Of a DNA stretch of 61,382 bases, positions 1 through 61,382 are shown piece by piece (positions within the stretch are counted from its first letter, which is position 1; every line of letters begins with the position of its first letter). The position numbers were made by a program, and so were the translations under genes. A model generated the notes under the pieces. It had not been told where the DNA came from. It worked only from the letters and a program-made list of their open reading frames with translations, and made no database searches. Source of the stretch: Patescibacteria group bacterium (lineage in GTDB: Bacteria; Patescibacteriota; Minisyncoccia; Phycocordibacterales; PALSA-1337); NCBI GenBank assembly GCA_040388415.1, contig JAZKBV010000002.1:1-61382 (forward strand), read 5' to 3'.

Positions 1-582
<582 letters not shown>

Positions 583-798
583 AAATCTAAGAACCGCTAC
601 TTATCACTTACACTAGATTTTTCTTACTCAGAAAAATCATATATTGCTTGCATTACTTTGAGGTATGAGATTGTAAAACAACATTCATTCTGAAAATAAA
701 AAACCGCTTTTGAGGCAGTTGAGCTACACTCCATTGCTGGGGTATGGCTATGGCCGCTGTAAATTGAGGTTTTTTATATTCATTCGGTCGTGAGAAAC

Positions 799-826
799 AG
801 TATATACGAAGGCAAAATAAAGTCAA
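799..826 (-). promoter_or_regulatory. candidate sigma70-type promoter upstream of 23S rRNA
   Basis: On the minus strand: TTGACT (821-826), 16 nt spacer, TATACT (799-804), about 215 nt upstream of the inferred 23S 5' end. Confidence 0.4.
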
Positions 827-944
827 TAGTCAGGGGCTATATTCCCTTTTGGGGATAACATGTGGAGAGAATTCGGTGCGATTTTCCAGAGAAATCGTTC
901 TATATATTCGAGGAACATTTGCAGGAAATTTTTAGCAAAAAATT

Positions 945-979
945 TCCGAAACCGAGAAAGCCACTCTGCAGAGTGGCTT
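945..979 (-). terminator. hairpin terminator after membrane-protein gene 1012..1701
   Basis: AAGCCACTC-tgca-GAGTGGCTT stem-loop (958-979), followed on the minus strand by a moderately U-rich tract. Confidence 0.5.
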
Positions 980-1011
980 TCGTTTCCGAGAATATTATAG
1001 AACGATTTTGA

Positions 1012-1701
1012 CTATTCCTTCTCAAGAACTGTGTGAGCTGTCTTCTCAATAAGACGGGCTGCGACATCCTTGCCACCAAGACCAAAAGCGAGACCGAGGG
1101 CGAGAGCGGCACCAGCGAAGATCGCAGTGAGAATCATCTGGATCAAACCAGGCGCGATGCCGAGTGTGATGAGCGCAGTGAGTGCAGCAAAAATCCAGAT
1201 AGACCACTTGGTCACACGACCGAGAAGTTCAGCAGACTTGACCTGACCAGCCTTTGCACTTGCAACAACGATCTTTTGAAGTACACCGGCGACGACAACT
1301 GCAACCATAAGGATAAGAACAGCAACGATAACTTGTGGGATATAGTTGACGACTTGTCCGAGGAATGAGTTGACCTGATCGAGACCGAGGATACCAAATG
1401 ATGCCATCAAGAAGACGATGATGACAAACCACTTGACGAGAGCACCGACAAAAAGACCTGAATTCAAATTATATCCAGAACGCTTGACGACATCTTCGAG
1501 ACCAGCACTCTTGAGAGCTGCATCAACCTTGAGAGCTTTGAAGAGGCCTTCGACAACTTTCTCAATGAGAGCGGCGAGGACCCAACCGATAGCAAAGATA
1601 ATAAGAGCAACGACAAGCATAGGTACGAAACTGACGACACCGTACCACACACCCTGGAGCGAATGAGTAAAGACATCACCCCAACTTTGTATAAACATCA
1701 T
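1012..1701 (-). CDS. multi-pass membrane protein with conserved-TM-helix repeats (MscS-N-terminal-like)
   Basis: 229 aa with about 5 hydrophobic helices and repeated motifs (GxVxxxLxxAL / LGxGGKDVA) reminiscent of the TM_helix repeat family. The overlapping antisense ORFs are shadows. Confidence 0.7.
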   Translation of the reverse strand: MMFIQSWGDVFTHSLQGVWYGVVSFVPMLVVALIIFAIGWVLAALIEKVVEGLFKALKVDAALKSAGLEDVVKRSGYNLNSGLFVGALVKWFVIIVFLMASFGILGLDQVNSFLGQVVNYIPQVIVAVLILMVAVVVAGVLQKIVVASAKAGQVKSAELLGRVTKWSIWIFAALTALITLGIAPGLIQMILTAIFAGAALALGLAFGLGGKDVAARLIEKTAHTVLEKE

Positions 1702-1750
1702 ATGATTATGACTTAATTAATTACTAATACGTTTCTTTGTAATGCATCTA

Positions 1751-2323
1751 TTATACCACCCCGAGACGATCTAAAAGGGTTACATGGGGATAATCGAGGA
1801 TGTCACGGACGAGTCTATCGTGAATGCCGATACGATATTGGAAATCTTGAGTCTCAAAGGCAGAATACGCTATCTCCTTCCCTATCTCTGCTTCAATGGT
1901 TTTTATGGTCGCCTCTATCTTTACTATGTTGAGATCATCACCGACAATGAGAAGATCCACACGTGAATCCCAGTTCTGTATAAATACACCAGCGGCTATA
2001 ATGAGTTTGATTCTGCCTGCGCCACCAAAACGCTTGGTGAGTGATTCGTCTGCCTGGATACTTGCAACTGTGAGAAGATTTTTGAGCGGGTCGAGATAAG
2101 GAAACTTTTCATTGAGCACATAAGTCGTGCCTTTGGCGCCACTACGCTTGCGCACTATATCTGCCTTCACAAGAATATTCAGGTCACGAAGAATCATGGG
2201 CGCCTTACATGCCGTGCGAACTGAGAGATCTTTTGCAGAAAAAGCGATGCCTGTATTGAAGAGGAATACACGAAGGATTTTTATCTTTGCGGCGCTGCCG
2301 AAGAGGGCGATGAGAGTTTCCAT
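1751..2323 (-). CDS. winged-helix DNA-binding protein with C-terminal nucleotidyltransferase-like domain (hypothetical regulator)
   Basis: 190 aa. N-terminal wHTH-like region (KILRVFLFN...AKDLSVRT...ILRDLNILVKADIV). No specific family recognised. Confidence 0.6.
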   Translation of the reverse strand: METLIALFGSAAKIKILRVFLFNTGIAFSAKDLSVRTACKAPMILRDLNILVKADIVRKRSGAKGTTYVLNEKFPYLDPLKNLLTVASIQADESLTKRFGGAGRIKLIIAAGVFIQNWDSRVDLLIVGDDLNIVKIEATIKTIEAEIGKEIAYSAFETQDFQYRIGIHDRLVRDILDYPHVTLLDRLGVV

Positions 2324-2367
2324 GGTGGTATATAATCTATATTACGTAAGTAGGCTGTATTCTAGCA

Positions 2368-2402
2368 TAAAAAAGAGCCTCCGCTAGGAGGCTCCTTTTT
2401 AT
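2368..2402. terminator. bidirectional intrinsic terminator (downstream of rplL)
   Basis: GAGCCTCC-gcta-GGAGGCTC stem flanked by A-run and T-run (aaaaaagagcctccgctaggaggctccttttt). Confidence 0.8.
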
Positions 2403-2419
2403 CAGTGAAAAACGAGAGA

Positions 2420-2806
2420 CTATTTCAATTCAACCTTTCCACCAGCTGTTTCGATCTGCTTCTTCAAAGCTTCAGCATCTTCTTTCTTAACGCCATCCTT
2501 GATGAGAGCAGGAGCACTGTCAACGAGATCCTTTGCTTCCTTCAAACCGAGGCCGAGGACTTCTTTGACAACCTTGATAACAGCGATCTTCTGATCACCA
2601 GCGGCTGCAAGGTGAACAGCGAATGTACTCTTCTCATCTGCAGCAGCACCAGCGGCAGCAGGAGCAGCGACTGCAACAGCAGCAGCTGATACACCGAACT
2701 TCTTTTCGAGTAATTTGACGAGCTCGTTCAAGTCGAGAACTGACATTGTCTCAATACTCTCAACGAGAGCCTTGAACTTTGATGGGATTTCTACAGGAGT
2801 TTCCAT
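2420..2806 (-). CDS. rplL: 50S ribosomal protein L7/L12
   Basis: 128 aa with an Ala-rich hinge ([16 protein letters not shown]) and a C-terminal domain [23 protein letters not shown]...GGKVELK. Confidence 0.97.
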
Positions 2807-2857
2807 AATAGTAAATTTAAAATTGTAATTAGTAATTAGTAAACCGTAAACAGAAAG

Positions 2858-3349
2858 TTAGGCGGTTTTCGTTTTTCCGATCTCGCTCAATGCCATGACA
2901 AATCCTTGGATAGGAGAATTGATGACGTTGACGAACATACCACGAAGAGTATTGAGAGGTGGGATAGCAGCAATAGCAACCATCTCTTCCTTGCCCATAT
3001 ACTTTGATTCGAAGACTCCGCCCTGGATAGCGACTTGGCCTTTGAATTTCTTTTCAAACTCGTAGACACCGCGAGCTGGAGCGACGAGGTCGGTGCTATA
3101 TGCGAGTCCGAACTCCCCTACCAATGTTGGCATAGTGCCTGCGTATTTCTGAGCATCGAGAGCGTGTCCGGTCAATGTCTTTTTTGCAACAAAGAATCCG
3201 ACGCCTTCTTTCTTGAGAGCGCGACGCATCGTTGTTGAATCAGAGACTTTGAGGCCATGAACGTTAACGAAGACGAGGGACTTTGCGCCCTTCATGATCG
3301 TCTCGAGCTTTTCAATGATCTCTTTCTTTTGTGCTTTTGTACGAGCCAT
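2858..3349 (-). CDS. rplJ: 50S ribosomal protein L10
   Basis: 163 aa starting MARTKAQKKEIIEKLE..., located immediately upstream of rplL. Confidence 0.95.
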   Translation of the reverse strand: MARTKAQKKEIIEKLETIMKGAKSLVFVNVHGLKVSDSTTMRRALKKEGVGFFVAKKTLTGHALDAQKYAGTMPTLVGEFGLAYSTDLVAPARGVYEFEKKFKGQVAIQGGVFESKYMGKEEMVAIAAIPPLNTLRGMFVNVINSPIQGFVMALSEIGKTKTA

Positions 3350-3617
3350 TTTTGTATGAGCACATAAATGTGCTTGTTAATTAACTAATCGACCTCGGCC
3401 TGACCATGAGGAAATATAATAGGTTAACCTCGGAAAGTCTTACAGGTTCACCTTGGTGAACGCATGCCTTCTGTCTTAAGCCTTGTCAGCCAAGATATCA
3501 CAACTTTTGGATATAATCAACTAAGATCAAGATCTTGTGTCATTTTGAATGTGATTTTTCCTCGTAATTTACCATCAAGAGTTTTTGACTCGATTGTCGA
3601 CATTGCCGCATAAAGGT

Positions 3618-3887
3618 CTAACAGAGGAGAATAATACTGCGTTTAACTGATTTACCACCTTCTTTTTGAACCTGCAAGGATTCCTTGCGGGTTGCCTTTT
3701 CTAATAATTCTCCATCGTTATAGATATTTTTTAGATGGAGGTTTACATTTTGATGGGTAGTATCAAACAATTCCGCAATCCTGGCTTCTGGCGCCCAGAT
3801 TGTATCTTCATTAATATCAACATGTAATTCAACATCTCCTTTTTCACTCTGATAAATCACAATCCTATTTTTATTATTTTCTTGCAT
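3618..3887 (-). pseudogene. truncated RhuM-family (virulence/Fic-associated) N-terminal fragment
   Basis: 89 aa. IVIYQSEKGDVELHVDINEDTIWAPEARIAELFDTTHQNVNLHLKNIYNDGEL...LQVQKEGGKSVKR matches the N-terminus of the ~330-aa RhuM family. The ORF stops after ~85 residues and no C-terminal part follows. Confidence 0.6.
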
Positions 3888-3897
3888 AATTTTTTAA

Positions 3898-6498
3898 TTA
3901 ATTCGCACTCAAATGACTCAAAAACTCATTTATCATATTCACTATAGTCATACGATCATCGTCAGACATTCCCTTGATAGAGCTATGGGCATAATGAGTT
4001 GAGAAACGACTGGCGGTATCATGCAATCGGGAAATTTTTCCTGCACGTGCTAGGTTTTCGAGCTGATCAATCTTGCGGAGCGTCGCAACGAAGACGTCCT
4101 TCCCTTTTGTGTCAGCTGTAGAGGATGACAAAGTTTGGACAACTTTCTTCATTGATTCGAGAAATACGACTGGATCAGTGGGCGTATTTGCCTTAGCTAG
4201 GAATTCAGAGGTACCATCGCCATCAACGTCAACCGAGAGAACAGGTGCTGATGTAAGCAGGCTCGAACTTGCGGTACTGCCGAGAGGCGCTATATCCAAT
4301 ACTACTGTTGCGGTCGTAAGCGGTGTCGTTGGCACATCGGTATATGAAACTTGCTCTATCGTGCCGTTACTTCCCTGTCGATATATATCGAAATTAAATG
4401 GCCCAACGCCAGCGCCTTTGATAGCAATAGTGTATGGTCCAGATCCATCATCAGGAATCATGATCGAAGTGTCACGCCCGCTGTCAGACTCATCGCTGAT
4501 GTCAAAACTACTACCAGGTATATCATTATCAAAAAATGTATACAGGTCTTCTTCAACATCCACAGGTATGCCCGCTGGTTTTGGTATGAGTCCTACATGA
4601 TTGCCATTTTTATCATACACGTGTAGTTCGACGGGTGAATGAGTCATCAACTGAAGTACAGTTGTCTCCTTTGAATAATCCGGTGCACTGACAGTAACGC
4701 CAGGAATTGATTTGATTGCGTCACCGTCATTTTTAATAATATTGTCGATAGTCTTTTGTGTTGCCGGTGACTCAAGGATCGTGGCATGATCAGCACCTTT
4801 CAATCCTGCATTTTTGAGATCAATAGATGTAGTCGTACCAGCGTCATACGAGGCGCTCTTTGCGACAACAGTTCCGTCTCCCATATTTGAAATAATCTTT
4901 GCTGGTTTGTTATCCACAAATGAAATTGATTTTGCCGTTAGCGCATTCCATCCTACGATAGCCCATCGCTTTATCATCGCGGGCCAAGTGAATGAATCAA
5001 GCAAAGTATGCAATGTACCAGCAGCTGCGAGTAAAGACTGATTTGGATACATCACTGATGATGATCCAATGACGGGATAACCCACTACTTCATCGTATTT
5101 TTTTGAGGGCAACAATGAATATGCACTTGGCATGTTAGTGCCTAACTCCTGCGCAACACTTTTTTTTACTATTAGGCCATGCAGCATGTCTTGTTTATCT
5201 CCATACAAAAGTCCCGCAATAGCTTGTGGCGTACCGAGGTATGGAACTGCCACTGATATCATTGAGTCGATGAGATTTGCTTCTCCTTTATCTGCGAGTG
5301 CCTTCACGAGATATTTTGAAACCAAACCGCCATTTGAATGTGCAACAAGAGTCACTTTTCCCGTTTGTGAACGTGACGACATATCTTCAACAAGCCTGAT
5401 GAGTGACTCAGTTGTCGTCGCTTTTTGTTCAGCGCCATTCACAATCTCAACTATCGGCTTGCGCCAATCATAGCCAAAGCCATGCCATTCATTGATAGTG
5501 TCTGCGCGTATGAGGCCATCAAGGAATGACATAAACTTTCCATATATACTGTATATACCGAAAACTGATCCGATAGGACCGCCCGTAAATATAGATGTGT
5601 CAATACTTTTACCGACAGTGTTCAAAAACAATTTGCGTACATCATCATTTCTATTTGGTGGCCACAGGGTGTTCGTACGAGTGCCGAGCAATGACGTATC
5701 AGTCTTATGCAATGAACTAGCTTCGAGACCAGGGATAAATAGAACACTTGAACAGCACGCTACCAAATCGTTACTTGGTTTAGAAGTAAGCCATGGTAAA
5801 TATGTAACTGTGCCAGAGAACATCGAGGCGCTCGGACCATCTATACTTCCCCACCAATTGTTTTGTGCATTCACTGGTATGTCACCTTTATTGCTGATGT
5901 CATATGTACGATTATTGGCAATCGATGAGTGATCAATAGTTAACGATGAATGCAGTCCATCAAAATCAGCGAATGCAACCGCTCCTGTTACACTATTTTC
6001 AATCGTACTTGCACGCACTTGAATGACTCCATCCCACAACAAAAGTGCAGGACCATCTTTATTTGTTAGCGTAGATGATGAAATCGTCACGCTTCCCTTG
6101 AGCGCATATATGCGTGAACTAGATATATCTGCATACTCAATCGTACTTGATGCACCAATGATATTTATGTCGCCGACTTTTTCGTGTACGACGACATGCG
6201 CATCAGATGTGCCGACGATAGCTAAATACCCACCGTCTTCAATATTGATACCTGGCTCGATGGTAGCTTTTGGATCAATATCTATCACTACACCTGCATC
6301 AATCGTCAGCCGACTACCTGCTCGCACAAATATATCCTGTGTCAGCAGATAGGGACTTTTGTCGAGCGTCCATCGTATGTCACCTGATAATACCCCTCCG
6401 ACGCTCGTACCAACTGGTGGAGCTGCTTGTGTATAGGTAACCGTACCAAACAACATACCAACCGCGAATAATAGGCTATATAGATATATTTTCTTCAT
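3898..6498 (-). CDS. secreted right-handed beta-helix protein fused to an LCAT/PGAP1-like alpha/beta-hydrolase lipase domain
   Basis: Start set at MKKIYLYSLLFAVGMLFGTVTYTQA (signal peptide, ATG 6498). Beta-helix repeats end in NNWWGS. The lipase part has FGYDWRKP (LCAT-family motif) and VTLVAHSNGG (nucleophile elbow, Ser codon 5335-5337). The C-terminal region is beta-rich. Confidence 0.8.
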   Translation of the reverse strand: MKKIYLYSLLFAVGMLFGTVTYTQAAPPVGTSVGGVLSGDIRWTLDKSPYLLTQDIFVRAGSRLTIDAGVVIDIDPKATIEPGINIEDGGYLAIVGTSDAHVVVHEKVGDINIIGASSTIEYADISSSRIYALKGSVTISSSTLTNKDGPALLLWDGVIQVRASTIENSVTGAVAFADFDGLHSSLTIDHSSIANNRTYDISNKGDIPVNAQNNWWGSIDGPSASMFSGTVTYLPWLTSKPSNDLVACCSSVLFIPGLEASSLHKTDTSLLGTRTNTLWPPNRNDDVRKLFLNTVGKSIDTSIFTGGPIGSVFGIYSIYGKFMSFLDGLIRADTINEWHGFGYDWRKPIVEIVNGAEQKATTTESLIRLVEDMSSRSQTGKVTLVAHSNGGLVSKYLVKALADKGEANLIDSMISVAVPYLGTPQAIAGLLYGDKQDMLHGLIVKKSVAQELGTNMPSAYSLLPSKKYDEVVGYPVIGSSSVMYPNQSLLAAAGTLHTLLDSFTWPAMIKRWAIVGWNALTAKSISFVDNKPAKIISNMGDGTVVAKSASYDAGTTTSIDLKNAGLKGADHATILESPATQKTIDNIIKNDGDAIKSIPGVTVSAPDYSKETTVLQLMTHSPVELHVYDKNGNHVGLIPKPAGIPVDVEEDLYTFFDNDIPGSSFDISDESDSGRDTSIMIPDDGSGPYTIAIKGAGVGPFNFDIYRQGSNGTIEQVSYTDVPTTPLTTATVVLDIAPLGSTASSSLLTSAPVLSVDVDGDGTSEFLAKANTPTDPVVFLESMKKVVQTLSSSTADTKGKDVFVATLRKIDQLENLARAGKISRLHDTASRFSTHYAHSSIKGMSDDDRMTIVNMINEFLSHLSAN

Positions 6499-6580
6499 GG
6501 GAATGTACTTAGCTTGATAATGCATTAAGCGTATCAAACCGAGATAAAATTCCGCTCAAAAAAGTCTCAAGAAGTGATAA

Positions 6581-6616
6581 AAATCCCGCTCTATCTTAGT
6601 AGAGCGGGATTTTTAT
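6581..6616 (-). terminator. intrinsic terminator after 6775..7374 / small ORF
   Basis: ATCCCGCTCT-atcttagt-AGAGCGGGAT stem flanked by A/T runs. Confidence 0.75.
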
Positions 6617-6625
6617 GTAGTGAAC

Positions 6626-6766
6626 CTAACGAAACAACAGCGCTGCCTGCGTATCCAGCGATGTTCCCCATTGGCCCACGGCGTAGAGAATGAAGAAGCT
6701 CAAAGCAAGGATACAGACAAATCCAAAGAAGAAGCGGAAAAAACTTTTATCGAACGGATTAACCAT
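6626..6766 (-). CDS. possible small membrane protein (46 aa)
   Basis: Hand translation MVNPFDKSFFRFFFGFVCILALSFFILYAVGQWGTSLDTQAALLFR has one hydrophobic helix. It sits between the upstream gene and the terminator and is below the ORF-track cutoff. Confidence 0.3.
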   Translation of the reverse strand: MVNPFDKSFFRFFFGFVCILALSFFILYAVGQWGTSLDTQAALLFR

Positions 6767-6774
6767 GAAGCGGA

Positions 6775-7374
6775 TTATTGAGCTATATATGAAGCAACCA
6801 AAGCATCAAACTGTGCCTTACCTATCGTTGCGCCAGTGACTTTGTTTGTACACTTCCAGTTAGCGTCTCCGTACAATGTTCCTGTTGGATCGACACATTC
6901 AGCGACAGGAGTGTTTTTGTTAACATTACGGAAGTAAATATACCCCGTAGTGGTCGTTGCATATGCAGCTATTTGCGTGCCTGTTATACGTGCATAACAA
7001 GAACCTGTTTTTGGGTTATAGAAACTATTGTAAGCTGATCCTGACAAGCCGCTGTACAATGCTTTGTATTGACTCGCTGAAGCATTGTCGCACACGTTTT
7101 GAGCTGTACCGAGCTGTTTCACATATTCAGTGTAACTTGTGTAGCTTGTATCTGGATTTGTTTTAACTGGTGCAACTGGAGCCGTCTTCGCTGTTGTGAC
7201 CGTAACTTTTGCAGCAGTTGCTGGTTGAGCTGCTGAAGACTGTTGCGCTTGTTCTGATACTGACGATGTTTGAGACGTAGGCTCGCCTCTATTTGCCTGC
7301 CATACGATGACACCGATCAAAATAATAATCACACCGACTATCGCGACCGCGTACTTAAAAGGTATGTTTTTCAT
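6775..7374 (-). CDS. membrane-anchored secreted hypothetical protein (Cys-containing C-terminal domain)
   Basis: 199 aa. N-terminal TM (AVAIVGVIIILIGVIVW), a low-complexity S/Q/A/T linker, then a globular part with 4 Cys. Confidence 0.7.
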   Translation of the reverse strand: MKNIPFKYAVAIVGVIIILIGVIVWQANRGEPTSQTSSVSEQAQQSSAAQPATAAKVTVTTAKTAPVAPVKTNPDTSYTSYTEYVKQLGTAQNVCDNASASQYKALYSGLSGSAYNSFYNPKTGSCYARITGTQIAAYATTTTGYIYFRNVNKNTPVAECVDPTGTLYGDANWKCTNKVTGATIGKAQFDALVASYIAQ

Positions 7375-7435
7375 AATGACTTTATTATAACACCATCCCC
7401 TTTGAGCGGTAACCCCTTAAAAGCATATCCACATA

Positions 7436-7466
7436 AACACAAAAACCGCCTTTCGGCGGTTTTTGT
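7436..7466 (-). terminator. intrinsic terminator after surface protein gene
   Basis: AACCGCC-tttc-GGCGGTT with a U-run on the minus strand. Confidence 0.8.
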
Positions 7467-7513
7467 ACCAACATTGTAACCCGTTGGGAGGAGTTAACTA
7501 AACCTGGGTAGAA

Positions 7514-9265
7514 CTAGTGGAACAAGACTGCCTTGAGACCATTCTGAATATCAGATGAACTCAATGCACCGCCTGTTGCAGCTGTTGTTGTACCGTAAGT
7601 GAGAGCGAGGACCTGTACATTGCCACCTGCTGTACTTGAAGCTGAAGCTTGGTACTGAGCAGTAAAGGTCTTTGTCTGACCTGGAGCTATGTAGAAGTAA
7701 CCTGCAGCATCACCACTGGTGTTGTTATCAGCAAAGTCTTGCTTTGTGATTGTGAAACCAGCTGGAGTTGAAGAGGTAGCAATTGCTGAAAATACGTTTG
7801 TAGGAACGTAGATAGCACTGTCACCTGCTGTCAAGCCGAATGCGAATGTGAATGACTGAACACATGTTGTCAAATCACTAGCACATGTCTTTGAACCATA
7901 AGTGGTTGCAAGACTTGCTACTGCAACACCTGAAACCGTGAAGGTAAGAGGGTTTGAAGTAATAGCACCTGATGTTGAGACTGAAACAGTGTTGTAAGAA
8001 GAATCTTCTGCAGCAATGTTTGTTGTGTTAGCTGTAAGAGATGTTGTAGCTGTACCAGTGACATTCTTTGCAACCTTAGCAACGATTGTTACAGGAACAT
8101 AAGTATCCTTTGTGAGGATAGTGTTGATGTTACTGAATGTAAGCAATCCTGTTGATGCTGCTGGAAGAGTATCAGCTGAGAAACTGTTACCACCGATCTT
8201 TACACGAACGTCACTGAACAATGTACTGATGTTTGTACCATTTGTACCGACAGTAATTTTCAAAGTTCTGAGGTTCGAATCGTTATTCTGTGACTTGAGG
8301 TCATAGATACCGAGAACTACGTTGTCTGTCTCAACAGATGATGAGATTTGAACGAGGTTTGTAGCTGGTGATGAAGCGTCGATTGTAGCAACAAGGTTAT
8401 TGTTGTTAGCACCTGTCCAAGCGATGTTGCGTGGATAGAGACTGTTTGAACCAACGTTGTCTGTTTCTGTGTCTGTTACGCCTGTGCCATCAACTGCACG
8501 AACCTGTGCCTGTGAGATAGCGATTGTCTCTGCTGATGTACGATCTGTAGCTGAGAGAGCTGTGACGTTAACTGTAACGTACTTGATAGCTGACTTAGCG
8601 ACGATGTAACTAGCAGGGAGTGTCAAACGATAACTTGAACCAACTGTGATTTCTGAGAAATCAGCAGATGACAAGTTACTCTTTGAAGCAATAACATTGC
8701 CAGCATCATCTCTAACAGTGAGAGAACCCACGTAGAGCCAGAGACGCTTGTTGAAGTCCATTGAAAGACTTGTAACAGCCATATCTGAAGCAGAAGCCTG
8801 GAGCTTGAAGCGAGCGACATCAACTGACTTACTCTTATCAAGAGTAGGGTTGTTGTATGTTGACTGCAAAGCAAAGACCAATGTTCCTGGGATGCCAGGA
8901 GTTGTGATGCCAGTTGGAGCTGTTGAGCCCTGACCTACTGGAGGAGTGATTGTTCCAACACCTGGGAGAGCTGAACCACCGTTCAACTTAGCCTGTGTGA
9001 GAGGACCAAAGAAACCGTAAGCAGGAAGACCTACTGAAGCCTGGTACTGTGCGAGAGCAGCCTTGGTCTGTGAACCGAAGTAACCCTTTGCAGCTACACC
9101 TGACTCAATAGCAGCGATGTGGAAATTGTTTGTAATCAACCATGTCTGGAGAGCTGTAACATCTGCGCCTGTTGAACCAACGGTGAGGTTAGTTGAGAAA
9201 GCAGCTGATGTGACTGCGGCGAGTGCCAAAACGGCAACGCCAGCAACGAAAATAACTTTTTTCAT
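7514..9265 (-). CDS. cell-surface protein with N-terminal peptidoglycan-binding domain and long Thr/Ser/Ala-rich beta region (S-layer-like candidate)
   Basis: 583 aa with a signal peptide. PG_binding_1-like segment (GSTGADVTALQTWLITNNF...GYFGSQTKAALAQYQASVGLPAYGFFGPLT). The rest is a T/S/A/N/V-rich repetitive beta sequence. Confidence 0.8.
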   Translation of the reverse strand: MKKVIFVAGVAVLALAAVTSAAFSTNLTVGSTGADVTALQTWLITNNFHIAAIESGVAAKGYFGSQTKAALAQYQASVGLPAYGFFGPLTQAKLNGGSALPGVGTITPPVGQGSTAPTGITTPGIPGTLVFALQSTYNNPTLDKSKSVDVARFKLQASASDMAVTSLSMDFNKRLWLYVGSLTVRDDAGNVIASKSNLSSADFSEITVGSSYRLTLPASYIVAKSAIKYVTVNVTALSATDRTSAETIAISQAQVRAVDGTGVTDTETDNVGSNSLYPRNIAWTGANNNNLVATIDASSPATNLVQISSSVETDNVVLGIYDLKSQNNDSNLRTLKITVGTNGTNISTLFSDVRVKIGGNSFSADTLPAASTGLLTFSNINTILTKDTYVPVTIVAKVAKNVTGTATTSLTANTTNIAAEDSSYNTVSVSTSGAITSNPLTFTVSGVAVASLATTYGSKTCASDLTTCVQSFTFAFGLTAGDSAIYVPTNVFSAIATSSTPAGFTITKQDFADNNTSGDAAGYFYIAPGQTKTFTAQYQASASSTAGGNVQVLALTYGTTTAATGGALSSSDIQNGLKAVLFH

Positions 9266-9650
9266 ATTGTAATTTAATAAGTTTGCAATCTCTCTCTGAT
9301 ACTAATAAGTGTGAGAGAAATATGCGTAATAATAATCTTGATAATAACTGTGCACGCTATGTCCATCTGCGTAACAGATGGTCGACGAGCGTACGATCCA
9401 CATCCCTTTTCATCATGTATCGGCACGATAAAAAGAGAGTTTGTGGGTAAACAAAAAGACCCGTAACGAATTCTTTCTTATGGAATTGTCAAAGGCCTGT
9501 TACCCATTATAGCCTGATACGGCTCAATACCGCAATAAAGCGGCAATGTGGATAACTAGACCATATTAGGGCATTTTGCGTCGAAAGTCAACAAAAACGC
9601 CCTACAACAAGAGATGACGCTCCGAAACCGCATTTATTACTGTCTGCCTG

Positions 9651-10418
9651 CTATTTGAGTGAATATCTGCTCCAGCGACGCTCCCCTTCCTTTCTGATGA
9701 TACCCTTTTCGACGAGCTCGAGTAGTTCGCGTTGAATTGTCTTTTCACTGCAGTCTTTGATGACTTTTGAGAAGTCTTTTATGGTGAGGTTACCCTGACC
9801 TTTAAGGACATTGATGATATGCTCTTGTCGCTGGCTTTTCTTCTGTTGAACCATCACCTGTCCTTGAGAAACACCCTTATCCTTTATGCTCTTTACCTGT
9901 CTGTTTTGATTGTCCTTTATGCTTGAATCTTGTCCTATAGAAAATCCTGTGCTAAATAAGTCAGGTGTCTTAAAGAATTGTTCAGAAAGGACATACCCTG
10001 CATTCTCTGCGCTGGTCGTGAGGCGTTCTTTGAGCAGAGTCACTACTTGGTCTATCTCTCGAACCAAGATCTTGTGGTTCATATCTGAAATAAGGTGTGA
10101 TATATGGGCAACATTGAGGAGCGACATCGTCTCAAGCGCTGCAGTGAATATAGACTGGATGACAGCATTCTTGTCGCCAGGCACTGCACTCGATGCGGTA
10201 AAGGACGAACTGAGCAAATCCATGCCCTTATCGCGTAGTTCCCACTTGATCGGCTCTTCGTCTTTGAGGAGGCTAGAAACGAGGTAAAGTGCAGCAGTGA
10301 TTTTCTCTGTCTTTTTGAATATATAGATAAGGTAATCCTCAGCAGAAAAGAAACCGAGCGCCTTCCAATTAAGTGGATCGTTGAATGATGGTGTCTGATT
10401 GTTGTCCTTTTCGTTCAT
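9651..10418 (-). CDS. hypothetical regulator with C-terminal DeoR-like winged HTH
   Basis: 255 aa. C-terminus is IINVLKGQGNLTIKDFSKVIKDCSEKTIQRELLELVEKGIIRKEGERRWSRYSLK. Confidence 0.7.
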   Translation of the reverse strand: MNEKDNNQTPSFNDPLNWKALGFFSAEDYLIYIFKKTEKITAALYLVSSLLKDEEPIKWELRDKGMDLLSSSFTASSAVPGDKNAVIQSIFTAALETMSLLNVAHISHLISDMNHKILVREIDQVVTLLKERLTTSAENAGYVLSEQFFKTPDLFSTGFSIGQDSSIKDNQNRQVKSIKDKGVSQGQVMVQQKKSQRQEHIINVLKGQGNLTIKDFSKVIKDCSEKTIQRELLELVEKGIIRKEGERRWSRYSLK

Positions 10419-10576
10419 ATGATTTTTCTACTGTCCCTAATACGCCCATTATAGGACAAAGAAAGGACAATGCAAGTGGCCTATTTCATGTTGCAAGTCC
10501 TGCACTACGTACAACACAACGAATAGCGCAATATATGATATTATTACTGCATAAACGTAATTAATTTATTCCCTTT

Positions 10577-12886
10577 ATGGCAAAGAAAAAAGACTCCGGA
10601 GACATGATAGAAAAAGCAAAATTTTGGAATGAGATGAAAGAAGAAACCGTCCGAGCAATTTTGGCCATCCTTGCTTTTGTCGTCACCCTCCTTTCACTAC
10701 TCGCTTCGTTCGACAAGGCAGGACCGATCGGACTGTACGGATACCTTTTCTTCACGAGACTTTTTGGCGTGGGCTACTTCCTCATCCCCCTTCTCTCGGC
10801 CATGATCGGCATCGCCCTCCTCCAAGGATTGGAAAAGAAATTCAGAACATCAAAAACGATCGGGGCGATCATCTTCTTCCTTTCAAGTCTTGGCCTCATA
10901 CACATCATCGGCATTAGCGTCGGCGAACCGACTTCACGCCTCGCAGGCATATTTGGACTGTGGGTAGCGATGCCCCTCATCAAGCTCATGGCAGTGTGGG
11001 CAACCTCGATCCTTCTCATCGCGCTCGTTGTCATTTCTATATTCATTCTCTTTGAAATGCACATCACTGCTGAGCAGATGATGTTCTGGAGATGGTTCAA
11101 GAGATCAGAAGACGAAGAAGGTAAAGATGTGAAGAAACAAAAAATAGCTGAGACGGAAATGGACGCAGATGAAGAAGAAAACATAGACGCTGCTCTTGCC
11201 GCAAACGCTCTTGCCGCGGCAGAGATGCAGAAGAATGCAAAAGTGCCTGAAGTAAAGCAAAAGAAACTGGGCAAGAAAGACGATTTCGACGAAGAAGAGG
11301 GTGCATTCAAAGCGACCGCTCAGGCGCCACTCCTCAAGCCATTCACCCCTCCCCCACTCACCCTTCTCGAGAAAGATCGAGGCAAGCCTGAGACTGGTGA
11401 CATCAAAGCAACAGCTAACCTCATCAAACGCACTCTTCAAAACTTCAACATCAGCGTGGAGATGGACGAGATATCGATCGGACCGTCAGTTACCCGTTAT
11501 GCTTTGAAGCCTGCTGAAGGCGTCAAACTTTCACGTATCGTTGCTCTCAATGACAACCTTGCCCTCGCTCTCGCAGCTCATCCTATCCGTATCGAAGCAC
11601 CTATCCCTGGCAAGTCGCTCGTGGGCATGGAAGTACCGAACACCGCAAAGACAACTGTCGGCCTTGCAACACTTCTCGCATCAAATGACTTCCAAGGATC
11701 AGACAAGCCTCTCCTCATCTCGCTCGGCAAAGACATCACCGGCAAGGCTCATTTCGCTAACCTTGCAAAGTCTCCTCACGCCCTCATCGCTGGTGCAACC
11801 GGTTCTGGAAAATCAGTCACTATCCATACGCTCATCACCTCTCTCCTCTACCGCAACTCTCCTGAGAATCTCCGTTTCGTCATGATCGACCCAAAGCGCG
11901 TCGAGTTGACCCTCTATAACAAGATTCCTCACCTCCTCACTCCAGTCATCACCAATCCAAAGCAAGCTATCCTCGCGCTCAAACATATGGGCAAAGAAAT
12001 GGCCCGACGTTATGACGTGCTTGAAAAGAACTCGGTACAGAATATCGACTCATATCACAAGACTGTACTCGCTCCTGCTGTTGAAGCAATGAAGAAAGAG
12101 ACCGATGAACAAACCAAAGAAGAGCTCACTGCAAAGCTTCCAGAATCAATGCCGTATATCGTCATCGTCATCGATGAATTGGCTGATATCATGCAGACCT
12201 ACCCTCGTGAGCTTGAGTCAGCTATCGTTCGTCTCGCTCAAATGAGCCGTGCTGTCGGTATCCACCTCGTCCTCTCGACCCAGCGTCCGAGCGTGAACGT
12301 CATCACCGGTCTCATCAAAGCCAATATCCCAACGCGTATCGCTCTCCAGGTCGCTTCACAAATCGACTCACGCACTATCCTCGACCAACCAGGCGCCGAA
12401 AAGCTCCTTGGCGCTGGCGACATGCTCTACCTCGGCGGTGAAATGTCAAAGCCGATTCGTCTCCAGTCTGCATTTATATCTGAGTCCGAAGTCAAACGTG
12501 TCGTAAAATTCCTCCAAGATGAATACAAAGATGAGATCATGTCTGGCATGGATCTCGGTATCAGTACCGCAGAAAACAACAGCGGGGGTTCAAGTGCAGG
12601 GGGCATGAGCAGCATGGACCTTGATAGCGGATCCCTCGAAGACGATGACGATATGTACGAACCTGCACGCGAAGTAGTTATTGCAACAAACAAAGCTTCG
12701 ACATCATTCCTCCAACGCAAGCTCGGTGTCGGCTATTCACGTGCTGCAAAGCTCATGGACATGCTCGAGGAACGCGGCGTCATCGGTCCAGCCAACGGCT
12801 CGAAAGCCCGCGAAGTCATCGGCGGTGTCGGTGGCGGCATGGAATCAAGCGAGTCACCTGCCCCTGAAGAAGAGCGCGCCTTCTAA
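10577..12886 (+). CDS. ftsK: DNA translocase FtsK/SpoIIIE
   Basis: 769 aa. N-terminal TM helices, acidic linker, Walker A GATGSGKSV, VIVIDELADIM, and a C-terminal gamma wHTH domain (ASTSFLQRKLGVGYSRAAKLMDMLEERGVIGP). Confidence 0.95.
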   Translation: MAKKKDSGDMIEKAKFWNEMKEETVRAILAILAFVVTLLSLLASFDKAGPIGLYGYLFFTRLFGVGYFLIPLLSAMIGIALLQGLEKKFRTSKTIGAIIFFLSSLGLIHIIGISVGEPTSRLAGIFGLWVAMPLIKLMAVWATSILLIALVVISIFILFEMHITAEQMMFWRWFKRSEDEEGKDVKKQKIAETEMDADEEENIDAALAANALAAAEMQKNAKVPEVKQKKLGKKDDFDEEEGAFKATAQAPLLKPFTPPPLTLLEKDRGKPETGDIKATANLIKRTLQNFNISVEMDEISIGPSVTRYALKPAEGVKLSRIVALNDNLALALAAHPIRIEAPIPGKSLVGMEVPNTAKTTVGLATLLASNDFQGSDKPLLISLGKDITGKAHFANLAKSPHALIAGATGSGKSVTIHTLITSLLYRNSPENLRFVMIDPKRVELTLYNKIPHLLTPVITNPKQAILALKHMGKEMARRYDVLEKNSVQNIDSYHKTVLAPAVEAMKKETDEQTKEELTAKLPESMPYIVIVIDELADIMQTYPRELESAIVRLAQMSRAVGIHLVLSTQRPSVNVITGLIKANIPTRIALQVASQIDSRTILDQPGAEKLLGAGDMLYLGGEMSKPIRLQSAFISESEVKRVVKFLQDEYKDEIMSGMDLGISTAENNSGGSSAGGMSSMDLDSGSLEDDDDMYEPAREVVIATNKASTSFLQRKLGVGYSRAAKLMDMLEERGVIGPANGSKAREVIGGVGGGMESSESPAPEEERAF

Positions 12887-12889
12887 TAT

Positions 12890-13255
12890 ATGAATTTGAA
12901 TCGCACAGCTACCCTCCGTCTCATCCGATTGTCTGCTATCACGCTCGTTGCTGTGATCATCATCGTGTACGCTTTTTTCCGTTCACTCAACTATATCCAC
13001 GGACCTGAGATCAATATCTTCCAGCCAATCGACGGCTCCGCTCTCGCCTCTTCGACCGTAACGATCATTGGACAAGCCACTCGAGTCAATTCACTTTCTA
13101 TGAACGGTAAAACTGTGTTCATTGACGAATCTGGCAATTTCAAAGAAACGCTTCTTGTTTTTCCGGGTATGAATATCATCACTTTCACTGCTCACGACCA
13201 GTTTGGCCGTACCAAAACGCGACAGTTACAGCTCGTAGGAACGCTCGAGAAATAA
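12890..13255 (+). CDS. membrane-anchored Ig-like hypothetical protein
   Basis: 121 aa with one TM then a beta-rich domain. The start overlaps the ftsK stop region (taatatATG). Confidence 0.6.
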   Translation: MNLNRTATLRLIRLSAITLVAVIIIVYAFFRSLNYIHGPEINIFQPIDGSALASSTVTIIGQATRVNSLSMNGKTVFIDESGNFKETLLVFPGMNIITFTAHDQFGRTKTRQLQLVGTLEK

Positions 13256-13302
13256 TGGTAAAATATCCGCACTGCCTGAATTATTAGCTAATCAGAACGA
13301 TT

Positions 13303-14388
13303 ATGGCTCTAAACAAAAAAAGTAAAAACGAAAAAAAGAATACGGCGATCGATCGCGAAAGCGATGACAGCGCCGTAGAAAGCGGTCCCCAAAAGAAAGA
13401 TGGCAAACAGACTTCTGGCGGTATAGCAGATGCTCTTGATGCTATCCGCACCAAGTTCGGCGATGAATCTATCATGAAACTCGGTGACAAGCCGAGAGTC
13501 AACGTGAACGCTGTTCCAACAGGTTCCCTCGGCCTCGATGCTGCCCTTGGTATCGGCGGTATGCCTCGTGGACGTATCATCGAGATATTCGGCCCAGAAT
13601 CATCTGGCAAGACTACCCTCGCTCTCCACGTCGTCGCTGAAGCACAAAAGCTCGGTGGTGTCTGTGCATATATCGACGCAGAGCACGCTATGGATCCAGA
13701 GTATGCAAAGAGACTCGGCGTGAAGATCGAGGATCTCCTCATCTCACAACCAGATGCTGGTGAACAAGCTCTCGAGATCGTGGATAGCCTCATCCGCACC
13801 GGCAAAATGGATGTGGTGGTCATCGACTCAGTTGCAGCGCTGACCCCTCGCGCAGAGATCGAAGGAGATATGGGAGCTCACCATGTCGGTGCCCAAGCTC
13901 GTCTCATGTCGCAAGCACTCCGCAAGCTCACGGCTATCGTGGCGAAAAGTAAAACCATCGTCATCTTCATCAACCAGATCCGTATGCAGATTGGCGTCAT
14001 GTTCGGCAATCCTGAGACTACCCCAGGCGGCAAGGCGCTCAAGTTCTATGCGTCAGTACGTCTCGACATCCGTCGCATCGCTCAGATCAAGAAAGGCGAA
14101 GAAATCATGGGTGGTCGCGTCCGTGTGAAGGTCGTCAAGAACAAGGTCGCTGCCCCATTCCGTCAGACTGAGTTCGATCTCATGTACAACGAAGGCATCT
14201 CACAGGAGGGCGAAATCATCGCTCTTGGCGAGAAGTTCGAGCTCTTGAGCAAATCAGGTTCTTCATACTCATATGGAGACGTGAAGCTCGGCCGTGGCTA
14301 TGACGCTACCCGCCAGTTCCTCAAGGAGAACAATGAAGTGAGAGAAGAGATTTTGACGAAGATTAGAGAAAAGTTGAAGGTGGTGTAA
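13303..14388 (+). CDS. recA: recombinase RecA
   Basis: 361 aa with [19 protein letters not shown] and [10 protein letters not shown], colinear with RecA along its length. Confidence 0.97.
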
Positions 14389-14478
14389 GAAGATAGAAAG
14401 TAAGTTGGAAATTGCTTAGTTAATTAAATAAGAGTCGACACACCTATTCAAATCGTAAGAATGGGTGTGTTTGACTTC

Positions 14479-14506
14479 TTGACAGTGTATATATCGGATA
14501 TATACT
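14479..14506 (+). promoter_or_regulatory. promoter plus palindromic operator of TA operon
   Basis: TTGACA (14479-84), 16 nt spacer, TATACT (14501-06), with the ATG 9 nt downstream. The spacer holds the inverted repeat TATATAT-cgg-ATATATA. Confidence 0.5.
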
Positions 14507-14515
14507 GTTATTAAT

Positions 14516-14752
14516 ATGAAAACTTCAAAAGTATTATTCAATATGGATACTACACTCAAAAAAGAATTGATGGAAAAAACCAAAAAAGAGGGTTGGACAC
14601 TCAGTGCCCTACTCAACTTTATGGGTCGTGAATACTTGGCAGGTAATATAAAGATGGACGCTATTCAACGTGGCATAGAAGCGGGGCGTGACGATTTCAG
14701 AAATGGCAGATACAGAACATTGGAGGAAGTGAAAAAAAGATTAGGTTTGTAA
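14516..14752 (+). CDS. type II antitoxin (RHH/RelB-like, putative)
   Basis: 78 aa, immediately upstream (4-nt gap) of a RelE/ParE-like toxin. Small, with a charged C-terminus. Confidence 0.65.
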   Translation: MKTSKVLFNMDTTLKKELMEKTKKEGWTLSALLNFMGREYLAGNIKMDAIQRGIEAGRDDFRNGRYRTLEEVKKRLGL

Positions 14753-14756
14753 TTCT

Positions 14757-15002
14757 ATGCAAATACATATCTCTAGTACTGCTGAGTTAGAACTCAGTAA
14801 GCTTTCTCAACTTACCCAAAATCGAATCGTCAATAAAATTGAGTTGTATGCACAGCAACCTGATCCCCTTAAATTCGCAAAATATATCGCCCAACGTAAG
14901 TCGTACCGATTTAGAGTCGGAGATTATCGAATATTCTTTGAGCCAAAAGATTCAGTGATACATGTGACTGAAATCGCACGTCGCGACAAAGCGTACGACT
15001 AA
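14757..15002 (+). CDS. type II toxin, RelE/ParE family
   Basis: 81 aa. ...YRFRVGDYRIFFEPKDSVIHVTEIARRDKAY matches the RelE/ParE C-terminal signature. Confidence 0.8.
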   Translation: MQIHISSTAELELSKLSQLTQNRIVNKIELYAQQPDPLKFAKYIAQRKSYRFRVGDYRIFFEPKDSVIHVTEIARRDKAYD

Positions 15003-15025
15003 AAATCTTGGTTCAGTAGCAGATT

Positions 15026-15060
15026 CCCCGCTTTACCGATTGGTAGGCGGGGTTTTGCTT
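15026..15060 (+). terminator. intrinsic terminator of TA operon
   Basis: CCCCGC...GCGGGG stem followed by TTTTGCTT. Confidence 0.75.
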
Positions 15061-15143
15061 TATAAACAGTAAAAAATTACTCTTTTGCCTTTTCTCTACC
15101 AATCAGCTAGACTACCTCTACTTACAAAATAACCTTTATACCT

Positions 15144-15728
15144 ATGAGTCTCCTCGAATACAGCGATATCACCGAAAAGAAATACATCGTCATGGATGGT
15201 CAGCCATACGAAGTCATTACTTCACACGTGTTCCGCAAGCAACAGCGCAAACCAGTCAATGCTACCAAGCTCAAGAACCTCATGACCGGCAAAGTAACCG
15301 AGTACTCTTTCCATGTTTCTGACAAGGTAGAAGAAGCTGAGATCGATAACCGCGAAGTGAAGTATCTCTACAACAGCCGTGGTGAATGGTGGTTCTCAGA
15401 GGTCAATGATCCTTCAAAGCGTTTCAAAGTCACTGAGGAACAAGTTGGTCCACAGGCGCGCTTTGTGAAAACCAATACAGTCGTTACTCAGCTTCTTTTC
15501 CGCGACACTCCTATGGGATTCAAATTCCCTATTACTGTTGAGCTCAAAGTTACCGATGCTCCTCCAGGTATCAAAGGCGACACCGCAACTGGTGGTCAAA
15601 AGGTTATCACTCTTGAAACTGGCGCAACTATCAGTGCCCCTCTCTTCGTCAATGAAGGCGACATCATCAGAATCAATACCGAAACTGGCGAATACAAAGA
15701 AAGAGTCGGTAATGGTTTTTCAAAATAA
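15144..15728 (+). CDS. efp: elongation factor P
   Basis: 194 aa, colinear with EF-P (DGQPYEV...TKLKNLMTGKV...). The tip loop is non-canonical (see findings). Confidence 0.9.
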   Translation: MSLLEYSDITEKKYIVMDGQPYEVITSHVFRKQQRKPVNATKLKNLMTGKVTEYSFHVSDKVEEAEIDNREVKYLYNSRGEWWFSEVNDPSKRFKVTEEQVGPQARFVKTNTVVTQLLFRDTPMGFKFPITVELKVTDAPPGIKGDTATGGQKVITLETGATISAPLFVNEGDIIRINTETGEYKERVGNGFSK

Positions 15729-15808
15729 TTTATAGTTAATAGTGCAAAAATAAAAAATTCCACTACCTTTGTAGCGGAATTTTTTATTTTTGCACCGTAA
15801 ACTCCTAA

Positions 15809-16012
15809 CTAGTTGGCCACATATGGAAGCAAACCGAGGAAACGAGCGCGCTTGATAGCTCCTGCGAGCTGACGCTGATAGGTAGCACTGATACCTGTTC
15901 TCTTGCGAGCGACCATGCGACCGTGTGGATTGATGAACTTCTTCAGGACCTCAGTATCCTTGTAGTCGATGTGCTTGATATTGTGCTGATTGAAATAACA
16001 CTGCTTTTTCAT
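15809..16012 (-). CDS. rpsR: 30S ribosomal protein S18
   Basis: 67 aa with [50 protein letters not shown]. Confidence 0.95.
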
Positions 16013-16038
16013 AATGGTAATTTAATTGATGTAATAGT

Positions 16039-16497
16039 TTAAAATGGTATGTCGTCTGGATTGATCTCTTCTGCGGGATAATCTATCTTCTCTCCTGATT
16101 CCCCTGGAGCTGGACTTGTAATCTTTGCTCCTGATGGAGCACTGCCCGTTGGACCAGAATTGCCTCCTGCGCCTGGGCGGTTACCGAACTGGACGGTCTC
16201 AGCGACGATCTCAGTACGATACTTCTTTTCATTGTTCTGCTCCCATGAGCGTGTCTGGAGTCTTCCTTCGACATATGCCTGTGAACCCTTCTTCAAATAC
16301 TGACCGACAAGCTCAGCGACGCGACCGAAGACCACGACATTGTGGAATTCGACTGCTTCCTGACGATTGCCGTCTTTATCTTTGAAGTTGCGGTTCGTAG
16401 CGATTGCGAAAGAACAAACTTTGGTACCTGATGGTAATGCTTTGAGCTCTGGGTCACGAGTGAGATTTCCGATAAGAATGACTTTGTTGAGATACAT
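16039..16497 (-). CDS. ssb: single-stranded DNA-binding protein
   Basis: 152 aa starting MYLNKVILIGNLTRDPEL, with an OB fold, a Gly/Pro-rich tail and a terminal DDIPF. Confidence 0.95.
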   Translation of the reverse strand: MYLNKVILIGNLTRDPELKALPSGTKVCSFAIATNRNFKDKDGNRQEAVEFHNVVVFGRVAELVGQYLKKGSQAYVEGRLQTRSWEQNNEKKYRTEIVAETVQFGNRPGAGGNSGPTGSAPSGAKITSPAPGESGEKIDYPAEEINPDDIPF

Positions 16498-16507
16498 AGT
16501 GGTTTAA

Positions 16508-17011
16508 TTATACCTCCTTAACCATTTCGTCGATACTCTTGTCCATCTCTTCGATAGACGCTGGCGCTACCTCTTTTTTAGGTGCAACAGGCGCTTCTGC
16601 CTTATCATCATCCTTTTTGATGCTGATTTCAGCGGCAATAGCTGGTGCACGCTTGCCGAGATAGGTATTTTCACGAACAGTAGATACGAGGAGCATGCGA
16701 AGAACTGTAGGATGTATTTCTACTGCCTTTTTGATGGTTTCTACCACATCCGACCCGACTTCGAACTTGGTCCAACCAAAGTATGCTTCGTTATACTTCT
16801 CATAGGTTCCACTTACATTCTTCTTGCGCATTTCATAGGCAAGCTTCATGCGATGTGGAGCCTCATCAGCGACAATAGTCGCCTTTGAAGAACTGATAAT
16901 CTTGTTGATAGCCTCTGCTTCAGCAGAAACTTTCTCCTCTGGAATAGAAGAGACAATCAAGTACCCTATCTCGTATACTGACATATTGTCAGTATGTGTT
17001 GATTCACTCAT
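16508..17011 (-). CDS. rpsF: 30S ribosomal protein S6 (with C-terminal extension)
   Basis: S6-like core (VYEIGYLIV...) in the rpsF-ssb-rpsR order. The ATG at 17011 was chosen. The track ORF starts at a TTG at 17038, and the ATG at 16984 (MSVYEIGYL) is an equally plausible start. Confidence 0.8.
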   Translation of the reverse strand: MSESTHTDNMSVYEIGYLIVSSIPEEKVSAEAEAINKIISSSKATIVADEAPHRMKLAYEMRKKNVSGTYEKYNEAYFGWTKFEVGSDVVETIKKAVEIHPTVLRMLLVSTVRENTYLGKRAPAIAAEISIKKDDDKAEAPVAPKKEVAPASIEEMDKSIDEMVKEV

Positions 17012-17187
17012 AGTGTGGTGTAGCCAGTGATCCGACAAGGAATGAACCTTACGGAACCCTTTTTCTGCAGTTTGTTAAGCAAAATCAGGGACTAACTACG
17101 ATTAATTTGTAATGCCATGAGCGTACCACAAAGTGCCCTGCCTCGCAAGAGTATGACTCTGTATGGCCATATTAATGAGGCATATCG

Positions 17188-17196
17188 ATTGTATCA
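17188..17196 (-). promoter_or_regulatory. extended -10 (TGATACAAT) candidate promoter for the rpsF-ssb-rpsR operon
   Basis: Minus-strand TGaTACAAT lies ~170 nt upstream of the rpsF start, implying a long leader. Confidence 0.35.
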
Positions 17197-17266
17197 GAAC
17201 GCTCTCAAGAAACGCTCAAAAAAGTTTCAAGAAATGCTGAAAATTTGATGGGGCACCCTGCACAAT

Positions 17267-18052
17267 TTACAAGCTGAAGAAATTCTTCGCATTTTGAACT
17301 AGTTGATCAGCAATCACCGCTTCATCTTCTCCACGAATGCGCGCAATAGCCTTCACAGTCTCTATGACATACACTGGTTCATTCCTCTTTCCTCTATACG
17401 GCACTGGCGGTACGAATGGACAATCCGTCTCTGACATCATTTGCGCAACAGGAACAAAGCGAAGCAATTCATCATAATCGCTCGTGAAACTGACCACGCC
17501 AGTAAATGAAACTGAGTATCCCCTTTCAATAATATTTTTTAAATCACCAAGCGTACCAGCAAAAAAATGGAAATTCGCGCGTACTTGTGGGTATTTTTTT
17601 AATATGTGTAGCGCATCTTGATAGGCATTACCGACTGAACTAACTGAACCAGCGAGCTTACCGTTGCGAACATGTAACATCAATGGTTTTTCCACTTTTT
17701 GGGCCAATTGAATATGCTTTTCAAAAATCTCCTTTTGGAGAGGTATCTCTTCTGGTTTTGAATGAAAATAATCTAACCCACATTCGCCAATAGCCACAAC
17801 TTTTGGATGTGCGGCCAATCTTTCCAATGCTTCAAAATCAATCGGTTCTTTTGTATCTGTCGGATGCACGCCAACAACTGCCCACATATGTTCATGCGAA
17901 GTTGCCAATTGAAGAGCTGAGGTTGAAGTAGCAACATCGGTACCAACCGTGATCATAGCGACCCCTGCTTTCTGCGCGCGTTCTATAACGGCCCCCCTAT
18001 CTTCATCATAGTTAGGAAAGTTCACATGACCATGGATATCGATGTAGCGCAT
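17267..18052 (-). CDS. tatD: TatD-family metal-dependent hydrolase/DNase
   Basis: 261 aa with YIDIHGH..., GECGLDY and other TatD His/Asp motifs. Start is 1 nt after the metG stop. Confidence 0.9.
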   Translation of the reverse strand: MRYIDIHGHVNFPNYDEDRGAVIERAQKAGVAMITVGTDVATSTSALQLATSHEHMWAVVGVHPTDTKEPIDFEALERLAAHPKVVAIGECGLDYFHSKPEEIPLQKEIFEKHIQLAQKVEKPLMLHVRNGKLAGSVSSVGNAYQDALHILKKYPQVRANFHFFAGTLGDLKNIIERGYSVSFTGVVSFTSDYDELLRFVPVAQMMSETDCPFVPPVPYRGKRNEPVYVIETVKAIARIRGEDEAVIADQLVQNAKNFFSL

Positions 18053-18053
18053 A

Positions 18054-19538
18054 TTATTTTCTCATGAACAACGGCGTGACTGGAACTTTATTCTCTTTAA
18101 TACATTCTTGGATCTTTCCAGCTGTCTCAGGGAGAATCGCTTCGAGGTGCAACGCGACTTCAGCCAACCCTTTGACCAATTCCCCAATAAGTTTAAGTGC
18201 CTGAGCCTTCGTCTCTTCAACTTTCAACTTCTTGAATGGCTCTTCTTTTTGAATAATCACATCGAGCGCAGTGATCTTTGCCCATACGATATCCGATGCG
18301 GCTTTTATATCATAGCGATCAAGTGCGGAGATAAATTCTTTGTCGAGAATTGGACTCGTACTTACCTGTTGTATATTCGCCTCAGCCATCTTCATGATAC
18401 GGCTCGTGAGATTACCGATACCATTAGCCAGATTTGCATTGTATGCTTCTTTGAACTTTTCCAACGTAAAAGGACTATCTTCGAAAGGACTGATCTCACG
18501 AGCGACATAGTAGCGGAGAGCATCAGTGCCATATTCTTTGACTACATCGAGAGGATTGATCACGTTGCCAAGTGACTTGGACATTTTTATACCTCCCTCG
18601 CCTGTCACAAAACCATTGACCACAATCGTCTTTGAAGGAGTAAGTCCTGCAGCCATGAGCATGGCTTGCCACATAGCACTTTGCTGGCGAAGGTTATCTT
18701 TGCCACAGTATTGAACGACGCCACCTGTCTCAGTCCACCATTTTTTGAATGCACCTTTCTCAGGCTTACCTGCAACCTCATCATCAGGCCAACCGATAGC
18801 GGAGATATAGTCGACGAGCGCATCGAACCAGACATACATGACTTGCGTCGCATCCCCTGGAACCGGAACGCCCCACGGCATCTTTGTAGCAAGGCGTGAA
18901 ATACTGAAATCTTGAAGGCCACGTTCAACAAAAGCCTGAATCTCATGCAGACGTGTGCTTGGTATAACAAAATCAGGTCGATCAGTATAGAGCGCGAGTA
19001 GCTTCTCTTGAAAAGCGCTGAATTTAAAGAAATAATTCTCTTCTTTAATGATTTCCAGTTCTTGAAGCGGATGAAGCGTACAACGTCCATTCACCAACTC
19101 AGAATCAGTCTTTTCTAATTCACAGCCAACACAGTATTTGATCGAATAGTTTTTCTTATAGATATACGGACCATCTTTTGCTTTTTCGCCATTCTTTTGA
19201 ACAATTTCCCAGAAAACTTGTGCGGACTTTATATGATGCGGATCAGTGGTACGGATAAAATTAATATCTGAAGACATGCCGAGCACAGGCAAGATCTCTT
19301 TGAATTTTGCTGCTGCCTGATCGACATATGCTTGAGGTGCGAGGTTAAGCTGTTGGGCTTTTTGATAGACTTTTATGCCATGTTCATCTGTTCCCGTATT
19401 GAAAAAGACATCAAAACCTGAAAGTTTCTTTGAGCGCGCAATGATATCTGCACGGACGAACTCCATAGCATGGCCTATATGAGGCTCAGCATTCACGTAC
19501 GGCAATGTTGTCGTAATATAAAAAGGTTTGTGTGACAT
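18054..19538 (-). CDS. metG: methionyl-tRNA synthetase (short form)
   Basis: 494 aa with YVNAEPHIGHA (HIGH), Cys knuckles CVGCE...GRCTLH, and KMSKSLGN. Confidence 0.95.
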   Translation of the reverse strand: MSHKPFYITTTLPYVNAEPHIGHAMEFVRADIIARSKKLSGFDVFFNTGTDEHGIKVYQKAQQLNLAPQAYVDQAAAKFKEILPVLGMSSDINFIRTTDPHHIKSAQVFWEIVQKNGEKAKDGPYIYKKNYSIKYCVGCELEKTDSELVNGRCTLHPLQELEIIKEENYFFKFSAFQEKLLALYTDRPDFVIPSTRLHEIQAFVERGLQDFSISRLATKMPWGVPVPGDATQVMYVWFDALVDYISAIGWPDDEVAGKPEKGAFKKWWTETGGVVQYCGKDNLRQQSAMWQAMLMAAGLTPSKTIVVNGFVTGEGGIKMSKSLGNVINPLDVVKEYGTDALRYYVAREISPFEDSPFTLEKFKEAYNANLANGIGNLTSRIMKMAEANIQQVSTSPILDKEFISALDRYDIKAASDIVWAKITALDVIIQKEEPFKKLKVEETKAQALKLIGELVKGLAEVALHLEAILPETAGKIQECIKENKVPVTPLFMRK

Positions 19539-19545
19539 GTATTCT

Positions 19546-20625
19546 CTATTGTAATTTATTCACCATCGATTCATGTTCGCCCTTCTTGCGCTTTTCAACA
19601 TCATAGACATACTCCATGAGCGCAGCGGAGAGCGGAACGGCGATGATGGCGCCAAGGACGCCGGCGAGTTTTGCACCGATAACCAATGCAAGAATAACGA
19701 TGATTGGCGATATGCCGACAATCTTTTTGACTACCAATGGATAGAACAACTGGCTTTCGAACTGGTAAATGATGAGATACAGACCGATAAGGAGAACTGC
19801 CGTGCCAGTGCCGAGCTCACTATAGGTGACGAGGATAGCGGGCACCGATGAGATGATCGGACCAAAGACTGGTATGAGCTCAAACGAACCTGCGAGGACT
19901 GCCAATACGAGTGCATGAGGAACGCCCACGACCATAAGGACGAGATACACGAGCGTGCCGATAAGGACGCCCAGCAAAACTTGACCCTGCAACCATGAGC
20001 CGATCTTACGACGCGCTCTTCCCCAGAGATTGATCACATATTCATGCCTGTGCGCAGGCGTCACAATGCGGAGGAAATTCTCAACTCCATCTTCTTGTAC
20101 CACAAGATAGAACGAAAGAACGATGATGAGGAAGAATGAAAGTACACCACCAAAGAGAAAACTTGCCGTCTTGAATGCACCTGCAGTTGTACCGGTGATA
20201 GCTGACTGCAAACTGCCCACAAGATCTGCCAATGAGACCGTTGTAACTGACGAGCTCGTTGGACCAACATTGATACCAAAATCACGGATTGGGCTCCAGA
20301 TATCATCAAGAGATATCTGTTTTGGCACGCTCGCCAAAAATGAGATCGAGTCATTGACCAATAGAGGTACAAAGAAGATGAATACGCCCGCGAGCATACC
20401 CGCAAGTACAAGATAGATGAGAACGGCAGCAACCACGCGATGTATATGGTACCTGCCCAAACGTCGCACAACAGGTTCGAGCGCTGAGGCGATGACTACC
20501 GCTGATACAACCACCAAGAGCACATCGCGGAGATAGTATAGAGCAGCGATAATGATGATCACCAAGAAAAATCGGACTATCGTACCTGTACTGATAGAGA
20601 ATCTGTTCCCAGAGTTATTTGGCAT
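19546..20625 (-). CDS. AI-2E family transporter (PerM-like permease)
   Basis: Multi-TM protein typical of the family. Start moved to ATG 20625 (MPNNSG...) because the upstream GTG 'start' of the track ORF lies inside a TGGTATAGT -10 box. Confidence 0.8.
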   Translation of the reverse strand: MPNNSGNRFSISTGTIVRFFLVIIIIAALYYLRDVLLVVVSAVVIASALEPVVRRLGRYHIHRVVAAVLIYLVLAGMLAGVFIFFVPLLVNDSISFLASVPKQISLDDIWSPIRDFGINVGPTSSSVTTVSLADLVGSLQSAITGTTAGAFKTASFLFGGVLSFFLIIVLSFYLVVQEDGVENFLRIVTPAHRHEYVINLWGRARRKIGSWLQGQVLLGVLIGTLVYLVLMVVGVPHALVLAVLAGSFELIPVFGPIISSVPAILVTYSELGTGTAVLLIGLYLIIYQFESQLFYPLVVKKIVGISPIIVILALVIGAKLAGVLGAIIAVPLSAALMEYVYDVEKRKKGEHESMVNKLQ

Positions 20626-20631
20626 AACGCT

Positions 20632-20640
20632 ACTATACCA
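20632..20640 (-). promoter_or_regulatory. extended -10 TGGTATAGT, 6 nt before the ATG (leaderless candidate)
   Basis: Read directly: TGGTATAGT-agcgtt-ATG. Confidence 0.5.
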
Positions 20641-20643
20641 CAC

Positions 20644-21915
20644 TTACAAAAACTTGAAATAATCAGCGAATACCAGACTATCCTTGAACTTGCCCACAAT
20701 AGCCATGTTGAGATGCTTGTCTACGAATATCTCTTGGGCAAGCGCTCGAACTTCCTCTGCGGTGACTGCCTGTATCTTTGCCATCATCTCTTCAGGCGAC
20801 TCTATCTTCCCTTTCAAAATCTCCTGATAGGCACAGAACTCACCGCGCGCATCAGATGTCTCCAAGCCGAGAAGCGTATTGCCTGCGATAAAATCTTTTA
20901 CTTTTTTAAGTTCAGCTGGCGACACAAGCTCATTCTTGAGACGCACGCATTCTTCGAGAATCCCGACGATAGCTTCTTTAACGCGACTATTGTCGACCCC
21001 TGCACTGATCTCAAAGAGACCATGGTCAGTATATGCATCTTGGTCTGCATGCACGTAATAACAGATACCGAGTTGATCACGCATCTTTGCGAATAAACGC
21101 GAGCTCATACCTTTACCTAAAACAGTCGCAAGGACATTGATGATCGGCGAGCGTGGATCAGTGATAGCAAATGAGCGAACACCAATGATGAGATGCGTCT
21201 GATCAGTTTCTTTAAAGAACGTTTTTATCGCTGGTGCTGACTGAGATTCGGTTACAGCGAGCTTGGCCGATTTTTTTGTCGTCGGAATTGAAGCAAAAGA
21301 TGCACTGATCTGGTCGATAATTTTTGATTCATCAAACGCGCCTGCGACGATAACAACGGTAGACTCAGCCACATACTGACTAGTCTTATATGCAACGAGC
21401 TGTTCACGGCTGAATGACCGTACATTACTTTCAGTCCCGATCACCTTCCATCCTGCAGGCTGGTCACCATAGACCAGATCCATGAATAAATAGTCCACGA
21501 TCCTTTGAGGCAGATCATTGTACATACGGATTTCTTCGACGATGACGCCTTTTTCTTTTTCCATCTCTTCAACCTTAAACAAGGGATTCAAATAAATATC
21601 TGACAGAAGATCGAGTGAGATATCTAACTGATGCGGAGCAGTCTTTGCATAGTAGCCAGTATATTCGTTAGATGTAAAAGCATTGTACTGCGCGCCGATG
21701 CTATCGAGCTCACGCGAAACATCTGTGGCCTCTGGGCGACGTGGCGTACCCTTGAAAAGCATGTGCTCGAGGAAATGAGAGAGGCCGTTGGTCTCTTTAG
21801 TTTCATATTTTGAACCAGTTTCAGCCATGACGAGGACAGTCACCGATGGATGATCAGTGATTGGTACGGTTATGACGCGCAGGCCATTGCTGAGAGTAGT
21901 TTTATTGAATTTCAT
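20644..21915 (-). CDS. M16-family zinc peptidase (insulinase/pitrilysin-like)
   Basis: 423 aa with GLSHFLEHMLFKGT (HxxEH inverted zinc motif). Confidence 0.9.
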   Translation of the reverse strand: MKFNKTTLSNGLRVITVPITDHPSVTVLVMAETGSKYETKETNGLSHFLEHMLFKGTPRRPEATDVSRELDSIGAQYNAFTSNEYTGYYAKTAPHQLDISLDLLSDIYLNPLFKVEEMEKEKGVIVEEIRMYNDLPQRIVDYLFMDLVYGDQPAGWKVIGTESNVRSFSREQLVAYKTSQYVAESTVVIVAGAFDESKIIDQISASFASIPTTKKSAKLAVTESQSAPAIKTFFKETDQTHLIIGVRSFAITDPRSPIINVLATVLGKGMSSRLFAKMRDQLGICYYVHADQDAYTDHGLFEISAGVDNSRVKEAIVGILEECVRLKNELVSPAELKKVKDFIAGNTLLGLETSDARGEFCAYQEILKGKIESPEEMMAKIQAVTAEEVRALAQEIFVDKHLNMAIVGKFKDSLVFADYFKFL

Positions 21916-21921
21916 ATATTA

Positions 21922-21930
21922 AATCTAACA
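21922..21930 (-). promoter_or_regulatory. extended -10 TGTTAGATT, 6 nt before the ATG
   Basis: TGTTAGATT-taatat-ATG on the minus strand. Confidence 0.4.
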
Positions 21931-21951
21931 GAAAATCAACAGTACTCCTAA

Positions 21952-22497
21952 TTATGCAACCTGTAGTTTAGATTCGAGTTTACTCAGACGTCGCCCATGC
22001 TTATTAATCACTGTTTCTTCAAGACCATCGAACCTATTTTCTAATCTATCAAATCGTCCTTCCAAAGTATCAAAACGGATATCCATTTGATTGAATCTCT
22101 CATCAACTTGTTCGAATCGTTCATCAATTTTTACAAACCTCGAATCCATTTCATTGAAACCAACTGCGGTCATTCGTGCTAATTCATCGAATGAATTCTC
22201 GAGATCAGCTTTGGTAGGCAGATCTTTCACAATACTTTTAACTTCATTGAGCTCATCTTTGGTGGCAAGCTTACTAACGGCATTATCGATATATTCGTAC
22301 GTTGGAAGTTTGCTGATTGATTCAGCTATTGTTTTAATGTTCATAGATAAAGCACCTACATTCGTAGACAAAGAGTCAACACTCGCTGATACAGATTCTA
22401 CACTCGCGGATACCGACTCTACACTCGCTGATACAGACTCTACACTTGCGGATACAGATTCTAAAGTAACCGGTTCAGATATTTTTGTTTGTGACAT
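21952..22497 (-). CDS. repeat-containing coiled-coil protein (hypothetical)
   Basis: 181 aa. N-terminal (ESVSASV)x4 + DSLSTNV heptads, and a C-terminal xRFxxxD/E heptad array (DERFEQVDERFNQMDIRFDTLEGRFDRLENRFDGLEE). Confidence 0.7.
   Translation of the reverse strand: MSQTKISEPVTLESVSASVESVSASVESVSASVESVSASVDSLSTNVGALSMNIKTIAESISKLPTYEYIDNAVSKLATKDELNEVKSIVKDLPTKADLENSFDELARMTAVGFNEMDSRFVKIDERFEQVDERFNQMDIRFDTLEGRFDRLENRFDGLEETVINKHGRRLSKLESKLQVA
22357..22461 (-). repeat. 21-bp in-frame tandem repeat (about 5 units) encoding ESVSASV heptads
   Basis: gattctacactcgcggatacc / gactctacactcgctgataca ... units differ mainly at synonymous positions. Confidence 0.85.
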
Positions 22498-22613
22498 TAT
22501 TAAATAAAGTTAAAATAAATAAAAACCAATACGTTAGGCAGAGGCGTCTTAGTTGAATATATTTTATTCTTCTTGAAATCTTTGACAAGCTCACAACAAT
22601 ATAAAAATGTTTT

Positions 22614-23306
22614 CTAATCCCTTGTAAACAGTATTTCCCCACCTTCTTCGAGTTTTATGAATTCTATACCGTTTATCCCCAGGATTTTCTCAGGTAAAAG
22701 GTGCGCAGATCCAAATCGAATAGCATCGTGCACTGGAAAGGCTTTCTTTGGCTTTACTAGCAACGCATAATCAATTGCCTCAGATATCTTCATCCATGGA
22801 CCAGAGACGGGCAGAGCGAGAACATCGACCTCATTAAGTGGATCTGTGAAGGCGTCGCCAGGAAAAAAGAAGCGCGCAGTAGCATTTTTTGAAGAGCTGC
22901 CCTGCGCTTGTTCGGTGATTAAAAAACCAACATTCGAGACGGCAGGAAGGCTCTTATGCATCAACGCATGCTCCTTACCATAAGCTTCAATATGCACGCC
23001 TTTTACATCAACTGAATTGCCATGCTCCATGATGCGATGCTCAATCCCCTCTTTTGCTAGAATAGCACCTACGGCATCATTAGTGATAACAGTTATTTCG
23101 GGATGAATTTTAATTAATTCTTTGAGCGACTCGACATGAAAATGATCGGCGTGCTCATGGGTGATGAGTACAATATCAATTTTGTTTACCTTTGAATGTT
23201 TTTCAAGGCTATAAAAGCCCGGGTCGAGGAGAATGCGTCGCGAGTGTCCGTCATTTGATTTGAGATCAATGACGAGGCAGCAGTGAGCGAGTTTGTGGAT
23301 TTTCAT
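22614..23306 (-). CDS. MBL-fold metallo-hydrolase
   Basis: HEHADH motif. Start set at ATG 23306 (MKIHKLAHCC...). The upstream GTG runs through a TGGTATAGT box. Confidence 0.85.
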   Translation of the reverse strand: MKIHKLAHCCLVIDLKSNDGHSRRILLDPGFYSLEKHSKVNKIDIVLITHEHADHFHVESLKELIKIHPEITVITNDAVGAILAKEGIEHRIMEHGNSVDVKGVHIEAYGKEHALMHKSLPAVSNVGFLITEQAQGSSSKNATARFFFPGDAFTDPLNEVDVLALPVSGPWMKISEAIDYALLVKPKKAFPVHDAIRFGSAHLLPEKILGINGIEFIKLEEGGEILFTRD

Positions 23307-23312
23307 GAAATT

Positions 23313-23321
23313 ACTATACCA
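23313..23321 (-). promoter_or_regulatory. extended -10 TGGTATAGT, 6 nt before the ATG
   Basis: TGGTATAGT-aatttc-ATG. Confidence 0.5.
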
Positions 23322-23384
23322 CACGAAATAATATTCTTTCTATTTTATATAAAAAGAGGTAAGCTCGATTAAGAAAGGAAACGT

Positions 23385-23801
23385 ATGTCAAAACATCAAC
23401 CTTCGGGTCAGTACTACACTGACTTAAAGAAAAAACTACTGGATTCAGCCATGGAGCCGGATAAAGTGGATGCGCTTATGGAACTAATCGAGCTGCGTGA
23501 CAAAATGGAGGAACAGGGCTTTTTGCCACCATACTATCCACGAGGCACGATTCGTTTTTTTGGATTCAAACGTCCTGAAGAAAAAGGTGAACCGATGTCC
23601 GGTTTGTATTTTCAACCGCCACTGAGTCACGAAGATCGCTTGGAAGTTCTCGAACATTTCAAAGATATTCCCGATCAAATTCCCTGGAGAAGTCTTGGCA
23701 CTCGAGCAGAGATTCTCAGTGCGTATCACGCAAAAGGCTTAACTCCTCCCAAAGAAATTCTCAAGGGTGGTTGTGGAGACGCCTCCTGTCACTCTTGCTG
23801 A
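23385..23801 (+). CDS. hypothetical protein (C-terminal GGCGDASCHSC Cys cluster)
   Basis: 138-aa ORF with a partial SD (AAAGGAAA) 4-5 nt upstream and a terminator downstream. No family recognised. Confidence 0.6.
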   Translation: MSKHQPSGQYYTDLKKKLLDSAMEPDKVDALMELIELRDKMEEQGFLPPYYPRGTIRFFGFKRPEEKGEPMSGLYFQPPLSHEDRLEVLEHFKDIPDQIPWRSLGTRAEILSAYHAKGLTPPKEILKGGCGDASCHSC

Positions 23802-23823
23802 TCTCCTTAAACGGAACAAACAC

Positions 23824-23850
23824 AGTCGCTCTTACGAGCGACTTTTTTAT
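23824..23850 (+). terminator. intrinsic terminator
   Basis: AGTCGCTC-ttac-GAGCGACT followed by TTTTTT. Confidence 0.8.
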
Positions 23851-23877
23851 TACATGTAAACTATTGAACTGTATTTC

Positions 23878-24309
23878 CTACCGTATCCCTGTATCACAAC
23901 TGATAGTTGTACTGGCATACCCGGTTGGACCAACCGTGACCGTTGGATGATCACATCTTGGCAAATTACTCTCACCTGCTCCCAGCGTGTAATTTCCAGG
24001 AGGAAGTTTGAACGAGAACTGCCCGTGCGAATCACTCTGCATCATGGCATACGCATGCACCGGATCGCTCGAACGGAAAACGACTACGAGCGTCGCGTAC
24101 GGCTTATCTGCACATGCTGAGTCTGGAGGATTGCGCATAACAGGACATGTAGGACCGAGCATGACTGTGCCATGGACACCAGAATCATACGGAAGAATCG
24201 AAGGTGCTACTGCTTGCCGTGTAGATACAACAAGTGTAAGTCCGTATATAACAGTAGCTATGATGCCGATCGCAATCAATATAAAAAGTATTTTAATGAC
24301 AGGTTTCAC
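23878..24309 (-). CDS. membrane-anchored protein with carboxypeptidase-regulatory-like (prealbumin-fold) domain
   Basis: 143 aa with an N-terminal TM. SDSHGQFSFKLPPGNYTL is typical of CarboxypepD_reg-like domains. Confidence 0.65.
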   Translation of the reverse strand: MKPVIKILFILIAIGIIATVIYGLTLVVSTRQAVAPSILPYDSGVHGTVMLGPTCPVMRNPPDSACADKPYATLVVVFRSSDPVHAYAMMQSDSHGQFSFKLPPGNYTLGAGESNLPRCDHPTVTVGPTGYASTTISCDTGIR

Positions 24310-24350
24310 CTCTCAAGTATACGCCTGTCAAAATAACTGCGCCACCAGAT

Positions 24351-25778
24351 TTATCTATTGAGATATGAGGCCAACTCCTCAATCATCACCCTTTCCTGTT
24401 TGCCTGAATCACGATCACGGACGGTTACCCCAATGCCCTTTTCAATCGTATCAAAGTCGACGGTGACGCAGTATGGTGTACCAATCTCATCCTGACGGCG
24501 ATAGCGCTTGCCAATATTTCCATTATCATCAAAAGTAACTGCGCCGAGACCGCGCGAAGCAAATTCTTTCTTGAGCATCTTGTATACCTCATCTGCCTTC
24601 TCGACAAGAATCGGCTTGTTCTTGAGCAACGGAAAAACAGCTACACGATATGGCGCAACATTTGGCGATAACTTTAGGAATACACGTTTTTCTGAAGCGC
24701 TTCCCACTCCTTTCTCCTTGCTTCCTTCTTCTGTTCCCATCTCATCTTCACAATACGCATCAGCGAGCACTGCTAGCACTGTTCTATCCAAACCAAATGA
24801 AGGCTCAATACAATGAGGAATAAATCGTTCCTTAGTTTCTTCATCAAAATATGACAAATCTACCTTACTGAATTCTGAATGTTGTTTGAGGTCATAGTCA
24901 GTACGATATGCGAGACCATACAATTCTTTTTGACCGAAAGGAAAATCAAATTCGAAGTCAATCGTACGCTTTGAATAGAATGCACGGTCGGCTTCAGCAA
25001 TCTCAAGCTCATGAACCTTGCTCTCAGTCAGACCGATGTCTTTGGTGAATGCATGTACTTCCCCACGAAAATGCTCGAAGGTCTTTTCCCAGTCTTTTGG
25101 ATTGACGAAATACTCGATCTCCATTTGTTCGAACTCGCGTGCACGGAACAGAAAATCGCGCGGTGCAATCTCATTTCTAAAAGCCTTGCCGATCTGAGCC
25201 ATACCGAATGAAAGCTTTGGATGGAAGGTATCGAGTATATTCTTGAAGTTAACAAACATGCCTTGGGCAGTCTCTGGACGAAGATATGATATCGAGGCTG
25301 AATCTTCATTTGCACCAATATTCGTCTTGAACATCATGTTGAACTGGCGCACTGGGCCAAGAGCATTGCCGTCAGGGCTCTTGAGACCTTTTTCTTTTAT
25401 CTTGGCATCCATGTCGACGAGAGTCATGCCTTTTACCTCAACACCTGCATCTTCAAGGAGATGATCAGCACGAAAACGTCTCTTGGTCTTTACGTCTTCA
25501 ACGAGAGGGTCAGCAAAACCAGCCACGTGGCCAGACGCTTCCCATGTGCGCGGATTCATGAGGAGAGCCGCATCGACGCCATACATATCATCACGATCCT
25601 CAACGAAGCGCTTCCACCAGATCTTTTTGATGTTGTTCTTGAGAGCTACGCCGAGTGGCCCATAATCCCAGGTACCAGCGAGACCACCATAGATCTCTGA
25701 GCCTTGAAAGATAAAGCCGCGCCTCTTACAGAGAGAGATGAGCGACTCCATCGTATTGTTTTCCGTTTCTTTTATCAT
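24351..25778 (-). CDS. glyQS: glycyl-tRNA synthetase (class II, alpha2 type)
   Basis: 475 aa with RGFIFQGSEIYGG, RPETAQG, FRNEISPR-like FRNEIAPRDFLFRAREFEQME, and a C-terminal anticodon-binding domain. Confidence 0.95.
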   Translation of the reverse strand: MIKETENNTMESLISLCKRRGFIFQGSEIYGGLAGTWDYGPLGVALKNNIKKIWWKRFVEDRDDMYGVDAALLMNPRTWEASGHVAGFADPLVEDVKTKRRFRADHLLEDAGVEVKGMTLVDMDAKIKEKGLKSPDGNALGPVRQFNMMFKTNIGANEDSASISYLRPETAQGMFVNFKNILDTFHPKLSFGMAQIGKAFRNEIAPRDFLFRAREFEQMEIEYFVNPKDWEKTFEHFRGEVHAFTKDIGLTESKVHELEIAEADRAFYSKRTIDFEFDFPFGQKELYGLAYRTDYDLKQHSEFSKVDLSYFDEETKERFIPHCIEPSFGLDRTVLAVLADAYCEDEMGTEEGSKEKGVGSASEKRVFLKLSPNVAPYRVAVFPLLKNKPILVEKADEVYKMLKKEFASRGLGAVTFDDNGNIGKRYRRQDEIGTPYCVTVDFDTIEKGIGVTVRDRDSGKQERVMIEELASYLNR

Positions 25779-25784
25779 CTGGGC

Positions 25785-25790
25785 ATTCTA
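25785..25790 (-). promoter_or_regulatory. -10 TAGAAT, 6 nt before the glyQS ATG
   Basis: TAGAAT-gcccag-ATG. Confidence 0.4.
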
Positions 25791-25810
25791 TCTCATATAC
25801 GCTCTTTTTT

Positions 25811-27754
25811 CTACTGAATGACAGTCTCATCGCCCCCCTTGAACGCCGAGTCAGTACTGAAGCTTGTCGTGAGATAGTCTTGTTGGCTTGTCAGCTGTGC
25901 CTGAGTGAAATCATCGGTAGCGGTCAATGTCGCTTGATTGATCAATGTGGGCGCAGTCGAAACTTGTGTGATGCTTGGCGTAAATCCAATCTGAAACGCG
26001 ACTTCACGGCGCTTCGCTGAATTGGCTGAGTATGCGCTGACTTGGCCAATATTCCACGTTATCGTTCCTGTATTTTGATCATAGGTGATATCTTCGCTCG
26101 TTGGAGATATATTTCCGAGCCACGTCACATACGGCGGAAGCGTCGCAGTGACTTGAGCGCCACTTACTGAGCTCGTCGTATTGCCGATGGACCACATGAC
26201 CGTGTAAGTCGTCTTTTGCTCTGCCTTTGGCGGCACTGGTCCACTGTTAGTGAATGGTCCCGTAGAACGAACCATTCTGCCTGAGAGAGCGATGCTCGAC
26301 GCGACTTTGACTATGCGGCTTGCGGCAGCAGAAAGCGAACCTGAAACACCTGATTCTTGAGTACGGTCAGCAGATACGTTTGCTGATATAGTGATACTTG
26401 GGTTGATCAATTGAGCACCGGAGCTTGCTCCCGGATTGGTTGGCGTCACAGAGAATGAGATCGAGCCTTTTTCGCCAGCTGGAATCGAAGCGAGCTCAGG
26501 GTTCGTCTGCTGATTCCATATGATCTGATTGTGAGCAGAATCGAAATAGCCGAGGTCAGGTTGAACTCTCGTCTTGTCATACGCGCCGCCGGATATGTTC
26601 GCGACAATGGTGGCATTATTGACCGCGACCGAAAGATTGTTGAACCAGGTGAGAGTGATGCGCACTGGAGCATTGAAGTGCCCGACAAAGTCATTGTTCG
26701 AAGAATCATTATCCATGCCGATATTCAAGCTGACGAATGACTTTTCGATCGTCATATTCTGAGTGACTGTGCCATATTGCGTGCCGATAACGGCAGCGTT
26801 AGAAGAACTGCGCGCGCCAGCAGTAAAATGAAATACGCGTGTCTCCGAATTCTCCCCCTGAAGCTTGCCGTGGATAACTACGGTGCGCTCGCTGCCAGGA
26901 GGTATATCCCCTATCTTCCATGTCGCGTTATCAGAAAGCGGAGGAATGTTAGCAGAAATAAAGGTATAACCAAATGGATATTGGCTCTTGAGCACGACAT
27001 TCTTGAGCACGTCTTGCGAATTTGATTTGAGCTTCACAGTCATGTCGAATTCTTGTCCAGAAGTAATGCTCGTAAATGAAGATGCGGATATTGATATCGG
27101 CGACGAGTTGATCAGGACTTGGTATGAAGCAACCTTGGTGAAGAGCGCCGTTGAGCCTTTCACTTTATATGTGAGAGTTGCCGTGATCGTCTTTTGTGTA
27201 TTCTCCTCACCAAAAATAATGGCAGAGACTTTTGTGGATGTAGCGCCACCAGTTGGTATGTCGCCCAGATATTCATCCAATGAAGTAAGTGTTTGGGTTG
27301 AATCTTTTGGATCAGTTGCGCCCGCTGGAAATGCGACATTCATATCGACGAGCTGGAGATCAGCATTGTTATTGTTCGTGACTTTGATGCCAAATGAGAC
27401 AGGCTCTCCCCCAGGGATAGAAACGGGTCCTGTGATATCAACATTGATGTTATTGCCTGAGATAAGATTCGATCCATTCAAAAAGAGATAGAGGCCGATG
27501 CCGACTGCAATCACGCAAAATATAACTGAGCCGATCAGGAACTTGGTAAAAAATGACATTGAATGATCTTCGTATTCGGTATTGAGCTTTGGCGCTTCCA
27601 CTTCTTCTTTGACTGGCTCTGCCCACTCTGACTTCACATCCGTATTCATGTCTGAAAAACGAAGTTTACGACGTGTACGCACTTCAGGCGTACCACGAGA
27701 ATAGAGCGATTTCTTCAAGTCTTCTATGCGGTTTTGATCTTCTGAAGGAGGCAT
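25811..27754 (-). CDS. large membrane-anchored extracellular protein with repeated Ig-like (CARDB/DUF11-like) domains
   Basis: 647 aa. Charged N-terminal cytoplasmic segment, single TM (FFTKFLIGSVIFCVIAVGIGLYLF), then beta-rich repeats. Confidence 0.75.
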   Translation of the reverse strand: MPPSEDQNRIEDLKKSLYSRGTPEVRTRRKLRFSDMNTDVKSEWAEPVKEEVEAPKLNTEYEDHSMSFFTKFLIGSVIFCVIAVGIGLYLFLNGSNLISGNNINVDITGPVSIPGGEPVSFGIKVTNNNNADLQLVDMNVAFPAGATDPKDSTQTLTSLDEYLGDIPTGGATSTKVSAIIFGEENTQKTITATLTYKVKGSTALFTKVASYQVLINSSPISISASSFTSITSGQEFDMTVKLKSNSQDVLKNVVLKSQYPFGYTFISANIPPLSDNATWKIGDIPPGSERTVVIHGKLQGENSETRVFHFTAGARSSSNAAVIGTQYGTVTQNMTIEKSFVSLNIGMDNDSSNNDFVGHFNAPVRITLTWFNNLSVAVNNATIVANISGGAYDKTRVQPDLGYFDSAHNQIIWNQQTNPELASIPAGEKGSISFSVTPTNPGASSGAQLINPSITISANVSADRTQESGVSGSLSAAASRIVKVASSIALSGRMVRSTGPFTNSGPVPPKAEQKTTYTVMWSIGNTTSSVSGAQVTATLPPYVTWLGNISPTSEDITYDQNTGTITWNIGQVSAYSANSAKRREVAFQIGFTPSITQVSTAPTLINQATLTATDDFTQAQLTSQQDYLTTSFSTDSAFKGGDETVIQ

Positions 27755-27773
27755 TTGTTTTATTATTTAACCT

Positions 27774-27782
27774 ATTATACCA
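27774..27782 (-). promoter_or_regulatory. extended -10 TGGTATAAT
   Basis: Perfect TGGTATAAT 19 nt upstream of ATG 27754, giving a short SD-less leader. Confidence 0.5.
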
Positions 27783-27795
27783 CCGATTGTCACCT

Positions 27796-28401
27796 TTACA
27801 GATGCGATTCGCGGAGTGCCCTGTTGATATGCTGGTTCATGATAGTGCGCATAGGATTCAATTGCATCAGGTGGGCTGATTCAATCGTATCAGACTCAAT
27901 ATCTGCTCTGAGATCGGGAATGCTTGCCACATAGCCGAGACGATGGAGAATGCGGGTAACGATCAATGATTCGAGGGTTTTGAAGGATTCAGCATCTAAT
28001 TGAGTATTACTGCCAGCACTATCAGAATCGGTGGCCAAAAAATCAAATAATGAATCAAGGGTGACGAATAATTCCGGATGCGGATCTTCTCCTTGGAGTA
28101 AACGGTTAAGGAGAAGTGCCACTCGAGCTACAAGCTCTTTGCTTTGGAATGATAATTTTTCTTGCAATTTAATCTCTTGTGCACTGGTCAGTCGCCAAAA
28201 CTCTTTTCCACGCACGAACGAAAAAACGCCCAGAGAGTAATCCTGGATGAATGGCCTGAGCTTTGATTTTTCGAAACGGATGCCTTGAGCAGTAGCACGG
28301 ATGAGTCCAAGGTCTTTGGTAAATATAGACAACAGCTTCCCTGCTTCACCAGATGGTCGTGAGCTTACGATGAATCCGGGAGTTGTATGGATGGCGTACA
28401 T
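27796..28401 (-). CDS. recO: DNA repair protein RecO
   Basis: 201 aa. N-terminal OB-like GFIVSSRPSGEAGKLLSIFTKDLGLIRATAQGIR. Starts 1 nt after the ileS stop. Confidence 0.75.
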   Translation of the reverse strand: MYAIHTTPGFIVSSRPSGEAGKLLSIFTKDLGLIRATAQGIRFEKSKLRPFIQDYSLGVFSFVRGKEFWRLTSAQEIKLQEKLSFQSKELVARVALLLNRLLQGEDPHPELFVTLDSLFDFLATDSDSAGSNTQLDAESFKTLESLIVTRILHRLGYVASIPDLRADIESDTIESAHLMQLNPMRTIMNQHINRALRESHL

Positions 28402-28402
28402 G

Positions 28403-31400
28403 TTAAGCCTTCAACCCGAGCACATCACCAAAGTTGATGCTTGTGACATTTGTAAGTTTCTTTAACTCATCACCGTACTTCTCAACTATTGAACGCTCTG
28501 CTTCAGTCACAACCAAAGAAGTTTTATCTCCTACAGACAAGCCTTTCTCCTTTCTCATATCCTGTACTTTGCGGAGGAGCTCGCGGAATTCGCCTTCCAT
28601 TTTAAGCTCTGGGGTAATAACTGTATCCAATTCGACAGTGAATGTAGGGTCATTTTGGTCGACACTCTTTTCGAGCACAACTTCTTTGACATTAAGCTCA
28701 TCCATGAGAATAGACTTGAGCTCATCCCAGCGAGGAATGCTATGCTCGCGATGTTTGATAGAAAGCTTCTGTAACGGTTGACGGACATTTATCTTGCTCT
28801 CCGTTCTCTTCATAAGACCTGCAGTAGCAAAAGACTGAACGATCTTCATTCCTGACAAAACATCCTCATCCACCCTTCCTCCAACTGGCCACGATTCAAG
28901 ATGAACACTTTCCCCATCACCACCTACTTCTTGATAAATGAACTCAGCGAAGAAAGGCGTGAACGGTGCCATGATTTTCGCCAATGTAAGAAGAACATAT
29001 TTCGTTGTCGCCAAAGCTGCTTCTTTATCAGCTATATCATCTCCCTTGAAACGGTCACGTGATCGGCGAAGATACCACTGCGATAGATCAGCGATGAATT
29101 CGCGCATCTCGCGGGTAGGCTCGAGGAAAACATATGCGTCCATATTACGCGTCACATTCTCTACAAGCTGATTCAGGCGCGCCAATATCCATTGATCAAT
29201 AATATTCTGTGATTTTCCTAGCTCCTGACTTCTAACTTCTAACTTCTTATCTTCATACGTCTTATAAAATGTCGTTACATTCGCGACTAGATTGAACACC
29301 TTCTTCACAATCTCATCAACAGTCTTTTCTTCGAAGTTCTTCGACTCACCAGGTTGATTGACTGAATACATCCAGAAACGTAATGCATCTGCGCCATACT
29401 TGTCCATCATGTTCCATGGATTGATGACGTTGCCGATAGACTTCGACATTTTCTTCCCCTCCCCGTCGAGGATATGACCGAGACAGATCACATTCTTGTA
29501 TGCTCTGCCTTTGCCCATGAGAACGCCGATGGCGTGAAGTGTATAGAACCAGCCACGAGTCTGATCAATCGCTTCTGAAATAAAGTCAGCTGGATATGCC
29601 AGTTTTTGTTTTGTACCAAATAGTCCTTTCTTCCCTTCAAACGGATAATGATCCTGCGCGAATGGCATGCCACCAGAATCGAACCATACATCCATAACCT
29701 CTTTTGCACGAGTCATCTTGCCGCCACATGAACATGAAAATTTCACTTCATCGATGAATGGCTTATGGAGGTCGAGCTCGTATTCTGAGTTATGTGGCAC
29801 TACTTTCATATTCAACTCGCGTACACCAGCCTTTTCGATGTAATTATTCTTTTCATATTCGGCGGTCTGCTCCCTGTCCCAACCCTGGGCAGCAGCGATG
29901 AGCATCATGGCTGGACTGCCATGAGTAACGATCAGAACGTTCTTGCCGGCATATTTTGATTCAATATCGTACAAGAAATCACCGACGCGAGTTTTCACAT
30001 CCGCATGATTCTCTCCATTTTTTGGATGAACTACGAAGCGACTATCATTGAGCGGGAAAACTTTTAACAGCTGTTCGAGCGTCATGCCATCCCATTCGCC
30101 AAGCTCGATTTCCCTCAGACGATTGTCTGTCACAAATTGTTCGTCGGCCAGACCAAGCGCCTTTTGCACAAGCTGTGCAGTCTCCTGAGTGCGAATGAAT
30201 GGAGAAACGACGATCAGGTCAATCTTCAATTTTTTGATGCCTTCTATAGCTAAAGCTACTTTCTTTTTACCATGCTCGGTCAGATGATTTTCAAGTGTGA
30301 TATCACTGTTCAAAACATCTTTCGCATTGCACTCTGCTTCGCCATGACGCATAACATGATAGGTATTCTTTGCGGGCTGAGCGATGTCCTCGATAGATCC
30401 GACAACTTTTCTCTTGTTACATGTATCGCAATTCCATACTGGCAATGGCGTGCCCCAATAACGTTCGCGTGAGATCGCCCAATCTTTGACATCTTTGAGC
30501 CATTCGCCAAAACGACCATCCTTTATGTACTCAGGCTCCCAATGGATGCCTTCATTTTCTTTTAACAATTTGTCACGCAAATCTGACATGCGAATATACC
30601 ATGAGTCGCGCGCAAAATAGATGAGCGGAGTCTTACAACGCCAACAATGAGGATAGGTATGCTTTATGTTTTCCTGAGCGAAAAATGCTCCATTTTGTTT
30701 CAGATAATTCACAATATCAACATCAAGGGTCGGCTTACCATTTTCATCTTTTTCTTTGACGAATCTACCCGCAAGGAAGTCAGTTCCCTTTTTGAAGGTT
30801 CCGTCGTCATTCACTAAATGATATTTAGGCAGATTGTTCTTTGTGCCGAGCTCAAAGTCGTCCTGACCATACATGGGAGCGATATGCACGATGCCAGTAC
30901 CATCAGCAGTTGTGACAAAATCGCCCGCATATACTTTGAATGCATTTGGCAACTTATCTTTTTCTGCTCCAGTGACTGCGTCATTCAGATAAGGAAAGAG
31001 GGGCTCGTAGGTGAGGCCGACGAGGTCAGAGCCTTTGATGGTTACAAGTATTTCATGCTGTGTCTCTTTCAATGAAGACAATCGTTCTTTGGCTAGAATA
31101 AGGATGTCGTTGCTGACCTTAACCTTCACATACTCAATATCCTTCCCTACCGCCAAAGCGACGTTGCCCGGGAGAGTCCAAGGCGTCGTTGTCCATGCAA
31201 GAATATAAGTATCTTTTTGTCCTATTACTTTAAATTTCACATAAAGTGAAAGATCCTTCACCTCCTGATAGCCTTGCGCCAACTCATGTGACGAAAGACC
31301 GGTACCACAGCGCGGACACCATGGAACAATCTTATAGTCTTTATAGAGCAAACCTTTCTCATCGACAGTTTTGATGATATTCCAAACTGACTCGATATAC

Positions 31401-31873
31401 TGAGGCTTGTAGGTAATATAGGGATTTTTGAGATCAACCCAGTATCCCATACGGTTGGTGAAATCTTCCCATTCGTGTACATAGGTCCAGACGCTGTCCT
31501 TACATTTTTGATTGAATGCAGCGATGCCATACGATTCGATCTCTTTCTTTGATTTGAGACCAAGCTCTTTTTCTACTTGAAGCTCAACAGGCAGACCGTG
31601 CGTATCCCAACCTCCCTTTCGGCGGACGTGGAATCCTTGCATGGTCTTGTAGCGAGGGATGGCATCCTTGAATGCGCGTGCTTCGAGGTGGTGTATACCG
31701 GGACGACCGTTGGCAGTTGGCGGACCTTCAAAAAAAACGAACTCCCCTTTTGGCGACTCTTTATCAAGAGACTTCTGAAACACATCTTTCTCTTTCCAAA
31801 ATGCCAAAACATTCTCCTCACGAAGAGCGTGGGGAGATTTAACTTTAAGGGCGTCGGGTGATTCTTGGGACAT
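28403..31873 (-). CDS. ileS: isoleucyl-tRNA synthetase with nested histidine-phosphatase domain
   Basis: 1156 aa with PPTANGRPGIHHL (HIGH region), the CP1 editing region, Zn knuckles (WCPRCGT, HCWRCKT, CDTC, CSCGG), DVWFDSG and GKKMSKS. The insert is described separately. Confidence 0.95.
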   Translation of the reverse strand: MSQESPDALKVKSPHALREENVLAFWKEKDVFQKSLDKESPKGEFVFFEGPPTANGRPGIHHLEARAFKDAIPRYKTMQGFHVRRKGGWDTHGLPVELQVEKELGLKSKKEIESYGIAAFNQKCKDSVWTYVHEWEDFTNRMGYWVDLKNPYITYKPQYIESVWNIIKTVDEKGLLYKDYKIVPWCPRCGTGLSSHELAQGYQEVKDLSLYVKFKVIGQKDTYILAWTTTPWTLPGNVALAVGKDIEYVKVKVSNDILILAKERLSSLKETQHEILVTIKGSDLVGLTYEPLFPYLNDAVTGAEKDKLPNAFKVYAGDFVTTADGTGIVHIAPMYGQDDFELGTKNNLPKYHLVNDDGTFKKGTDFLAGRFVKEKDENGKPTLDVDIVNYLKQNGAFFAQENIKHTYPHCWRCKTPLIYFARDSWYIRMSDLRDKLLKENEGIHWEPEYIKDGRFGEWLKDVKDWAISRERYWGTPLPVWNCDTCNKRKVVGSIEDIAQPAKNTYHVMRHGEAECNAKDVLNSDITLENHLTEHGKKKVALAIEGIKKLKIDLIVVSPFIRTQETAQLVQKALGLADEQFVTDNRLREIELGEWDGMTLEQLLKVFPLNDSRFVVHPKNGENHADVKTRVGDFLYDIESKYAGKNVLIVTHGSPAMMLIAAAQGWDREQTAEYEKNNYIEKAGVRELNMKVVPHNSEYELDLHKPFIDEVKFSCSCGGKMTRAKEVMDVWFDSGGMPFAQDHYPFEGKKGLFGTKQKLAYPADFISEAIDQTRGWFYTLHAIGVLMGKGRAYKNVICLGHILDGEGKKMSKSIGNVINPWNMMDKYGADALRFWMYSVNQPGESKNFEEKTVDEIVKKVFNLVANVTTFYKTYEDKKLEVRSQELGKSQNIIDQWILARLNQLVENVTRNMDAYVFLEPTREMREFIADLSQWYLRRSRDRFKGDDIADKEAALATTKYVLLTLAKIMAPFTPFFAEFIYQEVGGDGESVHLESWPVGGRVDEDVLSGMKIVQSFATAGLMKRTESKINVRQPLQKLSIKHREHSIPRWDELKSILMDELNVKEVVLEKSVDQNDPTFTVELDTVITPELKMEGEFRELLRKVQDMRKEKGLSVGDKTSLVVTEAERSIVEKYGDELKKLTNVTSINFGDVLGLKA
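29780..30367 (-). other. in-frame histidine-phosphatase (PGAM/His_Phos_1-like) domain inserted in IleRS (aa ~503-698)
   Basis: Motifs YHVMRHGEAECN (RHG codons at ~30341-30349), SPFIRTQETA, REIELGEWDG and LIVTHGSP. Flanked by IleRS blocks PLPVWNCDTCNKRKVVGS and DLHKPFIDEVKFSCSCGG. Confidence 0.8.
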
Positions 31874-31903
31874 ATTATTGTAAAGATTACGCTAGTTGAC
31901 GTC

Positions 31904-32491
31904 TTATTTCAATCTCATACTCTCTATCTTTTCTATGAGCAGAGGATGTTTAATATCTTTAATGGCATAATCGGCAAACTCTTTAAACAAAGGCTTCCCT
32001 GAAGATTTTTCATATTCATACGCTTTTTCAATTGCTTGATACTTATCCAATTGTCTTGCAAGATCGGCAACTCTATCATCAGATAATTCGAAGCGGAGCC
32101 ACAGATCAAATATTACACTACCCTCTACACCCAAACTTTCTGTAATCTTTGCCATCGCATCACGTTCACTTGTAAATTTTTCCTCTTTTAGTTTTTTACG
32201 CTCTACTGGATCACTTGTTATGGTCACCTTATCACCATCGATTGCTTCAGCCCAGTCATGGATTTCCAATATATCAAGAAGGTCTTGTTTCTCATCAGAC
32301 GAAAATTCTGACAATAAATCAGAAACAGCTGGCGCCAGAGCCTTGAGGGCCAGTGTATGCTCCTGCACAGTCTCTGGGTTTTCTATACCTCTTCTAACCC
32401 AACCCGTTCGCGGTATTTCAGCTAATTTTGACCACACTTCCGGTACAAGATGTGCGAATTTTAATTCCGAAGAATTTTTGATTGATTCCAT
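31904..32491 (-). CDS. HD-domain hydrolase (YfbR-like 5'-deoxynucleotidase family)
   Basis: 195 aa with ENPETVQEHTLAL ... LEIHDWAEAIDGD (H...HD...D pattern). Confidence 0.8.
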   Translation of the reverse strand: MESIKNSSELKFAHLVPEVWSKLAEIPRTGWVRRGIENPETVQEHTLALKALAPAVSDLLSEFSSDEKQDLLDILEIHDWAEAIDGDKVTITSDPVERKKLKEEKFTSERDAMAKITESLGVEGSVIFDLWLRFELSDDRVADLARQLDKYQAIEKAYEYEKSSGKPLFKEFADYAIKDIKHPLLIEKIESMRLK

Positions 32492-32503
32492 AATAGATTT
32501 TAC

Positions 32504-34258
32504 TTACATCCTCTTCGGAATTTTGATACCGAGAATGTGGAGACCTTCACTCATCACCTCAACAAAGCTTTTGGTGAGGAGCACGCGATACGGCGACAAC
32601 GGTTCATTCACATCAACGATCGTATTGCTTGCATAAAAACTATTGAATGCCCCCGCAAGATTGATGAGATAGTTCGCAACAAGCTGTGGCGCATATTCTG
32701 CTGACGCTCGCTCGATGATATCTGGGAATCTCACAATGAGCTTTTCGAGCAGGCCAACCTTTTCTGGCAAAACTACTTTTGACTGATTGATCAATGTTCG
32801 AATCTCCCCTTCTTTACCCAAATCGAGCTCGCCTTTCGCTTTCTCGATAATAGAATTTGCGCGAACAACAGAATACTGGAGATACGGGCCCGAATCACCT
32901 TCAAATGAAATAGACTTCGCTGAATCAAAGATGACATCACTACCGACAGCCTGACGGAGGATGGTGTATTTGATAGCAGCGATAGCGATGATATCTGATA
33001 CTTCTTCAGCATCTTCAGGGGCGAACTTACGGTCAACAATTCTTTCTATAACCATTTTCTTCATATCATCGATGAGCGTCTCGGCGGTGATGACGTTGCC
33101 TGTGCGTGAAGACATTTTGCCTGAGGCAAAGCGCAACATGCCATGGCCAATGTGCTTTGTTTTCTTTCCGACATTTTCATCGATCAGCGTGAGCGCCTTG
33201 GTGATGACTTTGAAATATTCATTCTGCTCACTCGCTGTCACCACGATCGACATATCTGTTTCAGGATATTTTTTGAACTTTGTTACATTCAACCCCATCT
33301 CCTTTGCTTCATAGGTTGGCAGGCCATGCGAGTTGATGAACACACGCGTATGCAGACCATGATCTTCGCCTTTAAAAACTATAGCCCCATCGCTTTCAGC
33401 GAAAACATCTTTCTTTAAAAACATTTTGACGATATCAAGACCGACAGGGGCCATCTCGCTTTCATATATATATCCATCAAAATGCGTGCCGAGACGCTTA
33501 TAGAGCAATTCAAAATGTTCCAAGCTCCAGTTTCTCCCCTTTTCATAGAGAGTATTGATGGCTGGACTCGACTTCTCGTAGAGTATTCTGTTCAATGAAT
33601 CGATATCATCTTTTACTGTGATGCCGGCTCCACTCAATTCATCTGACTCATAGAGGCGCGTACCTTCGACATACATTTTGCCAAGGAATGCTGTTTTCTC
33701 TTGGATCGGTGTGGAGTCAGCAGGTATTTCGCTCTCATGGCGCTTCATAGCCCAGATAGACTTGGCGATGTGGAGACCGATATCAGACGGGTAACAGAGA
33801 CGCGTGACTTTGGCACCCGACGCTTCAATCAAACGTGATAGTGACTCGCCGATAGCATTCGACATGAGATGACCGATATGGAATGCCTTGAAGATATTCG
33901 GATCTGTATACTCGATAAGTATATTTTTATTTCCGTCTTTTTCTCTTTTGGTTTTTGTATCTTGGTTATTGATTATTGATTCAGCGAACACACTATCCTT
34001 CACTTTAAAGTTAATAAAACCTGGTCCAGCTACACTGACAGATTCGATGCTTTGAGGCATATCTTTTTTGAATTCTTCAACTATCCTTTCGGCGAGCATT
34101 TTTGGGGCCATCTTGAGCACCTTGGCATGAGCCATAGCGATATTGGTCGAATAGTCGCCATGTTCTGGATTTTCTGGATACTCCAAAGCAAAAAAATCGG
34201 CAGAAATACCAATATTTTTAGCCGTTTTGACGAGATGGTCTATAAGCTCTGATTTCAT
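32504..34258 (-). CDS. argS: arginyl-tRNA synthetase
   Basis: 584 aa with NIFKAFHIGHLMSNAIG (HIGH), SSRTGNVIT (MSK-like), and a DALR anticodon-binding C-terminus ending ...GIKIPKRM. Confidence 0.95.
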   Translation of the reverse strand: MKSELIDHLVKTAKNIGISADFFALEYPENPEHGDYSTNIAMAHAKVLKMAPKMLAERIVEEFKKDMPQSIESVSVAGPGFINFKVKDSVFAESIINNQDTKTKREKDGNKNILIEYTDPNIFKAFHIGHLMSNAIGESLSRLIEASGAKVTRLCYPSDIGLHIAKSIWAMKRHESEIPADSTPIQEKTAFLGKMYVEGTRLYESDELSGAGITVKDDIDSLNRILYEKSSPAINTLYEKGRNWSLEHFELLYKRLGTHFDGYIYESEMAPVGLDIVKMFLKKDVFAESDGAIVFKGEDHGLHTRVFINSHGLPTYEAKEMGLNVTKFKKYPETDMSIVVTASEQNEYFKVITKALTLIDENVGKKTKHIGHGMLRFASGKMSSRTGNVITAETLIDDMKKMVIERIVDRKFAPEDAEEVSDIIAIAAIKYTILRQAVGSDVIFDSAKSISFEGDSGPYLQYSVVRANSIIEKAKGELDLGKEGEIRTLINQSKVVLPEKVGLLEKLIVRFPDIIERASAEYAPQLVANYLINLAGAFNSFYASNTIVDVNEPLSPYRVLLTKSFVEVMSEGLHILGIKIPKRM

Positions 34259-34264
34259 AAGGAT

Positions 34265-34273
34265 ATTGTAGCA
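34265..34273 (-). promoter_or_regulatory. extended -10 TGCTACAAT, 6 nt before the argS ATG
   Basis: TGCTACAAT-atcctt-ATG. Confidence 0.5.
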
Positions 34274-34325
34274 GAATAAGGCTTATATGCACGCATATTT
34301 GACAACTGACAGAAAACCAGTTAGG

Positions 34326-34660
34326 ATGTTACTGGCTAAGGGACTTTGTGAGATTGTAGTCTCTTCTTCATCCGATGAACGGCGAAAAGCCTCCCCATCA
34401 ATGGGCAACCACAGATGGGTAAGTACCCGTAATCGCATGCAGGAAATAGGGCTTCGGCTCGTCTGATCAATTAGATTGGTTTGCGCAGTGCGGTTCCTCA
34501 ACCAATCGAAACAAGAACAAACTGGCCAATGTAATTGCCGCGCAGTGATAATCCGGCAGCTTAATTCTTGAATGATTGATCAACATCTCAGCGCGATTCA
34601 GAACAGACACTGAATCGCGCTCACCTCATCCCACAAAGCTTTGTGGGATTTATTTTTTAT
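34326..34660 (+). ncRNA. unclassified candidate structured RNA (antisense orientation to flanking genes)
   Basis: The 413-bp gap has no credible ORF. On the plus strand there is a 12-bp perfect hairpin (34591-34622), then ATCCCACAAAG/CTTTGTGGGAT hairpin plus TTTATTTTTTATT (34629-34660), which is terminator-like only on the plus strand. A possible closing helix is GATGTT (34326-31) / AACATC (34583-88), with several internal hairpins. No family could be assigned by eye. Confidence 0.3.
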
Positions 34661-34671
34661 TCGTATACGAA

Positions 34672-35919
34672 CTATTTTGAAACTTTGCGAAGCGTCTCAT
34701 CGATCTTCTTTGCGATCATTTTAAAATCCTTTTCTTTTCTTCCACGAGTTGTTTCAGCGGCTGTGCCGATGCGGATACCAGAAGGGTCAGCGGGTGGTCG
34801 CACATCAAATGGCACCGCATTTTTATTTACGATAATACCTGCTTTTTCAAGGGCATCGCTGGCATCTTTACCTGATACACCCCCTGCCCCCTTTTCATTC
34901 TTCTTTCCGTCATTCCACGTATCGATAAGGATAAGATGAGAATCTGTACCGCCAGAGATAAGCCTCCAACCGCGCGCATGGAGCTCAGTTGCAAGAACTG
35001 AAGCATTTTTTACTACTTGATCAGCGTATTTTTTGAAGCTTGGACCCGATGCTTCCTTGAGTGTGATAGCAACTGCTGCAATCTGGTTTTCATGGGGGCC
35101 ACCTTGAAGGCCAGGAAATACGGCGCGATCTATTTTCTTGTCGAGCTCACGGGCGTCTTTTTTTGCAAAGATGAGGGCTGAACGTGGACCACGGAGCGTC
35201 TTATGCGTAGTTGTCGTGACGATATCAGCGTATGGAAATGGTGACGGGTACGCTTCACCTGCGACAAGTCCGGCGATATGCGACATATCAACCATGAGGA
35301 GCGCTTCAGCTGAATCAGCGATCTCACGCATAGCTGCCCAGTCGATACGGCGAGGATATGCAGTGAATCCAGCCACAATGATAGCCGGCTTCTCTTTTAT
35401 CGCTAACTCGCGAAGTTGATCATAGTTGATCATTTCAGTGGTCGCATCGAGACCGTATGGCACTTGGATCCAAAACTTACCAGTCGCAGAGACTTTGTGA
35501 CCATGAGTAAGGTGGCCTCCATGATCAAGAGACATGCCCATGATCTTTGAGGGAACGAGAACTTCAGCGTTTTCGACGCCAGGTAACGTTATCTTTTTTG
35601 GAGGAATGAGCGCAGTGTAGACCGCAAGGTTGGCTGGTGAACCTGAGAGCGCCTGGACGTTCACATGCCACTCAGTCGGATCAAGTTTAAAAAGTTTGAG
35701 GGCGCGCTCTATGCAAAGTGACTCGATCTTGTCGACAATCTCGTTACCACCGTAGTATCTCTTGCCGGGATACCCTTCTGCATATTTGTTCGTTAGCTCT
35801 GAACCCAATGCTTCGAGCACATCTTTTGAAACGTAATTTTCTGAGGCAATGAGGTTGATAACTTTCTTCTGGCGCTTCTTCTCGGTCTCTATGAGTTTTT
35901 TGATTTGAGTGTCTTTCAT
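34672..35919 (-). CDS. glyA: serine hydroxymethyltransferase
   Basis: 415 aa with NLIASENYVS, TTTTHKTLRGPR (PLP Lys) and SGGTDSHL. Confidence 0.97.
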   Translation of the reverse strand: MKDTQIKKLIETEKKRQKKVINLIASENYVSKDVLEALGSELTNKYAEGYPGKRYYGGNEIVDKIESLCIERALKLFKLDPTEWHVNVQALSGSPANLAVYTALIPPKKITLPGVENAEVLVPSKIMGMSLDHGGHLTHGHKVSATGKFWIQVPYGLDATTEMINYDQLRELAIKEKPAIIVAGFTAYPRRIDWAAMREIADSAEALLMVDMSHIAGLVAGEAYPSPFPYADIVTTTTHKTLRGPRSALIFAKKDARELDKKIDRAVFPGLQGGPHENQIAAVAITLKEASGPSFKKYADQVVKNASVLATELHARGWRLISGGTDSHLILIDTWNDGKKNEKGAGGVSGKDASDALEKAGIIVNKNAVPFDVRPPADPSGIRIGTAAETTRGRKEKDFKMIAKKIDETLRKVSK

Positions 35920-35925
35920 CTATTG

Positions 35926-35934
35926 AATATACCA
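35926..35934 (-). promoter_or_regulatory. extended -10 TGGTATATT, 6 nt before the glyA ATG
   Basis: TGGTATATT-caatag-ATG. Confidence 0.5.
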
Positions 35935-35994
35935 CGCAGATATATGAAAAAGAAAATGGCGACAGGTGCAAAATTGTGTGTTGGAAAATCAGGT

Positions 35995-36042
35995 AAAAAC
36001 AGAAAGACCCGTCGCGCACATGAGTGAAGTGCGAGACGGGTC
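35995..36042 (-). terminator. strong minus-strand intrinsic terminator 330 nt downstream of tmk
   Basis: 14-bp stem GACCCGTCTCGCAC/GTGCGCGACGGGTC (1 mismatch), followed on the minus strand by TTTCTGTTTTT. Confidence 0.7.
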
Positions 36043-36369
36043 CGGTGAACCCACATTAACCGGAGGAACCAGCGCAGTGGGAAATCGCTGTTGGCGACAA
36101 GTTAGAGGTTATTCACGGAGAATGAGGCCAGTTCGTGACAAGTTAACATAATCATGGCCAACGAGCTTTTTTGGTTCTGTGAGGCGATAGCCGCTTCATA
36201 GCAAGACTTGTAGTAATAACAGCTTGCGGTCATGTGGTTCGCAATCACAAGGGAGTCTCTTGGACGCCCCATTACCCTCGTTAAGACAAGAGCATTCAGT
36301 TGCATACGTTACGCCTCTTATCAAATTCTGTCAACAGGTTATCCACAGTCCTGTTTGAGACTCAATTTC

Positions 36370-37017
36370 CTACTTAATTCCCAAATATTGCTTCATCTGG
36401 ACAAGAAAATCTCTCTTCACTATCTCAAGTGGCCGATTTGAGTCAACAATGATATATGGTGTGCCCAATTCCTTAACTTTTTCAAAAAATTTCAGATACC
36501 CTTTGCGGACATTCTGATGGAAGGTGATTTCCCTATCATCGAAATGATCGTACTGCGTGCCGATATCGAGAGATTGATTGCGACCATGAGCGCGACGGAG
36601 ACCTTCTTCTGGATCAACGTCAACAAAAACATAGAGATCAGGAGTGACCATAAGCTTGGCTCTCATGCTCCAAAAGAGGTCTTCGAGAAGGCTCGACTGA
36701 CTCGATATCTGATATGCATATGATGAGGCATCAAAACGATCTGCAATGACAGGCACGCCTTTTTTAAGACTTGGAATAATGACATTTGCTACGTTATCAA
36801 AACGCGCCGCGAACATGAGGCAGAGCGTCGTCTCAGGAGGCGCATCTTTTGCGAGAGGGTTCTTTATCGCCGCAGTGCGGATGAGCTCGGCATATGGCGA
36901 TCCACCTGGCTCACGAGTCAGCGTAATGTTATCGCCCAATGTTTCCTTGAGCACCCGGACCAGGGTCGATTTTCCTGAACCTTCCCCTCCTTCTATGACG
37001 ATAAATTGTGGTTTCAT
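36370..37017 (-). CDS. tmk: thymidylate kinase
   Basis: 215 aa with FIVIEGGEGSGKST (P-loop), TREPGGSPYAELIR and DRFDASSYAYQ. Confidence 0.92.
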   Translation of the reverse strand: MKPQFIVIEGGEGSGKSTLVRVLKETLGDNITLTREPGGSPYAELIRTAAIKNPLAKDAPPETTLCLMFAARFDNVANVIIPSLKKGVPVIADRFDASSYAYQISSQSSLLEDLFWSMRAKLMVTPDLYVFVDVDPEEGLRRAHGRNQSLDIGTQYDHFDDREITFHQNVRKGYLKFFEKVKELGTPYIIVDSNRPLEIVKRDFLVQMKQYLGIK

Positions 37018-37032
37018 GTCTGTAGTAAAAAA

Positions 37033-37521
37033 TTATCTCTTGAACTGCCCTGTTGCTCCATCAACCAAGTACACATCCCTGATACCTGCAGCAATCATGG
37101 AGTCCCAGCATGGCTTACAGCACCACCAGTGTCCATACAAATAGAGGTCTGTGCCCTGCGCTGATTGACCAATCTTTTTCTGCTGTGCAACAGCATCTTT
37201 TGCTGCACGCGCTTCTGCGTGATGCTTATTTTTTGAACAACCGGGGCACATCCAATACTTTTGACCAGAAGGTATTTTCAGTAAACGACGCACGCACCAC
37301 CCTTTTTTGTGCAAAGCAATGAGTTTTTTATTTTTAAGCGCAGATTGATTTGCACCGCGACCGATAATCTTTTCATTCAAAACCACCACTGCCCCCGTTG
37401 GATGCCCCTCATCGGTCGACTGAGTATTACGAACCTGCTTTGCTTGATCCATAAATACATTCGACTCAGGAACATATTTTATAGTTCTTCCTTCAGGCAG
37501 ATAGGGGTAGTGTTCATTCAT
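37033..37521 (-). CDS. dCMP/cytidine deaminase-family protein (ComEB-like)
   Basis: Start set at MNEHYPYLP (ATG 37521). The zinc motifs HHAE ... CCKPC (HAE/PCxxC) and an extra CPGC pair are present. The longer track ORF (to 37764) runs antisense into the divergent gene. Confidence 0.8.
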   Translation of the reverse strand: MNEHYPYLPEGRTIKYVPESNVFMDQAKQVRNTQSTDEGHPTGAVVVLNEKIIGRGANQSALKNKKLIALHKKGWCVRRLLKIPSGQKYWMCPGCSKNKHHAEARAAKDAVAQQKKIGQSAQGTDLYLYGHWWCCKPCWDSMIAAGIRDVYLVDGATGQFKR

Positions 37522-37527
37522 CCCTCG

Positions 37528-37539
37528 ATTATATATAAT
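37528..37539. promoter_or_regulatory. back-to-back -10 boxes in the 27-bp divergent intergenic region (ATTATATATAAT)
   Basis: The minus-strand TATAAT (37528-33) is 6 nt from ATG 37521. The plus-strand TATAAT (37534-39) is 9 nt from ATG 37549. Confidence 0.45.
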
Positions 37540-37548
37540 AAATCCATT

Positions 37549-38409
37549 ATGACCAAATTCGATGAAATATATCAGGACATGATCCGCAAGATTATGGAAG
37601 AAGGTGAAGAAGAAATGAACAAGAGTAAACAAGCCGGCAGTGAACGTGCGACCTATATGACCAAAGCTATCCCTGGTATGCATTTTTCTATAGACATCGA
37701 GAAGGACGGCTTCCCTCTCCTCACTCTTCGTAAAATTCCAATAAAGGTCTTCGTCTCTGAACAAGCATGGTTCATTATGGGCTCACGTAAACCAGATGAT
37801 TTCCTCCGCGAATACACAAAGATCTGGGATGCCTTCACCAACCCTGGCGACGTCGTCACTGTCGCCTATGGCTACCGCTGGCGCAAGCATTTTGGACGCG
37901 ACCAGCTCAAACTCCTCATCGATCTCCTTCGCGCTGAGCCAGGTTCACGCCATGCAGTTGTGGTTACTTGGGACCCTGCTCAAGATGGCCTATCACTACA
38001 AAAGAAAAAGAATGTGCCATGTCCGTATACTTTTACCGTCAATATCATCGGTGGACGCCTACACCTCCACAACATCGTTCGATCAAATGACATGCTCCTT
38101 GGCGCGCCACATGATATCGCTGGCTTTGCCCTCCTCCAGTGCATACTCGCCCAGGAGCTTGGCGTCAGACCGGGCGTCTACAGTCACTCTATATCAAATG
38201 CGCACATCTATGACACGCACTATGATGCAGCGCGCGAGATTATGAAGAGAAAAAATGATCACAAGACAGTCGTGCTCACATTGCCTGAAAAAACCTTTGA
38301 AAATATAGAAAAGAGAAACTTCGATGTCGTTAAGTCTATGATCGACAACCTTGCTGGACAGTATCAACCTCTTGAAGCGATCCAAGGCATCAAGATCGTC
38401 GCCTACTAA
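37549..38409 (+). CDS. thyA: thymidylate synthase (ThyA) family enzyme with Asp at the pyrimidine-specificity position
   Basis: 286 aa from MTKFDEIYQDMI. ThyA blocks: DGFPLLTLRK, SEQAWF (Glu), YGYRWR, EPGSRH, VPCPY (Cys codon 38020-22), VRSNDMLLGAPHDIAGFALL, NAHIY. D189 (38113-15) aligns with E. coli N177. Confidence 0.85.
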   Translation: MTKFDEIYQDMIRKIMEEGEEEMNKSKQAGSERATYMTKAIPGMHFSIDIEKDGFPLLTLRKIPIKVFVSEQAWFIMGSRKPDDFLREYTKIWDAFTNPGDVVTVAYGYRWRKHFGRDQLKLLIDLLRAEPGSRHAVVVTWDPAQDGLSLQKKKNVPCPYTFTVNIIGGRLHLHNIVRSNDMLLGAPHDIAGFALLQCILAQELGVRPGVYSHSISNAHIYDTHYDAAREIMKRKNDHKTVVLTLPEKTFENIEKRNFDVVKSMIDNLAGQYQPLEAIQGIKIVAY

Positions 38410-38457
38410 TTTCTGCTCGAGTATCTTATAATTCAGAGACACTTTTAACTTACCTTC

Positions 38458-39090
38458 ATGTCCATCATCACCAAAAAAGATATCATCGACCGCATCCGCT
38501 CTGGCTCGCTCGTTTTTAAACCTAACCTGGATCAATTCCAACTCCAAGAGCATTCAGCTGATTTGCGCCTCGGCTTTACCTTCATGATCCCCAAGATGTG
38601 GCACATGACGCCAGGAGGACGCGAATCTCTCGATATCACCCACTTCGACAAGCGCAATCATGAATACTTTGAAGTCGTCGAACTCGAGCAAGGCCAACAT
38701 TTTGATCTGTTGCCACAAGAGTACATCCTCGTCTCGACTCTCGAGTCAGTCAAAATGCCTCGCGACTTGATGGGTATCCTCTATCCTCGTTCATCAACCA
38801 ACCGCAAAGGCCTTTCACTCGACCTCACCGGTATCATCGATGCGGGCTATGACGGTCAGCTCATCCTCCCGATCCGCAACAACACTCGTTCACAAGCCAT
38901 CAGACTCTTCCCTGGAGAGCGCCTCTGCCAAGTCGTCTTTGAAGAATTGAAAACAGAGGTCGAACCTCGCCAGAGCAAGTATCACCAAAAAGACATCATC
39001 GAGGGCGTACAGATGGAAAAGAAAGATGAAGTCGATCTCCTCACCAAAGGCGACATCAAGACACTCAAGGAAAAGTACAAGGTTGAGTAA
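38458..39090 (+). CDS. dcd: dCTP deaminase/dUTPase-superfamily protein (Dcd-like, catalytic Glu not conserved)
   Basis: 210 aa. MSIITKKDIIDRIRSG...ADLRLG, YPRSSTNRKGL and IIDAGYDGQLILPIRNN are colinear with E. coli Dcd (GRSSLARLGL, IDPGWSGCIVLEFYN). Pro138 (38869-71) sits where Dcd has Glu138. Confidence 0.75.
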   Translation: MSIITKKDIIDRIRSGSLVFKPNLDQFQLQEHSADLRLGFTFMIPKMWHMTPGGRESLDITHFDKRNHEYFEVVELEQGQHFDLLPQEYILVSTLESVKMPRDLMGILYPRSSTNRKGLSLDLTGIIDAGYDGQLILPIRNNTRSQAIRLFPGERLCQVVFEELKTEVEPRQSKYHQKDIIEGVQMEKKDEVDLLTKGDIKTLKEKYKVE

Positions 39091-39102
39091 TTTTACATAC
39101 TA

Positions 39103-39618
39103 ATGAAAACTTTTATCATCGCGGCAATAACAGCTGACGGGTACATCGCAAAAGATGCTCAACATTCCCCTTTCAACTGGACCAGCAAAGCTGATAAAAA
39201 GCGCTTCATTGAGATCACCAAAAAGGCAGGCGTCATCGTCGTCGGCTCAAGCACCTATAAAACATTCCCTGGAGCGCTCAAGGAACGCGTCAATATCGTC
39301 TACAGTCGCTCACAAAGCTTCGACGGAGCTGAAACGACTCAAGATGAGCCAGTGGAGCTTTTGAAGAAACTAGAGAGCCGTGGCTTCAAGGAAGTAGCTA
39401 TCTGTGGTGGCGAAGCTATCTATACGATGTTCATGAAAGCGAAAGTTGTCGATCGTCTCTATCTCACCGTTGAACCTATCATTTTTGGCAAGGGCGTGAA
39501 GCTTTTTAATGATGATATGCTGTTTCATCTCAAACTTGTCAGCGCTGCTGAGTCAGAGACTGGCGCCCTGCTCCTTGAATATGCGGTAGATTATTCAGGG
39601 AATCCAAAAATACACTAA
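39103..39618 (+). CDS. dihydrofolate reductase-like protein (DHFR/RibD C-terminal family)
   Basis: 171 aa with FIIAAITADGYIA...FNWTSKADKKRFIEITKKAGVIVVGSSTYKTFPG...ICGGEAIY. Confidence 0.7.
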   Translation: MKTFIIAAITADGYIAKDAQHSPFNWTSKADKKRFIEITKKAGVIVVGSSTYKTFPGALKERVNIVYSRSQSFDGAETTQDEPVELLKKLESRGFKEVAICGGEAIYTMFMKAKVVDRLYLTVEPIIFGKGVKLFNDDMLFHLKLVSAAESETGALLLEYAVDYSGNPKIH

Positions 39619-39691
39619 TTGGGTACTAGGATTGACTTCCTTTTCAATTGATATAGTCTAGGAAACAGACAAATCAACAAAAGGACATTAA

Positions 39692-40369
39692 ATGAAAAAT
39701 GACAGTATACTGAACCCGACGTTTAGCGTCTGGCGCAGACTCCAACAGGGACAAGAAAAAATTCATCGTTTCGGGCAGCACTTAGCGAACCCGGAGACCG
39801 GCCACTTGCTCAGACTACAAAATGGTCATGAGCACTGTTGTTCAGTCGGATTTTTGGCGCGTTATTATCTGATCAAGATACGCCAATACATCGGGCTCGA
39901 CGAGGCATTGATTATGAACTGCTTTCGAATCCACGATATCCCCGAAGGGATACTCCTTATCGACGTCGCGGCGCATTTGAAAGTTGATAACGACGACCTG
40001 AATGAATATCTTGCCTTTGAAAAGCTCATGAAGCCACTGGGCGCAGATGTGTGGGCAGAGGAACAACGGGCATTCTTGCTTCAATTCTGCCTTAGCAACC
40101 CCACCTGCTTCCCTACCGATGCACGAATTGTCATGTCGAAGCTCTTGAAAAGCCACGGCCTGGAAGCCTTATTCTTTGACGGACTTCAACGCTTTGACTA
40201 TCTTTACTATGCCTATGAGGCACTCATTGAAAAAGAAGTGCCGAGCGTTCTGGCCCAAGTTGCGTTCCACCAGATACCGCACCTAGACCGTGTTGCGTCC
40301 AAGCTTCCTGGTTTTCATGAAGCAGTTTGGACCGACGAAAAAAGGGCGTTCTTCAAGAAGTTTTGCTAA
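39692..40369 (+). CDS. HD-domain phosphohydrolase (divergent YfbR-like nucleotidase)
   Basis: 225 aa with NGHEHCCSV ... FRIHDIPEG (H..HD pattern). Own promoter (TGATATAGT) and an AAGGA SD 8 nt upstream. More G+C-rich than its neighbours by eye. Confidence 0.65.
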   Translation: MKNDSILNPTFSVWRRLQQGQEKIHRFGQHLANPETGHLLRLQNGHEHCCSVGFLARYYLIKIRQYIGLDEALIMNCFRIHDIPEGILLIDVAAHLKVDNDDLNEYLAFEKLMKPLGADVWAEEQRAFLLQFCLSNPTCFPTDARIVMSKLLKSHGLEALFFDGLQRFDYLYYAYEALIEKEVPSVLAQVAFHQIPHLDRVASKLPGFHEAVWTDEKRAFFKKFC

Positions 40370-40380
40370 AACGCTAGTCA

Positions 40381-40421
40381 CAAAAAACACCGAGGCATTA
40401 CTGCCACGGTGTTTTCTTTTT
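40381..40421. terminator. bidirectional intrinsic terminator between the HD gene (+) and rplK (-)
   Basis: AACACCG...CGGTGTT stem with an A-run 5' and a T-run 3'. Confidence 0.8.
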
Positions 40422-40430
40422 ATCTGAGAT

Positions 40431-40853
40431 TTATTTCACATCCACTCCCATCTGACGTGCCGTACCAGCAACCGTCTTCATAGCAGCTTCGATAGAGTCA
40501 GCACTGAGGTCTGGCATCTTCTTCTCTGCAATCTCCTTGAGCTGAGCCTTGGTAAGTGTACCAACCTTAGAAGTGTTTGGCTTACCTGAACCCTTATCCT
40601 TCTTGAGAGCCTTCAAGATCAAACTTGAAGTAGGAGGAGTCTTGAGGATGAAATCATAGGTACGGTCTTCGTACACAGTGATAACGACTGGGATCATGTC
40701 GCCCATCATGCCTTTTGTAGCATCGTTGAACTTCTTTGTGAAATCACCAATGTTAACACCGGCCTGACCGAGAGTAGGACCGAGCGGTGGAGCTGGGGTT
40801 GCTTTGCCAGCAGGAGCGATAACCTTTACTTTCTTAACAATTTTCTTTGCCAT
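40431..40853 (-). CDS. rplK: 50S ribosomal protein L11
   Basis: 140 aa with [30 protein letters not shown]. Confidence 0.97.
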
Positions 40854-40970
40854 GGTATTAGTTTCAGTATCCTATAATAATTTACATTAATAATCAATAA
40901 CCAAGATACAATAATCAAAATCCAGAAGCTCGAGTTTGGTTATTGTTCCTTGGTTATTGGAACTTCCTTA

Positions 40971-41516
40971 CTACACTTTCTTTACCTGCAAAAAGTCCAA
41001 TTCTACTGGTGTCTCACGACCGAACATCGATACGAGCACCTTGATCTTGCCGCGCTGTGTATCAACCTCAGCAACCTTGCCTTCAAAGTCCTTGAAAGGA
41101 CCGTCTGACACCTTCACAAGATCGCCTATCGAGAGGTCGATCGTGTGTTCTGTGTCACTTGATGACATACGGCTAAAGAGAGATGCTACTTCCTTTGGAT
41201 CGAGAGGAACTGGGTTGACGCCTGAGCCAACAAAGCCAGTCACGCGAGGAGTGTTGCGGACGACGTACCATGAATCGTCATTGACGATCATCTCAACGAG
41301 AACATATCCCGGGTAAATCTTCTCTTCCTCTTCAACGCGCTTGTTCGCCTTAACCTTAATCTTTTTTTCTGTAGGAACGATAACAGCAAAGATCTTGTCC
41401 TCCATATTGAGAGACTCGATGCGCTGTTTTAAGTTGCGAGCGACCGCGTTCTCATAGCCTGCGTACGTGTGTATCGCATACCATGCACGCTCCCCTGTTG
41501 TAAGTTGTTTCGACAT
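40971..41516 (-). CDS. nusG: transcription termination/antitermination factor NusG
   Basis: 181 aa with WYAIHTYAGYENAV (NGN domain) and KOW GDLVKVSDGPFKDFEGKVAEVD. Confidence 0.95.
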   Translation of the reverse strand: MSKQLTTGERAWYAIHTYAGYENAVARNLKQRIESLNMEDKIFAVIVPTEKKIKVKANKRVEEEEKIYPGYVLVEMIVNDDSWYVVRNTPRVTGFVGSGVNPVPLDPKEVASLFSRMSSSDTEHTIDLSIGDLVKVSDGPFKDFEGKVAEVDTQRGKIKVLVSMFGRETPVELDFLQVKKV

Positions 41517-41540
41517 AAGTAAATAAAAATTAAAAAATAA

Positions 41541-41717
41541 TTAGAAAAGGAGTGTGAGAAGCTTTGAGAAGACGAAATCAGCGACACCAAGAATGATAGC
41601 GGTGATAGCTGAAACAGCTATGACAAGAGACGTAAATCTGATCGTCTGCGCACGGCTTGGCCATGTAACATGGGTCAATTCGCTGCGGGTGCTCTTGATA
41701 TATTCGGTGATTTTCAT
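41541..41717 (-). CDS. secE: preprotein translocase subunit SecE
   Basis: Hand translation (58 aa) MKITEYIKSTRSELTHVTWPSRAQTIRFTSLVIAVSAITAIILGVADFVFSKLLTLLF. Canonical position upstream of nusG. Below the ORF-track cutoff. Confidence 0.85.
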   Translation of the reverse strand: MKITEYIKSTRSELTHVTWPSRAQTIRFTSLVIAVSAITAIILGVADFVFSKLLTLLF

Positions 41718-41777
41718 GGCGTAGTATGATTAAATCGATTCTTCTACTAAAAAACCCCTCGGAGGGATTACTCGACT

Positions 41778-41806
41778 ATAGTATACCGCTGAAATGATAA
41801 TGTCAA
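41778..41806 (-). promoter_or_regulatory. sigma70-like promoter for secE-nusG-rplK
   Basis: Minus strand: TTGACA (41801-06), 17 nt spacer, TACTAT (41778-83). Confidence 0.5.
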
Positions 41807-41822
41807 CCACCTCAGAGAGCTA

Positions 41823-41851
41823 TTGACAACCTACAATAATAAGTATACAAT
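41823..41851 (+). promoter_or_regulatory. sigma70-like promoter for 41943..42893
   Basis: TTGACA (41823-28), 17 nt spacer, TACAAT (41846-51), followed by a ~90-nt leader. Confidence 0.5.
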
Positions 41852-41942
41852 TTTGCTAGTTTTACGTTAGTCTCTTTGGGCGTGTCGACCGTTTCGACAT
41901 AGTGTACCCAACCAACATACCAAAGAAAACGAAAGGATCTTT

Positions 41943-42893
41943 GTGAAAACAATACTTAGTGAAAATGACAGTAAAAAAAAGGTGAGGACGAAAATCAAAG
42001 CGAAAAAAACAACCCCTACTAAGCGGAAAGCCCCACGGGCTCGCCCGAAGAAAGTGGTATTGGTGACCCGACCAGACAATCCGGTCCCCGCAGTTCCCAG
42101 CTCACGGCTTATGTTAGCTCGGACAGCGCCGACGAATGGACATCGGAGCGATCTCACATTTCCTGACGATACGGCTGTTCGCCTCCCTATTGTCATCGAA
42201 GAACCGAAACCTGATCGCTACACGCCTGCACCCAGCACCATCGTCGACATCACCATTGTCGAACGCGAGAATATGCTCATCGAGTATTACACTCCTGCGC
42301 GATATGGCGCAAAGAAGACGGGGACACCCGTGCTCATCATTCACCCTGGAGATCTCCGGGGCAAATGGACAATGGACAAAGTCTGCAAGGATCTGACAGG
42401 ACGCGGATATCGATGCTGCGTGATAACGCCCAAAGGCAATCCATCCATGAGCAGACAGATCGAGGATTTCGGTCAATTCATCAAATTACTGGAACATGAT
42501 TTCATCTTGATCGGATACGGATCCGGTTCGATTGTATGCAATCAAGTCGGATGGAAACACCGCAAAAGGATCAAGGGATACTGTTCCCTTTTGGCTGCAC
42601 CGTGCAACCTGCAGTTGCAGTTAACAGCGCACATTGGGTTCAATCCTCTGTTCAAGTTGCTGTATCGCCGATTTCGTAGCATTTTTCTCTATCGGCTCCC
42701 GTGTACGCAACTCGTGATTGTAAGCAAAAAAAGCGAACACTACTCATATCAAAAGTTGACTCGCCGGAGATTGGGTGGAACCTGCTTTGCTCGCCGCGCG
42801 CATGTGACAACATTGCAAGATTTTATGAGCGACCCACGATGGCAGCTCGTGCCTAATCGAATCGCCGCATGGCTTGCAGTGAAGTTTTCATAA
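41943..42893 (+). CDS. hypothetical protein: Lys/Arg-rich N-terminal tail plus degenerate alpha/beta-hydrolase-like region
   Basis: 316 aa with a GTG start and AAAGGA SD. PVLIIHPG...GRGYRCCVITPKG...ILIGYGSGS resembles a hydrolase fold but lacks a clean GxSxG. About 53-60% G+C in the two lines counted, against roughly 40% in one typical line counted elsewhere. Confidence 0.55.
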   Translation: MKTILSENDSKKKVRTKIKAKKTTPTKRKAPRARPKKVVLVTRPDNPVPAVPSSRLMLARTAPTNGHRSDLTFPDDTAVRLPIVIEEPKPDRYTPAPSTIVDITIVERENMLIEYYTPARYGAKKTGTPVLIIHPGDLRGKWTMDKVCKDLTGRGYRCCVITPKGNPSMSRQIEDFGQFIKLLEHDFILIGYGSGSIVCNQVGWKHRKRIKGYCSLLAAPCNLQLQLTAHIGFNPLFKLLYRRFRSIFLYRLPCTQLVIVSKKSEHYSYQKLTRRRLGGTCFARRAHVTTLQDFMSDPRWQLVPNRIAAWLAVKFS

Positions 42894-42910
42894 CGTTCAC
42901 TATCAACAAA

Positions 42911-42946
42911 AACAGCCGAGAGCAATCCCGGCTGTTTATTTTTATA
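42911..42946 (+). terminator. intrinsic terminator
   Basis: ACAGCCG...CGGCTGT stem followed by TTATTTTTAT. Confidence 0.75.
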
Positions 42947-42972
42947 TTGATCTGACGAGTGACAACCTACTA

Positions 42973-43773
42973 TTACTGTATCTCGTAGGTGATAGATACT
43001 GTACTCGTGACTTTTTGTTGACCAGCAGGAACTTCTGGAGCAACTGCCTTTGCACTCATCATCGCATCGCCAGCACCATACATCATCGGACGGATATAAC
43101 CTCCATTATCCTCTGAGAAATTCACCACGCGAACGAGATGAACGCCGAGCTGGCTTGCAAGCTGATCAGCTTTTGATTTTGCGTCAGCGATAGCTTTGGC
43201 ACGAGCTTCAGCTTGGATAGCATCTGGTTTGTCGACCGAGAAACTCAAACCATTGATATTCTCGACTTGGAGCGAGCCGATAGAAGCAAAGAGTGCACCT
43301 GCTTTGTCGAGATTGCGAACCTTCACTGTGATAGTCTGACTGACATCATAGCCAGTGAGAATCGACTTGCCTGGAGGACAATATGATACGGTACCGTCTG
43401 TCTTGCCTGCAGGACAGATAGCATTTTGGTACTCATAATGCGGATTGATAGAATAGTTGGTCGTCTGAATGTCTTTGTCCTCTACTCCCCCATCGCGAAC
43501 CGCCTTCAATGCAGCAGCGATCTTGTCGGTTGCCTTGGCCTGAGCATCTGAGACAGTCTTTGAGGTTTGAGTGACGCTGAATGAGAACGTAGCTACATCG
43601 GGAACTGCATATGTGTCCCCTGTGCCAGTGACAGAGATAGTATTTGTCGCTGGGACTCCAGAACCGATATATGCGATCGATTTGAGCTGACCTATCGCAA
43701 GCGCTATTAAATAAACACTGAGTACTGTCCCTGCAAATATACCCACTTGCCACGCTCTTTTTTGTAGATTCAT
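42973..43773 (-). CDS. SIMPL/DUF541-family secreted protein
   Basis: 266 aa with an N-terminal TM/signal. ISVTGTGDTYAVPDVATFSFSV...IQTTNYSINPHYEY is typical of DUF541. Confidence 0.8.
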   Translation of the reverse strand: MNLQKRAWQVGIFAGTVLSVYLIALAIGQLKSIAYIGSGVPATNTISVTGTGDTYAVPDVATFSFSVTQTSKTVSDAQAKATDKIAAALKAVRDGGVEDKDIQTTNYSINPHYEYQNAICPAGKTDGTVSYCPPGKSILTGYDVSQTITVKVRNLDKAGALFASIGSLQVENINGLSFSVDKPDAIQAEARAKAIADAKSKADQLASQLGVHLVRVVNFSEDNGGYIRPMMYGAGDAMMSAKAVAPEVPAGQQKVTSTVSITYEIQ

Positions 43774-43854
43774 AGTATTAAATATATTAAATAAATAAAA
43801 TAACCCTAATAAAAGTGTCTTTTAATAGTAGCATATCTTAGACGCATTCAAGAC

Positions 43855-44718
43855 TTAGTCTCGAGATGCATCGAGCAAATTCTCAAAAAGGCCAAGGACT
43901 GTCATGGGTCCTACGCCACCAGGAACGGGAGTAATCGCTCCCGTCGGGCCGATTATCATCGACACTACGTCAAAATCCACATCGCCAACAAGTTTCGTTT
44001 TAGCATCCAAGCCTACTTCCCCTTCTCGAGTGATGCCGACATCAATGATGACCTGTCCTGAATGAACATGTTGAACTGATATCAAACGGGGTTTACCCAC
44101 TGCAACAATGATGGCGTCAGCACTGTTCGTTTCTTTCACCAGATCGAACGTCTTGCTATGAGCAACAGTCACCAGAGCGCCATCACGCGCAAAGACCTGC
44201 GCCACCGGTGTTCCCACCAGCGCAGATCGTCCGACAACAGTTATTTTTTTATCCTTAATGTCGATACTGTAATACGACAGTAATTCTCTAATGCCCCGTG
44301 CCGTAGCAGGGACGATAGCGTCTGGCCTTCCCTCACACAAACGCTGCACATTAAAAGCCGTCTGACCATCGATATCTTTACGCGGTTCGATAGTATTGAT
44401 TACTTCATCACGGTTGATATGCTCAGGTAATGGTAGCTGTACAATGATTCCTTTGACTAGTTGGTTTTCATTGCACTTTTTTATTTCAGCGACCACTTCT
44501 GCTTGAAACGAACCTTCCGGCAAGTGAATGTGATGCGCGACGACCCCGACTTTTTTGGCAAATGAAACTTTCGCGCTAATATACGCATTTGAGTCAGGTC
44601 TGTCCCCCACTTGAATGATGGCGAGCTCAGGCGCAGGTGTTATCTCGCTGAATTCTTTTACCAATTCAATGATCCGACTATCACGAATAATATTTCCTGA
44701 GAGAATTTTTGCTGGCAT
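43855..44718 (-). CDS. folD: bifunctional methylenetetrahydrofolate dehydrogenase/cyclohydrolase
   Basis: 287 aa with ILSGNIIRDS...AIIQVGDRPDSNAYI, VVGRSALVGTPVA and PVPGGVGPMTV. Confidence 0.95.
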   Translation of the reverse strand: MPAKILSGNIIRDSRIIELVKEFSEITPAPELAIIQVGDRPDSNAYISAKVSFAKKVGVVAHHIHLPEGSFQAEVVAEIKKCNENQLVKGIIVQLPLPEHINRDEVINTIEPRKDIDGQTAFNVQRLCEGRPDAIVPATARGIRELLSYYSIDIKDKKITVVGRSALVGTPVAQVFARDGALVTVAHSKTFDLVKETNSADAIIVAVGKPRLISVQHVHSGQVIIDVGITREGEVGLDAKTKLVGDVDFDVVSMIIGPTGAITPVPGGVGPMTVLGLFENLLDASRD

Positions 44719-44832
44719 ACAGTCTACAGTAGCAGATACGGTGTGGATTTCAATGCTTTGACTTTAATTACCCATGAGAGGTATGCTGACTGCAGAAAAT
44801 AGTGAACCCTTAACAAACGAAAGGAGGACGGT

Positions 44833-45372
44833 ATGTCTCAATTTCAAATCGGAGAAAATACCCTCAGATACTATGACGCGCAGAAATTTCCGCATGGTTA
44901 TGCTGTCATCTGCTCCTCAAATCCGCTCGATAAAAATTCTGCGTATTGGGGAACAGTTTCCGTGTATTCAAATGACGTCTCGACAAAATTCCAATTCACG
45001 ATTGATGGCCTCGATAAAGCAAAGAAACGCTACGAGATGAGTATATTTGGAGATAAGGAATTCTTGAGCTGCCTACTTACGGTAACGATCTTTTATGTTG
45101 ACGACAGCTTGGACGCTCTTGACCATCACGTGACCGAATTCCACGGAGAATTTATTCCGCCTGAAATCTACAAACTCATTCATCTGCTGGTCTATAATTC
45201 AGCACTCTTTCTTCCTGTCGTATACGCAAGACGACCTGAAATTGACCCCCGATCCTACATGGAAGAAGGATACTGTATTTATTTTCAAAAGGGATTCAAG
45301 GAAAGATTTGAAACTAGCACCAAAGTCTCCCTTGAAACCATGATATCTACGCTCAATCTGCTCCTCGGTTAA
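44833..45372 (+). CDS. hypothetical protein
   Basis: 179-aa ORF preceded by a strong SD GGAGG (44823-27) and a TTGACT...TATGCT promoter-like pair. No family recognised. Confidence 0.6.
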   Translation: MSQFQIGENTLRYYDAQKFPHGYAVICSSNPLDKNSAYWGTVSVYSNDVSTKFQFTIDGLDKAKKRYEMSIFGDKEFLSCLLTVTIFYVDDSLDALDHHVTEFHGEFIPPEIYKLIHLLVYNSALFLPVVYARRPEIDPRSYMEEGYCIYFQKGFKERFETSTKVSLETMISTLNLLLG

Positions 45373-45388
45373 TCCGTGGGGCAGTTTT

Positions 45389-46321
45389 TTATTTCGCCGA
45401 CCAACGGGCAAAAATACCACACGGTAAAAGCCTCCCTTCACTCATCTGACCTTTTGCTTCTTCAAGAGTGAGCTCACCTACTTCGATGTCGCCACCAAAC
45501 TTTTCTTTGACCGGCAACAAATTATTTTTATAGGCGATAGCCGAGTAACCAGCTGAATATCCATTTACCAAAAAGAACAATGGTTTGTCAGCAAGAATCT
45601 CAGTGCACGACTCGATCAAGTCCATAAAATCATCCTCGATCTTCCACACTTCATTTTCTGCGCCGTGGCCAAAAGCGGGCGGATCCATGATGATGCCGTG
45701 ATATTTCCTGCCCCTCTTTATCTCTCTTTTAACAAAAGCACGCACATCATCGAGTATCCAACGGATAGGTTTGTCTTTGAGACCTGAGAGTTCTGCATTT
45801 TCGCGCGCCCAGCCTATGGCAACTTTTGAGCCATCCACATGAACAACTTTTGCTCCCGCCTGTGCACAAGCAATCGTGGCGCCACCAGTGTATGCGAAAA
45901 GGTTCAGGACTTCGATGTCTTCTTTTTCTTCCTTCTTCACGCTTCCTTCTCCATGCTTCCTGATTTGTTCCCTCATCCAATCCCAATTTGGCGCCTGCTC
46001 AGGAAATATGCCTACATGCTTGAAAGCAGTTGGCTTGATATAAAACTTAAGGTCAGCAAATGAAATGTCCCAGCGCTCTGGCACGGTCTTTTTTAAATTC
46101 CAATCGCCTCTTTCATTCTTTTCTTGATTATTTGAATCTTTTCCAAAAGTCCCATCTGCCTTTTTCCAATCTAAGGGTGACAATCTCTTTTTCCAGAGAG
46201 CTTGCGGGTCAGGACGCGACAAAAGCACGTTACCGAAGCGCTCGAGCTTTTCCCCTTCTCCAGAATCGAGAAGCTCATAGTCAGGACAAGGTTTTGTGAT
46301 AAGGATAGATGAAGTATTCAT
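45389..46321 (-). CDS. class I SAM-dependent RNA methyltransferase (RlmI/RlmK-like)
   Basis: 310 aa with VLNLFAYTGGATIACAQAGA (SAM motif I) and IIMDPPAFG (motif IV, DPPxF). Confidence 0.8.
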   Translation of the reverse strand: MNTSSILITKPCPDYELLDSGEGEKLERFGNVLLSRPDPQALWKKRLSPLDWKKADGTFGKDSNNQEKNERGDWNLKKTVPERWDISFADLKFYIKPTAFKHVGIFPEQAPNWDWMREQIRKHGEGSVKKEEKEDIEVLNLFAYTGGATIACAQAGAKVVHVDGSKVAIGWARENAELSGLKDKPIRWILDDVRAFVKREIKRGRKYHGIIMDPPAFGHGAENEVWKIEDDFMDLIESCTEILADKPLFFLVNGYSAGYSAIAYKNNLLPVKEKFGGDIEVGELTLEEAKGQMSEGRLLPCGIFARWSAK

Positions 46322-46339
46322 ATGTTCGAGCGTAGCTTT

Positions 46340-46801
46340 TTATTGTACGCGATATTTTTTCAAAACAGTGACTGCGCTTCCAAACAGAATAGTTGAAATG
46401 GTAGCTGAACCGAGACAGTACAGACAATATGAATGAATGAGAAATGCCTGAGCGTACACGAACCACATCGACATGATGAAACCGACGATCGTAAGCAGAA
46501 GAACTGCGCGCAATGAAGGTTCATGCTTGCCCTCGATATGAGCAAAGAGGCCGATGCAGATGATCAGATAATAGATCGCACCGAGTAGCGCCACGGGAAT
46601 CCCTATGATAGAAGAATAATCACTCGTAAGCACTGTCTCACAGCCCGCTGTTGTACAAGGTGGAATGCGATTTTGGTAATGCTCAATCGTCAAAAACGAC
46701 GCATCAGTAAAACCGAGGAGAGCGATGATAAAGAGCGCGACGACGGCTTTATTTGGAACTGCCTGAAGCGGCCGCTTCAATAAGTGCTTTAAATGCTTCA
46801 T
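46340..46801 (-). CDS. vitamin K epoxide reductase (VKOR) family membrane protein
   Basis: 153 aa with 4-5 TM helices, a loop Cys pair (CTTAGC) and CLYC redox motifs. The start overlaps the upstream DsbA-like gene by 53 nt, so the start is uncertain. Confidence 0.8.
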   Translation of the reverse strand: MKHLKHLLKRPLQAVPNKAVVALFIIALLGFTDASFLTIEHYQNRIPPCTTAGCETVLTSDYSSIIGIPVALLGAIYYLIICIGLFAHIEGKHEPSLRAVLLLTIVGFIMSMWFVYAQAFLIHSYCLYCLGSATISTILFGSAVTVLKKYRVQ

Positions 46802-47399
46802 AACTTTGTGGGTTAGCGATCACTTTTCCATTAATGAAGAAAGTCGGGGTCGCATTGATGCCTATCTTATGCCCTTCATCGGCATCAGCAGCGACAGCGT
46901 CTTTGACTGCTGAGCTATCCAGATCCGCTTTGAACTTGACCATATCAAGACCAATCTTTTGAGCATAACCGATAAGTACTGCATGAGCATCAGGAAGGGT
47001 GCTCCATTCTGATTGATTACTGTAGATCAAGTCATACATCTCCCAAAACTTTCCTTGGAGACTCGCTGCCTCGGCTGCCTGGGACGTGATAGGAGCATTG
47101 GCATGCTGAGGCAATGGGAAATGGCGGAAGACAAGACGGAGAGTGGTAGACGCTTCCTGTGTCAGACGCTTGACCAGAGGATAATACGCGCCACATGCAG
47201 GACACTGGAAATCTCCATACTCGATCATAGTAACTGGGGCATTCTTTGGTCCGAAGATATGATCTTCTGCAGTTACTGCCCCTGCAGCAGTAGGCCCTGT
47301 GCCTGCTGATGGCTTATTCATAGCCACAACAAGCCCCCAGAAAATAAGTGCGAGAATGATAATAAAACAAGCCCAAAAAATAATGCGTTTTGTATTCAT
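46749..47399 (-). CDS. DsbA-family thiol:disulfide oxidoreductase (membrane-anchored)
   Basis: 216 aa with an N-terminal TM and the thioredoxin-fold motif YGDFQCPACG. Confidence 0.85.
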   Translation of the reverse strand: MNTKRIIFWACFIIILALIFWGLVVAMNKPSAGTGPTAAGAVTAEDHIFGPKNAPVTMIEYGDFQCPACGAYYPLVKRLTQEASTTLRLVFRHFPLPQHANAPITSQAAEAASLQGKFWEMYDLIYSNQSEWSTLPDAHAVLIGYAQKIGLDMVKFKADLDSSAVKDAVAADADEGHKIGINATPTFFINGKVIANPQSYEAFKALIEAAASGSSK

Positions 47400-47411
47400 G
47401 TAACTAGTCTA

Positions 47412-48452
47412 CTATATAATGAGCATCGCGTCACCAAACGAGTAAAATCTGAGCTTCTCTTTGATAGCTCGCTCATAGAGGTCTCTCCAGCTTGCTTGCG
47501 ATCCTTTTGCTTGTAAGAAAGCATCCACCAACATGATAAGGGACGTATTTGGCAGATGAAAGTTGGTAATGATAGCGTCGACAATCTTAAAATCGTAGGG
47601 TGGCGTGATCATGAGCGTCGTCTCGCCAGTGTACCCCTCCCCCTTGAGTATTGAGTCCGCTGTTGCTTCGAGCGTACGTGTAGCGGTAGTTCCTGAAGAG
47701 ACAATTATCTTGCCCGATTTCTTTGCCTCCAAGATATGGGTCGCGGATGCGGCACTCACTTGAATCGGCTCAGAGTGGAGAGACTTCGCCTGGATACTTT
47801 CTGGTGTGAGCGAAGCAAAGGTTCCTCGACCCACATGTAAGGTCACCGTAGCACGATCGATACCTTTTTCAGCCAGAGATGTGAGCACTTGTTCGGTGAA
47901 GTGAAGAGAGGCTGTTGGCGCCGCAACTGATGCGGGTTTAGTCGCAAAGACTGTCTGATATTTTGCACGAGCTTCTTCTTCATTGAGCGTCGTATGGATA
48001 TATGGAGGTAGCGGTGTACGTCCATGCAAGGTGCAGAGCTTTTCAAATTCTTCGACTGAGATGCGGAGCCTGAAAGAAAATTCTTCATTATGTTGATCGA
48101 CGACGTCGAGGATGGCATGATGATTGAAATACAATTGGTCGCCGACGCTCAGCTTGCGGTCAGGCAATCCCTTAATAACACCTTGCCTGCCCCACTCATT
48201 CACTAAAAACAGTATACGAACCATTCCGCCAGTGAGCTTCATCAGCTCAAGGCGCGCAGGCACCACCTGTGTGTCGTTGAATACCATCAGAGCGTTGGCT
48301 GGTATATAACGCGAAATATGGGCAAATGTATCAAAAACGATCTCGTTTGTCTTTGTGCTATAGACGAGCAGCCGAGCAGAGTCACGCGGTTCAGCTGGCG
48401 TATGCGCCACGAGATCCTGTGGCAAATGGTAGTTATAATCAGGTGATTTCAT
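47412..48452 (-). CDS. queA: tRNA preQ1(34) S-adenosylmethionine ribosyltransferase-isomerase
   Basis: 346 aa with DYNYHLPQDLVAHTP...PRDSARLLV, LPPYI and HFTEQVL. Colinear with QueA. Confidence 0.92.
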   Translation of the reverse strand: MKSPDYNYHLPQDLVAHTPAEPRDSARLLVYSTKTNEIVFDTFAHISRYIPANALMVFNDTQVVPARLELMKLTGGMVRILFLVNEWGRQGVIKGLPDRKLSVGDQLYFNHHAILDVVDQHNEEFSFRLRISVEEFEKLCTLHGRTPLPPYIHTTLNEEEARAKYQTVFATKPASVAAPTASLHFTEQVLTSLAEKGIDRATVTLHVGRGTFASLTPESIQAKSLHSEPIQVSAASATHILEAKKSGKIIVSSGTTATRTLEATADSILKGEGYTGETTLMITPPYDFKIVDAIITNFHLPNTSLIMLVDAFLQAKGSQASWRDLYERAIKEKLRFYSFGDAMLII

Positions 48453-48458
48453 AGTATG

Positions 48459-48908
48459 TTAATGATGATATTTTTCCCCTCGAATAATAGTAAATGCTCT
48501 ATAAAGCTGTTCTATGAGGATGAGACGGACGAGCTGATGCGGGAAGGTGAGCTTCGATAGTCCCAAGGTCAGACGCGCATGCGAGCGCACTTCATCATTC
48601 AATCCATACGATCCGCCAATGATAAAAAACAATGTTCGTACACTTTCATTCATGCGTGACTGTATTACCTCTGCAAATGCGGACGATGTATACTCCTTCC
48701 CTATCTCATCGAGAGCAATCGCATACGAGCCGGCTCCTTCTTTTTCCATGACCTCAACAAGCTTCGCATTGTCTTCTTGCGCTGATGTCCCAGGAATATA
48801 TTTCCATTCGCAGGTGCAGTAATGAGAGATGCGCTCAGTATATTCGCGCACGAGCTCATACCCTCCAAAATCTTTTTCCTTACCGATAGCGACGATGATT
48901 ATTTTCAT
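48459..48908 (-). CDS. rlmH: 23S rRNA (pseudouridine1915-N3)-methyltransferase RlmH (SPOUT)
   Basis: Start set at MKIIIVAIGK (ATG 48908). FFIIGGSYGL and LSKLTFPHQLVRLILIEQLYRA are present. The N-terminal 42 aa of the track ORF overlap the upstream gene and were discarded. Confidence 0.88.
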   Translation of the reverse strand: MKIIIVAIGKEKDFGGYELVREYTERISHYCTCEWKYIPGTSAQEDNAKLVEVMEKEGAGSYAIALDEIGKEYTSSAFAEVIQSRMNESVRTLFFIIGGSYGLNDEVRSHARLTLGLSKLTFPHQLVRLILIEQLYRAFTIIRGEKYHH

Positions 48909-48912
48909 ATGA

Positions 48913-49467
48913 TTAGAGCGCTGTGCCAAACCAAACGATGAGATATATACCGAGGATGTTTCCGATGAATGAGATCGGTATGAGCGCAAGCGTTCGAGTC
49001 TTTGAAAAACCGAGGAGCGTGATGCCCAGCTCATCGGGTAAAGGCGAGGCTATGATGAGAGCGCCGAGGATCGGTGAGATCCATTTGAAGAAACCGACGT
49101 GAAATGAACTAGCAAGATGTCGGATAAAAACCGACCCGAATGAATTCATGAAATCCTCCGAGAAACGATCACGGATAAAGTAGAACAACATGAGATCTCC
49201 GCATACGGCACCGAGCGCACCCCACAATGCAACAATATGACCTGAGGTATGCGAAGCGATGCTGCCGAGGGCAACTGATGCAGGAGCGATGGTAAAAACA
49301 GAGGTGAAGAACATGCCCGCGACGAAACTGGCGACTTCATTGCTGCCAAATAATGAAACGAGATGATCGATAATACCGAAGCCAGAGAGGATAAGAGCGA
49401 TAACTGCTCCAATAGCGATGAATGTGACATCTTTAACCAATTCGTGTTGAGCAGTTTTTTTACGCAT
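48913..49467 (-). CDS. multi-pass membrane protein (hypothetical)
   Basis: 184 aa with about 5 TM helices. No specific family recognised. Confidence 0.65.
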   Translation of the reverse strand: MRKKTAQHELVKDVTFIAIGAVIALILSGFGIIDHLVSLFGSNEVASFVAGMFFTSVFTIAPASVALGSIASHTSGHIVALWGALGAVCGDLMLFYFIRDRFSEDFMNSFGSVFIRHLASSFHVGFFKWISPILGALIIASPLPDELGITLLGFSKTRTLALIPISFIGNILGIYLIVWFGTAL

Positions 49468-50086
49468 GGTTTTCGGTTTGGGCTTGCGCTAAAGGAGGGA
49501 CACTGCTTACCTGTTGCTGTATCACTTGAACGCCTATCCTGTGCTCCAAAAATGAACGTATATCTTCAGCAAGGCTCGCATCGATAGGGTCAAAAACCGT
49601 GTCAGCGCTCCTATCCTTGCTCGCATCATCATGCACCGTAGTAATGAGGACAAGACGGCTCGTGCCGAAAAGCTGATGAGCGAACGTGCGAACAACACTT
49701 ACGTCATGTATCTGGTGATATGGAACAGATGTTTCATACTGATTAATGATGCCCCGGTTGATCTTGAGACTGAGATCATCGAGCTCGAACATATAGTTTC
49801 GATACTCCAGAAGCGCGATGATAGCTCCGACCATGCCCGCAATGATGCTCAACAAAAATAACATCACATCGAGAGTAGAGATTGCTGAAGACACTTGTGA
49901 GATCGTCGCCATATTTGGACTTCCACCAAAAGCCAACAGTCCCGCCACTCCCACAGACAAAGACGGCCCGACAAAAGCGATGACGCCTGAGATGATAAAG
50001 GCTATGAAACCGAGAGTTGTCCTCCTCGACAAAAAAAGCACGAGTGTCTTATTTCCGAGATGCTGGGGTTTTCCGACGACAATCAT
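49460..50086 (-). CDS. membrane protein with bacterial PH (bPH_2/YdbS-like) domain
   Basis: 208 aa with 2-3 TM helices, then YRNYMFELDDLSLKINRGIINQYETSVPYHQIHDVSVVRTFAHQLFGTSRLVLIT. Confidence 0.7.
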   Translation of the reverse strand: MIVVGKPQHLGNKTLVLFLSRRTTLGFIAFIISGVIAFVGPSLSVGVAGLLAFGGSPNMATISQVSSAISTLDVMLFLLSIIAGMVGAIIALLEYRNYMFELDDLSLKINRGIINQYETSVPYHQIHDVSVVRTFAHQLFGTSRLVLITTVHDDASKDRSADTVFDPIDASLAEDIRSFLEHRIGVQVIQQQVSSVPPLAQAQTENHA

Positions 50087-50095
50087 AATGAATGT

Positions 50096-50104
50096 ATTAT
50101 ACCA
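50096..50104 (-). promoter_or_regulatory. extended -10 TGGTATAAT, 9 nt before ATG 50086
   Basis: Perfect TGGTATAAT, ending 2 nt before the uppP stop codon. Confidence 0.45.
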
Positions 50105-50105
50105 C

Positions 50106-50897
50106 CTAGATGGTAATGACGATAAAAATCAATGCGGCTAAGGCTATTCTATACCAACCAAAAGCTGTGAGCGAGATTCGGGGGAGGTACTTTTTCAATA
50201 GGTACAGTGTAACACCAGCGACTACGAAAGAAACAATAAAACCCGTTGCTAGCTCAGCATATGAATGGATGGCACTAAAAATAGCGCGCGACTTATACAT
50301 ATCATAGAGCGTCGCAGCAGCAATTGTTGGCAGAGCAAGAATAAATGTATACTCGATGATGATCGCCTTTTTGATACCACGCAGGATGCCTCCGACAATC
50401 GTTGCACCTGAACGCGAGACACCGGGAATGATAGCTGTAGCCTGCGCGAGACCGATGACAAACGCATCCGTATACGATATCTCTGTCTTTCCAAAATTCG
50501 CCAAATCAGATTCGCCTCCCCTCTTTTTCATAAAGACTTTTTCAAGATAGATAAAAATAACACCACCTACTAGGAGGGTAAAACCGATGAGTGGCATATT
50601 CCCTTCGAGAAGATGCTTGAACAATTTATAAAGGATAAATCCAACGATTGCAGTTGGTACAAAACTGATACAGACATTGATGAACATCTGCTTATTGGTC
50701 AATAGTTTTTTCGCAAAGAGGAAGATGCCTGCAAACAGTGCACCAAACTGAATGAACAATAAGAAAAACTTGATATAGTCAGTGGTCAAATCCACACTCA
50801 TCAGCTTTGAGACGATGATGATATGAGCTGTTGATGAAACAGGGATAAACTCGGTGATACCTTCGACAATAGAGGTGATGATGAGGTGTATGTTCAT
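50106..50897 (-). CDS. uppP: undecaprenyl-diphosphate phosphatase
   Basis: 263 aa with EGITEFIPVSSTAHI and PGVSRSGATI (BacA motifs). Confidence 0.93.
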   Translation of the reverse strand: MNIHLIITSIVEGITEFIPVSSTAHIIIVSKLMSVDLTTDYIKFFLLFIQFGALFAGIFLFAKKLLTNKQMFINVCISFVPTAIVGFILYKLFKHLLEGNMPLIGFTLLVGGVIFIYLEKVFMKKRGGESDLANFGKTEISYTDAFVIGLAQATAIIPGVSRSGATIVGGILRGIKKAIIIEYTFILALPTIAAATLYDMYKSRAIFSAIHSYAELATGFIVSFVVAGVTLYLLKKYLPRISLTAFGWYRIALAALIFIVITI

Positions 50898-50917
50898 AAA
50901 TATGTGTTAGACATATA

Positions 50918-51778
50918 TTATAGCGCACTACGTATATGTGTCGGGCTATTTTTTACACACGCCTTGCAACACAGTATCTTTCTCGAAGGCCTGACTGAAT
51001 CATCCGAGTAATAATCTTCTGTTTCTGATTTACAAAACACACAGGCGCCGACAATGACTTTTTCTGGTACTGGCACCACGTCCGTTGTCATGCGGTTATC
51101 AAACACAAAGAGCGTGCCTTTGAAATTGCTTCCCGGATACTCTTTCATGTAGGTATGTATACCGTCTTTCAGCTGATAGATATCAGTGAAGCCTTCGCGC
51201 TTGAGCAAACAGGTCGCCTTCTCACAGCGGATGCCTCCTGTGCAGACTGTGACCACTTTTTTATTCTTGAGCTTGGCAAGCTTTTTGATCTTCTTTGGGA
51301 GGTCACGAAAATTCTTGAGGCCAGGATCGATCGTACGTTCGAACTTACCGCTGGCGATCTCGTAGTCGTTACGCAGGTCAAGAACGACAAAATCTTTATT
51401 TTCTGCGTACCATTTCTCAAGCTCTTTGGCTGGCAGCTGTGTTGCTGTTTCTTTTTTCACGTTGAACTTCCCTGCACCAAGAGTGACGATCTCGTCGCGC
51501 ACTTTGACTGCAAGACGAGGAAAGGCTGAACCCATGCCTTCACTTTCTTTGATGACGACTTTTTTGAACAGCGGGTCACGTTTGAGGAAGCGCTTATACT
51601 TATCAGTATTCTCGGTAATTCCTTCAAAGGTAGCATTCACCCCCTCCTCCCCCACGATCATACGGCCTTTGAGGCCGAGAGTCTGGCACTTGGCACGATG
51701 AAGCTCCGCGAACTTCTCCGGATTGCGGATGCGCGAAAAGGTATAGAAAAGGAGGATGGTGTATGCGGGCTTGGTCAT
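50918..51778 (-). CDS. trhO: rhodanese-domain tRNA uridine(34) hydroxylase TrhO (UPF0176/YceA)
   Basis: Start set at MTKPAYTILLFY (ATG 51778). GRMIVGEEGVNATFEG, rhodanese CTGGIRCEKA, and a C-terminal Cys cluster are present. Confidence 0.85.
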   Translation of the reverse strand: MTKPAYTILLFYTFSRIRNPEKFAELHRAKCQTLGLKGRMIVGEEGVNATFEGITENTDKYKRFLKRDPLFKKVVIKESEGMGSAFPRLAVKVRDEIVTLGAGKFNVKKETATQLPAKELEKWYAENKDFVVLDLRNDYEIASGKFERTIDPGLKNFRDLPKKIKKLAKLKNKKVVTVCTGGIRCEKATCLLKREGFTDIYQLKDGIHTYMKEYPGSNFKGTLFVFDNRMTTDVVPVPEKVIVGACVFCKSETEDYYSDDSVRPSRKILCCKACVKNSPTHIRSAL

Positions 51779-51784
51779 GACAGT

Positions 51785-51790
51785 AATATA
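51785..51790 (-). promoter_or_regulatory. -10 TATATT, 6 nt before the trhO ATG
   Basis: TATATT-actgtc-ATG. Confidence 0.4.
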
Positions 51791-51886
51791 CATGAGAGCA
51801 CTCATTCTGACTACAATTGTAATGGTTTAAAAAGTCGCTCGGCATCTCACGTGTCGCAACCTCTACTATTTCTAATTTAAATTAAA

Positions 51887-52141
51887 ATGACCACAATCAT
51901 AAACAATCCAGGCGAAACCAGTACCAATTCATCAGATGGAGGATATGGCGTGATTATCGGTGCAGTATTGGTCGTACTTGTCCTTGTTCTAGTACTCTTC
52001 TTTACCATGCCCTATTTCCGTCAAAGGATCGATTCAATGACTCAGCCGGTAACTCCTGTTATCAATCCTACTATCAATGTTCAGTTGCCTACTCCAACTG
52101 CACCTGCTACACCGGCGCCAGCACCAACTCCAGCGAAGTAG
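51887..52141 (+). CDS. small membrane protein with Pro/Thr/Ala-rich tail
   Basis: 84 aa with one TM (VIIGAVLVVLVLVLVLFF). A terminator hairpin (ACCCG...CGGGT plus T-run) follows at ~52165-52192. Confidence 0.55.
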   Translation: MTTIINNPGETSTNSSDGGYGVIIGAVLVVLVLVLVLFFTMPYFRQRIDSMTQPVTPVINPTINVQLPTPTAPATPAPAPTPAK

Positions 52142-52206
52142 TAATGCACTCTAATATAAAAGAAAGACCCGCATAAACGGGTTTTTCTAGTGATCGCCGT
52201 GCTTAA

Positions 52207-52380
52207 CTAAAAACCAAGCAACTTTACTTTGATATACAAAGTAAGCATACCGATCACAAAGCCAGCGATAAATATAAGACTGTTGTTGAAACGAGTTCCG
52301 CCTTTGACGAAATACGTGATGCAAAGCACGATAACAAGAGCGACCGCAACGCCAATGAAGAAAGTGGTAAGTGTGTGCAT
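52207..52380 (-). CDS. possible small 2-TM membrane protein (57 aa)
   Basis: Hand translation MHTLTTFFIGVAVALVIVLCITYFVKGGTRFNNSLIFIAGFVIGMLTLYIKVKLLGF. Below the ORF-track cutoff. Confidence 0.4.
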   Translation of the reverse strand: MHTLTTFFIGVAVALVIVLCITYFVKGGTRFNNSLIFIAGFVIGMLTLYIKVKLLGF

Positions 52381-52403
52381 GTGATTATGGATTAGATTAA
52401 TAA

Positions 52404-52736
52404 TTAAGCTTTTTCGACGACAACTGCCGTGCCATATGCCAAAACTTCAGTCATGCCTTGCATGACTTCCGTGGCATCATAACGCACACCGACAACCGCA
52501 TTCGCACCCATATCTGTTGCGTGCTTCAACATGAGATCGAATGCATCCTCACGTGTCTTTTCACACAAATCAGTGAGTATGGTGATGTTCCCTCCGAATA
52601 GACCTTGGATGCCCGCACCAATGTTACCTACTATTGAACGTGAACGTACGATGATACCGCGCGCTAAGCCGAGATTTTTAGTGATTTTGTAACCCGTGAG
52701 CTCAAGCCCTGTTGTTGCCATGTCATGATTAAGCAT
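52404..52736 (-). CDS. YbjQ/UPF0145-family protein
   Basis: 110 aa with GIIVRSRSIVGNIGAGIQGLFGGNI...DAFDLMLKHATDMGANAVVGVRYD. Confidence 0.85.
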   Translation of the reverse strand: MLNHDMATTGLELTGYKITKNLGLARGIIVRSRSIVGNIGAGIQGLFGGNITILTDLCEKTREDAFDLMLKHATDMGANAVVGVRYDATEVMQGMTEVLAYGTAVVVEKA

Positions 52737-52771
52737 AGTTTTATATTTATATAGTATAGTTTAAGTATACT

Positions 52772-53302
52772 CTATTCAGCTTTCCTCACCATTTCCATAT
52801 CAGTGATAATTGCTCCGCTTTTTAATTTACCTGATTCTTCTGTTGTTCTTTTTCCCGTATCGACAAAACCTAGTTTTTTATAAAAGTTGATCGCGTTTTC
52901 AGTGTAATCGGCAACTTGAACAATAGTGTCTTTTGTAGAGTCGAGGAATTCTAATGCTTTATTCCATAGTTTTGTTCCGATTCCTTTATGTTGAAATTCA
53001 GGTAAAATATATAACGTTCGGAGGTGATTATAATCCTCCTTTCTGATAACAGTACAAGCACCAACTATCATATCTCCATTTTTTGCAACGAGCCTTTTAG
53101 TATTTTGGGGTACATTTCTTATAAGCTCTTTTAGCGCCTCGATTTTTTCAGCAGAAAAATCATCCTTGTAGCTATATTCTATATCCTCTACGGTTACACC
53201 CTTTTCTATATTTGGGTATGTAGCAAGCCAAGCTTTGTAAAATACATTCGTTATTCCCTGGGCGTCGTTGGGGGTAGCGTCTTGAATAGTGATTTCTTGC
53301 AT
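52772..53302 (-). CDS. GNAT-family N-acetyltransferase
   Basis: 176 aa with LYILPEFQHKGIGTKLWNKALEF (acetyl-CoA motif A). Confidence 0.85.
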   Translation of the reverse strand: MQEITIQDATPNDAQGITNVFYKAWLATYPNIEKGVTVEDIEYSYKDDFSAEKIEALKELIRNVPQNTKRLVAKNGDMIVGACTVIRKEDYNHLRTLYILPEFQHKGIGTKLWNKALEFLDSTKDTIVQVADYTENAINFYKKLGFVDTGKRTTEESGKLKSGAIITDMEMVRKAE

Positions 53303-53308
53303 AAAATT

Positions 53309-53563
53309 TTATTGCAGGATGAGGTATTGAAACATTACTGCTGGTATAAGAATTCCTACGGCAGCAAATATATAATACGAAGTTCTTGTAACGCGTTTAA
53401 AAGTAGACCCCATTCCAATGATTCCAAGCAAGCTCGTAATAACCATAATGAGGGTTCCTATAAAAACTGGATCTGTACCAGAACCGCCGCTCAGACTGAG
53501 GACAAAGAAAAATCCTGACCCAAGAAATACACAAACATTTATTATCAAAAGTATTATTTTCAT
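53309..53563 (-). CDS. small 3-TM membrane protein (hypothetical)
   Basis: 84 aa, entirely hydrophobic helices. Confidence 0.55.
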   Translation of the reverse strand: MKIILLIINVCVFLGSGFFFVLSLSGGSGTDPVFIGTLIMVITSLLGIIGMGSTFKRVTRTSYYIFAAVGILIPAVMFQYLILQ

Positions 53564-53623
53564 ACCAGAAGTATACCAGAATAAGAAGTACTACTATACC
53601 GCTACTAGTTTCTTATTCCGAAG

Positions 53624-53698
53624 TGGGGTGGCTAGAGAGAATCGAACTCTCGATATCGGCTCCACAAACCGAAGTTTTACCACTAAACTATAGCCACC
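53624..53698 (-). tRNA. tRNA-His (anticodon GTG) with encoded G-1 and CCA
   Basis: Hand-folded cloverleaf: G(-1)GTGGCTA / D arm GTTT-AGTGGTA-AAAC / anticodon arm TCGGT-TTGTGGA-GCCGA / T arm GAGAG-TTCGATT-CTCTC / TAGCCAC-C-CCA. Confidence 0.9.
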
Positions 53699-53726
53699 AT
53701 ATTGCGAACCTATTCCCCGCTGACTA

Positions 53727-54284
53727 TTACTTATAACTTGGGGGTTGCTCAGTTATACCAGATTTATGGTTAGTAAGTCTAGCTAAAGCATAGAACAACG
53801 ATGAAAGTCGATTGAGAAATGCGAGTGTGGCGGGATCAAGAACAAATTCTTTTATCTCAGTTCCAGCCACGACACGACGCTCAGCTTTGCGGGCGAGGGT
53901 GCGAGAAACATCAAATAGCGCGGCAAGCTCAGTGCCTCCCGAGATGAAAAAAGTTTTTATCGGTGGCAATTCTTTTTCTGTCCAATCAATCCACGCTTCC
54001 ATCTCAGTGACCTTCGCCTGGCCTACCCGCTTGTCAGCGCCTGCCACTTCGGCCTGGACGGTGAATAGAGCGTTCTGCGCCCACAGGACGATATCAGCTG
54101 GCTTCTTTCCATCTACGAGCCATGTAGCCTCTGCTGACTTCAATTTCGCCAAACCAAGAAACGCACCGAGCTCATCGAGGGCACCGAGAGCTTCGGTCTG
54201 GCACGAACTTTTTGATTTGCGTTCGCCAGGACCGGATTTGAAATCCTTTGTGGTGCCGGCGTCGCCTTTGCGTGTGTAGAGCAT
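53727..54284 (-). CDS. PduO-type ATP:cob(I)alamin adenosyltransferase family protein
   Basis: Start set at MLYTRKGDAGTT (ATG 54284). EALGALDELGAFLG and the C-terminal LNRLSSLFYALAR are present. Confidence 0.85.
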   Translation of the reverse strand: MLYTRKGDAGTTKDFKSGPGERKSKSSCQTEALGALDELGAFLGLAKLKSAEATWLVDGKKPADIVLWAQNALFTVQAEVAGADKRVGQAKVTEMEAWIDWTEKELPPIKTFFISGGTELAALFDVSRTLARKAERRVVAGTEIKEFVLDPATLAFLNRLSSLFYALARLTNHKSGITEQPPSYK

Positions 54285-54290
54285 AGTGAT

Positions 54291-54298
54291 ATTATAAT
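54291..54298. promoter_or_regulatory. overlapping divergent -10 boxes (ATTATAAT) in the 33-bp intergenic region
   Basis: The minus-strand TATAAT (54291-96) is 6 nt from ATG 54284. The plus-strand TATAAT (54293-98) is 19 nt from the mscL ATG 54318. Confidence 0.45.
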
Positions 54299-54317
54299 AC
54301 AAATTAACAAACCTACT

Positions 54318-54638
54318 ATGAAAAATATCACTCAAGAATTCAAAACATTTATCATCAAGGGAAACGCCATCGAGCTCGCTATCGGCGTCGTTATCGGCAC
54401 TGCATTCAATGCCCTAGTCAACTCGCTCGTCAAAGACATTGTCTTGGGTATGATCGCTAACGTATTTTCTCAACCAGACTTTTCATCTTTTGCCTGGGGC
54501 GCAGTCAAATGGGGTTCATTTTTGAACGCCATCATCAACCTGCTCATCGTCGGACTTTCGGTATTCGTTGTGATCAAAGTCGTCAACAAACTGACTGGCG
54601 CAAAAATCGGCCAGCCAACAACGATTGAAGTACAGTAA
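54318..54638 (+). CDS. mscL: large-conductance mechanosensitive channel
   Basis: 106 aa with EFKTFIIKGNAIELAIGVVIGTAFNALVNSLVKDIV. Confidence 0.93.
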   Translation: MKNITQEFKTFIIKGNAIELAIGVVIGTAFNALVNSLVKDIVLGMIANVFSQPDFSSFAWGAVKWGSFLNAIINLLIVGLSVFVVIKVVNKLTGAKIGQPTTIEVQ

Positions 54639-54654
54639 CTCTGTGCGAACTCTG

Positions 54655-54738
54655 TGCGCGGGAGAAGACTCGAACTTCCATGCCCAAATGGGCGCTACCA
54701 CCTCAAGGTAGTGCGTCTACCAATTTCGCCACCCGCGC
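54655..54738 (-). tRNA. tRNA-Leu (anticodon GAG), long variable arm, no encoded CCA
   Basis: GCGCGGG acceptor, anticodon arm CTACC-TTGAGGT-GGTAG, variable arm CGCCCATTTGGGCAT, T arm GGAAG-TTCGAGT-CTTCT, CCCGCGC-A. Confidence 0.9.
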
Positions 54739-54784
54739 ATTTCAAAGGAGCTTGAACACTATAGCTGAAACGAAGCTATTTATC

Positions 54785-54808
54785 AACAAAAAACCGCCGA
54801 AGCGGTTT
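54785..54808 (-). terminator. intrinsic terminator after rplS
   Basis: AACCGC-cgaa-GCGGTT with a U-run on the minus strand. Confidence 0.8.
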
Positions 54809-54819
54809 TGATGTTGAAT

Positions 54820-55278
54820 TTATTTTGCTTCCGCAACAACCTCTTCCTTTTCTCCAACCTTTGTTCCCTTCTTGACGACATCTGTTGCGATGACTTCGTC
54901 TGGGTATTTTGTATCCATAACACGGCGCATCTTCTTGCGAATCTCCTTTGCAGCCTGCTCGCGAACGAAGTAGAGCTTCGCACGGCGAACCTTTGAGCGT
55001 CGGACGAGCTCGATCTCATCGATCATTGGAGAGTAGAGCGGGAAAATACGCTCAACTCCGATACCATCGATAACCTTACGAACAGTGAATGTAGCACCTG
55101 ACTCACTACCGTGCTTGTGTGACAAAACGAGACCTTCGAAAGCCTGGAGACGGAACTTACCCTTTGTTTCCTCAATCTTCTGCCATACGCGGACGAGATC
55201 ACCAGCGTGAATGTCGAGATTCTTGCGCGCTTCTGCGTTGATTGGGGTAACGATCTTAGTTGTTGCCTTGATTGACAT
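54820..55278 (-). CDS. rplS: 50S ribosomal protein L19 (with C-terminal extension)
   Basis: 152 aa with GDLVRVWQKIEETKGKFRLQAFEGLVLS...ATFTVRKV..GVERIFPLYSP. Confidence 0.95.
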   Translation of the reverse strand: MSIKATTKIVTPINAEARKNLDIHAGDLVRVWQKIEETKGKFRLQAFEGLVLSHKHGSESGATFTVRKVIDGIGVERIFPLYSPMIDEIELVRRSKVRRAKLYFVREQAAKEIRKKMRRVMDTKYPDEVIATDVVKKGTKVGEKEEVVAEAK

Positions 55279-55334
55279 AGTGGAAAGAGCTTATCATATG
55301 GGTAATAAATAATCAAGAAAAAGCTTTGATTTTA

Positions 55335-55365
55335 AGTAAAAAGCCAGGTCCGAAGATCTGGCTTG
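55335..55365 (-). terminator. intrinsic terminator after the small Cys-rich ORF
   Basis: AGCCAG-atcttcggac-CTGGCT followed by TTTTTAC on the minus strand. Confidence 0.7.
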
Positions 55366-55373
55366 AAACTAAC

Positions 55374-55592
55374 TTAGCGATACTCGCCTTCCTTTGAGTC
55401 CCATGGCGGTTCGGAATATTCAGGGCGATCAATGAAGACCGGCTGTAGATGTAGCCGCGGCCGTCCCTGTTGTGATTCAACAGAGACATGTTGTTCTGCC
55501 AAAAGAGATGGCGGAATCGGACAACGCTCAGTAATCTGAGTGTCAGTGCAGGTGCGAGACTTCGGACACAGTTCACATAATTTTGCGGGCAT
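55374..55592 (-). CDS. small Cys-rich hypothetical protein (72 aa)
   Basis: SD GGAAAGG 7 nt upstream of the ATG, with its own terminator. N-terminus is CELCPKSRTC...ERCP. About 55% G+C in the one line counted. The overlapping ORF 55313..55576 was rejected. Confidence 0.5.
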   Translation of the reverse strand: MPAKLCELCPKSRTCTDTQITERCPIPPSLLAEQHVSVESQQGRPRLHLQPVFIDRPEYSEPPWDSKEGEYR

Positions 55593-55670
55593 AAAATGAC
55601 CTTTCCATAACCGAATTCATGTTAACTATAACTCCGCCACGTCCCACTGCAATAGAGAAAAGTGGATATC

Positions 55671-57494
55671 TTAGACAACCCCGTCCTTTCTGCCCGCCTT
55701 TGATCTATCTGTTGGCGTCAAAAACTTCTTGCGCAAACGAACGTTGATAGGAGTGATTTCGAGATATTCATCGCCACGCATGAGTTCCAAACCTCGTTCG
55801 ATACTGAGCTCAAATGGCGGTACGAGCATGAGGGCCTCATCTTTTCCTGATGAACGCATATTACTCATCGCCTTACCCTTACATGGGTTCACGTCCATAT
55901 CATCACCCTTTGAAGTATCGCCAACAACCATACCCTCATATACCTCAACAGCAGCCCCAATGAAGAGACGTCCACGATCTTGGAGGTTCCAAAGTGAGAA
56001 ACCGAGCGATTTGCCTGACACCATCGATGTCATAGAACCTGTTTCGCGCTTTTCGATCTCACCAGCGTATGGTTTGAAATCGAGGAAACGACTTGCGAGG
56101 ATACCCTCACCCTTGGTGTCGATAACGAACACATTGCGATACCCAAGGAGACCACGTGTAGGAATTTCAAAGAGGATACGTGACTGACCTTCCTTTGTTT
56201 TCATATCTGTCATGACAGCTTTGCGCTTGCCGAGCTTGTCGATGATGGCGCCAGTGAACTCTTCTGGAATATCGATGGTGAGTTCTTCAAAAGGCTCTGA
56301 CTTGATCATCTTGCCAGACTCATCAGCAATATCTTTGACGATAACCTGTGGCTGAGAGACTTGCATTTCATATCCTTCGCGACGCATGTTCTCGAGGAGC
56401 ACAGCGATGTGGAGCTCGCCACGACCGAACACTTTGAAATATTCATTTGCAGAAAAATCCACCTTGAGACCAACGTTGATCTCGAGCTCTTTTTCGAGGC
56501 GCTCGCGGATCTGACGACCAGTAACGAACTTACCTTCCCTGCCAGCGAATGGAGAGTTGTTGACGAGGAAGTTCAAACTGATAGTAGGCTCATCGATCTT
56601 GATCGTTGGGAGCGCTTCGGTTGCTTCGTTGTCGACGAGCGTCTCACCGATATAAATATCAGGCAAACCAGCGACTGTGATGATGTCACCCGCAAAAGCT
56701 TCTTTTACCTCAACGCGCTTCTTACCCTCAAAAGTGAAAAGCTTGGTCACTTTGCCACTGAAAATCTTTCCCGTGATAATGTCTTTGACCCAGATATTTT
56801 GCTGATCCTTGATAGAACCATCATAAATACGACAAACACCGAGACGTCCGAGGAAGTTGTCATAGCCGAGGTTAAATACTTGTGCTTTGAGTGGATGGGT
56901 TGCTTGTTCAGCTGTATTGGCAGGTGGAACGTGACTCAAGATACAGTCGAGAAGCGGTGTTAGATCCTTTGACTCTTCAGTGAGGCTCATCTTTGCTATA
57001 CCCTGACGACCGATAGCGTAAACTGTTGGAAAATCAATCTGAGCATCATGCGCGCCAAGCTCGATGAAAAGTTCGAGCACTTGTTCGTGAACGAGATTTG
57101 GGTTTGCAGCTGGCTTGTCGATCTTGTTGATGATGACGATTGGCTTGAGGCCGAGCTCGAGAGACTTCTTCAATACGAAACGAGTCTGTGGCATAGGACC
57201 TTCTTGTGCATCAACTACAAGAAGAACAGTATCGATAGAACGGAGCACACGCTCAACCTCTGAACCGAAATCGGCGTGACCAGGAGTATCCACGATGTTA
57301 ATCTTGGTGCCCTTGTAGATGACCGAGGTATTCTTTGCGTAAATAGTGATACCACGCTCGAGTTCGAGCGCGTTACTGTCCATACTTCCCTCATCACCGT
57401 GACCACATTGGGTCATGATGGCATCGGTAAGAGTAGTCTTACCGTGGTCCACGTGAGCGATGATAGCTATGTTACGTATTTCTTGCTTGTCCAT
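55671..57494 (-). CDS. typA: translational GTPase TypA/BipA
   Basis: Start set at [22 protein letters not shown] (ATG 57494). DTPGHADF and NKIDK are present. Colinear with BipA. Confidence 0.95.
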
Positions 57495-57607
57495 GTAATA
57501 AAATGAGTTTAATAAGGTTTTTATAGTTACGCCGAAGTTGAGGGATAATTTAAACAAAAAATCGCCTTCAAGTCAAGCGATTACCTTGCAGTAAGGTACT
57601 TTGGTCT

Positions 57608-57853
57608 CTAGAAGAAAATAACATAGGTCGCCAGCACAATCGCCATCATCAACAGAAAAGGGGTCAAGATATGATGCACTGCCTTTTTTGGCGAAACTGA
57701 CTCATGATCCTTGAACATAAAATAAATCAGAAACACGGTTACGATGGCGACAAAAACACTCCAGATTCGATGCGGATACCACCCGTACTTAACATCGACA
57801 ATGCCGAGCACCGAGATGATGAATGGAAGGATTCTCCCAAATCGAGGAATCAT
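57608..57853 (-). CDS. small 3-TM membrane protein (hypothetical)
   Basis: 81 aa, hydrophobic. Confidence 0.55.
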   Translation of the reverse strand: MIPRFGRILPFIISVLGIVDVKYGWYPHRIWSVFVAIVTVFLIYFMFKDHESVSPKKAVHHILTPFLLMMAIVLATYVIFF

Positions 57854-57858
57854 AGTAG

Positions 57859-58707
57859 CTATATTGTATCAGAAATACCAAGTTCTTTACATGCGTTTTT
57901 GAAATCCTTTGGCAGAGGTGCCTCAACTTTCACCTTCTCCCCTTTCACAGTTGTAAACTCGATGGAACGAGCATGGAGCGCAGTGCGCTCGAATCCAAGC
58001 ATCATAGGGCGATTTGGGGCATAGAGCGTATCTCCTACCACTGGATGCTGTATCGCTGAGAAGTGCACGCGGATCTGATGCGTGCGTCCAGTTCTCGGTT
58101 CAGCTTCCATGAGCGTGAATCTTTGCTTACTCTCTGTGGCATCCATATTTCTTCCTGATGAAGCAGTGAGCTTCATAGGAACAACGACAGTGGCGAGTTT
58201 TGTCCAATACGTTTCAGCTTCACGCTCTACCCCACGACTACCACGACTCGCCGAATATCTGCGGAAATCTGAACCACTACGACCGATAGGACGAGTGATA
58301 GTACCGAACTCTTCTTTGAGATCTCCCCAGACAAAAGCAACATATTTCTTTTTCATCGTTCTATCTTGAAACTGTTGTTTGAGATGAGCGTGACCTTTGG
58401 CGGTTTTTGCAATAAGAAGAACGCCCGATGTCTCACGGTCGAGACGATGAACGATGCCTGGACGGATGATCTCAGTCCCATCAGGGGTGCGAGAAGGCTC
58501 CCCCACGTTTTTGGTGCGAGGAAATTCTTTGACAACCCAGTCGGTGATGAATGGTCCTGGCGCACGGCCATCTGGGTGCACCATGAGGCCCGCAGGCTTG
58601 TCGATGGCCACAATATCAGCATCCTCATAAAGGATAGTGATCTTGGGGATCTTCATCGCTTTGCGTGGAGCGCTCTGTTGCGTCTTTTTTGATGACTTAT
58701 TGCTCAT
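57859..58707 (-). CDS. RluA-family pseudouridine synthase
   Basis: HRLDRETSGVLLIAKT catalytic motif and GRTHQIRVH. Start set at ATG 58707 (MSNKSSKK...), 6 nt after a TATATT box. ATG at MKIPKITILY is an alternative start. Confidence 0.85.
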   Translation of the reverse strand: MSNKSSKKTQQSAPRKAMKIPKITILYEDADIVAIDKPAGLMVHPDGRAPGPFITDWVVKEFPRTKNVGEPSRTPDGTEIIRPGIVHRLDRETSGVLLIAKTAKGHAHLKQQFQDRTMKKKYVAFVWGDLKEEFGTITRPIGRSGSDFRRYSASRGSRGVEREAETYWTKLATVVVPMKLTASSGRNMDATESKQRFTLMEAEPRTGRTHQIRVHFSAIQHPVVGDTLYAPNRPMMLGFERTALHARSIEFTTVKGEKVKVEAPLPKDFKNACKELGISDTI

Positions 58708-58713
58708 ATGATG

Positions 58714-58719
58714 AATATA
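58714..58719 (-). promoter_or_regulatory. -10 TATATT, 6 nt before ATG 58707
   Basis: TATATT-catcat-ATG. Confidence 0.35.
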
Positions 58720-58828
58720 CGCTATTGTATCGGGTAAGGCAAAGAAATATTCAAAATTCTGGTCGAAAACTTTTTCAGTGCTTTGCACAGAAAAAGTCTT
58801 TCGATCCGAATTTTGAGATGCAAAATTC

Positions 58829-58901
58829 GGGCGATTAGCTCAGTTGGTAGAGCAATCCATTTACACTGGAAAGGTCACAGGTTCGAGTCCTGTATCGCCC
58901 A
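58829..58901 (+). tRNA. tRNA-Val (anticodon TAC), no encoded CCA
   Basis: GGGCGAT-TA-GCTC-AGTTGGTA-GAGC / anticodon arm ATCCA-TTTACAC-TGGAA / AGGTC / T arm ACAGG-TTCGAGT-CCTGT / ATCGCCC-A. Confidence 0.9.
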
Positions 58902-58948
58902 CATAAACAAAAAACACCTTTGCGGTGTTTTTTGTTTATGTGGGCGAT
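58894..58948 (+). terminator. 25-bp perfect inverted repeat (hairpin) starting inside the tRNA-Val 3' acceptor strand
   Basis: ATCGCCCACATAAACAAAAAACACC-tttgc-GGTGTTTTTTGTTTATGTGGGCGAT. Confidence 0.6.
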
Positions 58949-59061
58949 CGAGGAGCATTGCTCCGAGAAGGACTCGAAAAGTCTGAGTATATTTTCAAGG
59001 AGTTTTACTCCGAGAAAATACGGAGACTGTACTGCGCCTGTAAGGCGAGAGTCCACTAGCC

Positions 59062-59286
59062 TTACATCTGTGCTGGAGCGGCTGGAGCTGAAACTGAGCA
59101 ATTCTTACAATCCTTCTTGTGTGTGACGACAAGATAGATAGCTGAGAGACCGACGAGGATATAGACAATCTTTGCAATGACTACACCAAGATACATAACA
59201 ACGTCGAGGTTAAAGAGACCGACGAGGAGCCAGTTCAAACCACCGATAATAACGAGAATAAACGCAATAGCGTGTGCTGCTTTCAT
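59062..59286 (-). CDS. DUF378-family small membrane protein
   Basis: 74 aa with IAFILVIIGGLNWLLVGLFNLDVV. Confidence 0.8.
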   Translation of the reverse strand: MKAAHAIAFILVIIGGLNWLLVGLFNLDVVMYLGVVIAKIVYILVGLSAIYLVVTHKKDCKNCSVSAPAAPAQM

Positions 59287-59328
59287 GTTAATGAAATTAT
59301 TAGCTGATAATGATAATTACCTGCTGTA

Positions 59329-59337
59329 ATTGTACCA
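59329..59337 (-). promoter_or_regulatory. extended -10 TGGTACAAT upstream of the DUF378 gene
   Basis: TGGTACAAT 42 nt upstream of ATG 59286. Confidence 0.4.
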
Positions 59338-59396
59338 CAACAGCACCTCATTAAAAGGGAGATATGCACATGATATAAACAACTTATACACTTTTA

Positions 59397-59471
59397 TGGT
59401 CCTTCCGGTTGGAATCGAACCAACATCAACGGCTTAGAAGTCCGCTGTTCTATCCATTGAACTACGGAAGG
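59397..59471 (-). tRNA. tRNA-Arg (anticodon TCT) with encoded CCA
   Basis: CCTTCCG-TA-GTTC-AATGGATA-GAAC / anticodon arm GCGGA-CTTCTAA-GCCGT / T arm GTTGG-TTCGATT-CCAAC / CGGAAGG-A-CCA. Confidence 0.88.
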
Positions 59472-59812
59472 GATGGATCTTTAGGTCCTATATAACCTTT
59501 ACTTAACATTACCCTCTCATTGGCACGAGCGTCAAATGTTGCTATCGCATTTTTGAGCTTATCGACGTCAAAATGTGACGCAGCAGTCGAAGCAGGCAGA
59601 ACTGTTCCTTGTCCTTGCAGATCTGTTTGTGTCTGGATATATACATATCCCCCTACCCCGATGAGCGAGCCAGCGACTATACATGTTAGCGCAATGATAA
59701 GCGCCCAATCAGTGAATGCATCGTTGCCGACAGAAGACCAGTAGTGGACATAGCCCGGCTGGTTTCGCTGGTTAGAGTTTTTCTTATTAAAAAATGAAAA
59801 GATATTATGCAT
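59462..59812 (-). CDS. membrane-anchored hypothetical protein, last gene of the pil-like operon
   Basis: 116 aa with one TM (WALIIALTCIVAGSLIGVGGYVYI). The stop codon lies 10 nt inside the tRNA-Arg 5' end. Confidence 0.6.
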   Translation of the reverse strand: MHNIFSFFNKKNSNQRNQPGYVHYWSSVGNDAFTDWALIIALTCIVAGSLIGVGGYVYIQTQTDLQGQGTVLPASTAASHFDVDKLKNAIATFDARANERVMLSKGYIGPKDPSLP

Positions 59813-59827
59813 AAATGATGAGGAATA

Positions 59828-60400
59828 TTATGGCGTAGAAACCGCTGATGCAGCAGAGACAAGCACTGCTGCTTGAATATCAAATGAGATGCTCCATGTT
59901 GGCTGTTTCTTTTCATCGAGCGCTCCTCCGCTCAAACGCACATGACTGACAGTCGCCGCATAGGGCATATGCTCAGCAAGATCGAGGAGACGCAGCGCCG
60001 ATGCCCATGTGCCCGATGCATCGATATGTCCGTGCGCACGCCCAACTGTGCCGGGAACAGCATTCGTCAGCGGATCGGAGTCGATGCCAGTCAGACTCAA
60101 TGTCGTTCCAGATTGAGGACCAAGAGCTTCCAGCGTAGTGATGAACGACACCACATCGTCAGCAGGAATGAAGAAACTTTGCATGACCGACCGGTCGAGC
60201 GCGGTATCTGAGGCGATGGCCGAAAGTTTTTTTGCTTGAGCTTGATCGTTCTGCTCAGTCGCGACGATATCACGCGCTAATCCCGCTCTCGATACTGATA
60301 CAGAGGTTGCATGATACATGTATGCATAGAGCGCACTCACCATCAGCGTGACTGAGAAAGCGAATATGAGCAGCGGTATATGGCTATGCGAGTGTTTCAT
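59828..60400 (-). CDS. pilO: PilO-like type IV pilus assembly protein (putative)
   Basis: 190 aa with an N-terminal TM then a coiled/ferredoxin-like region. Its ATG overlaps the pilN-like stop (TAATG). The call rests mainly on position after pilM and pilN. Confidence 0.5.
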   Translation of the reverse strand: MKHSHSHIPLLIFAFSVTLMVSALYAYMYHATSVSVSRAGLARDIVATEQNDQAQAKKLSAIASDTALDRSVMQSFFIPADDVVSFITTLEALGPQSGTTLSLTGIDSDPLTNAVPGTVGRAHGHIDASGTWASALRLLDLAEHMPYAATVSHVRLSGGALDEKKQPTWSISFDIQAAVLVSAASAVSTP

Positions 60401-60942
60401 TAGAGTGTTTCAGTTACTTGAATTGAGAAATGTATATCGGTATCCCGAGTCAGAGCTGATATAGGCAGATCTACCACGACTTTTTTTGACATGCCGATCA
60501 ATCGACTCTTGAATGACAGGAGATCATTTCTGGTCGGCGCCGTTCCGGACAAAGTGATCTTCATGCCTGCGGGGCTCACTGTATACTCCATGGTAAAGCC
60601 TGTTATCGTGACGGGACCTCGGAGAGATACGATCGTATTTATAGTCATATAGAACACGCTCGGCTGAAGATATTCGTCAAGCGTATTCAGGAGAGCGGCG
60701 CTCTGCGCAAGCTGTTGTTGCGTCGAAGTAAGCGAAGCAGCATCGATGCTCTTTTTGAATTCAGCCACTTGTCCCAAGTGCAGGCGCTCTGCGTACACTG
60801 AATATACATATGCTGGAAAAAGTGAGCCGACACCAATCACAAAAGATATTGATATGAAAAAGAAGAGAACGATCAATACGCGTATGCGATATTCTCGCTG
60901 TATTCCCCGCTGCTCGGCATATGGTAAAAAAGTGTAGCTCAT
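60400..60942 (-). CDS. pilN: PilN-like type IV pilus assembly protein
   Basis: Start set at MSYTFLPYAEQRGIQREYRIRV (PilN-type xxLLP...R motif), followed by one TM. Lies 4 nt after the pilM stop. Confidence 0.65.
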   Translation of the reverse strand: MSYTFLPYAEQRGIQREYRIRVLIVLFFFISISFVIGVGSLFPAYVYSVYAERLHLGQVAEFKKSIDAASLTSTQQQLAQSAALLNTLDEYLQPSVFYMTINTIVSLRGPVTITGFTMEYTVSPAGMKITLSGTAPTRNDLLSFKSRLIGMSKKVVVDLPISALTRDTDIHFSIQVTETL

Positions 60943-60946
60943 AAAA

Positions 60947-61382
60947 TTAGAGTGCGAGGCCCGCAGCCGGCGCATATTCGAATGAATCAGATTTTACTAT
61001 CGGTGGCACATATCTATTGGTATTCAAGATGCTCTTCCATACATCGACCGCTTCTACCATAAAAGCATCCGAAACTTTCATGTGCAGCGCGCTCACTATA
61101 CGTTCTGCATCATGCCCTGTGATCACGACTTTTTTTATTGGCTGACTGTTGCTTTCAGTTTTTGTCGCCCAATATGTGCTGACGCGCCCGATCTCTGCAA
61201 TCAGTGCGTCTACGTACTCCACAGAGTCCGCTTCATCTGATCCAACGGATATCGTCGAAGTAAACCCGACTGTGCGCTGAGAAACTATGTAGATGCCGGT
61301 TTTGCGCTTCATGGCATGGACAACAATCAAGTCGAGATCATCCTGCGTGGATATGACGCGCGCGATGGCACGAGGAGTGGTT
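60947..61382 (-). CDS. pilM: type IV pilus assembly ATPase-fold protein PilM, C-terminal part (partial, continues past window end)
   Basis: The frame stays open to the window edge. The sequence ends ...VVITGHDAERIV...FEYAPAAGLAL, typical of the PilM C-terminus. Confidence 0.7.
   Translation of the reverse strand, partial: TTPRAIARVISTQDDLDLIVVHAMKRKTGIYIVSQRTVGFTSTISVGSDEADSVEYVDALIAEIGRVSTYWATKTESNSQPIKKVVITGHDAERIVSALHMKVSDAFMVEAVDVWKSILNTNRYVPPIVKSDSFEYAPAAGLAL

Follow-up and report, generated by a model that had tools for sequence, protein, structure and literature searches.

Aminoacyl-tRNA synthetases are among the best-studied enzymes, and the class Ia members commonly carry non-enzymatic insertion modules in their connective-peptide region. 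Known insertions in bacterial synthetases serve editing or RNA binding; unrelated catalytic domains are not known among them. Branch-1 histidine phosphatases act on phosphomonoesters, and the cleavage of Ap4A-type pyrophosphates is chemically unlikely for them. Our literature search found no description of a phosphatase within an isoleucyl-tRNA synthetase (IleRS), which is consistent with the original prediction that the architecture was undescribed, and a 2026 preprint on IleRS evolution mentions neither phosphatases nor Patescibacteria. The phosphatase-IleRS pairing does not seem to have been reported before. We describe it here for one ileS gene in the window (the whole stretch of 61,382 nucleotides that was analysed), and for its relatives.

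The host synthetase and its gene neighborhood

The host gene, its class I motifs and its neighbors are as follows.

28403..31873, minus strand: ileS, type-2 isoleucyl-tRNA synthetase, host of the insert (1156-aa ORF, TIGR00392, Foldseek)
31688..31699, minus strand: GIHH, aa 59-62, GXHH variant (swapped) of the class I HIGH motif (sequence)
29438..29452, minus strand: KMSKS loop, aa 808 (sequence)
32504..34258, minus strand: argS, conserved upstream neighbor (ORF; 50 of 80 loci have a homologue upstream of ileS)
31904..32491, minus strand: HD_3 phosphohydrolase gene, in the slot between argS and ileS (PF13023, E=9.6e-17)
27796..28401, minus strand: recO, conserved downstream neighbor after a 1-nt gap (RecO_N; present in 66 of 80 loci)

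The ileS reading frame is continuous over its 1156 aa and colinear end to end with IleRS2 of P. megaterium (8C8W, E=3.8e-245), as originally claimed, and the protein scores 930.8 bits against the NCBIfam equivalog model TIGR00392 (ileS; cutoff 621.4). Type-2 enzymes were recognized by closeness to IleRS2 structures and by a type-2 C-terminal organization without a C-terminal zinc-binding domain. The nearest PDB entries of the window protein are P. megaterium IleRS2 (top Foldseek match 8C8V, TMt 0.81) and 1ILE (TMt 0.91), and its C-terminus consists of Anticodon_1 and DUF5915 (Pfam). The class I signature motifs GIHH and KMSKS are present and conserved in 114 relatives, as are the blocks WTTTPWTLPGN and DGTGIVH of the IleRS editing domain; DVWFDS occurs at aa 728. 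All of the IleRS motifs named beforehand (PGIHH, zinc knuckles, DVWFDSG and KMSKS) are present, with the qualification that PGIHH is the swapped form. GIHH occurs in 27 of 80 related loci, and HYGH in 34 of the 80. In IleRS2, GXHH (HXGH with positions 1 and 3 swapped, i.e., G/A-X-H-H) goes with mupirocin hyper-resistance (PMC10485003), and the window IleRS, with GIHH, falls within this subclass by its motif, resistance itself being only predicted. It is not one of the acquired mupirocin-resistance enzymes MupA and MupB (822 and 785 bits, respectively, against a cutoff of 1900).

The ileS gene is the housekeeping copy, given the conserved argS-ileS-recO synteny. The slot between argS and ileS is variable: in loci with the nested phosphatase its genes belong to no common family and are heterogeneous, mostly without a Pfam match (one is NYN). 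In the window it holds the HD_3 gene, in a position used elsewhere by a free-standing histidine phosphatase (see below). A homologue of this gene was found in none of the 80 related loci, and we rejected it as a conserved ileS partner. An HD domain is also fused C-terminally to IleRS in two loci (L054 and L069), and its similarity to the HD_3 gene product is weak. Because this slot is variable and recO is unrelated to IleRS, adjacency as such is weak evidence of coupling.

Position and borders of the insert

Three features define the insertion.

29780..30367, minus strand: inserted segment, aa 503-698, histidine-phosphatase domain plus linkers (translation; gap against 1ILE, 8C8W and L082)
30419..30430, minus strand: first zinc-knuckle cysteine pair, C482-D-T-C485, which anchors the insert on its N-terminal side (aligns with CxxC of 1ILE)
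29726..29734, minus strand: second zinc-knuckle cysteine pair, C714-S-C716, which anchors the insert on its C-terminal side (aligns with C-x-C of 1ILE)

Positions 29780-30367 translate to aa 503-698 (NTYHVMRHGE...PHNSEY), the extra segment of about 195 aa that had been noted originally, and alignment bears this out: solved IleRS2 structures have about 10 residues at this place, and the window IleRS about 200 (aa ~500-699). The counterpart in T. thermophilus 1ILE is residues 479-487, 8C8W is similarly short, and an insert-less IleRS from the candidate phyla radiation (CPR; L082) spans the gap with about 12 residues. From the alignment, the insertion site is a Cys4 zinc knuckle, located where the connective-peptide region (for the CP1-CP3 nomenclature, see PMC11685878) reaches its C-terminal end, outside the Rossmann/HUP core. 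The earlier view that the domain is inserted into the Rossmann fold of the catalytic core was therefore right about the insertion and wrong about the place; the second half of the catalytic core begins about 26 residues past the insert (V513 of P. megaterium IleRS2 corresponds to V726 of the window). Both cysteine pairs are well kept among 159 full-length homologues (C482 in 151, C485 in 147, C714 in 151 and C716 in 150). The zinc site would keep the two ends of the insert together, and would therefore leave the IleRS fold undisturbed.

A chimeric assembly, in which a mis-join placed a phosphatase gene inside ileS, has a negligible probability. The frame is continuous and the GC content is flat over the insert borders (0.43-0.47), and a mis-join is refuted because hundreds of independent assemblies share the nested architecture, including the complete or near-complete genomes AWSN01000001 and OY969557.1. 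The top homologues contain PF00300 in 120 of 120 cases, and the domain is nested in ileS in all 80 of the loci inspected, which also disposes of the artefact that had been named as a possible refutation.

The phosphatase domain

The domain core and its predicted catalytic residues are listed below, with conservation given for the 159 homologues.

29849..30361, minus strand: His_Phos_1 core, aa 505-675 (PF00300, E=4e-33; pLDDT 94-98; Foldseek)
30344..30349, minus strand: R509-H510 of the RHG motif (509-511), H510 being the predicted phospho-accepting nucleophile (159/159 each)
30191..30193, minus strand: R561, second phosphate-pocket arginine, in SPFIRTQET (158/159)
30110..30112, minus strand: E588, predicted general acid/base (155 E and 3 D)
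29921..29923, minus strand: H651, second catalytic histidine, in VTHGSP (159/159)

The Pfam profile check proposed with the original prediction gave a clear match: His_Phos_1 (PF00300) covers aa 507-674 with E=4.1e-33 and 115 bits when the whole protein is searched, and the excised segment gives E=1.1e-34. The scores of 115-120 bits compare with a cutoff of 21.7, and the match takes in positions 3-170 of the 194 in the profile. The full motif set of the superfamily is present as claimed, with the RHG histidine, the pocket Arg/His pair and the acidic residue that characterize branch 1. AlphaFold models the full-length protein with a pLDDT of 88.7 and a pTM of 0.79, and the insert as a confident, compact lobe (94-98), which answers the suggestion that it might fold separately. 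The lobe has the alpha/beta fold of the family (AF2 pLDDT 94.3), with Foldseek TM scores of 0.70-0.78 to PspA (4IJ5/4IJ6), GpgP (4QIH), 9MMH and PhoE (1H2E). From sequence and modelling, the segment is best explained as a branch-1 histidine phosphatase that is complete and belongs to the compact PhoE/PspA/GpgP type.

The label "PGAM-type" holds for the superfamily and fails for the enzyme. The insert has a short, phosphatase-like size, unlike that of cofactor-dependent phosphoglycerate mutase (dPGM), and misses the dPGM cutoffs (NF038349, 85 bits against 225; TIGR01258, 19 against 81.7; NF002339, 40 against 316). We likewise rejected CobC alpha-ribazole phosphatase (TIGR03162, 88 against 162.9), PspA phosphoserine phosphatase (NF045917, 74 against 350) and SixA (TIGR00249, 42 against 74.5). 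The insert lies below every NCBIfam equivalog cutoff, and the profiles therefore assign no substrate to it.

It had also been proposed that the module is intact and probably active, and the domain does appear complete and apparently active. R509, H510, R561, E588 and H651 are retained in 155-159 of the 159 homologues, although the inserts share a mean of only ~44% identity with that of the window (minimum 29%). Between the window and its closest relative, pN is 0.084 and pS is 0.77; we give these values in place of dN/dS because synonymous sites are saturated. By these sequence measures, the IleRS and phosphatase parts are both under purifying selection. Pseudo-enzymes normally lose their catalytic residues, and this conservation, which extends to second copies of the domain, makes it very improbable that the insert is a non-catalytic structural, tRNA-binding or allosteric sensor module, even though non-enzymatic modules of that kind are familiar from the connective-peptide region of class Ia synthetases.

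Distribution and other layouts

The nested phosphatase is a clade-wide feature that extends beyond the genome of the window. At least 376 GTDB species-level genomes of Patescibacteria encode a relative, a lower bound because the scan used a single peptide pattern, taken from six closer sequences; this answers the original proposal to search CPR and metagenome-assembled IleRSs for the same insert. At least 115 clusters at 50% identity match with E<=1e-30, and Peregrinibacteria are also among the carriers.

Across Patescibacteria, IleRS is associated with this phosphatase family in several layouts: four loops, double copies and a separate gene. In other lineages the domain is found at three further IleRS loops, or in two copies, and the four insertion sites (A, A', B and C) all belong to the second half of the catalytic domain, flanking the KMSKS loop. 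Every variant domain, second copies included, has the full set of catalytic residues, and a double-domain form is present on a contig of 1.06 Mb (ERZ25074184 contig_3). The sister family (P0243) consists of free-standing phosphatases of 188 aa (range 184-191) in at least 120 clusters. In the eight contexts examined, its gene always lies between argS and an insert-less ileS (927-981 aa), and in seven of these its stop or start codon abuts or overlaps ileS; three free phosphatases (P0245, P0001 and P0251), on short contigs or in unrelated surroundings, were left out of this count. Neighbor-joining trees, built for the phosphatase domains and for IleRS, were aimed at distinguishing fusion from fission, and independent captures from intragenic moves, and are star-like and poorly resolved (the free-standing clade has a bootstrap of 20/50).

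Unrelated domains are also seen in CPR IleRSs (GNAT, HD and an IS200-like transposase domain), and one such protein (P0137) bears a GNAT domain and the phosphatase together. Annotation of the free-standing family goes no further than "histidine phosphatase family protein" or "PhoE". Metabolic reconstructions should take note that an IleRS gene of the present type may score as a "phosphoglycerate mutase/PhoE" match.

Possible functions

We lean, with roughly balanced confidence, toward a bifunctional IleRS in which the phosphomonoesterase is a dedicated partner and not a random passenger. In the proposed scheme, a phosphatase has been spliced into the Cys4 zinc-knuckle loop of the housekeeping type-2 IleRS of Patescibacteria (Paceibacteria-type). 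The IleRS part would carry out the usual charging and proofreading of tRNA(Ile), while the phosphatase lobe, docked close to the second half of the catalytic domain, would hydrolyze a phosphomonoester via a phospho-H510 intermediate, with R509, R561 and H651 gripping the phosphate and E588 as proton donor. A small soluble molecule is a likelier substrate than RNA, because the structural neighbors are metabolite phosphatases and the domain is acidic (pI 5.6 in the window; median 6.25).

The same observations could be accommodated by an ordinary metabolic phosphatase, with a substrate of, e.g., the phosphoglycerate, phosphoserine or nucleotide type, that was captured from beside ileS into permissive surface loops and is unrelated to aminoacylation, so that nesting only ensures co-expression in a streamlined genome. 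In favor of this, the nearest structures are all metabolite phosphatases, the domain is acidic and forms a unit of its own, the slot beside ileS holds variable and unrelated genes, and the operon is of mixed functions (e.g., recO). Repeated capture into ileS could follow simply from the nearness of the ancestral neighbor gene, and IleRS may simply be tolerant of insertions, given its GNAT, HD and transposase-like guests. The metabolism of Parcubacteria is highly reduced (PMC4508563), which makes gene fusion plausible. Even so, we consider this capture possible but rather doubtful: one family occupies four IleRS loops, with double copies, all catalytically intact; the domain is never seen in argS, although argS is equally adjacent in the related loci and in the free-standing contexts; and the free-standing genes overlap or abut ileS across lineages that are only 45-62% identical.

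Alternatively, the phosphatase might act on a macromolecule, as a repair or guard module that removes a 3'-end phosphate or pyrophosphate from tRNA(Ile), or a phosphate from IleRS itself (e.g., from the KMSKS serine). There are precedents for such damage: HipA and HipT are kinases that place a phosphate on the KMSKS-loop serine of GluRS and TrpRS, and RelA/SpoT-like toxins pyrophosphorylate tRNA 3' ends, which HD hydrolases undo. All insertion sites lie on either side of the KMSKS loop, HD phosphohydrolases are also tied to ileS (the two C-terminal fusions and the neighbor gene in the window), and protein phosphatases belong to the superfamily too, among them SixA, to which the match is weak. 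Nevertheless, the closest structures are small-molecule enzymes rather than SixA, Sts or PGAM5, the acidic domain is without a basic RNA-binding extension, the HD_3 neighbor is not conserved, and no kinase or toxin gene was seen beside ileS in the window or in related loci. We regard a role of this kind as distinctly improbable.

A more far-reaching reading is that the phosphatase, nested or encoded in the operon, serves IleRS as an accessory activity and works in cis on the reaction partners of the synthetase, for instance by stripping a blocking 3' phosphate or pyrophosphate from tRNA(Ile), erasing a KMSKS mark left by a kinase toxin, or clearing a phosphorylated by-product at the active site. 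We think this unlikely; if true, it would represent a previously unknown synthetase-coupled quality control or self-defence across a large part of Patescibacteria. In broader terms, an apparently intact phosphatase is linked to IleRS in three ways (nested, duplicated, and as a translationally coupled neighbor) in hundreds of species of an uncultivated radiation, and the motif that goes with mupirocin hyper-resistance is present in the host IleRS as well. Coupling of the two activities would mean that ultra-small symbiotic bacteria have a new accessory step in tRNA charging or a means of defending their translation apparatus; without coupling, IleRS is still a clear natural case of an essential enzyme that has repeatedly received a domain insertion.

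Comparison with known systems

With the IleRS2 structures (8C8U/8C8V/8C8W and 1ILE), the window protein has in common the editing domain, the Cys4 knuckle, KMSKS, and Anticodon_1 plus DUF5915, and its GXHH variant is as described for hyper-resistant IleRS2. It differs from them in the ~190 extra residues that form a phosphatase in place of ~10, and no solved IleRS is alike in this respect. NCBIfam does recognize one IleRS with an extra enzyme domain, the N-acetyltransferase type (ileS_w_GNAT, NF040702), but its guest differs from the present one; the window protein has no GNAT match and reaches 313 bits, with the cutoff at 1999.

On the phosphatase side, PspA (4IJ5), GpgP (Rv2419c, 4QIH), the riboflavin-pathway HFP (9MMH), PhoE (1H2E) and CobC (6NRU) share the fold (TM 0.70-0.78), the catalytic residues and a length of 170-200 aa with the insert. 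These compact branch-1 enzymes are only 22-28% identical to it and are free-standing, whereas the window domain is nested, and its scores fall below the equivalog cutoffs (CobC, 88 against 163; PspA, 74 against 350; archaeal dPGM, 85 against 225). The best NCBIfam match of the insert is the bifunctional RNase H/acid phosphatase of the Rv2228c type (NF005567, 90 bits against a cutoff of 326), which also joins a CobC-like histidine phosphatase to a nucleic-acid enzyme, but as an end-to-end fusion to RNase H. A further counterpart is the P0243 family, which is 39% identical to the insert and has an equal catalytic set and an equal argS-ileS-recO neighborhood; there the phosphatase is a separate gene upstream of an insert-less ileS, while in the window it is a domain nested within the synthetase.

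Position and size of the nested domain

The product of the window's ileS gene consists of a complete type-2 isoleucyl-tRNA synthetase (IleRS2) and a complete histidine phosphatase. It scores 930.8 bits against TIGR00392 (NCBIfam cutoff 621.4), and its full-length AlphaFold2 model (pLDDT 88.7, pTM 0.79) superposes on IleRS2 structures with TMt values of 0.81-0.91 in Foldseek. In this comparison, the phosphatase insert is absent from every solved IleRS.

28403-31873 (-): ileS (IleRS), an uninterrupted 1156-aa ORF
31688-31699 (-): GIHH, the HIGH signature (aa 59-62 of IleRS), in the swapped G/A-X-H-H form

The swapped form is tied to mupirocin hyper-resistance of IleRS2 (PMC10485003). In the best 80 of at least 376 genomes encoding a relative, all 80 of them phosphatase-bearing, the signature is GIHH in 27 and HYGH in 34, so that both forms are found alongside the insert. 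The argS-ileS-recO synteny is kept (argS at 50/80 loci, recO at 66/80), which marks the window gene as the housekeeping ileS. The window also holds the 5' end of a bacterial 23S rRNA gene (1-580, minus strand, running off the window start) and four tRNA genes (His-GTG, Leu-GAG, Val-TAC and Arg-TCT) at 53.6-59.5 kb.

Pfam splits tRNA-synt_1 around His_Phos_1 (PF00300; aa 507-674, E=4.1e-33), and the excised segment (29780-30367) matches the same family on its own (E=1.1e-34), as the original prediction of a histidine phosphatase within IleRS had anticipated. Its expectation of a short normal loop was also borne out: opposite some 200 residues of the window protein, T. thermophilus IleRS (1ILE) has only residues 479-487, P. 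megaterium IleRS2 (8C8W) has a stretch about as short, and an insert-less IleRS from a related bacterium spans the gap with ~12 residues. A Cys4 zinc knuckle frames the insert, with C482/C485 before it and C714/C716 after it; these cysteines are kept in ~150 of 159 homologues. The published domain limits of PmIleRS2 (PMC10485003) place the start of the second half of its catalytic HUP core at V513, which aligns with window V726. The insert therefore belongs to the C-terminal end of the connective-peptide region, and the core starts again ~26 residues after it; the insert is nested in IleRS as proposed, but not in the catalytic core. We infer that this region is the "CP3" of PMC11685878.

Conservation and fold

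Across 159 full-length homologues aligned with MAFFT, the catalytic residues are nearly invariant (R509, H510 and H651 in 159/159; R561 in 158/159; E588 as E in 155 and D in 3), and N516 is kept in 149. This is despite a mean identity to the window of 44% over the insert (minimum 29%), compared with 68% and 65% for the IleRS parts. Relative to the closest relative, pN is 0.084 and pS is 0.77 (saturated). The insert is the most confident part of the full AlphaFold2 model (pLDDT 94-98; 94.3 when modelled alone). Both the IleRS and the phosphatase parts are under selection, and the domain looks catalytically competent, in agreement with the intact, probably active module originally described.

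The structural neighbours of the insert (Foldseek, TM 0.70-0.78) are PspA phosphoserine phosphatase, glucosyl-3-phosphoglycerate phosphatase, a riboflavin-pathway phosphatase, PhoE and CobC, and compact metabolite phosphatases are its neighbours at the sequence level as well. It scores below every NCBIfam equivalog cutoff, by which dPGM, CobC, PspA and SixA were rejected as identities, and it is thus a phosphatase-type member without an assignable substrate. Of the earlier "PGAM-type" label, the superfamily holds (PF00300) but PGAM is too specific. By the family's standard chemistry, H510 would take the phosphoryl group, R509, R561 and H651 would bind the phosphate, and E588 would protonate the leaving group, with a small phosphomonoester as the probable substrate. 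A repair or guard function, with the phosphatase acting on the 3' end of the tRNA or on the KMSKS serine in phosphorylated form, is less likely in view of these structural neighbours and of the domain's acidic charge (pI 5.6 in the window, median 6.25), which does not suggest an RNA-binding surface. A non-catalytic role is less likely on the same two grounds.

Distribution

The nested phosphatase is widespread, and is not an artefact. PF00300 is found in all of the best 120 full-protein homologues (57-86% identical, 1064-1242 aa), which come from NCBI, JGI, ENA and Logan assemblies and are labelled Paceibacterota, Parcubacteria, Taylorbacteria or Patescibacteria. The insert and its flanks, searched exhaustively, match at least 115 clusters (50% identity) at E<=1e-30, most of them IleRS-sized with the match at ~aa 450-750. 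Relatives are encoded in at least 376 genomes (one per GTDB species), a lower bound because the scan used a single peptide pattern. Patescibacteria account for all of the best 80 (Paceibacterota, Taylor-, Nomura-, Kaiser- and Campbellbacteria, RAAC4_OD1_1), and in 80/80 loci the matching stretch is part of an ORF that has IleRS length or is truncated by the contig end. The Peregrinibacteria protein KKP39778.1 likewise has the domain, and the insert of the closest relative, JAQTPC010000003.1, is 85% identical to the window's. The same layout in independent assemblies, together with flat GC content over the insert borders, answers the doubt about a chimeric assembly. The association is ancient and recurrent in the Patescibacteria radiation.

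Other insertion sites and guests

Histidine-phosphatase sites in IleRS (P-numbers are homologues)
Site A: between the cysteine pairs; window
Site A': directly after the second cysteine pair; P0247
Site B: loop between DxWFxSG...MPYA and FPADFI; P0267, P0247
Site C: loop joining the stem-contact helix to the anticodon-binding domain; P0267, P0242
Tandem: two copies at site A; P0260

Every site-A', B, C and tandem domain has the full catalytic set. Two intact domains, in different loops or in tandem, occur in P0242 (in which the site-A zinc-knuckle cysteines have been lost), P0267 (L081:6001-10260), P0247 and P0260; the B+C form has six cluster members of identical length, one on a 1.06-Mb contig. 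Two Nomurabacteria-type IleRSs (L054:3360-7535 and L069:3468-7568; 1392 and 1367 aa) combine a nested phosphatase with an extra C-terminal HD domain of ~200 aa. P0137 (1066 aa, on an 11-kb JGI contig) has three guests: within the editing/CP1 region, an IS200-like Y1 transposase domain (aa 340-461); further on, a histidine phosphatase (680-854); and, following DCWFES, a GNAT acetyltransferase (935-1063).

Free-standing phosphatases and the argS-ileS slot

P0243 is a free-standing 189-aa phosphatase, 39% identical to the window insert, whose gene lies between argS and a 931-aa insert-less ileS with gaps of 1-3 nt. By profile search its family has at least 120 clusters (45-82% identical, PF00300 only), with hosts in Patescibacteria including Portnoy- and Staskawiczbacteria. 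In all eight contexts examined for divergent free members, argS lies on one side and an insert-less ileS (927-981 aa) on the other. Seven of the eight genes abut or overlap ileS (7-nt overlap to 4-nt gap); the remaining one is separated from ileS by an inserted reverse-transcriptase/bAvd cassette. Diversity-generating-retroelement-like genes (bAvd, RVT_1 reverse transcriptase) occupy L100:5168-7555, between a free phosphatase gene and ileS, and a bAvd gene of this kind lies downstream of ileS at L096:9216-9567. The more distant free phosphatase P0251 is not in the argS-ileS context. Another, P0001 (L086:3-647), has cysteine pairs at both ends (HCKCG...CCVNCGDRC) and looks like the domain on its own, framed by a zinc knuckle; S replaces its second catalytic His and D its Glu, and it starts at a contig edge and may be incomplete.

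In the window, the slot used elsewhere by the free phosphatase holds a different gene, which lacks homologues in all 80 related loci, the closest relative included.

31904-32491 (-): HD_3 phosphohydrolase gene (PF13023, E=9.6e-17), between argS and ileS

In ten nested loci (L003, L014, L025, L033, L034, L042, L044, L064, L067 and L072), the slot holds unrelated 150-250-aa ORFs, one with a NYN domain and the rest without a Pfam match, with mutual likeness only between L003 and L067. This slot looks like a hotspot of accessory genes.

The main alternative is that an ordinary metabolic phosphatase beside ileS has been captured repeatedly into permissive loops. Consistent with this, the slot is variable, with unrelated genes; recO, in the same gene string, has no link to IleRS; and GNAT, HD and IS200-like domains are also hosted by IleRSs of the Patescibacteria radiation (CPR). 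We favour a dedicated partnership of the phosphatase with IleRS, because the domain has been captured at four loops of one enzyme, sometimes in two copies, because none is seen in the equally adjacent argS, and because the separate gene is translationally coupled to ileS.

Comparison with known systems

The nested architecture is present in databases and is apparently not yet described, as originally supposed. A full-text literature search for IleRS with histidine phosphatase, including His_Phos_1 with tRNA-synt_1, found no paper on the combination, and a 2026 preprint on IleRS domain evolution mentions neither phosphatase nor Patescibacteria. In database records these proteins go by "class I tRNA ligase family protein" or "isoleucyl-tRNA synthetase", and NCBIfam has no model named for IleRS with a phosphatase domain. 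The combination is relevant to both the synthetase and CPR fields. An IleRS plus guest enzyme domain is already recognised in NF040702 (NCBIfam), which describes IleRS with a GNAT domain. Here, the host is an ordinary GXHH-subclass IleRS2 and the guest an ordinary branch-1 histidine phosphatase; what is new is their combination.

Follow-up and report, generated by a model that had tools for sequence, protein, structure and literature searches.

The window, that is, the whole stretch of 61,382 nucleotides from a member of the Patescibacteria that was analysed here, carries the 5' end of a 23S rRNA gene, four tRNAs, and ribosomal protein and aminoacyl-tRNA synthetase genes. Embedded among these is a set of genes around thymidylate metabolism. 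On the minus strand lie the genes for ArgRS, for serine hydroxymethyltransferase (SHMT, the supplier of methylene-THF; 34672..35919, PF00464, E 9e-156), for the thymidylate kinase Tmk (36370..37017, PF02223, E 6.3e-37) and, with Tmk immediately downstream of it, for a dCMP-deaminase-family protein of 162 residues (37033..37521, PF00383, E 1.7e-11). Divergent to the latter, the plus strand encodes a ThyA-fold enzyme (37549..38409), a protein of the dCTP-deaminase fold (Dcd homolog; 38458..39090, PF22769, E 2.5e-33), a dihydrofolate reductase (DHFR) of the RibD_C/DHFR_1 type recognised by profile match (39103..39618) and an ORF of unknown function, after which come L11, NusG and SecE. The deaminase and synthase genes are separated by 27 nt (TATATATAAT, 37522..37548), which we annotate as their shared divergent promoter region. 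FolD is encoded nearby (43855-44718). The unknown ORF (225 residues, 39692-40369) lacks both a family match and conservation, and it was left out of the module. Identical gene order is found on a 618-kb contig. A phage or prophage origin of the synthase gene was considered and rejected in view of this synteny, the housekeeping neighbours and the rRNA and tRNA genes; the location is chromosomal.

The synthase gene encodes 286 residues and ends in a TAA stop. Its fold is that of ThyA: PF00303 is matched with E 2.1e-52 over residues 7-261 (profile positions 2-252 of 266), and the AF2 model (pLDDT 80.6, with residues 92-114 as its one weak stretch) superposes on many canonical solved synthases with a TM of about 0.7 at 22-26% identity. 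Structure comparison of the AlphaFold model found no solved structure nearer to it than these. The motifs and coordinates that a first-pass annotation had listed for the ThyA catalytic set all withstood translation and alignment. The nucleophile Cys158 (TGT, 38020-38022) is followed by Pro159 at the place of E. coli His147 (together 38020..38025, plus strand, by alignment); E71 in SEQAWF corresponds to E. coli E58, Y107 in AYGYRW to Y94, R178-S179-x-D181 to R166-S167-x-D169, and H219 and Y221 to H207 and Y209. In the SRH block R134-H135 takes the place of R126-R127, the second Arg being replaced by His. Across the orthologs C158, E71, Y107, R178, S179, D181, H219 and Y221 are unchanged. The protein exceeds the cut-off of the NCBIfam model TIGR03284 'thymidylate synthase' with 120.1 vs 108.35 bits, but stays far under those of the thymidylate-synthase equivalogs NF002497, NF002495, NF002496 and NF002499 (e.g. 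139 vs 327 bits). In all databases it is labelled 'thymidylate synthase', and the close homologs carry Patescibacteria names.

In canonical ThyA, Asn177 reads N3-H and O4 of uracil. The first-pass annotation had set Asp189 (codon GAT, 38113..38115, plus strand) at this position, which HMMER and MAFFT now both confirm. HMMER, run with three solved thymidylate synthases, pairs 'rsndmllgaphdiagfall' with 'rsadiflgvpfniasyall' without a gap, MAFFT with E. coli ThyA (K-12 record) again sets D189 opposite N177, and the R-S-x-D-x7-(N/D) spacing is the same in both proteins. With the two programs in agreement and the spacing identical, misalignment can be rejected. So can a sequencing error or a one-off substitution, since the Asp recurs in 120 of 120 close homologs, in 126 of the 145 alignable representatives among the top 50%-identity clusters, and in all 80 orthologs from the best 80 of at least 396 species-representative genomes. 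Measured by the Asn177 criterion, the window protein is not a canonical ThyA. Mutagenesis cited in an eLife 2021 article (PMC8670742) has the N177D and N229D mutants shift their preference from dUMP to dCMP and make 5mdCMP. The Asp that the first-pass annotation had named for T4 gp42 is likewise present: D179 falls in the same column, together with C148 and E60.

This Asp does not stand alone. Relative to E. coli ThyA, the numbering of which is used for positions below, the window protein carries H147P, Q165V (Val177), W83F, L143N and R127H, and an Asn in place of Asp205. For comparison, the top 150 50%-identity cluster representatives were filtered for approximately full length, for Cys146 and for either of Asp and Asn at 177; with some close homologs and reference proteins added, this gave 114 Asp-type and 18 Asn-type sequences. 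At position 147 Pro is found in 91 of the 114 Asp-type proteins, against His in 17/18 of the Asn-type; at position 83 it is Phe (107/114) against Trp (17/18), at position 143 Asn (100/114) against Leu (17/18), and at position 127 Gln or His (91/114) against Arg (17/18). Position 165 is hydrophobic in the Asp-type consensus and Gln in 13 of the 18 Asn-type sequences. At all five positions the window protein conforms to this Asp-type pattern. Among the best 80 of at least 396 species genomes, Pro159 is kept in 79 orthologs and Asn217 in every one. In canonical ThyA, His147 and Gln165 back up the recognition of dUMP; in the window protein both are missing, their places being taken by Pro159 and Val177. 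In an association study, residues 177 and 147 best distinguished modified-cytosine phage contigs from unmodified ones (PMC8670742). Asp177 combined with a non-His residue, usually Pro, at 147 marks the Xp12-type methyltransferases; the window protein meets this description, and the same residues are found in Xp12 and PaMx74. The first-pass annotation had inferred specificity for a cytosine nucleotide from a single residue. That inference now draws support from a signature of D177, P147, F83, N143 and the loss of Q165.

The relationship to the phage enzymes extends to the whole sequence. BLASTP gives the window protein 38% identity to the Xp12 enzyme (176 bits) and 26% to E. coli ThyA (98.6 bits), and a pairwise comparison with T4 gp42 gives 21% and 32 bits. 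A search of 50,697 phage records ranks PaMx74, Xp12 and their relatives highest, with identities of 35-40% (E about 1e-48). As had been suggested at the outset, the protein was compared by profile and sequence with ThyA, gp42 and Xp12-type enzymes and placed in a tree, and it groups with Xp12 and not with the Asn-type sequences. In this tree, a simple neighbour-joining reconstruction of 132 sequences that leaves out T4 gp42 on account of saturated distances, 112 of the 114 Asp-type proteins, among them the window protein, Xp12 and PaMx74, group in a single clade without any Asn-type member in 25/25 bootstraps. Characterised members of this clade are limited to the Xp12 enzyme and five enzymes of metagenomic phages, each of which makes 5-methyl-dC: in vivo production was reported for Xp12 and for 5/7 related metagenomic phage enzymes (bioRxiv 10.1101/2024.12.05.627091). 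The same work describes Xp12 and PaMx74 DNA as having all C replaced by 5mC.

The divergent deaminase, for which we predict 5-methyl-dCMP as the substrate, has an intact H101-x-E103 and C135-x-x-C138, which are kept in 78-79 of 80 orthologs, and an additional conserved Cys cluster (C76/C92/C95). As a single sequence it found no match among solved structures; its family profile is best matched by the S. mutans dCMP deaminase 2HVV (E 3.7e-7). The AF2 model (pLDDT 87.8) reaches a TM of only about 0.5 with the S. mutans, T4, human and PBCV-1 dCMP deaminases. The detectable family comprises 834 members from Patescibacteria, labelled deoxycytidylate deaminase or deaminase. Orthology with the Xp12 deaminase is not supported (pairwise E 0.068), and the window's deaminase comes from another branch of the family. 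According to the study of the phage pairs (bioRxiv 10.1101/2024.12.05.627091), deaminases beside Asp-type phage synthases prefer 5mC, a preference that evolved several times, and the lack of orthology is consistent with such multiple origins. Its authors propose that these phage deaminases supply dT nucleotides and so make a second synthase unnecessary. They report strict deaminase-synthase adjacency in 70% of cytosine-modifying phages and in 6% of unmodified contigs, and describe one well-studied phage deaminase, mSCD-B5, that acts on triphosphates and ssDNA but not on dCMP-level substrates.

The third member of the set, the Dcd homolog, still meets the TIGR02274 cut-off and retains the equivalents of S111, R115 and D128, and yet it carries Pro138 (codon 38869-38871) opposite the catalytic Glu138 of E. 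coli Dcd. Pro occupies this position in 76/76 orthologs. Because the catalytic Glu is replaced, the protein cannot deaminate by the known mechanism. The motif 'IDAGYDGQLILPIRN...PGER' in it is like that of E. coli Dut, and the most plausible activity that can be inferred is that of a pyrophosphatase converting dCTP to dCMP or dUTP to dUMP. T4 gp56 was tried as a model and rejected, as it could not be aligned with this fold.

Relatives of the module were detected in at least 396 species genomes, one genome having been scanned per species; the counts given here refer to the best 80, all of which are Patescibacteria (Taylor-, Kaiser-, Adler-, Colwell-, Nomura- and Doudnabacteria among others). 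The deaminase is adjacent and divergent to the synthase in every one of these 80 loci, with a median start-to-start gap of about 52 nt. Directly 3' of the synthase lies the Dcd homolog in 77 loci, and in the other three the contig breaks off at this point. Of the 80 loci, 62 have SHMT, 45 DHFR and 44 Tmk. In the cluster library the Asp-type synthase also occurs fused to a dCMP deaminase (P0145) and to a MazG-type NTP pyrophosphohydrolase (P0161). A functional link between synthase and deaminase, suspected earlier from the divergent arrangement, can thus be inferred on firmer ground from the invariant adjacency, the fusion P0145 and the precedent of the phage pairs. Within the 61-kb window tblastn with four ThyA-family queries found no second ThyA-family gene, the rest of the genome not being covered, and no ThyX motif occurs in a real ORF of the window.

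What might such a module do? Taking sequence and gene context together, we consider it probable, though well short of certain, that these bacteria methylate dCMP to 5-methyl-dCMP with an Xp12-type enzyme and then deaminate the product to dTMP, a route that would avoid dUMP. In a first step the Dcd homolog is inferred to convert dCTP to dCMP and so to feed the methylase. The Asp-type synthase, with Asp189 presumably reading the N3/N4 face of cytosine, would then turn dCMP and methylene-THF into 5-methyl-dCMP and dihydrofolate, as its clade and signature lead us to infer. The divergent deaminase may take 5-methyl-dCMP to dTMP, an assignment that relies on linkage and phage precedent, and Tmk would phosphorylate dTMP to dTDP, with SHMT, DHFR and FolD running the folate cycle. 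The net chemistry would equal that of the classical route with two steps swapped, and no dUMP or dUTP intermediate would be needed. Whether deamination takes place at the mono- or the triphosphate level can likewise only be inferred. Several points speak against this reading. The enzyme shares no more than 38% identity with the characterised one of Xp12, no cellular member of the clade has been assayed, the tree is a simple one, and the TIGR03284 cut-off is met. The deaminase shows no significant pairwise similarity to that of Xp12, mSCD-B5 works on triphosphates and ssDNA, and the genome outside the 61 kb might hold a canonical thyA or thyX.

The same genes can be read quite differently. If the enzyme were an ordinary dUMP-using synthase that merely tolerates Asp, the deaminase would make dUMP from dCMP, the Dcd homolog would be a dUTPase that yields dUMP as well, and the locus would be a normal dTMP operon. 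Deaminase, synthase, dUTPase-superfamily protein, DHFR, Tmk and SHMT are indeed the set of the classical route, the Dcd homolog has a core motif like that of Dut, the TIGR03284 cut-off is met, the databases unanimously say thymidylate synthase, papers on the CPR treat thyA as standard, and a protonated Asp could in principle hydrogen-bond dUMP. The gene set fits both orders of steps, and only the active-site signature and the clade argue against this reading: the Asp is accompanied by linked changes common to proven dCMP methylases, and in the tree the protein stands with Asp-type enzymes and away from every Asn-type sequence. Consistent with these are the two true synthases that turn to dCMP upon Asn-to-Asp exchange (PMC8670742), the four other NCBIfam equivalogs that remain far under cut-off, and the 70% versus 6% adjacency in modified and unmodified phages (bioRxiv 10.1101/2024.12.05.627091). 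On balance we regard an ordinary synthase as unlikely, but as a possibility that has to be kept in mind. More doubtful still is an enzyme of dual specificity for dCMP and dUMP, paired with a deaminase that takes both dCMP and 5-methyl-dCMP, so that either order leads to dTMP. Known dCMP deaminases do accept 5-substituted substrates, the first-pass annotation had allowed for dUMP as well, and residual dUMP activity is not excluded by sequence; positive evidence is lacking, however, and the loss of both H147 and Q165 argues for a committed switch.

Two further readings concern the product. The first-pass annotation had offered methylation or hydroxymethylation, and of this pair methylation is clearly favoured. 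A dCMP hydroxymethylase akin to T4 gp42, making 5-hydroxymethyl-dCMP, would account for the Asp at the N177 position and its RSND context, but we give it hardly any credence: the window protein shares only 21% identity and 32 bits with gp42 and clusters with the methylases, gp42 has Thr at 147 rather than Pro and Val at 83, and a hydroxymethylase does not need the DHFR that is linked here. DHFR recycles the dihydrofolate from reductive methylation, and its linkage fits a reaction that yields dihydrofolate, not hydroxymethylation. Because of this linkage, the Xp12 clade and the low identity to gp42, methylation is inferred to be much the more likely activity. As to the fate of the methylated nucleotide, the alternatives raised earlier were a route to dTMP and DNA with modified cytosine, and as the role of the module we infer thymidylate supply, a genome with modified cytosine being much less likely. 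Very improbable, though not excluded, is that these Patescibacteria build 5-methyl-dCTP into the chromosome of the cell itself, with part or all of the C present as pre-replicative 5mC. It cannot be dismissed because the module has the parts of phages with full 5mC, namely pyrophosphatase, dCMP methylase, 5mC deaminase and DHFR, and nothing speaks positively for it; if true, it would provide the first case of a cellular genome in which a base is substituted before replication.

Both the kind of enzyme and the two-step chemistry have been described in phages. What seems to be new is that a large bacterial lineage uses them as its fixed thymidylate module in the chromosome, together with a separate deaminase family and a Dcd partner that lacks the catalytic Glu. 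In the literature searched, the coverage of which is incomplete, we found no account of a dCMP-methylase route in cells, so that an earlier report is possible; searches for thyX in the CPR and for PDB 9LN0, 8Y1W and 4XJC yielded nothing useful. The dUMP route is textbook-universal for organisms with ThyA. If the dCMP-methylation route holds true, a whole class (Paceibacteria/Parcubacteria, with relatives in at least 396 species genomes) would make thymidylate without dUMP, and bacteria would be using a 5-methyl-dCMP route so far known only from cytosine-modifying phages. Avoidance of dUMP and dUTP would bear on uracil misincorporation and on the reason for which this set of genes is retained in reduced genomes. 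Automated annotation, which labels these genes 'thymidylate synthase', 'dCMP deaminase' and 'dCTP deaminase', would be in error or would mislead, and metabolic reconstructions of the CPR would need revision. The module would furthermore suggest that CPR bacteria and phages have exchanged these genes, and provide a large new family of candidate 5mC-accepting deaminases, which are sought for methylation sequencing.

How does the window compare with systems already described? The deoxycytidylate C5-methyltransferase of Xp12 and PaMx74 (EC 2.1.1.54) shares with it the ThyA fold, D177, P147, F83, N143, a hydrophobic residue at 165 and the motifs AYGYRWR-HFGRDQL, WDPA-DGL...KNVPCP and RS-D...P-D. 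Linkage to a deaminase and to DHFR is also common to both; in the two phages the genes run pyrophosphohydrolase, synthase, deaminase, DHFR. Full membership of the Xp12 type would further ask for a gene encoded by a phage whose DNA carries 5mC for C, a criterion that the window gene fails, belonging as it does to the whole of a bacterial class and lying in a patescibacterial chromosome among housekeeping genes and on contigs of at least 618 kb. At the second phosphate-binding Arg (R127) the window side has His or Gln, which is a difference from Xp12 and PaMx74. The nucleotide-supplying partner is a MazG or HAD hydrolase in the phages and the Dcd-fold protein without catalytic Glu in the window, Tmk and SHMT are linked only in the latter, and the presumed output is dTMP in place of 5mC DNA. 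The phage pairs of the mSCD-B5 type likewise set an Asp-type synthase beside a PF00383 deaminase; mSCD-B5 requires triphosphates, whereas the adjacent Tmk suggests monophosphates in the window. With E. coli and L. casei ThyA the enzyme has in common the fold, the Cys, Glu58, Tyr94, Arg21/126/166, Ser167, Asp169, His207 and Tyr209, and presumably also folate-dependent reductive methylation, and it differs from E. coli ThyA in N177D, H147P, Q165V, W83F, L143N and R127H and in its predicted substrate dCMP. T4 gp42, which acts on dCMP, resembles it in the Asp of the 177 column (D179), in C148 and E60 and in the RSND context, but departs from it at 147 and 83, and its hydroxymethyl transfer involves no folate oxidation. 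The nearest viral relatives of the window synthase are five viral contigs (L088-L092), four of which carry a deaminase of the Patescibacteria type.

The start codons of the deaminase, a dCMP-deaminase-family protein, and of the divergently transcribed synthase, the ThyA-fold enzyme with Asp at position 177 (E. coli ThyA numbering), are separated by a gap of only 27 nt (37522-37548) that contains TATATATAAT. Boxes resembling a -10 element lie 7-10 nt away from each ATG. Given this short spacing and the position of the boxes, both mRNAs may be leaderless and may have one bidirectional promoter in common, a reading that rests on sequence alone.

Adjoining the synthase on the forward strand is a gene labeled 'dCTP deaminase' (38458-39090), in which Pro138 (codon 38869-38871) occupies the position of the catalytic Glu. 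Proline is found there in all orthologs examined (76/76), and the Glu-less protein still passes the TIGR02274 cut-off. For this family the label is probably a mis-annotation everywhere, and the protein may act as a pyrophosphatase on dCTP or dUTP. The operon ends with a 225-residue ORF (39692-40369, +) without a match in Pfam, NCBIfam or PHROGs, whose homolog is present in only three of the 80 related loci. Within the 50%-identity cluster library, Asp-type synthases are also found fused to a dCMP deaminase domain, a MazG/PRA-PH pyrophosphohydrolase or an HNH endonuclease (P0145, P0161, P0164).

Three genes away from the thymidylate cluster, between the genes for IleRS and ArgRS, lies an HD_3 domain protein (PF13023; 31904-32491, -). 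It could be linked to dNMP handling, since the family takes in YfbR-type 5'-deoxynucleotidases. The neighboring isoleucyl-tRNA synthetase-like gene (28403-31873, -) is unusually long with 1156 residues; its counterpart in the related locus L006 (1146-4706) encodes 1186 residues and has an internal histidine-phosphatase (His_Phos_1) match. Elsewhere, the ORF at 21952-22497 (-) carries a tandemly repeated peptide (SVESVSASVESVSAS...) close to its N-terminus.

Relatives of the synthase also occur in viral contigs of IMG/VR. In five of these (L088-L092) the synthases are 44-57% identical to the window protein, and in four of the five a Patescibacteria-type deaminase adjoins the synthase gene. One contig, L089, looks phage-like; it has genes for a YqaJ recombinase, a HAD protein and a genuine dUTPase. 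Taken together, these contigs suggest that the synthase/deaminase module has been exchanged between CPR bacteria and phages. A further 57 viral ThyA homologs (L111-L167), whose matches cover only query residues ~71-231, have Asn at 147 and also at 177. Judged by these residues, the combination is a third active-site type.
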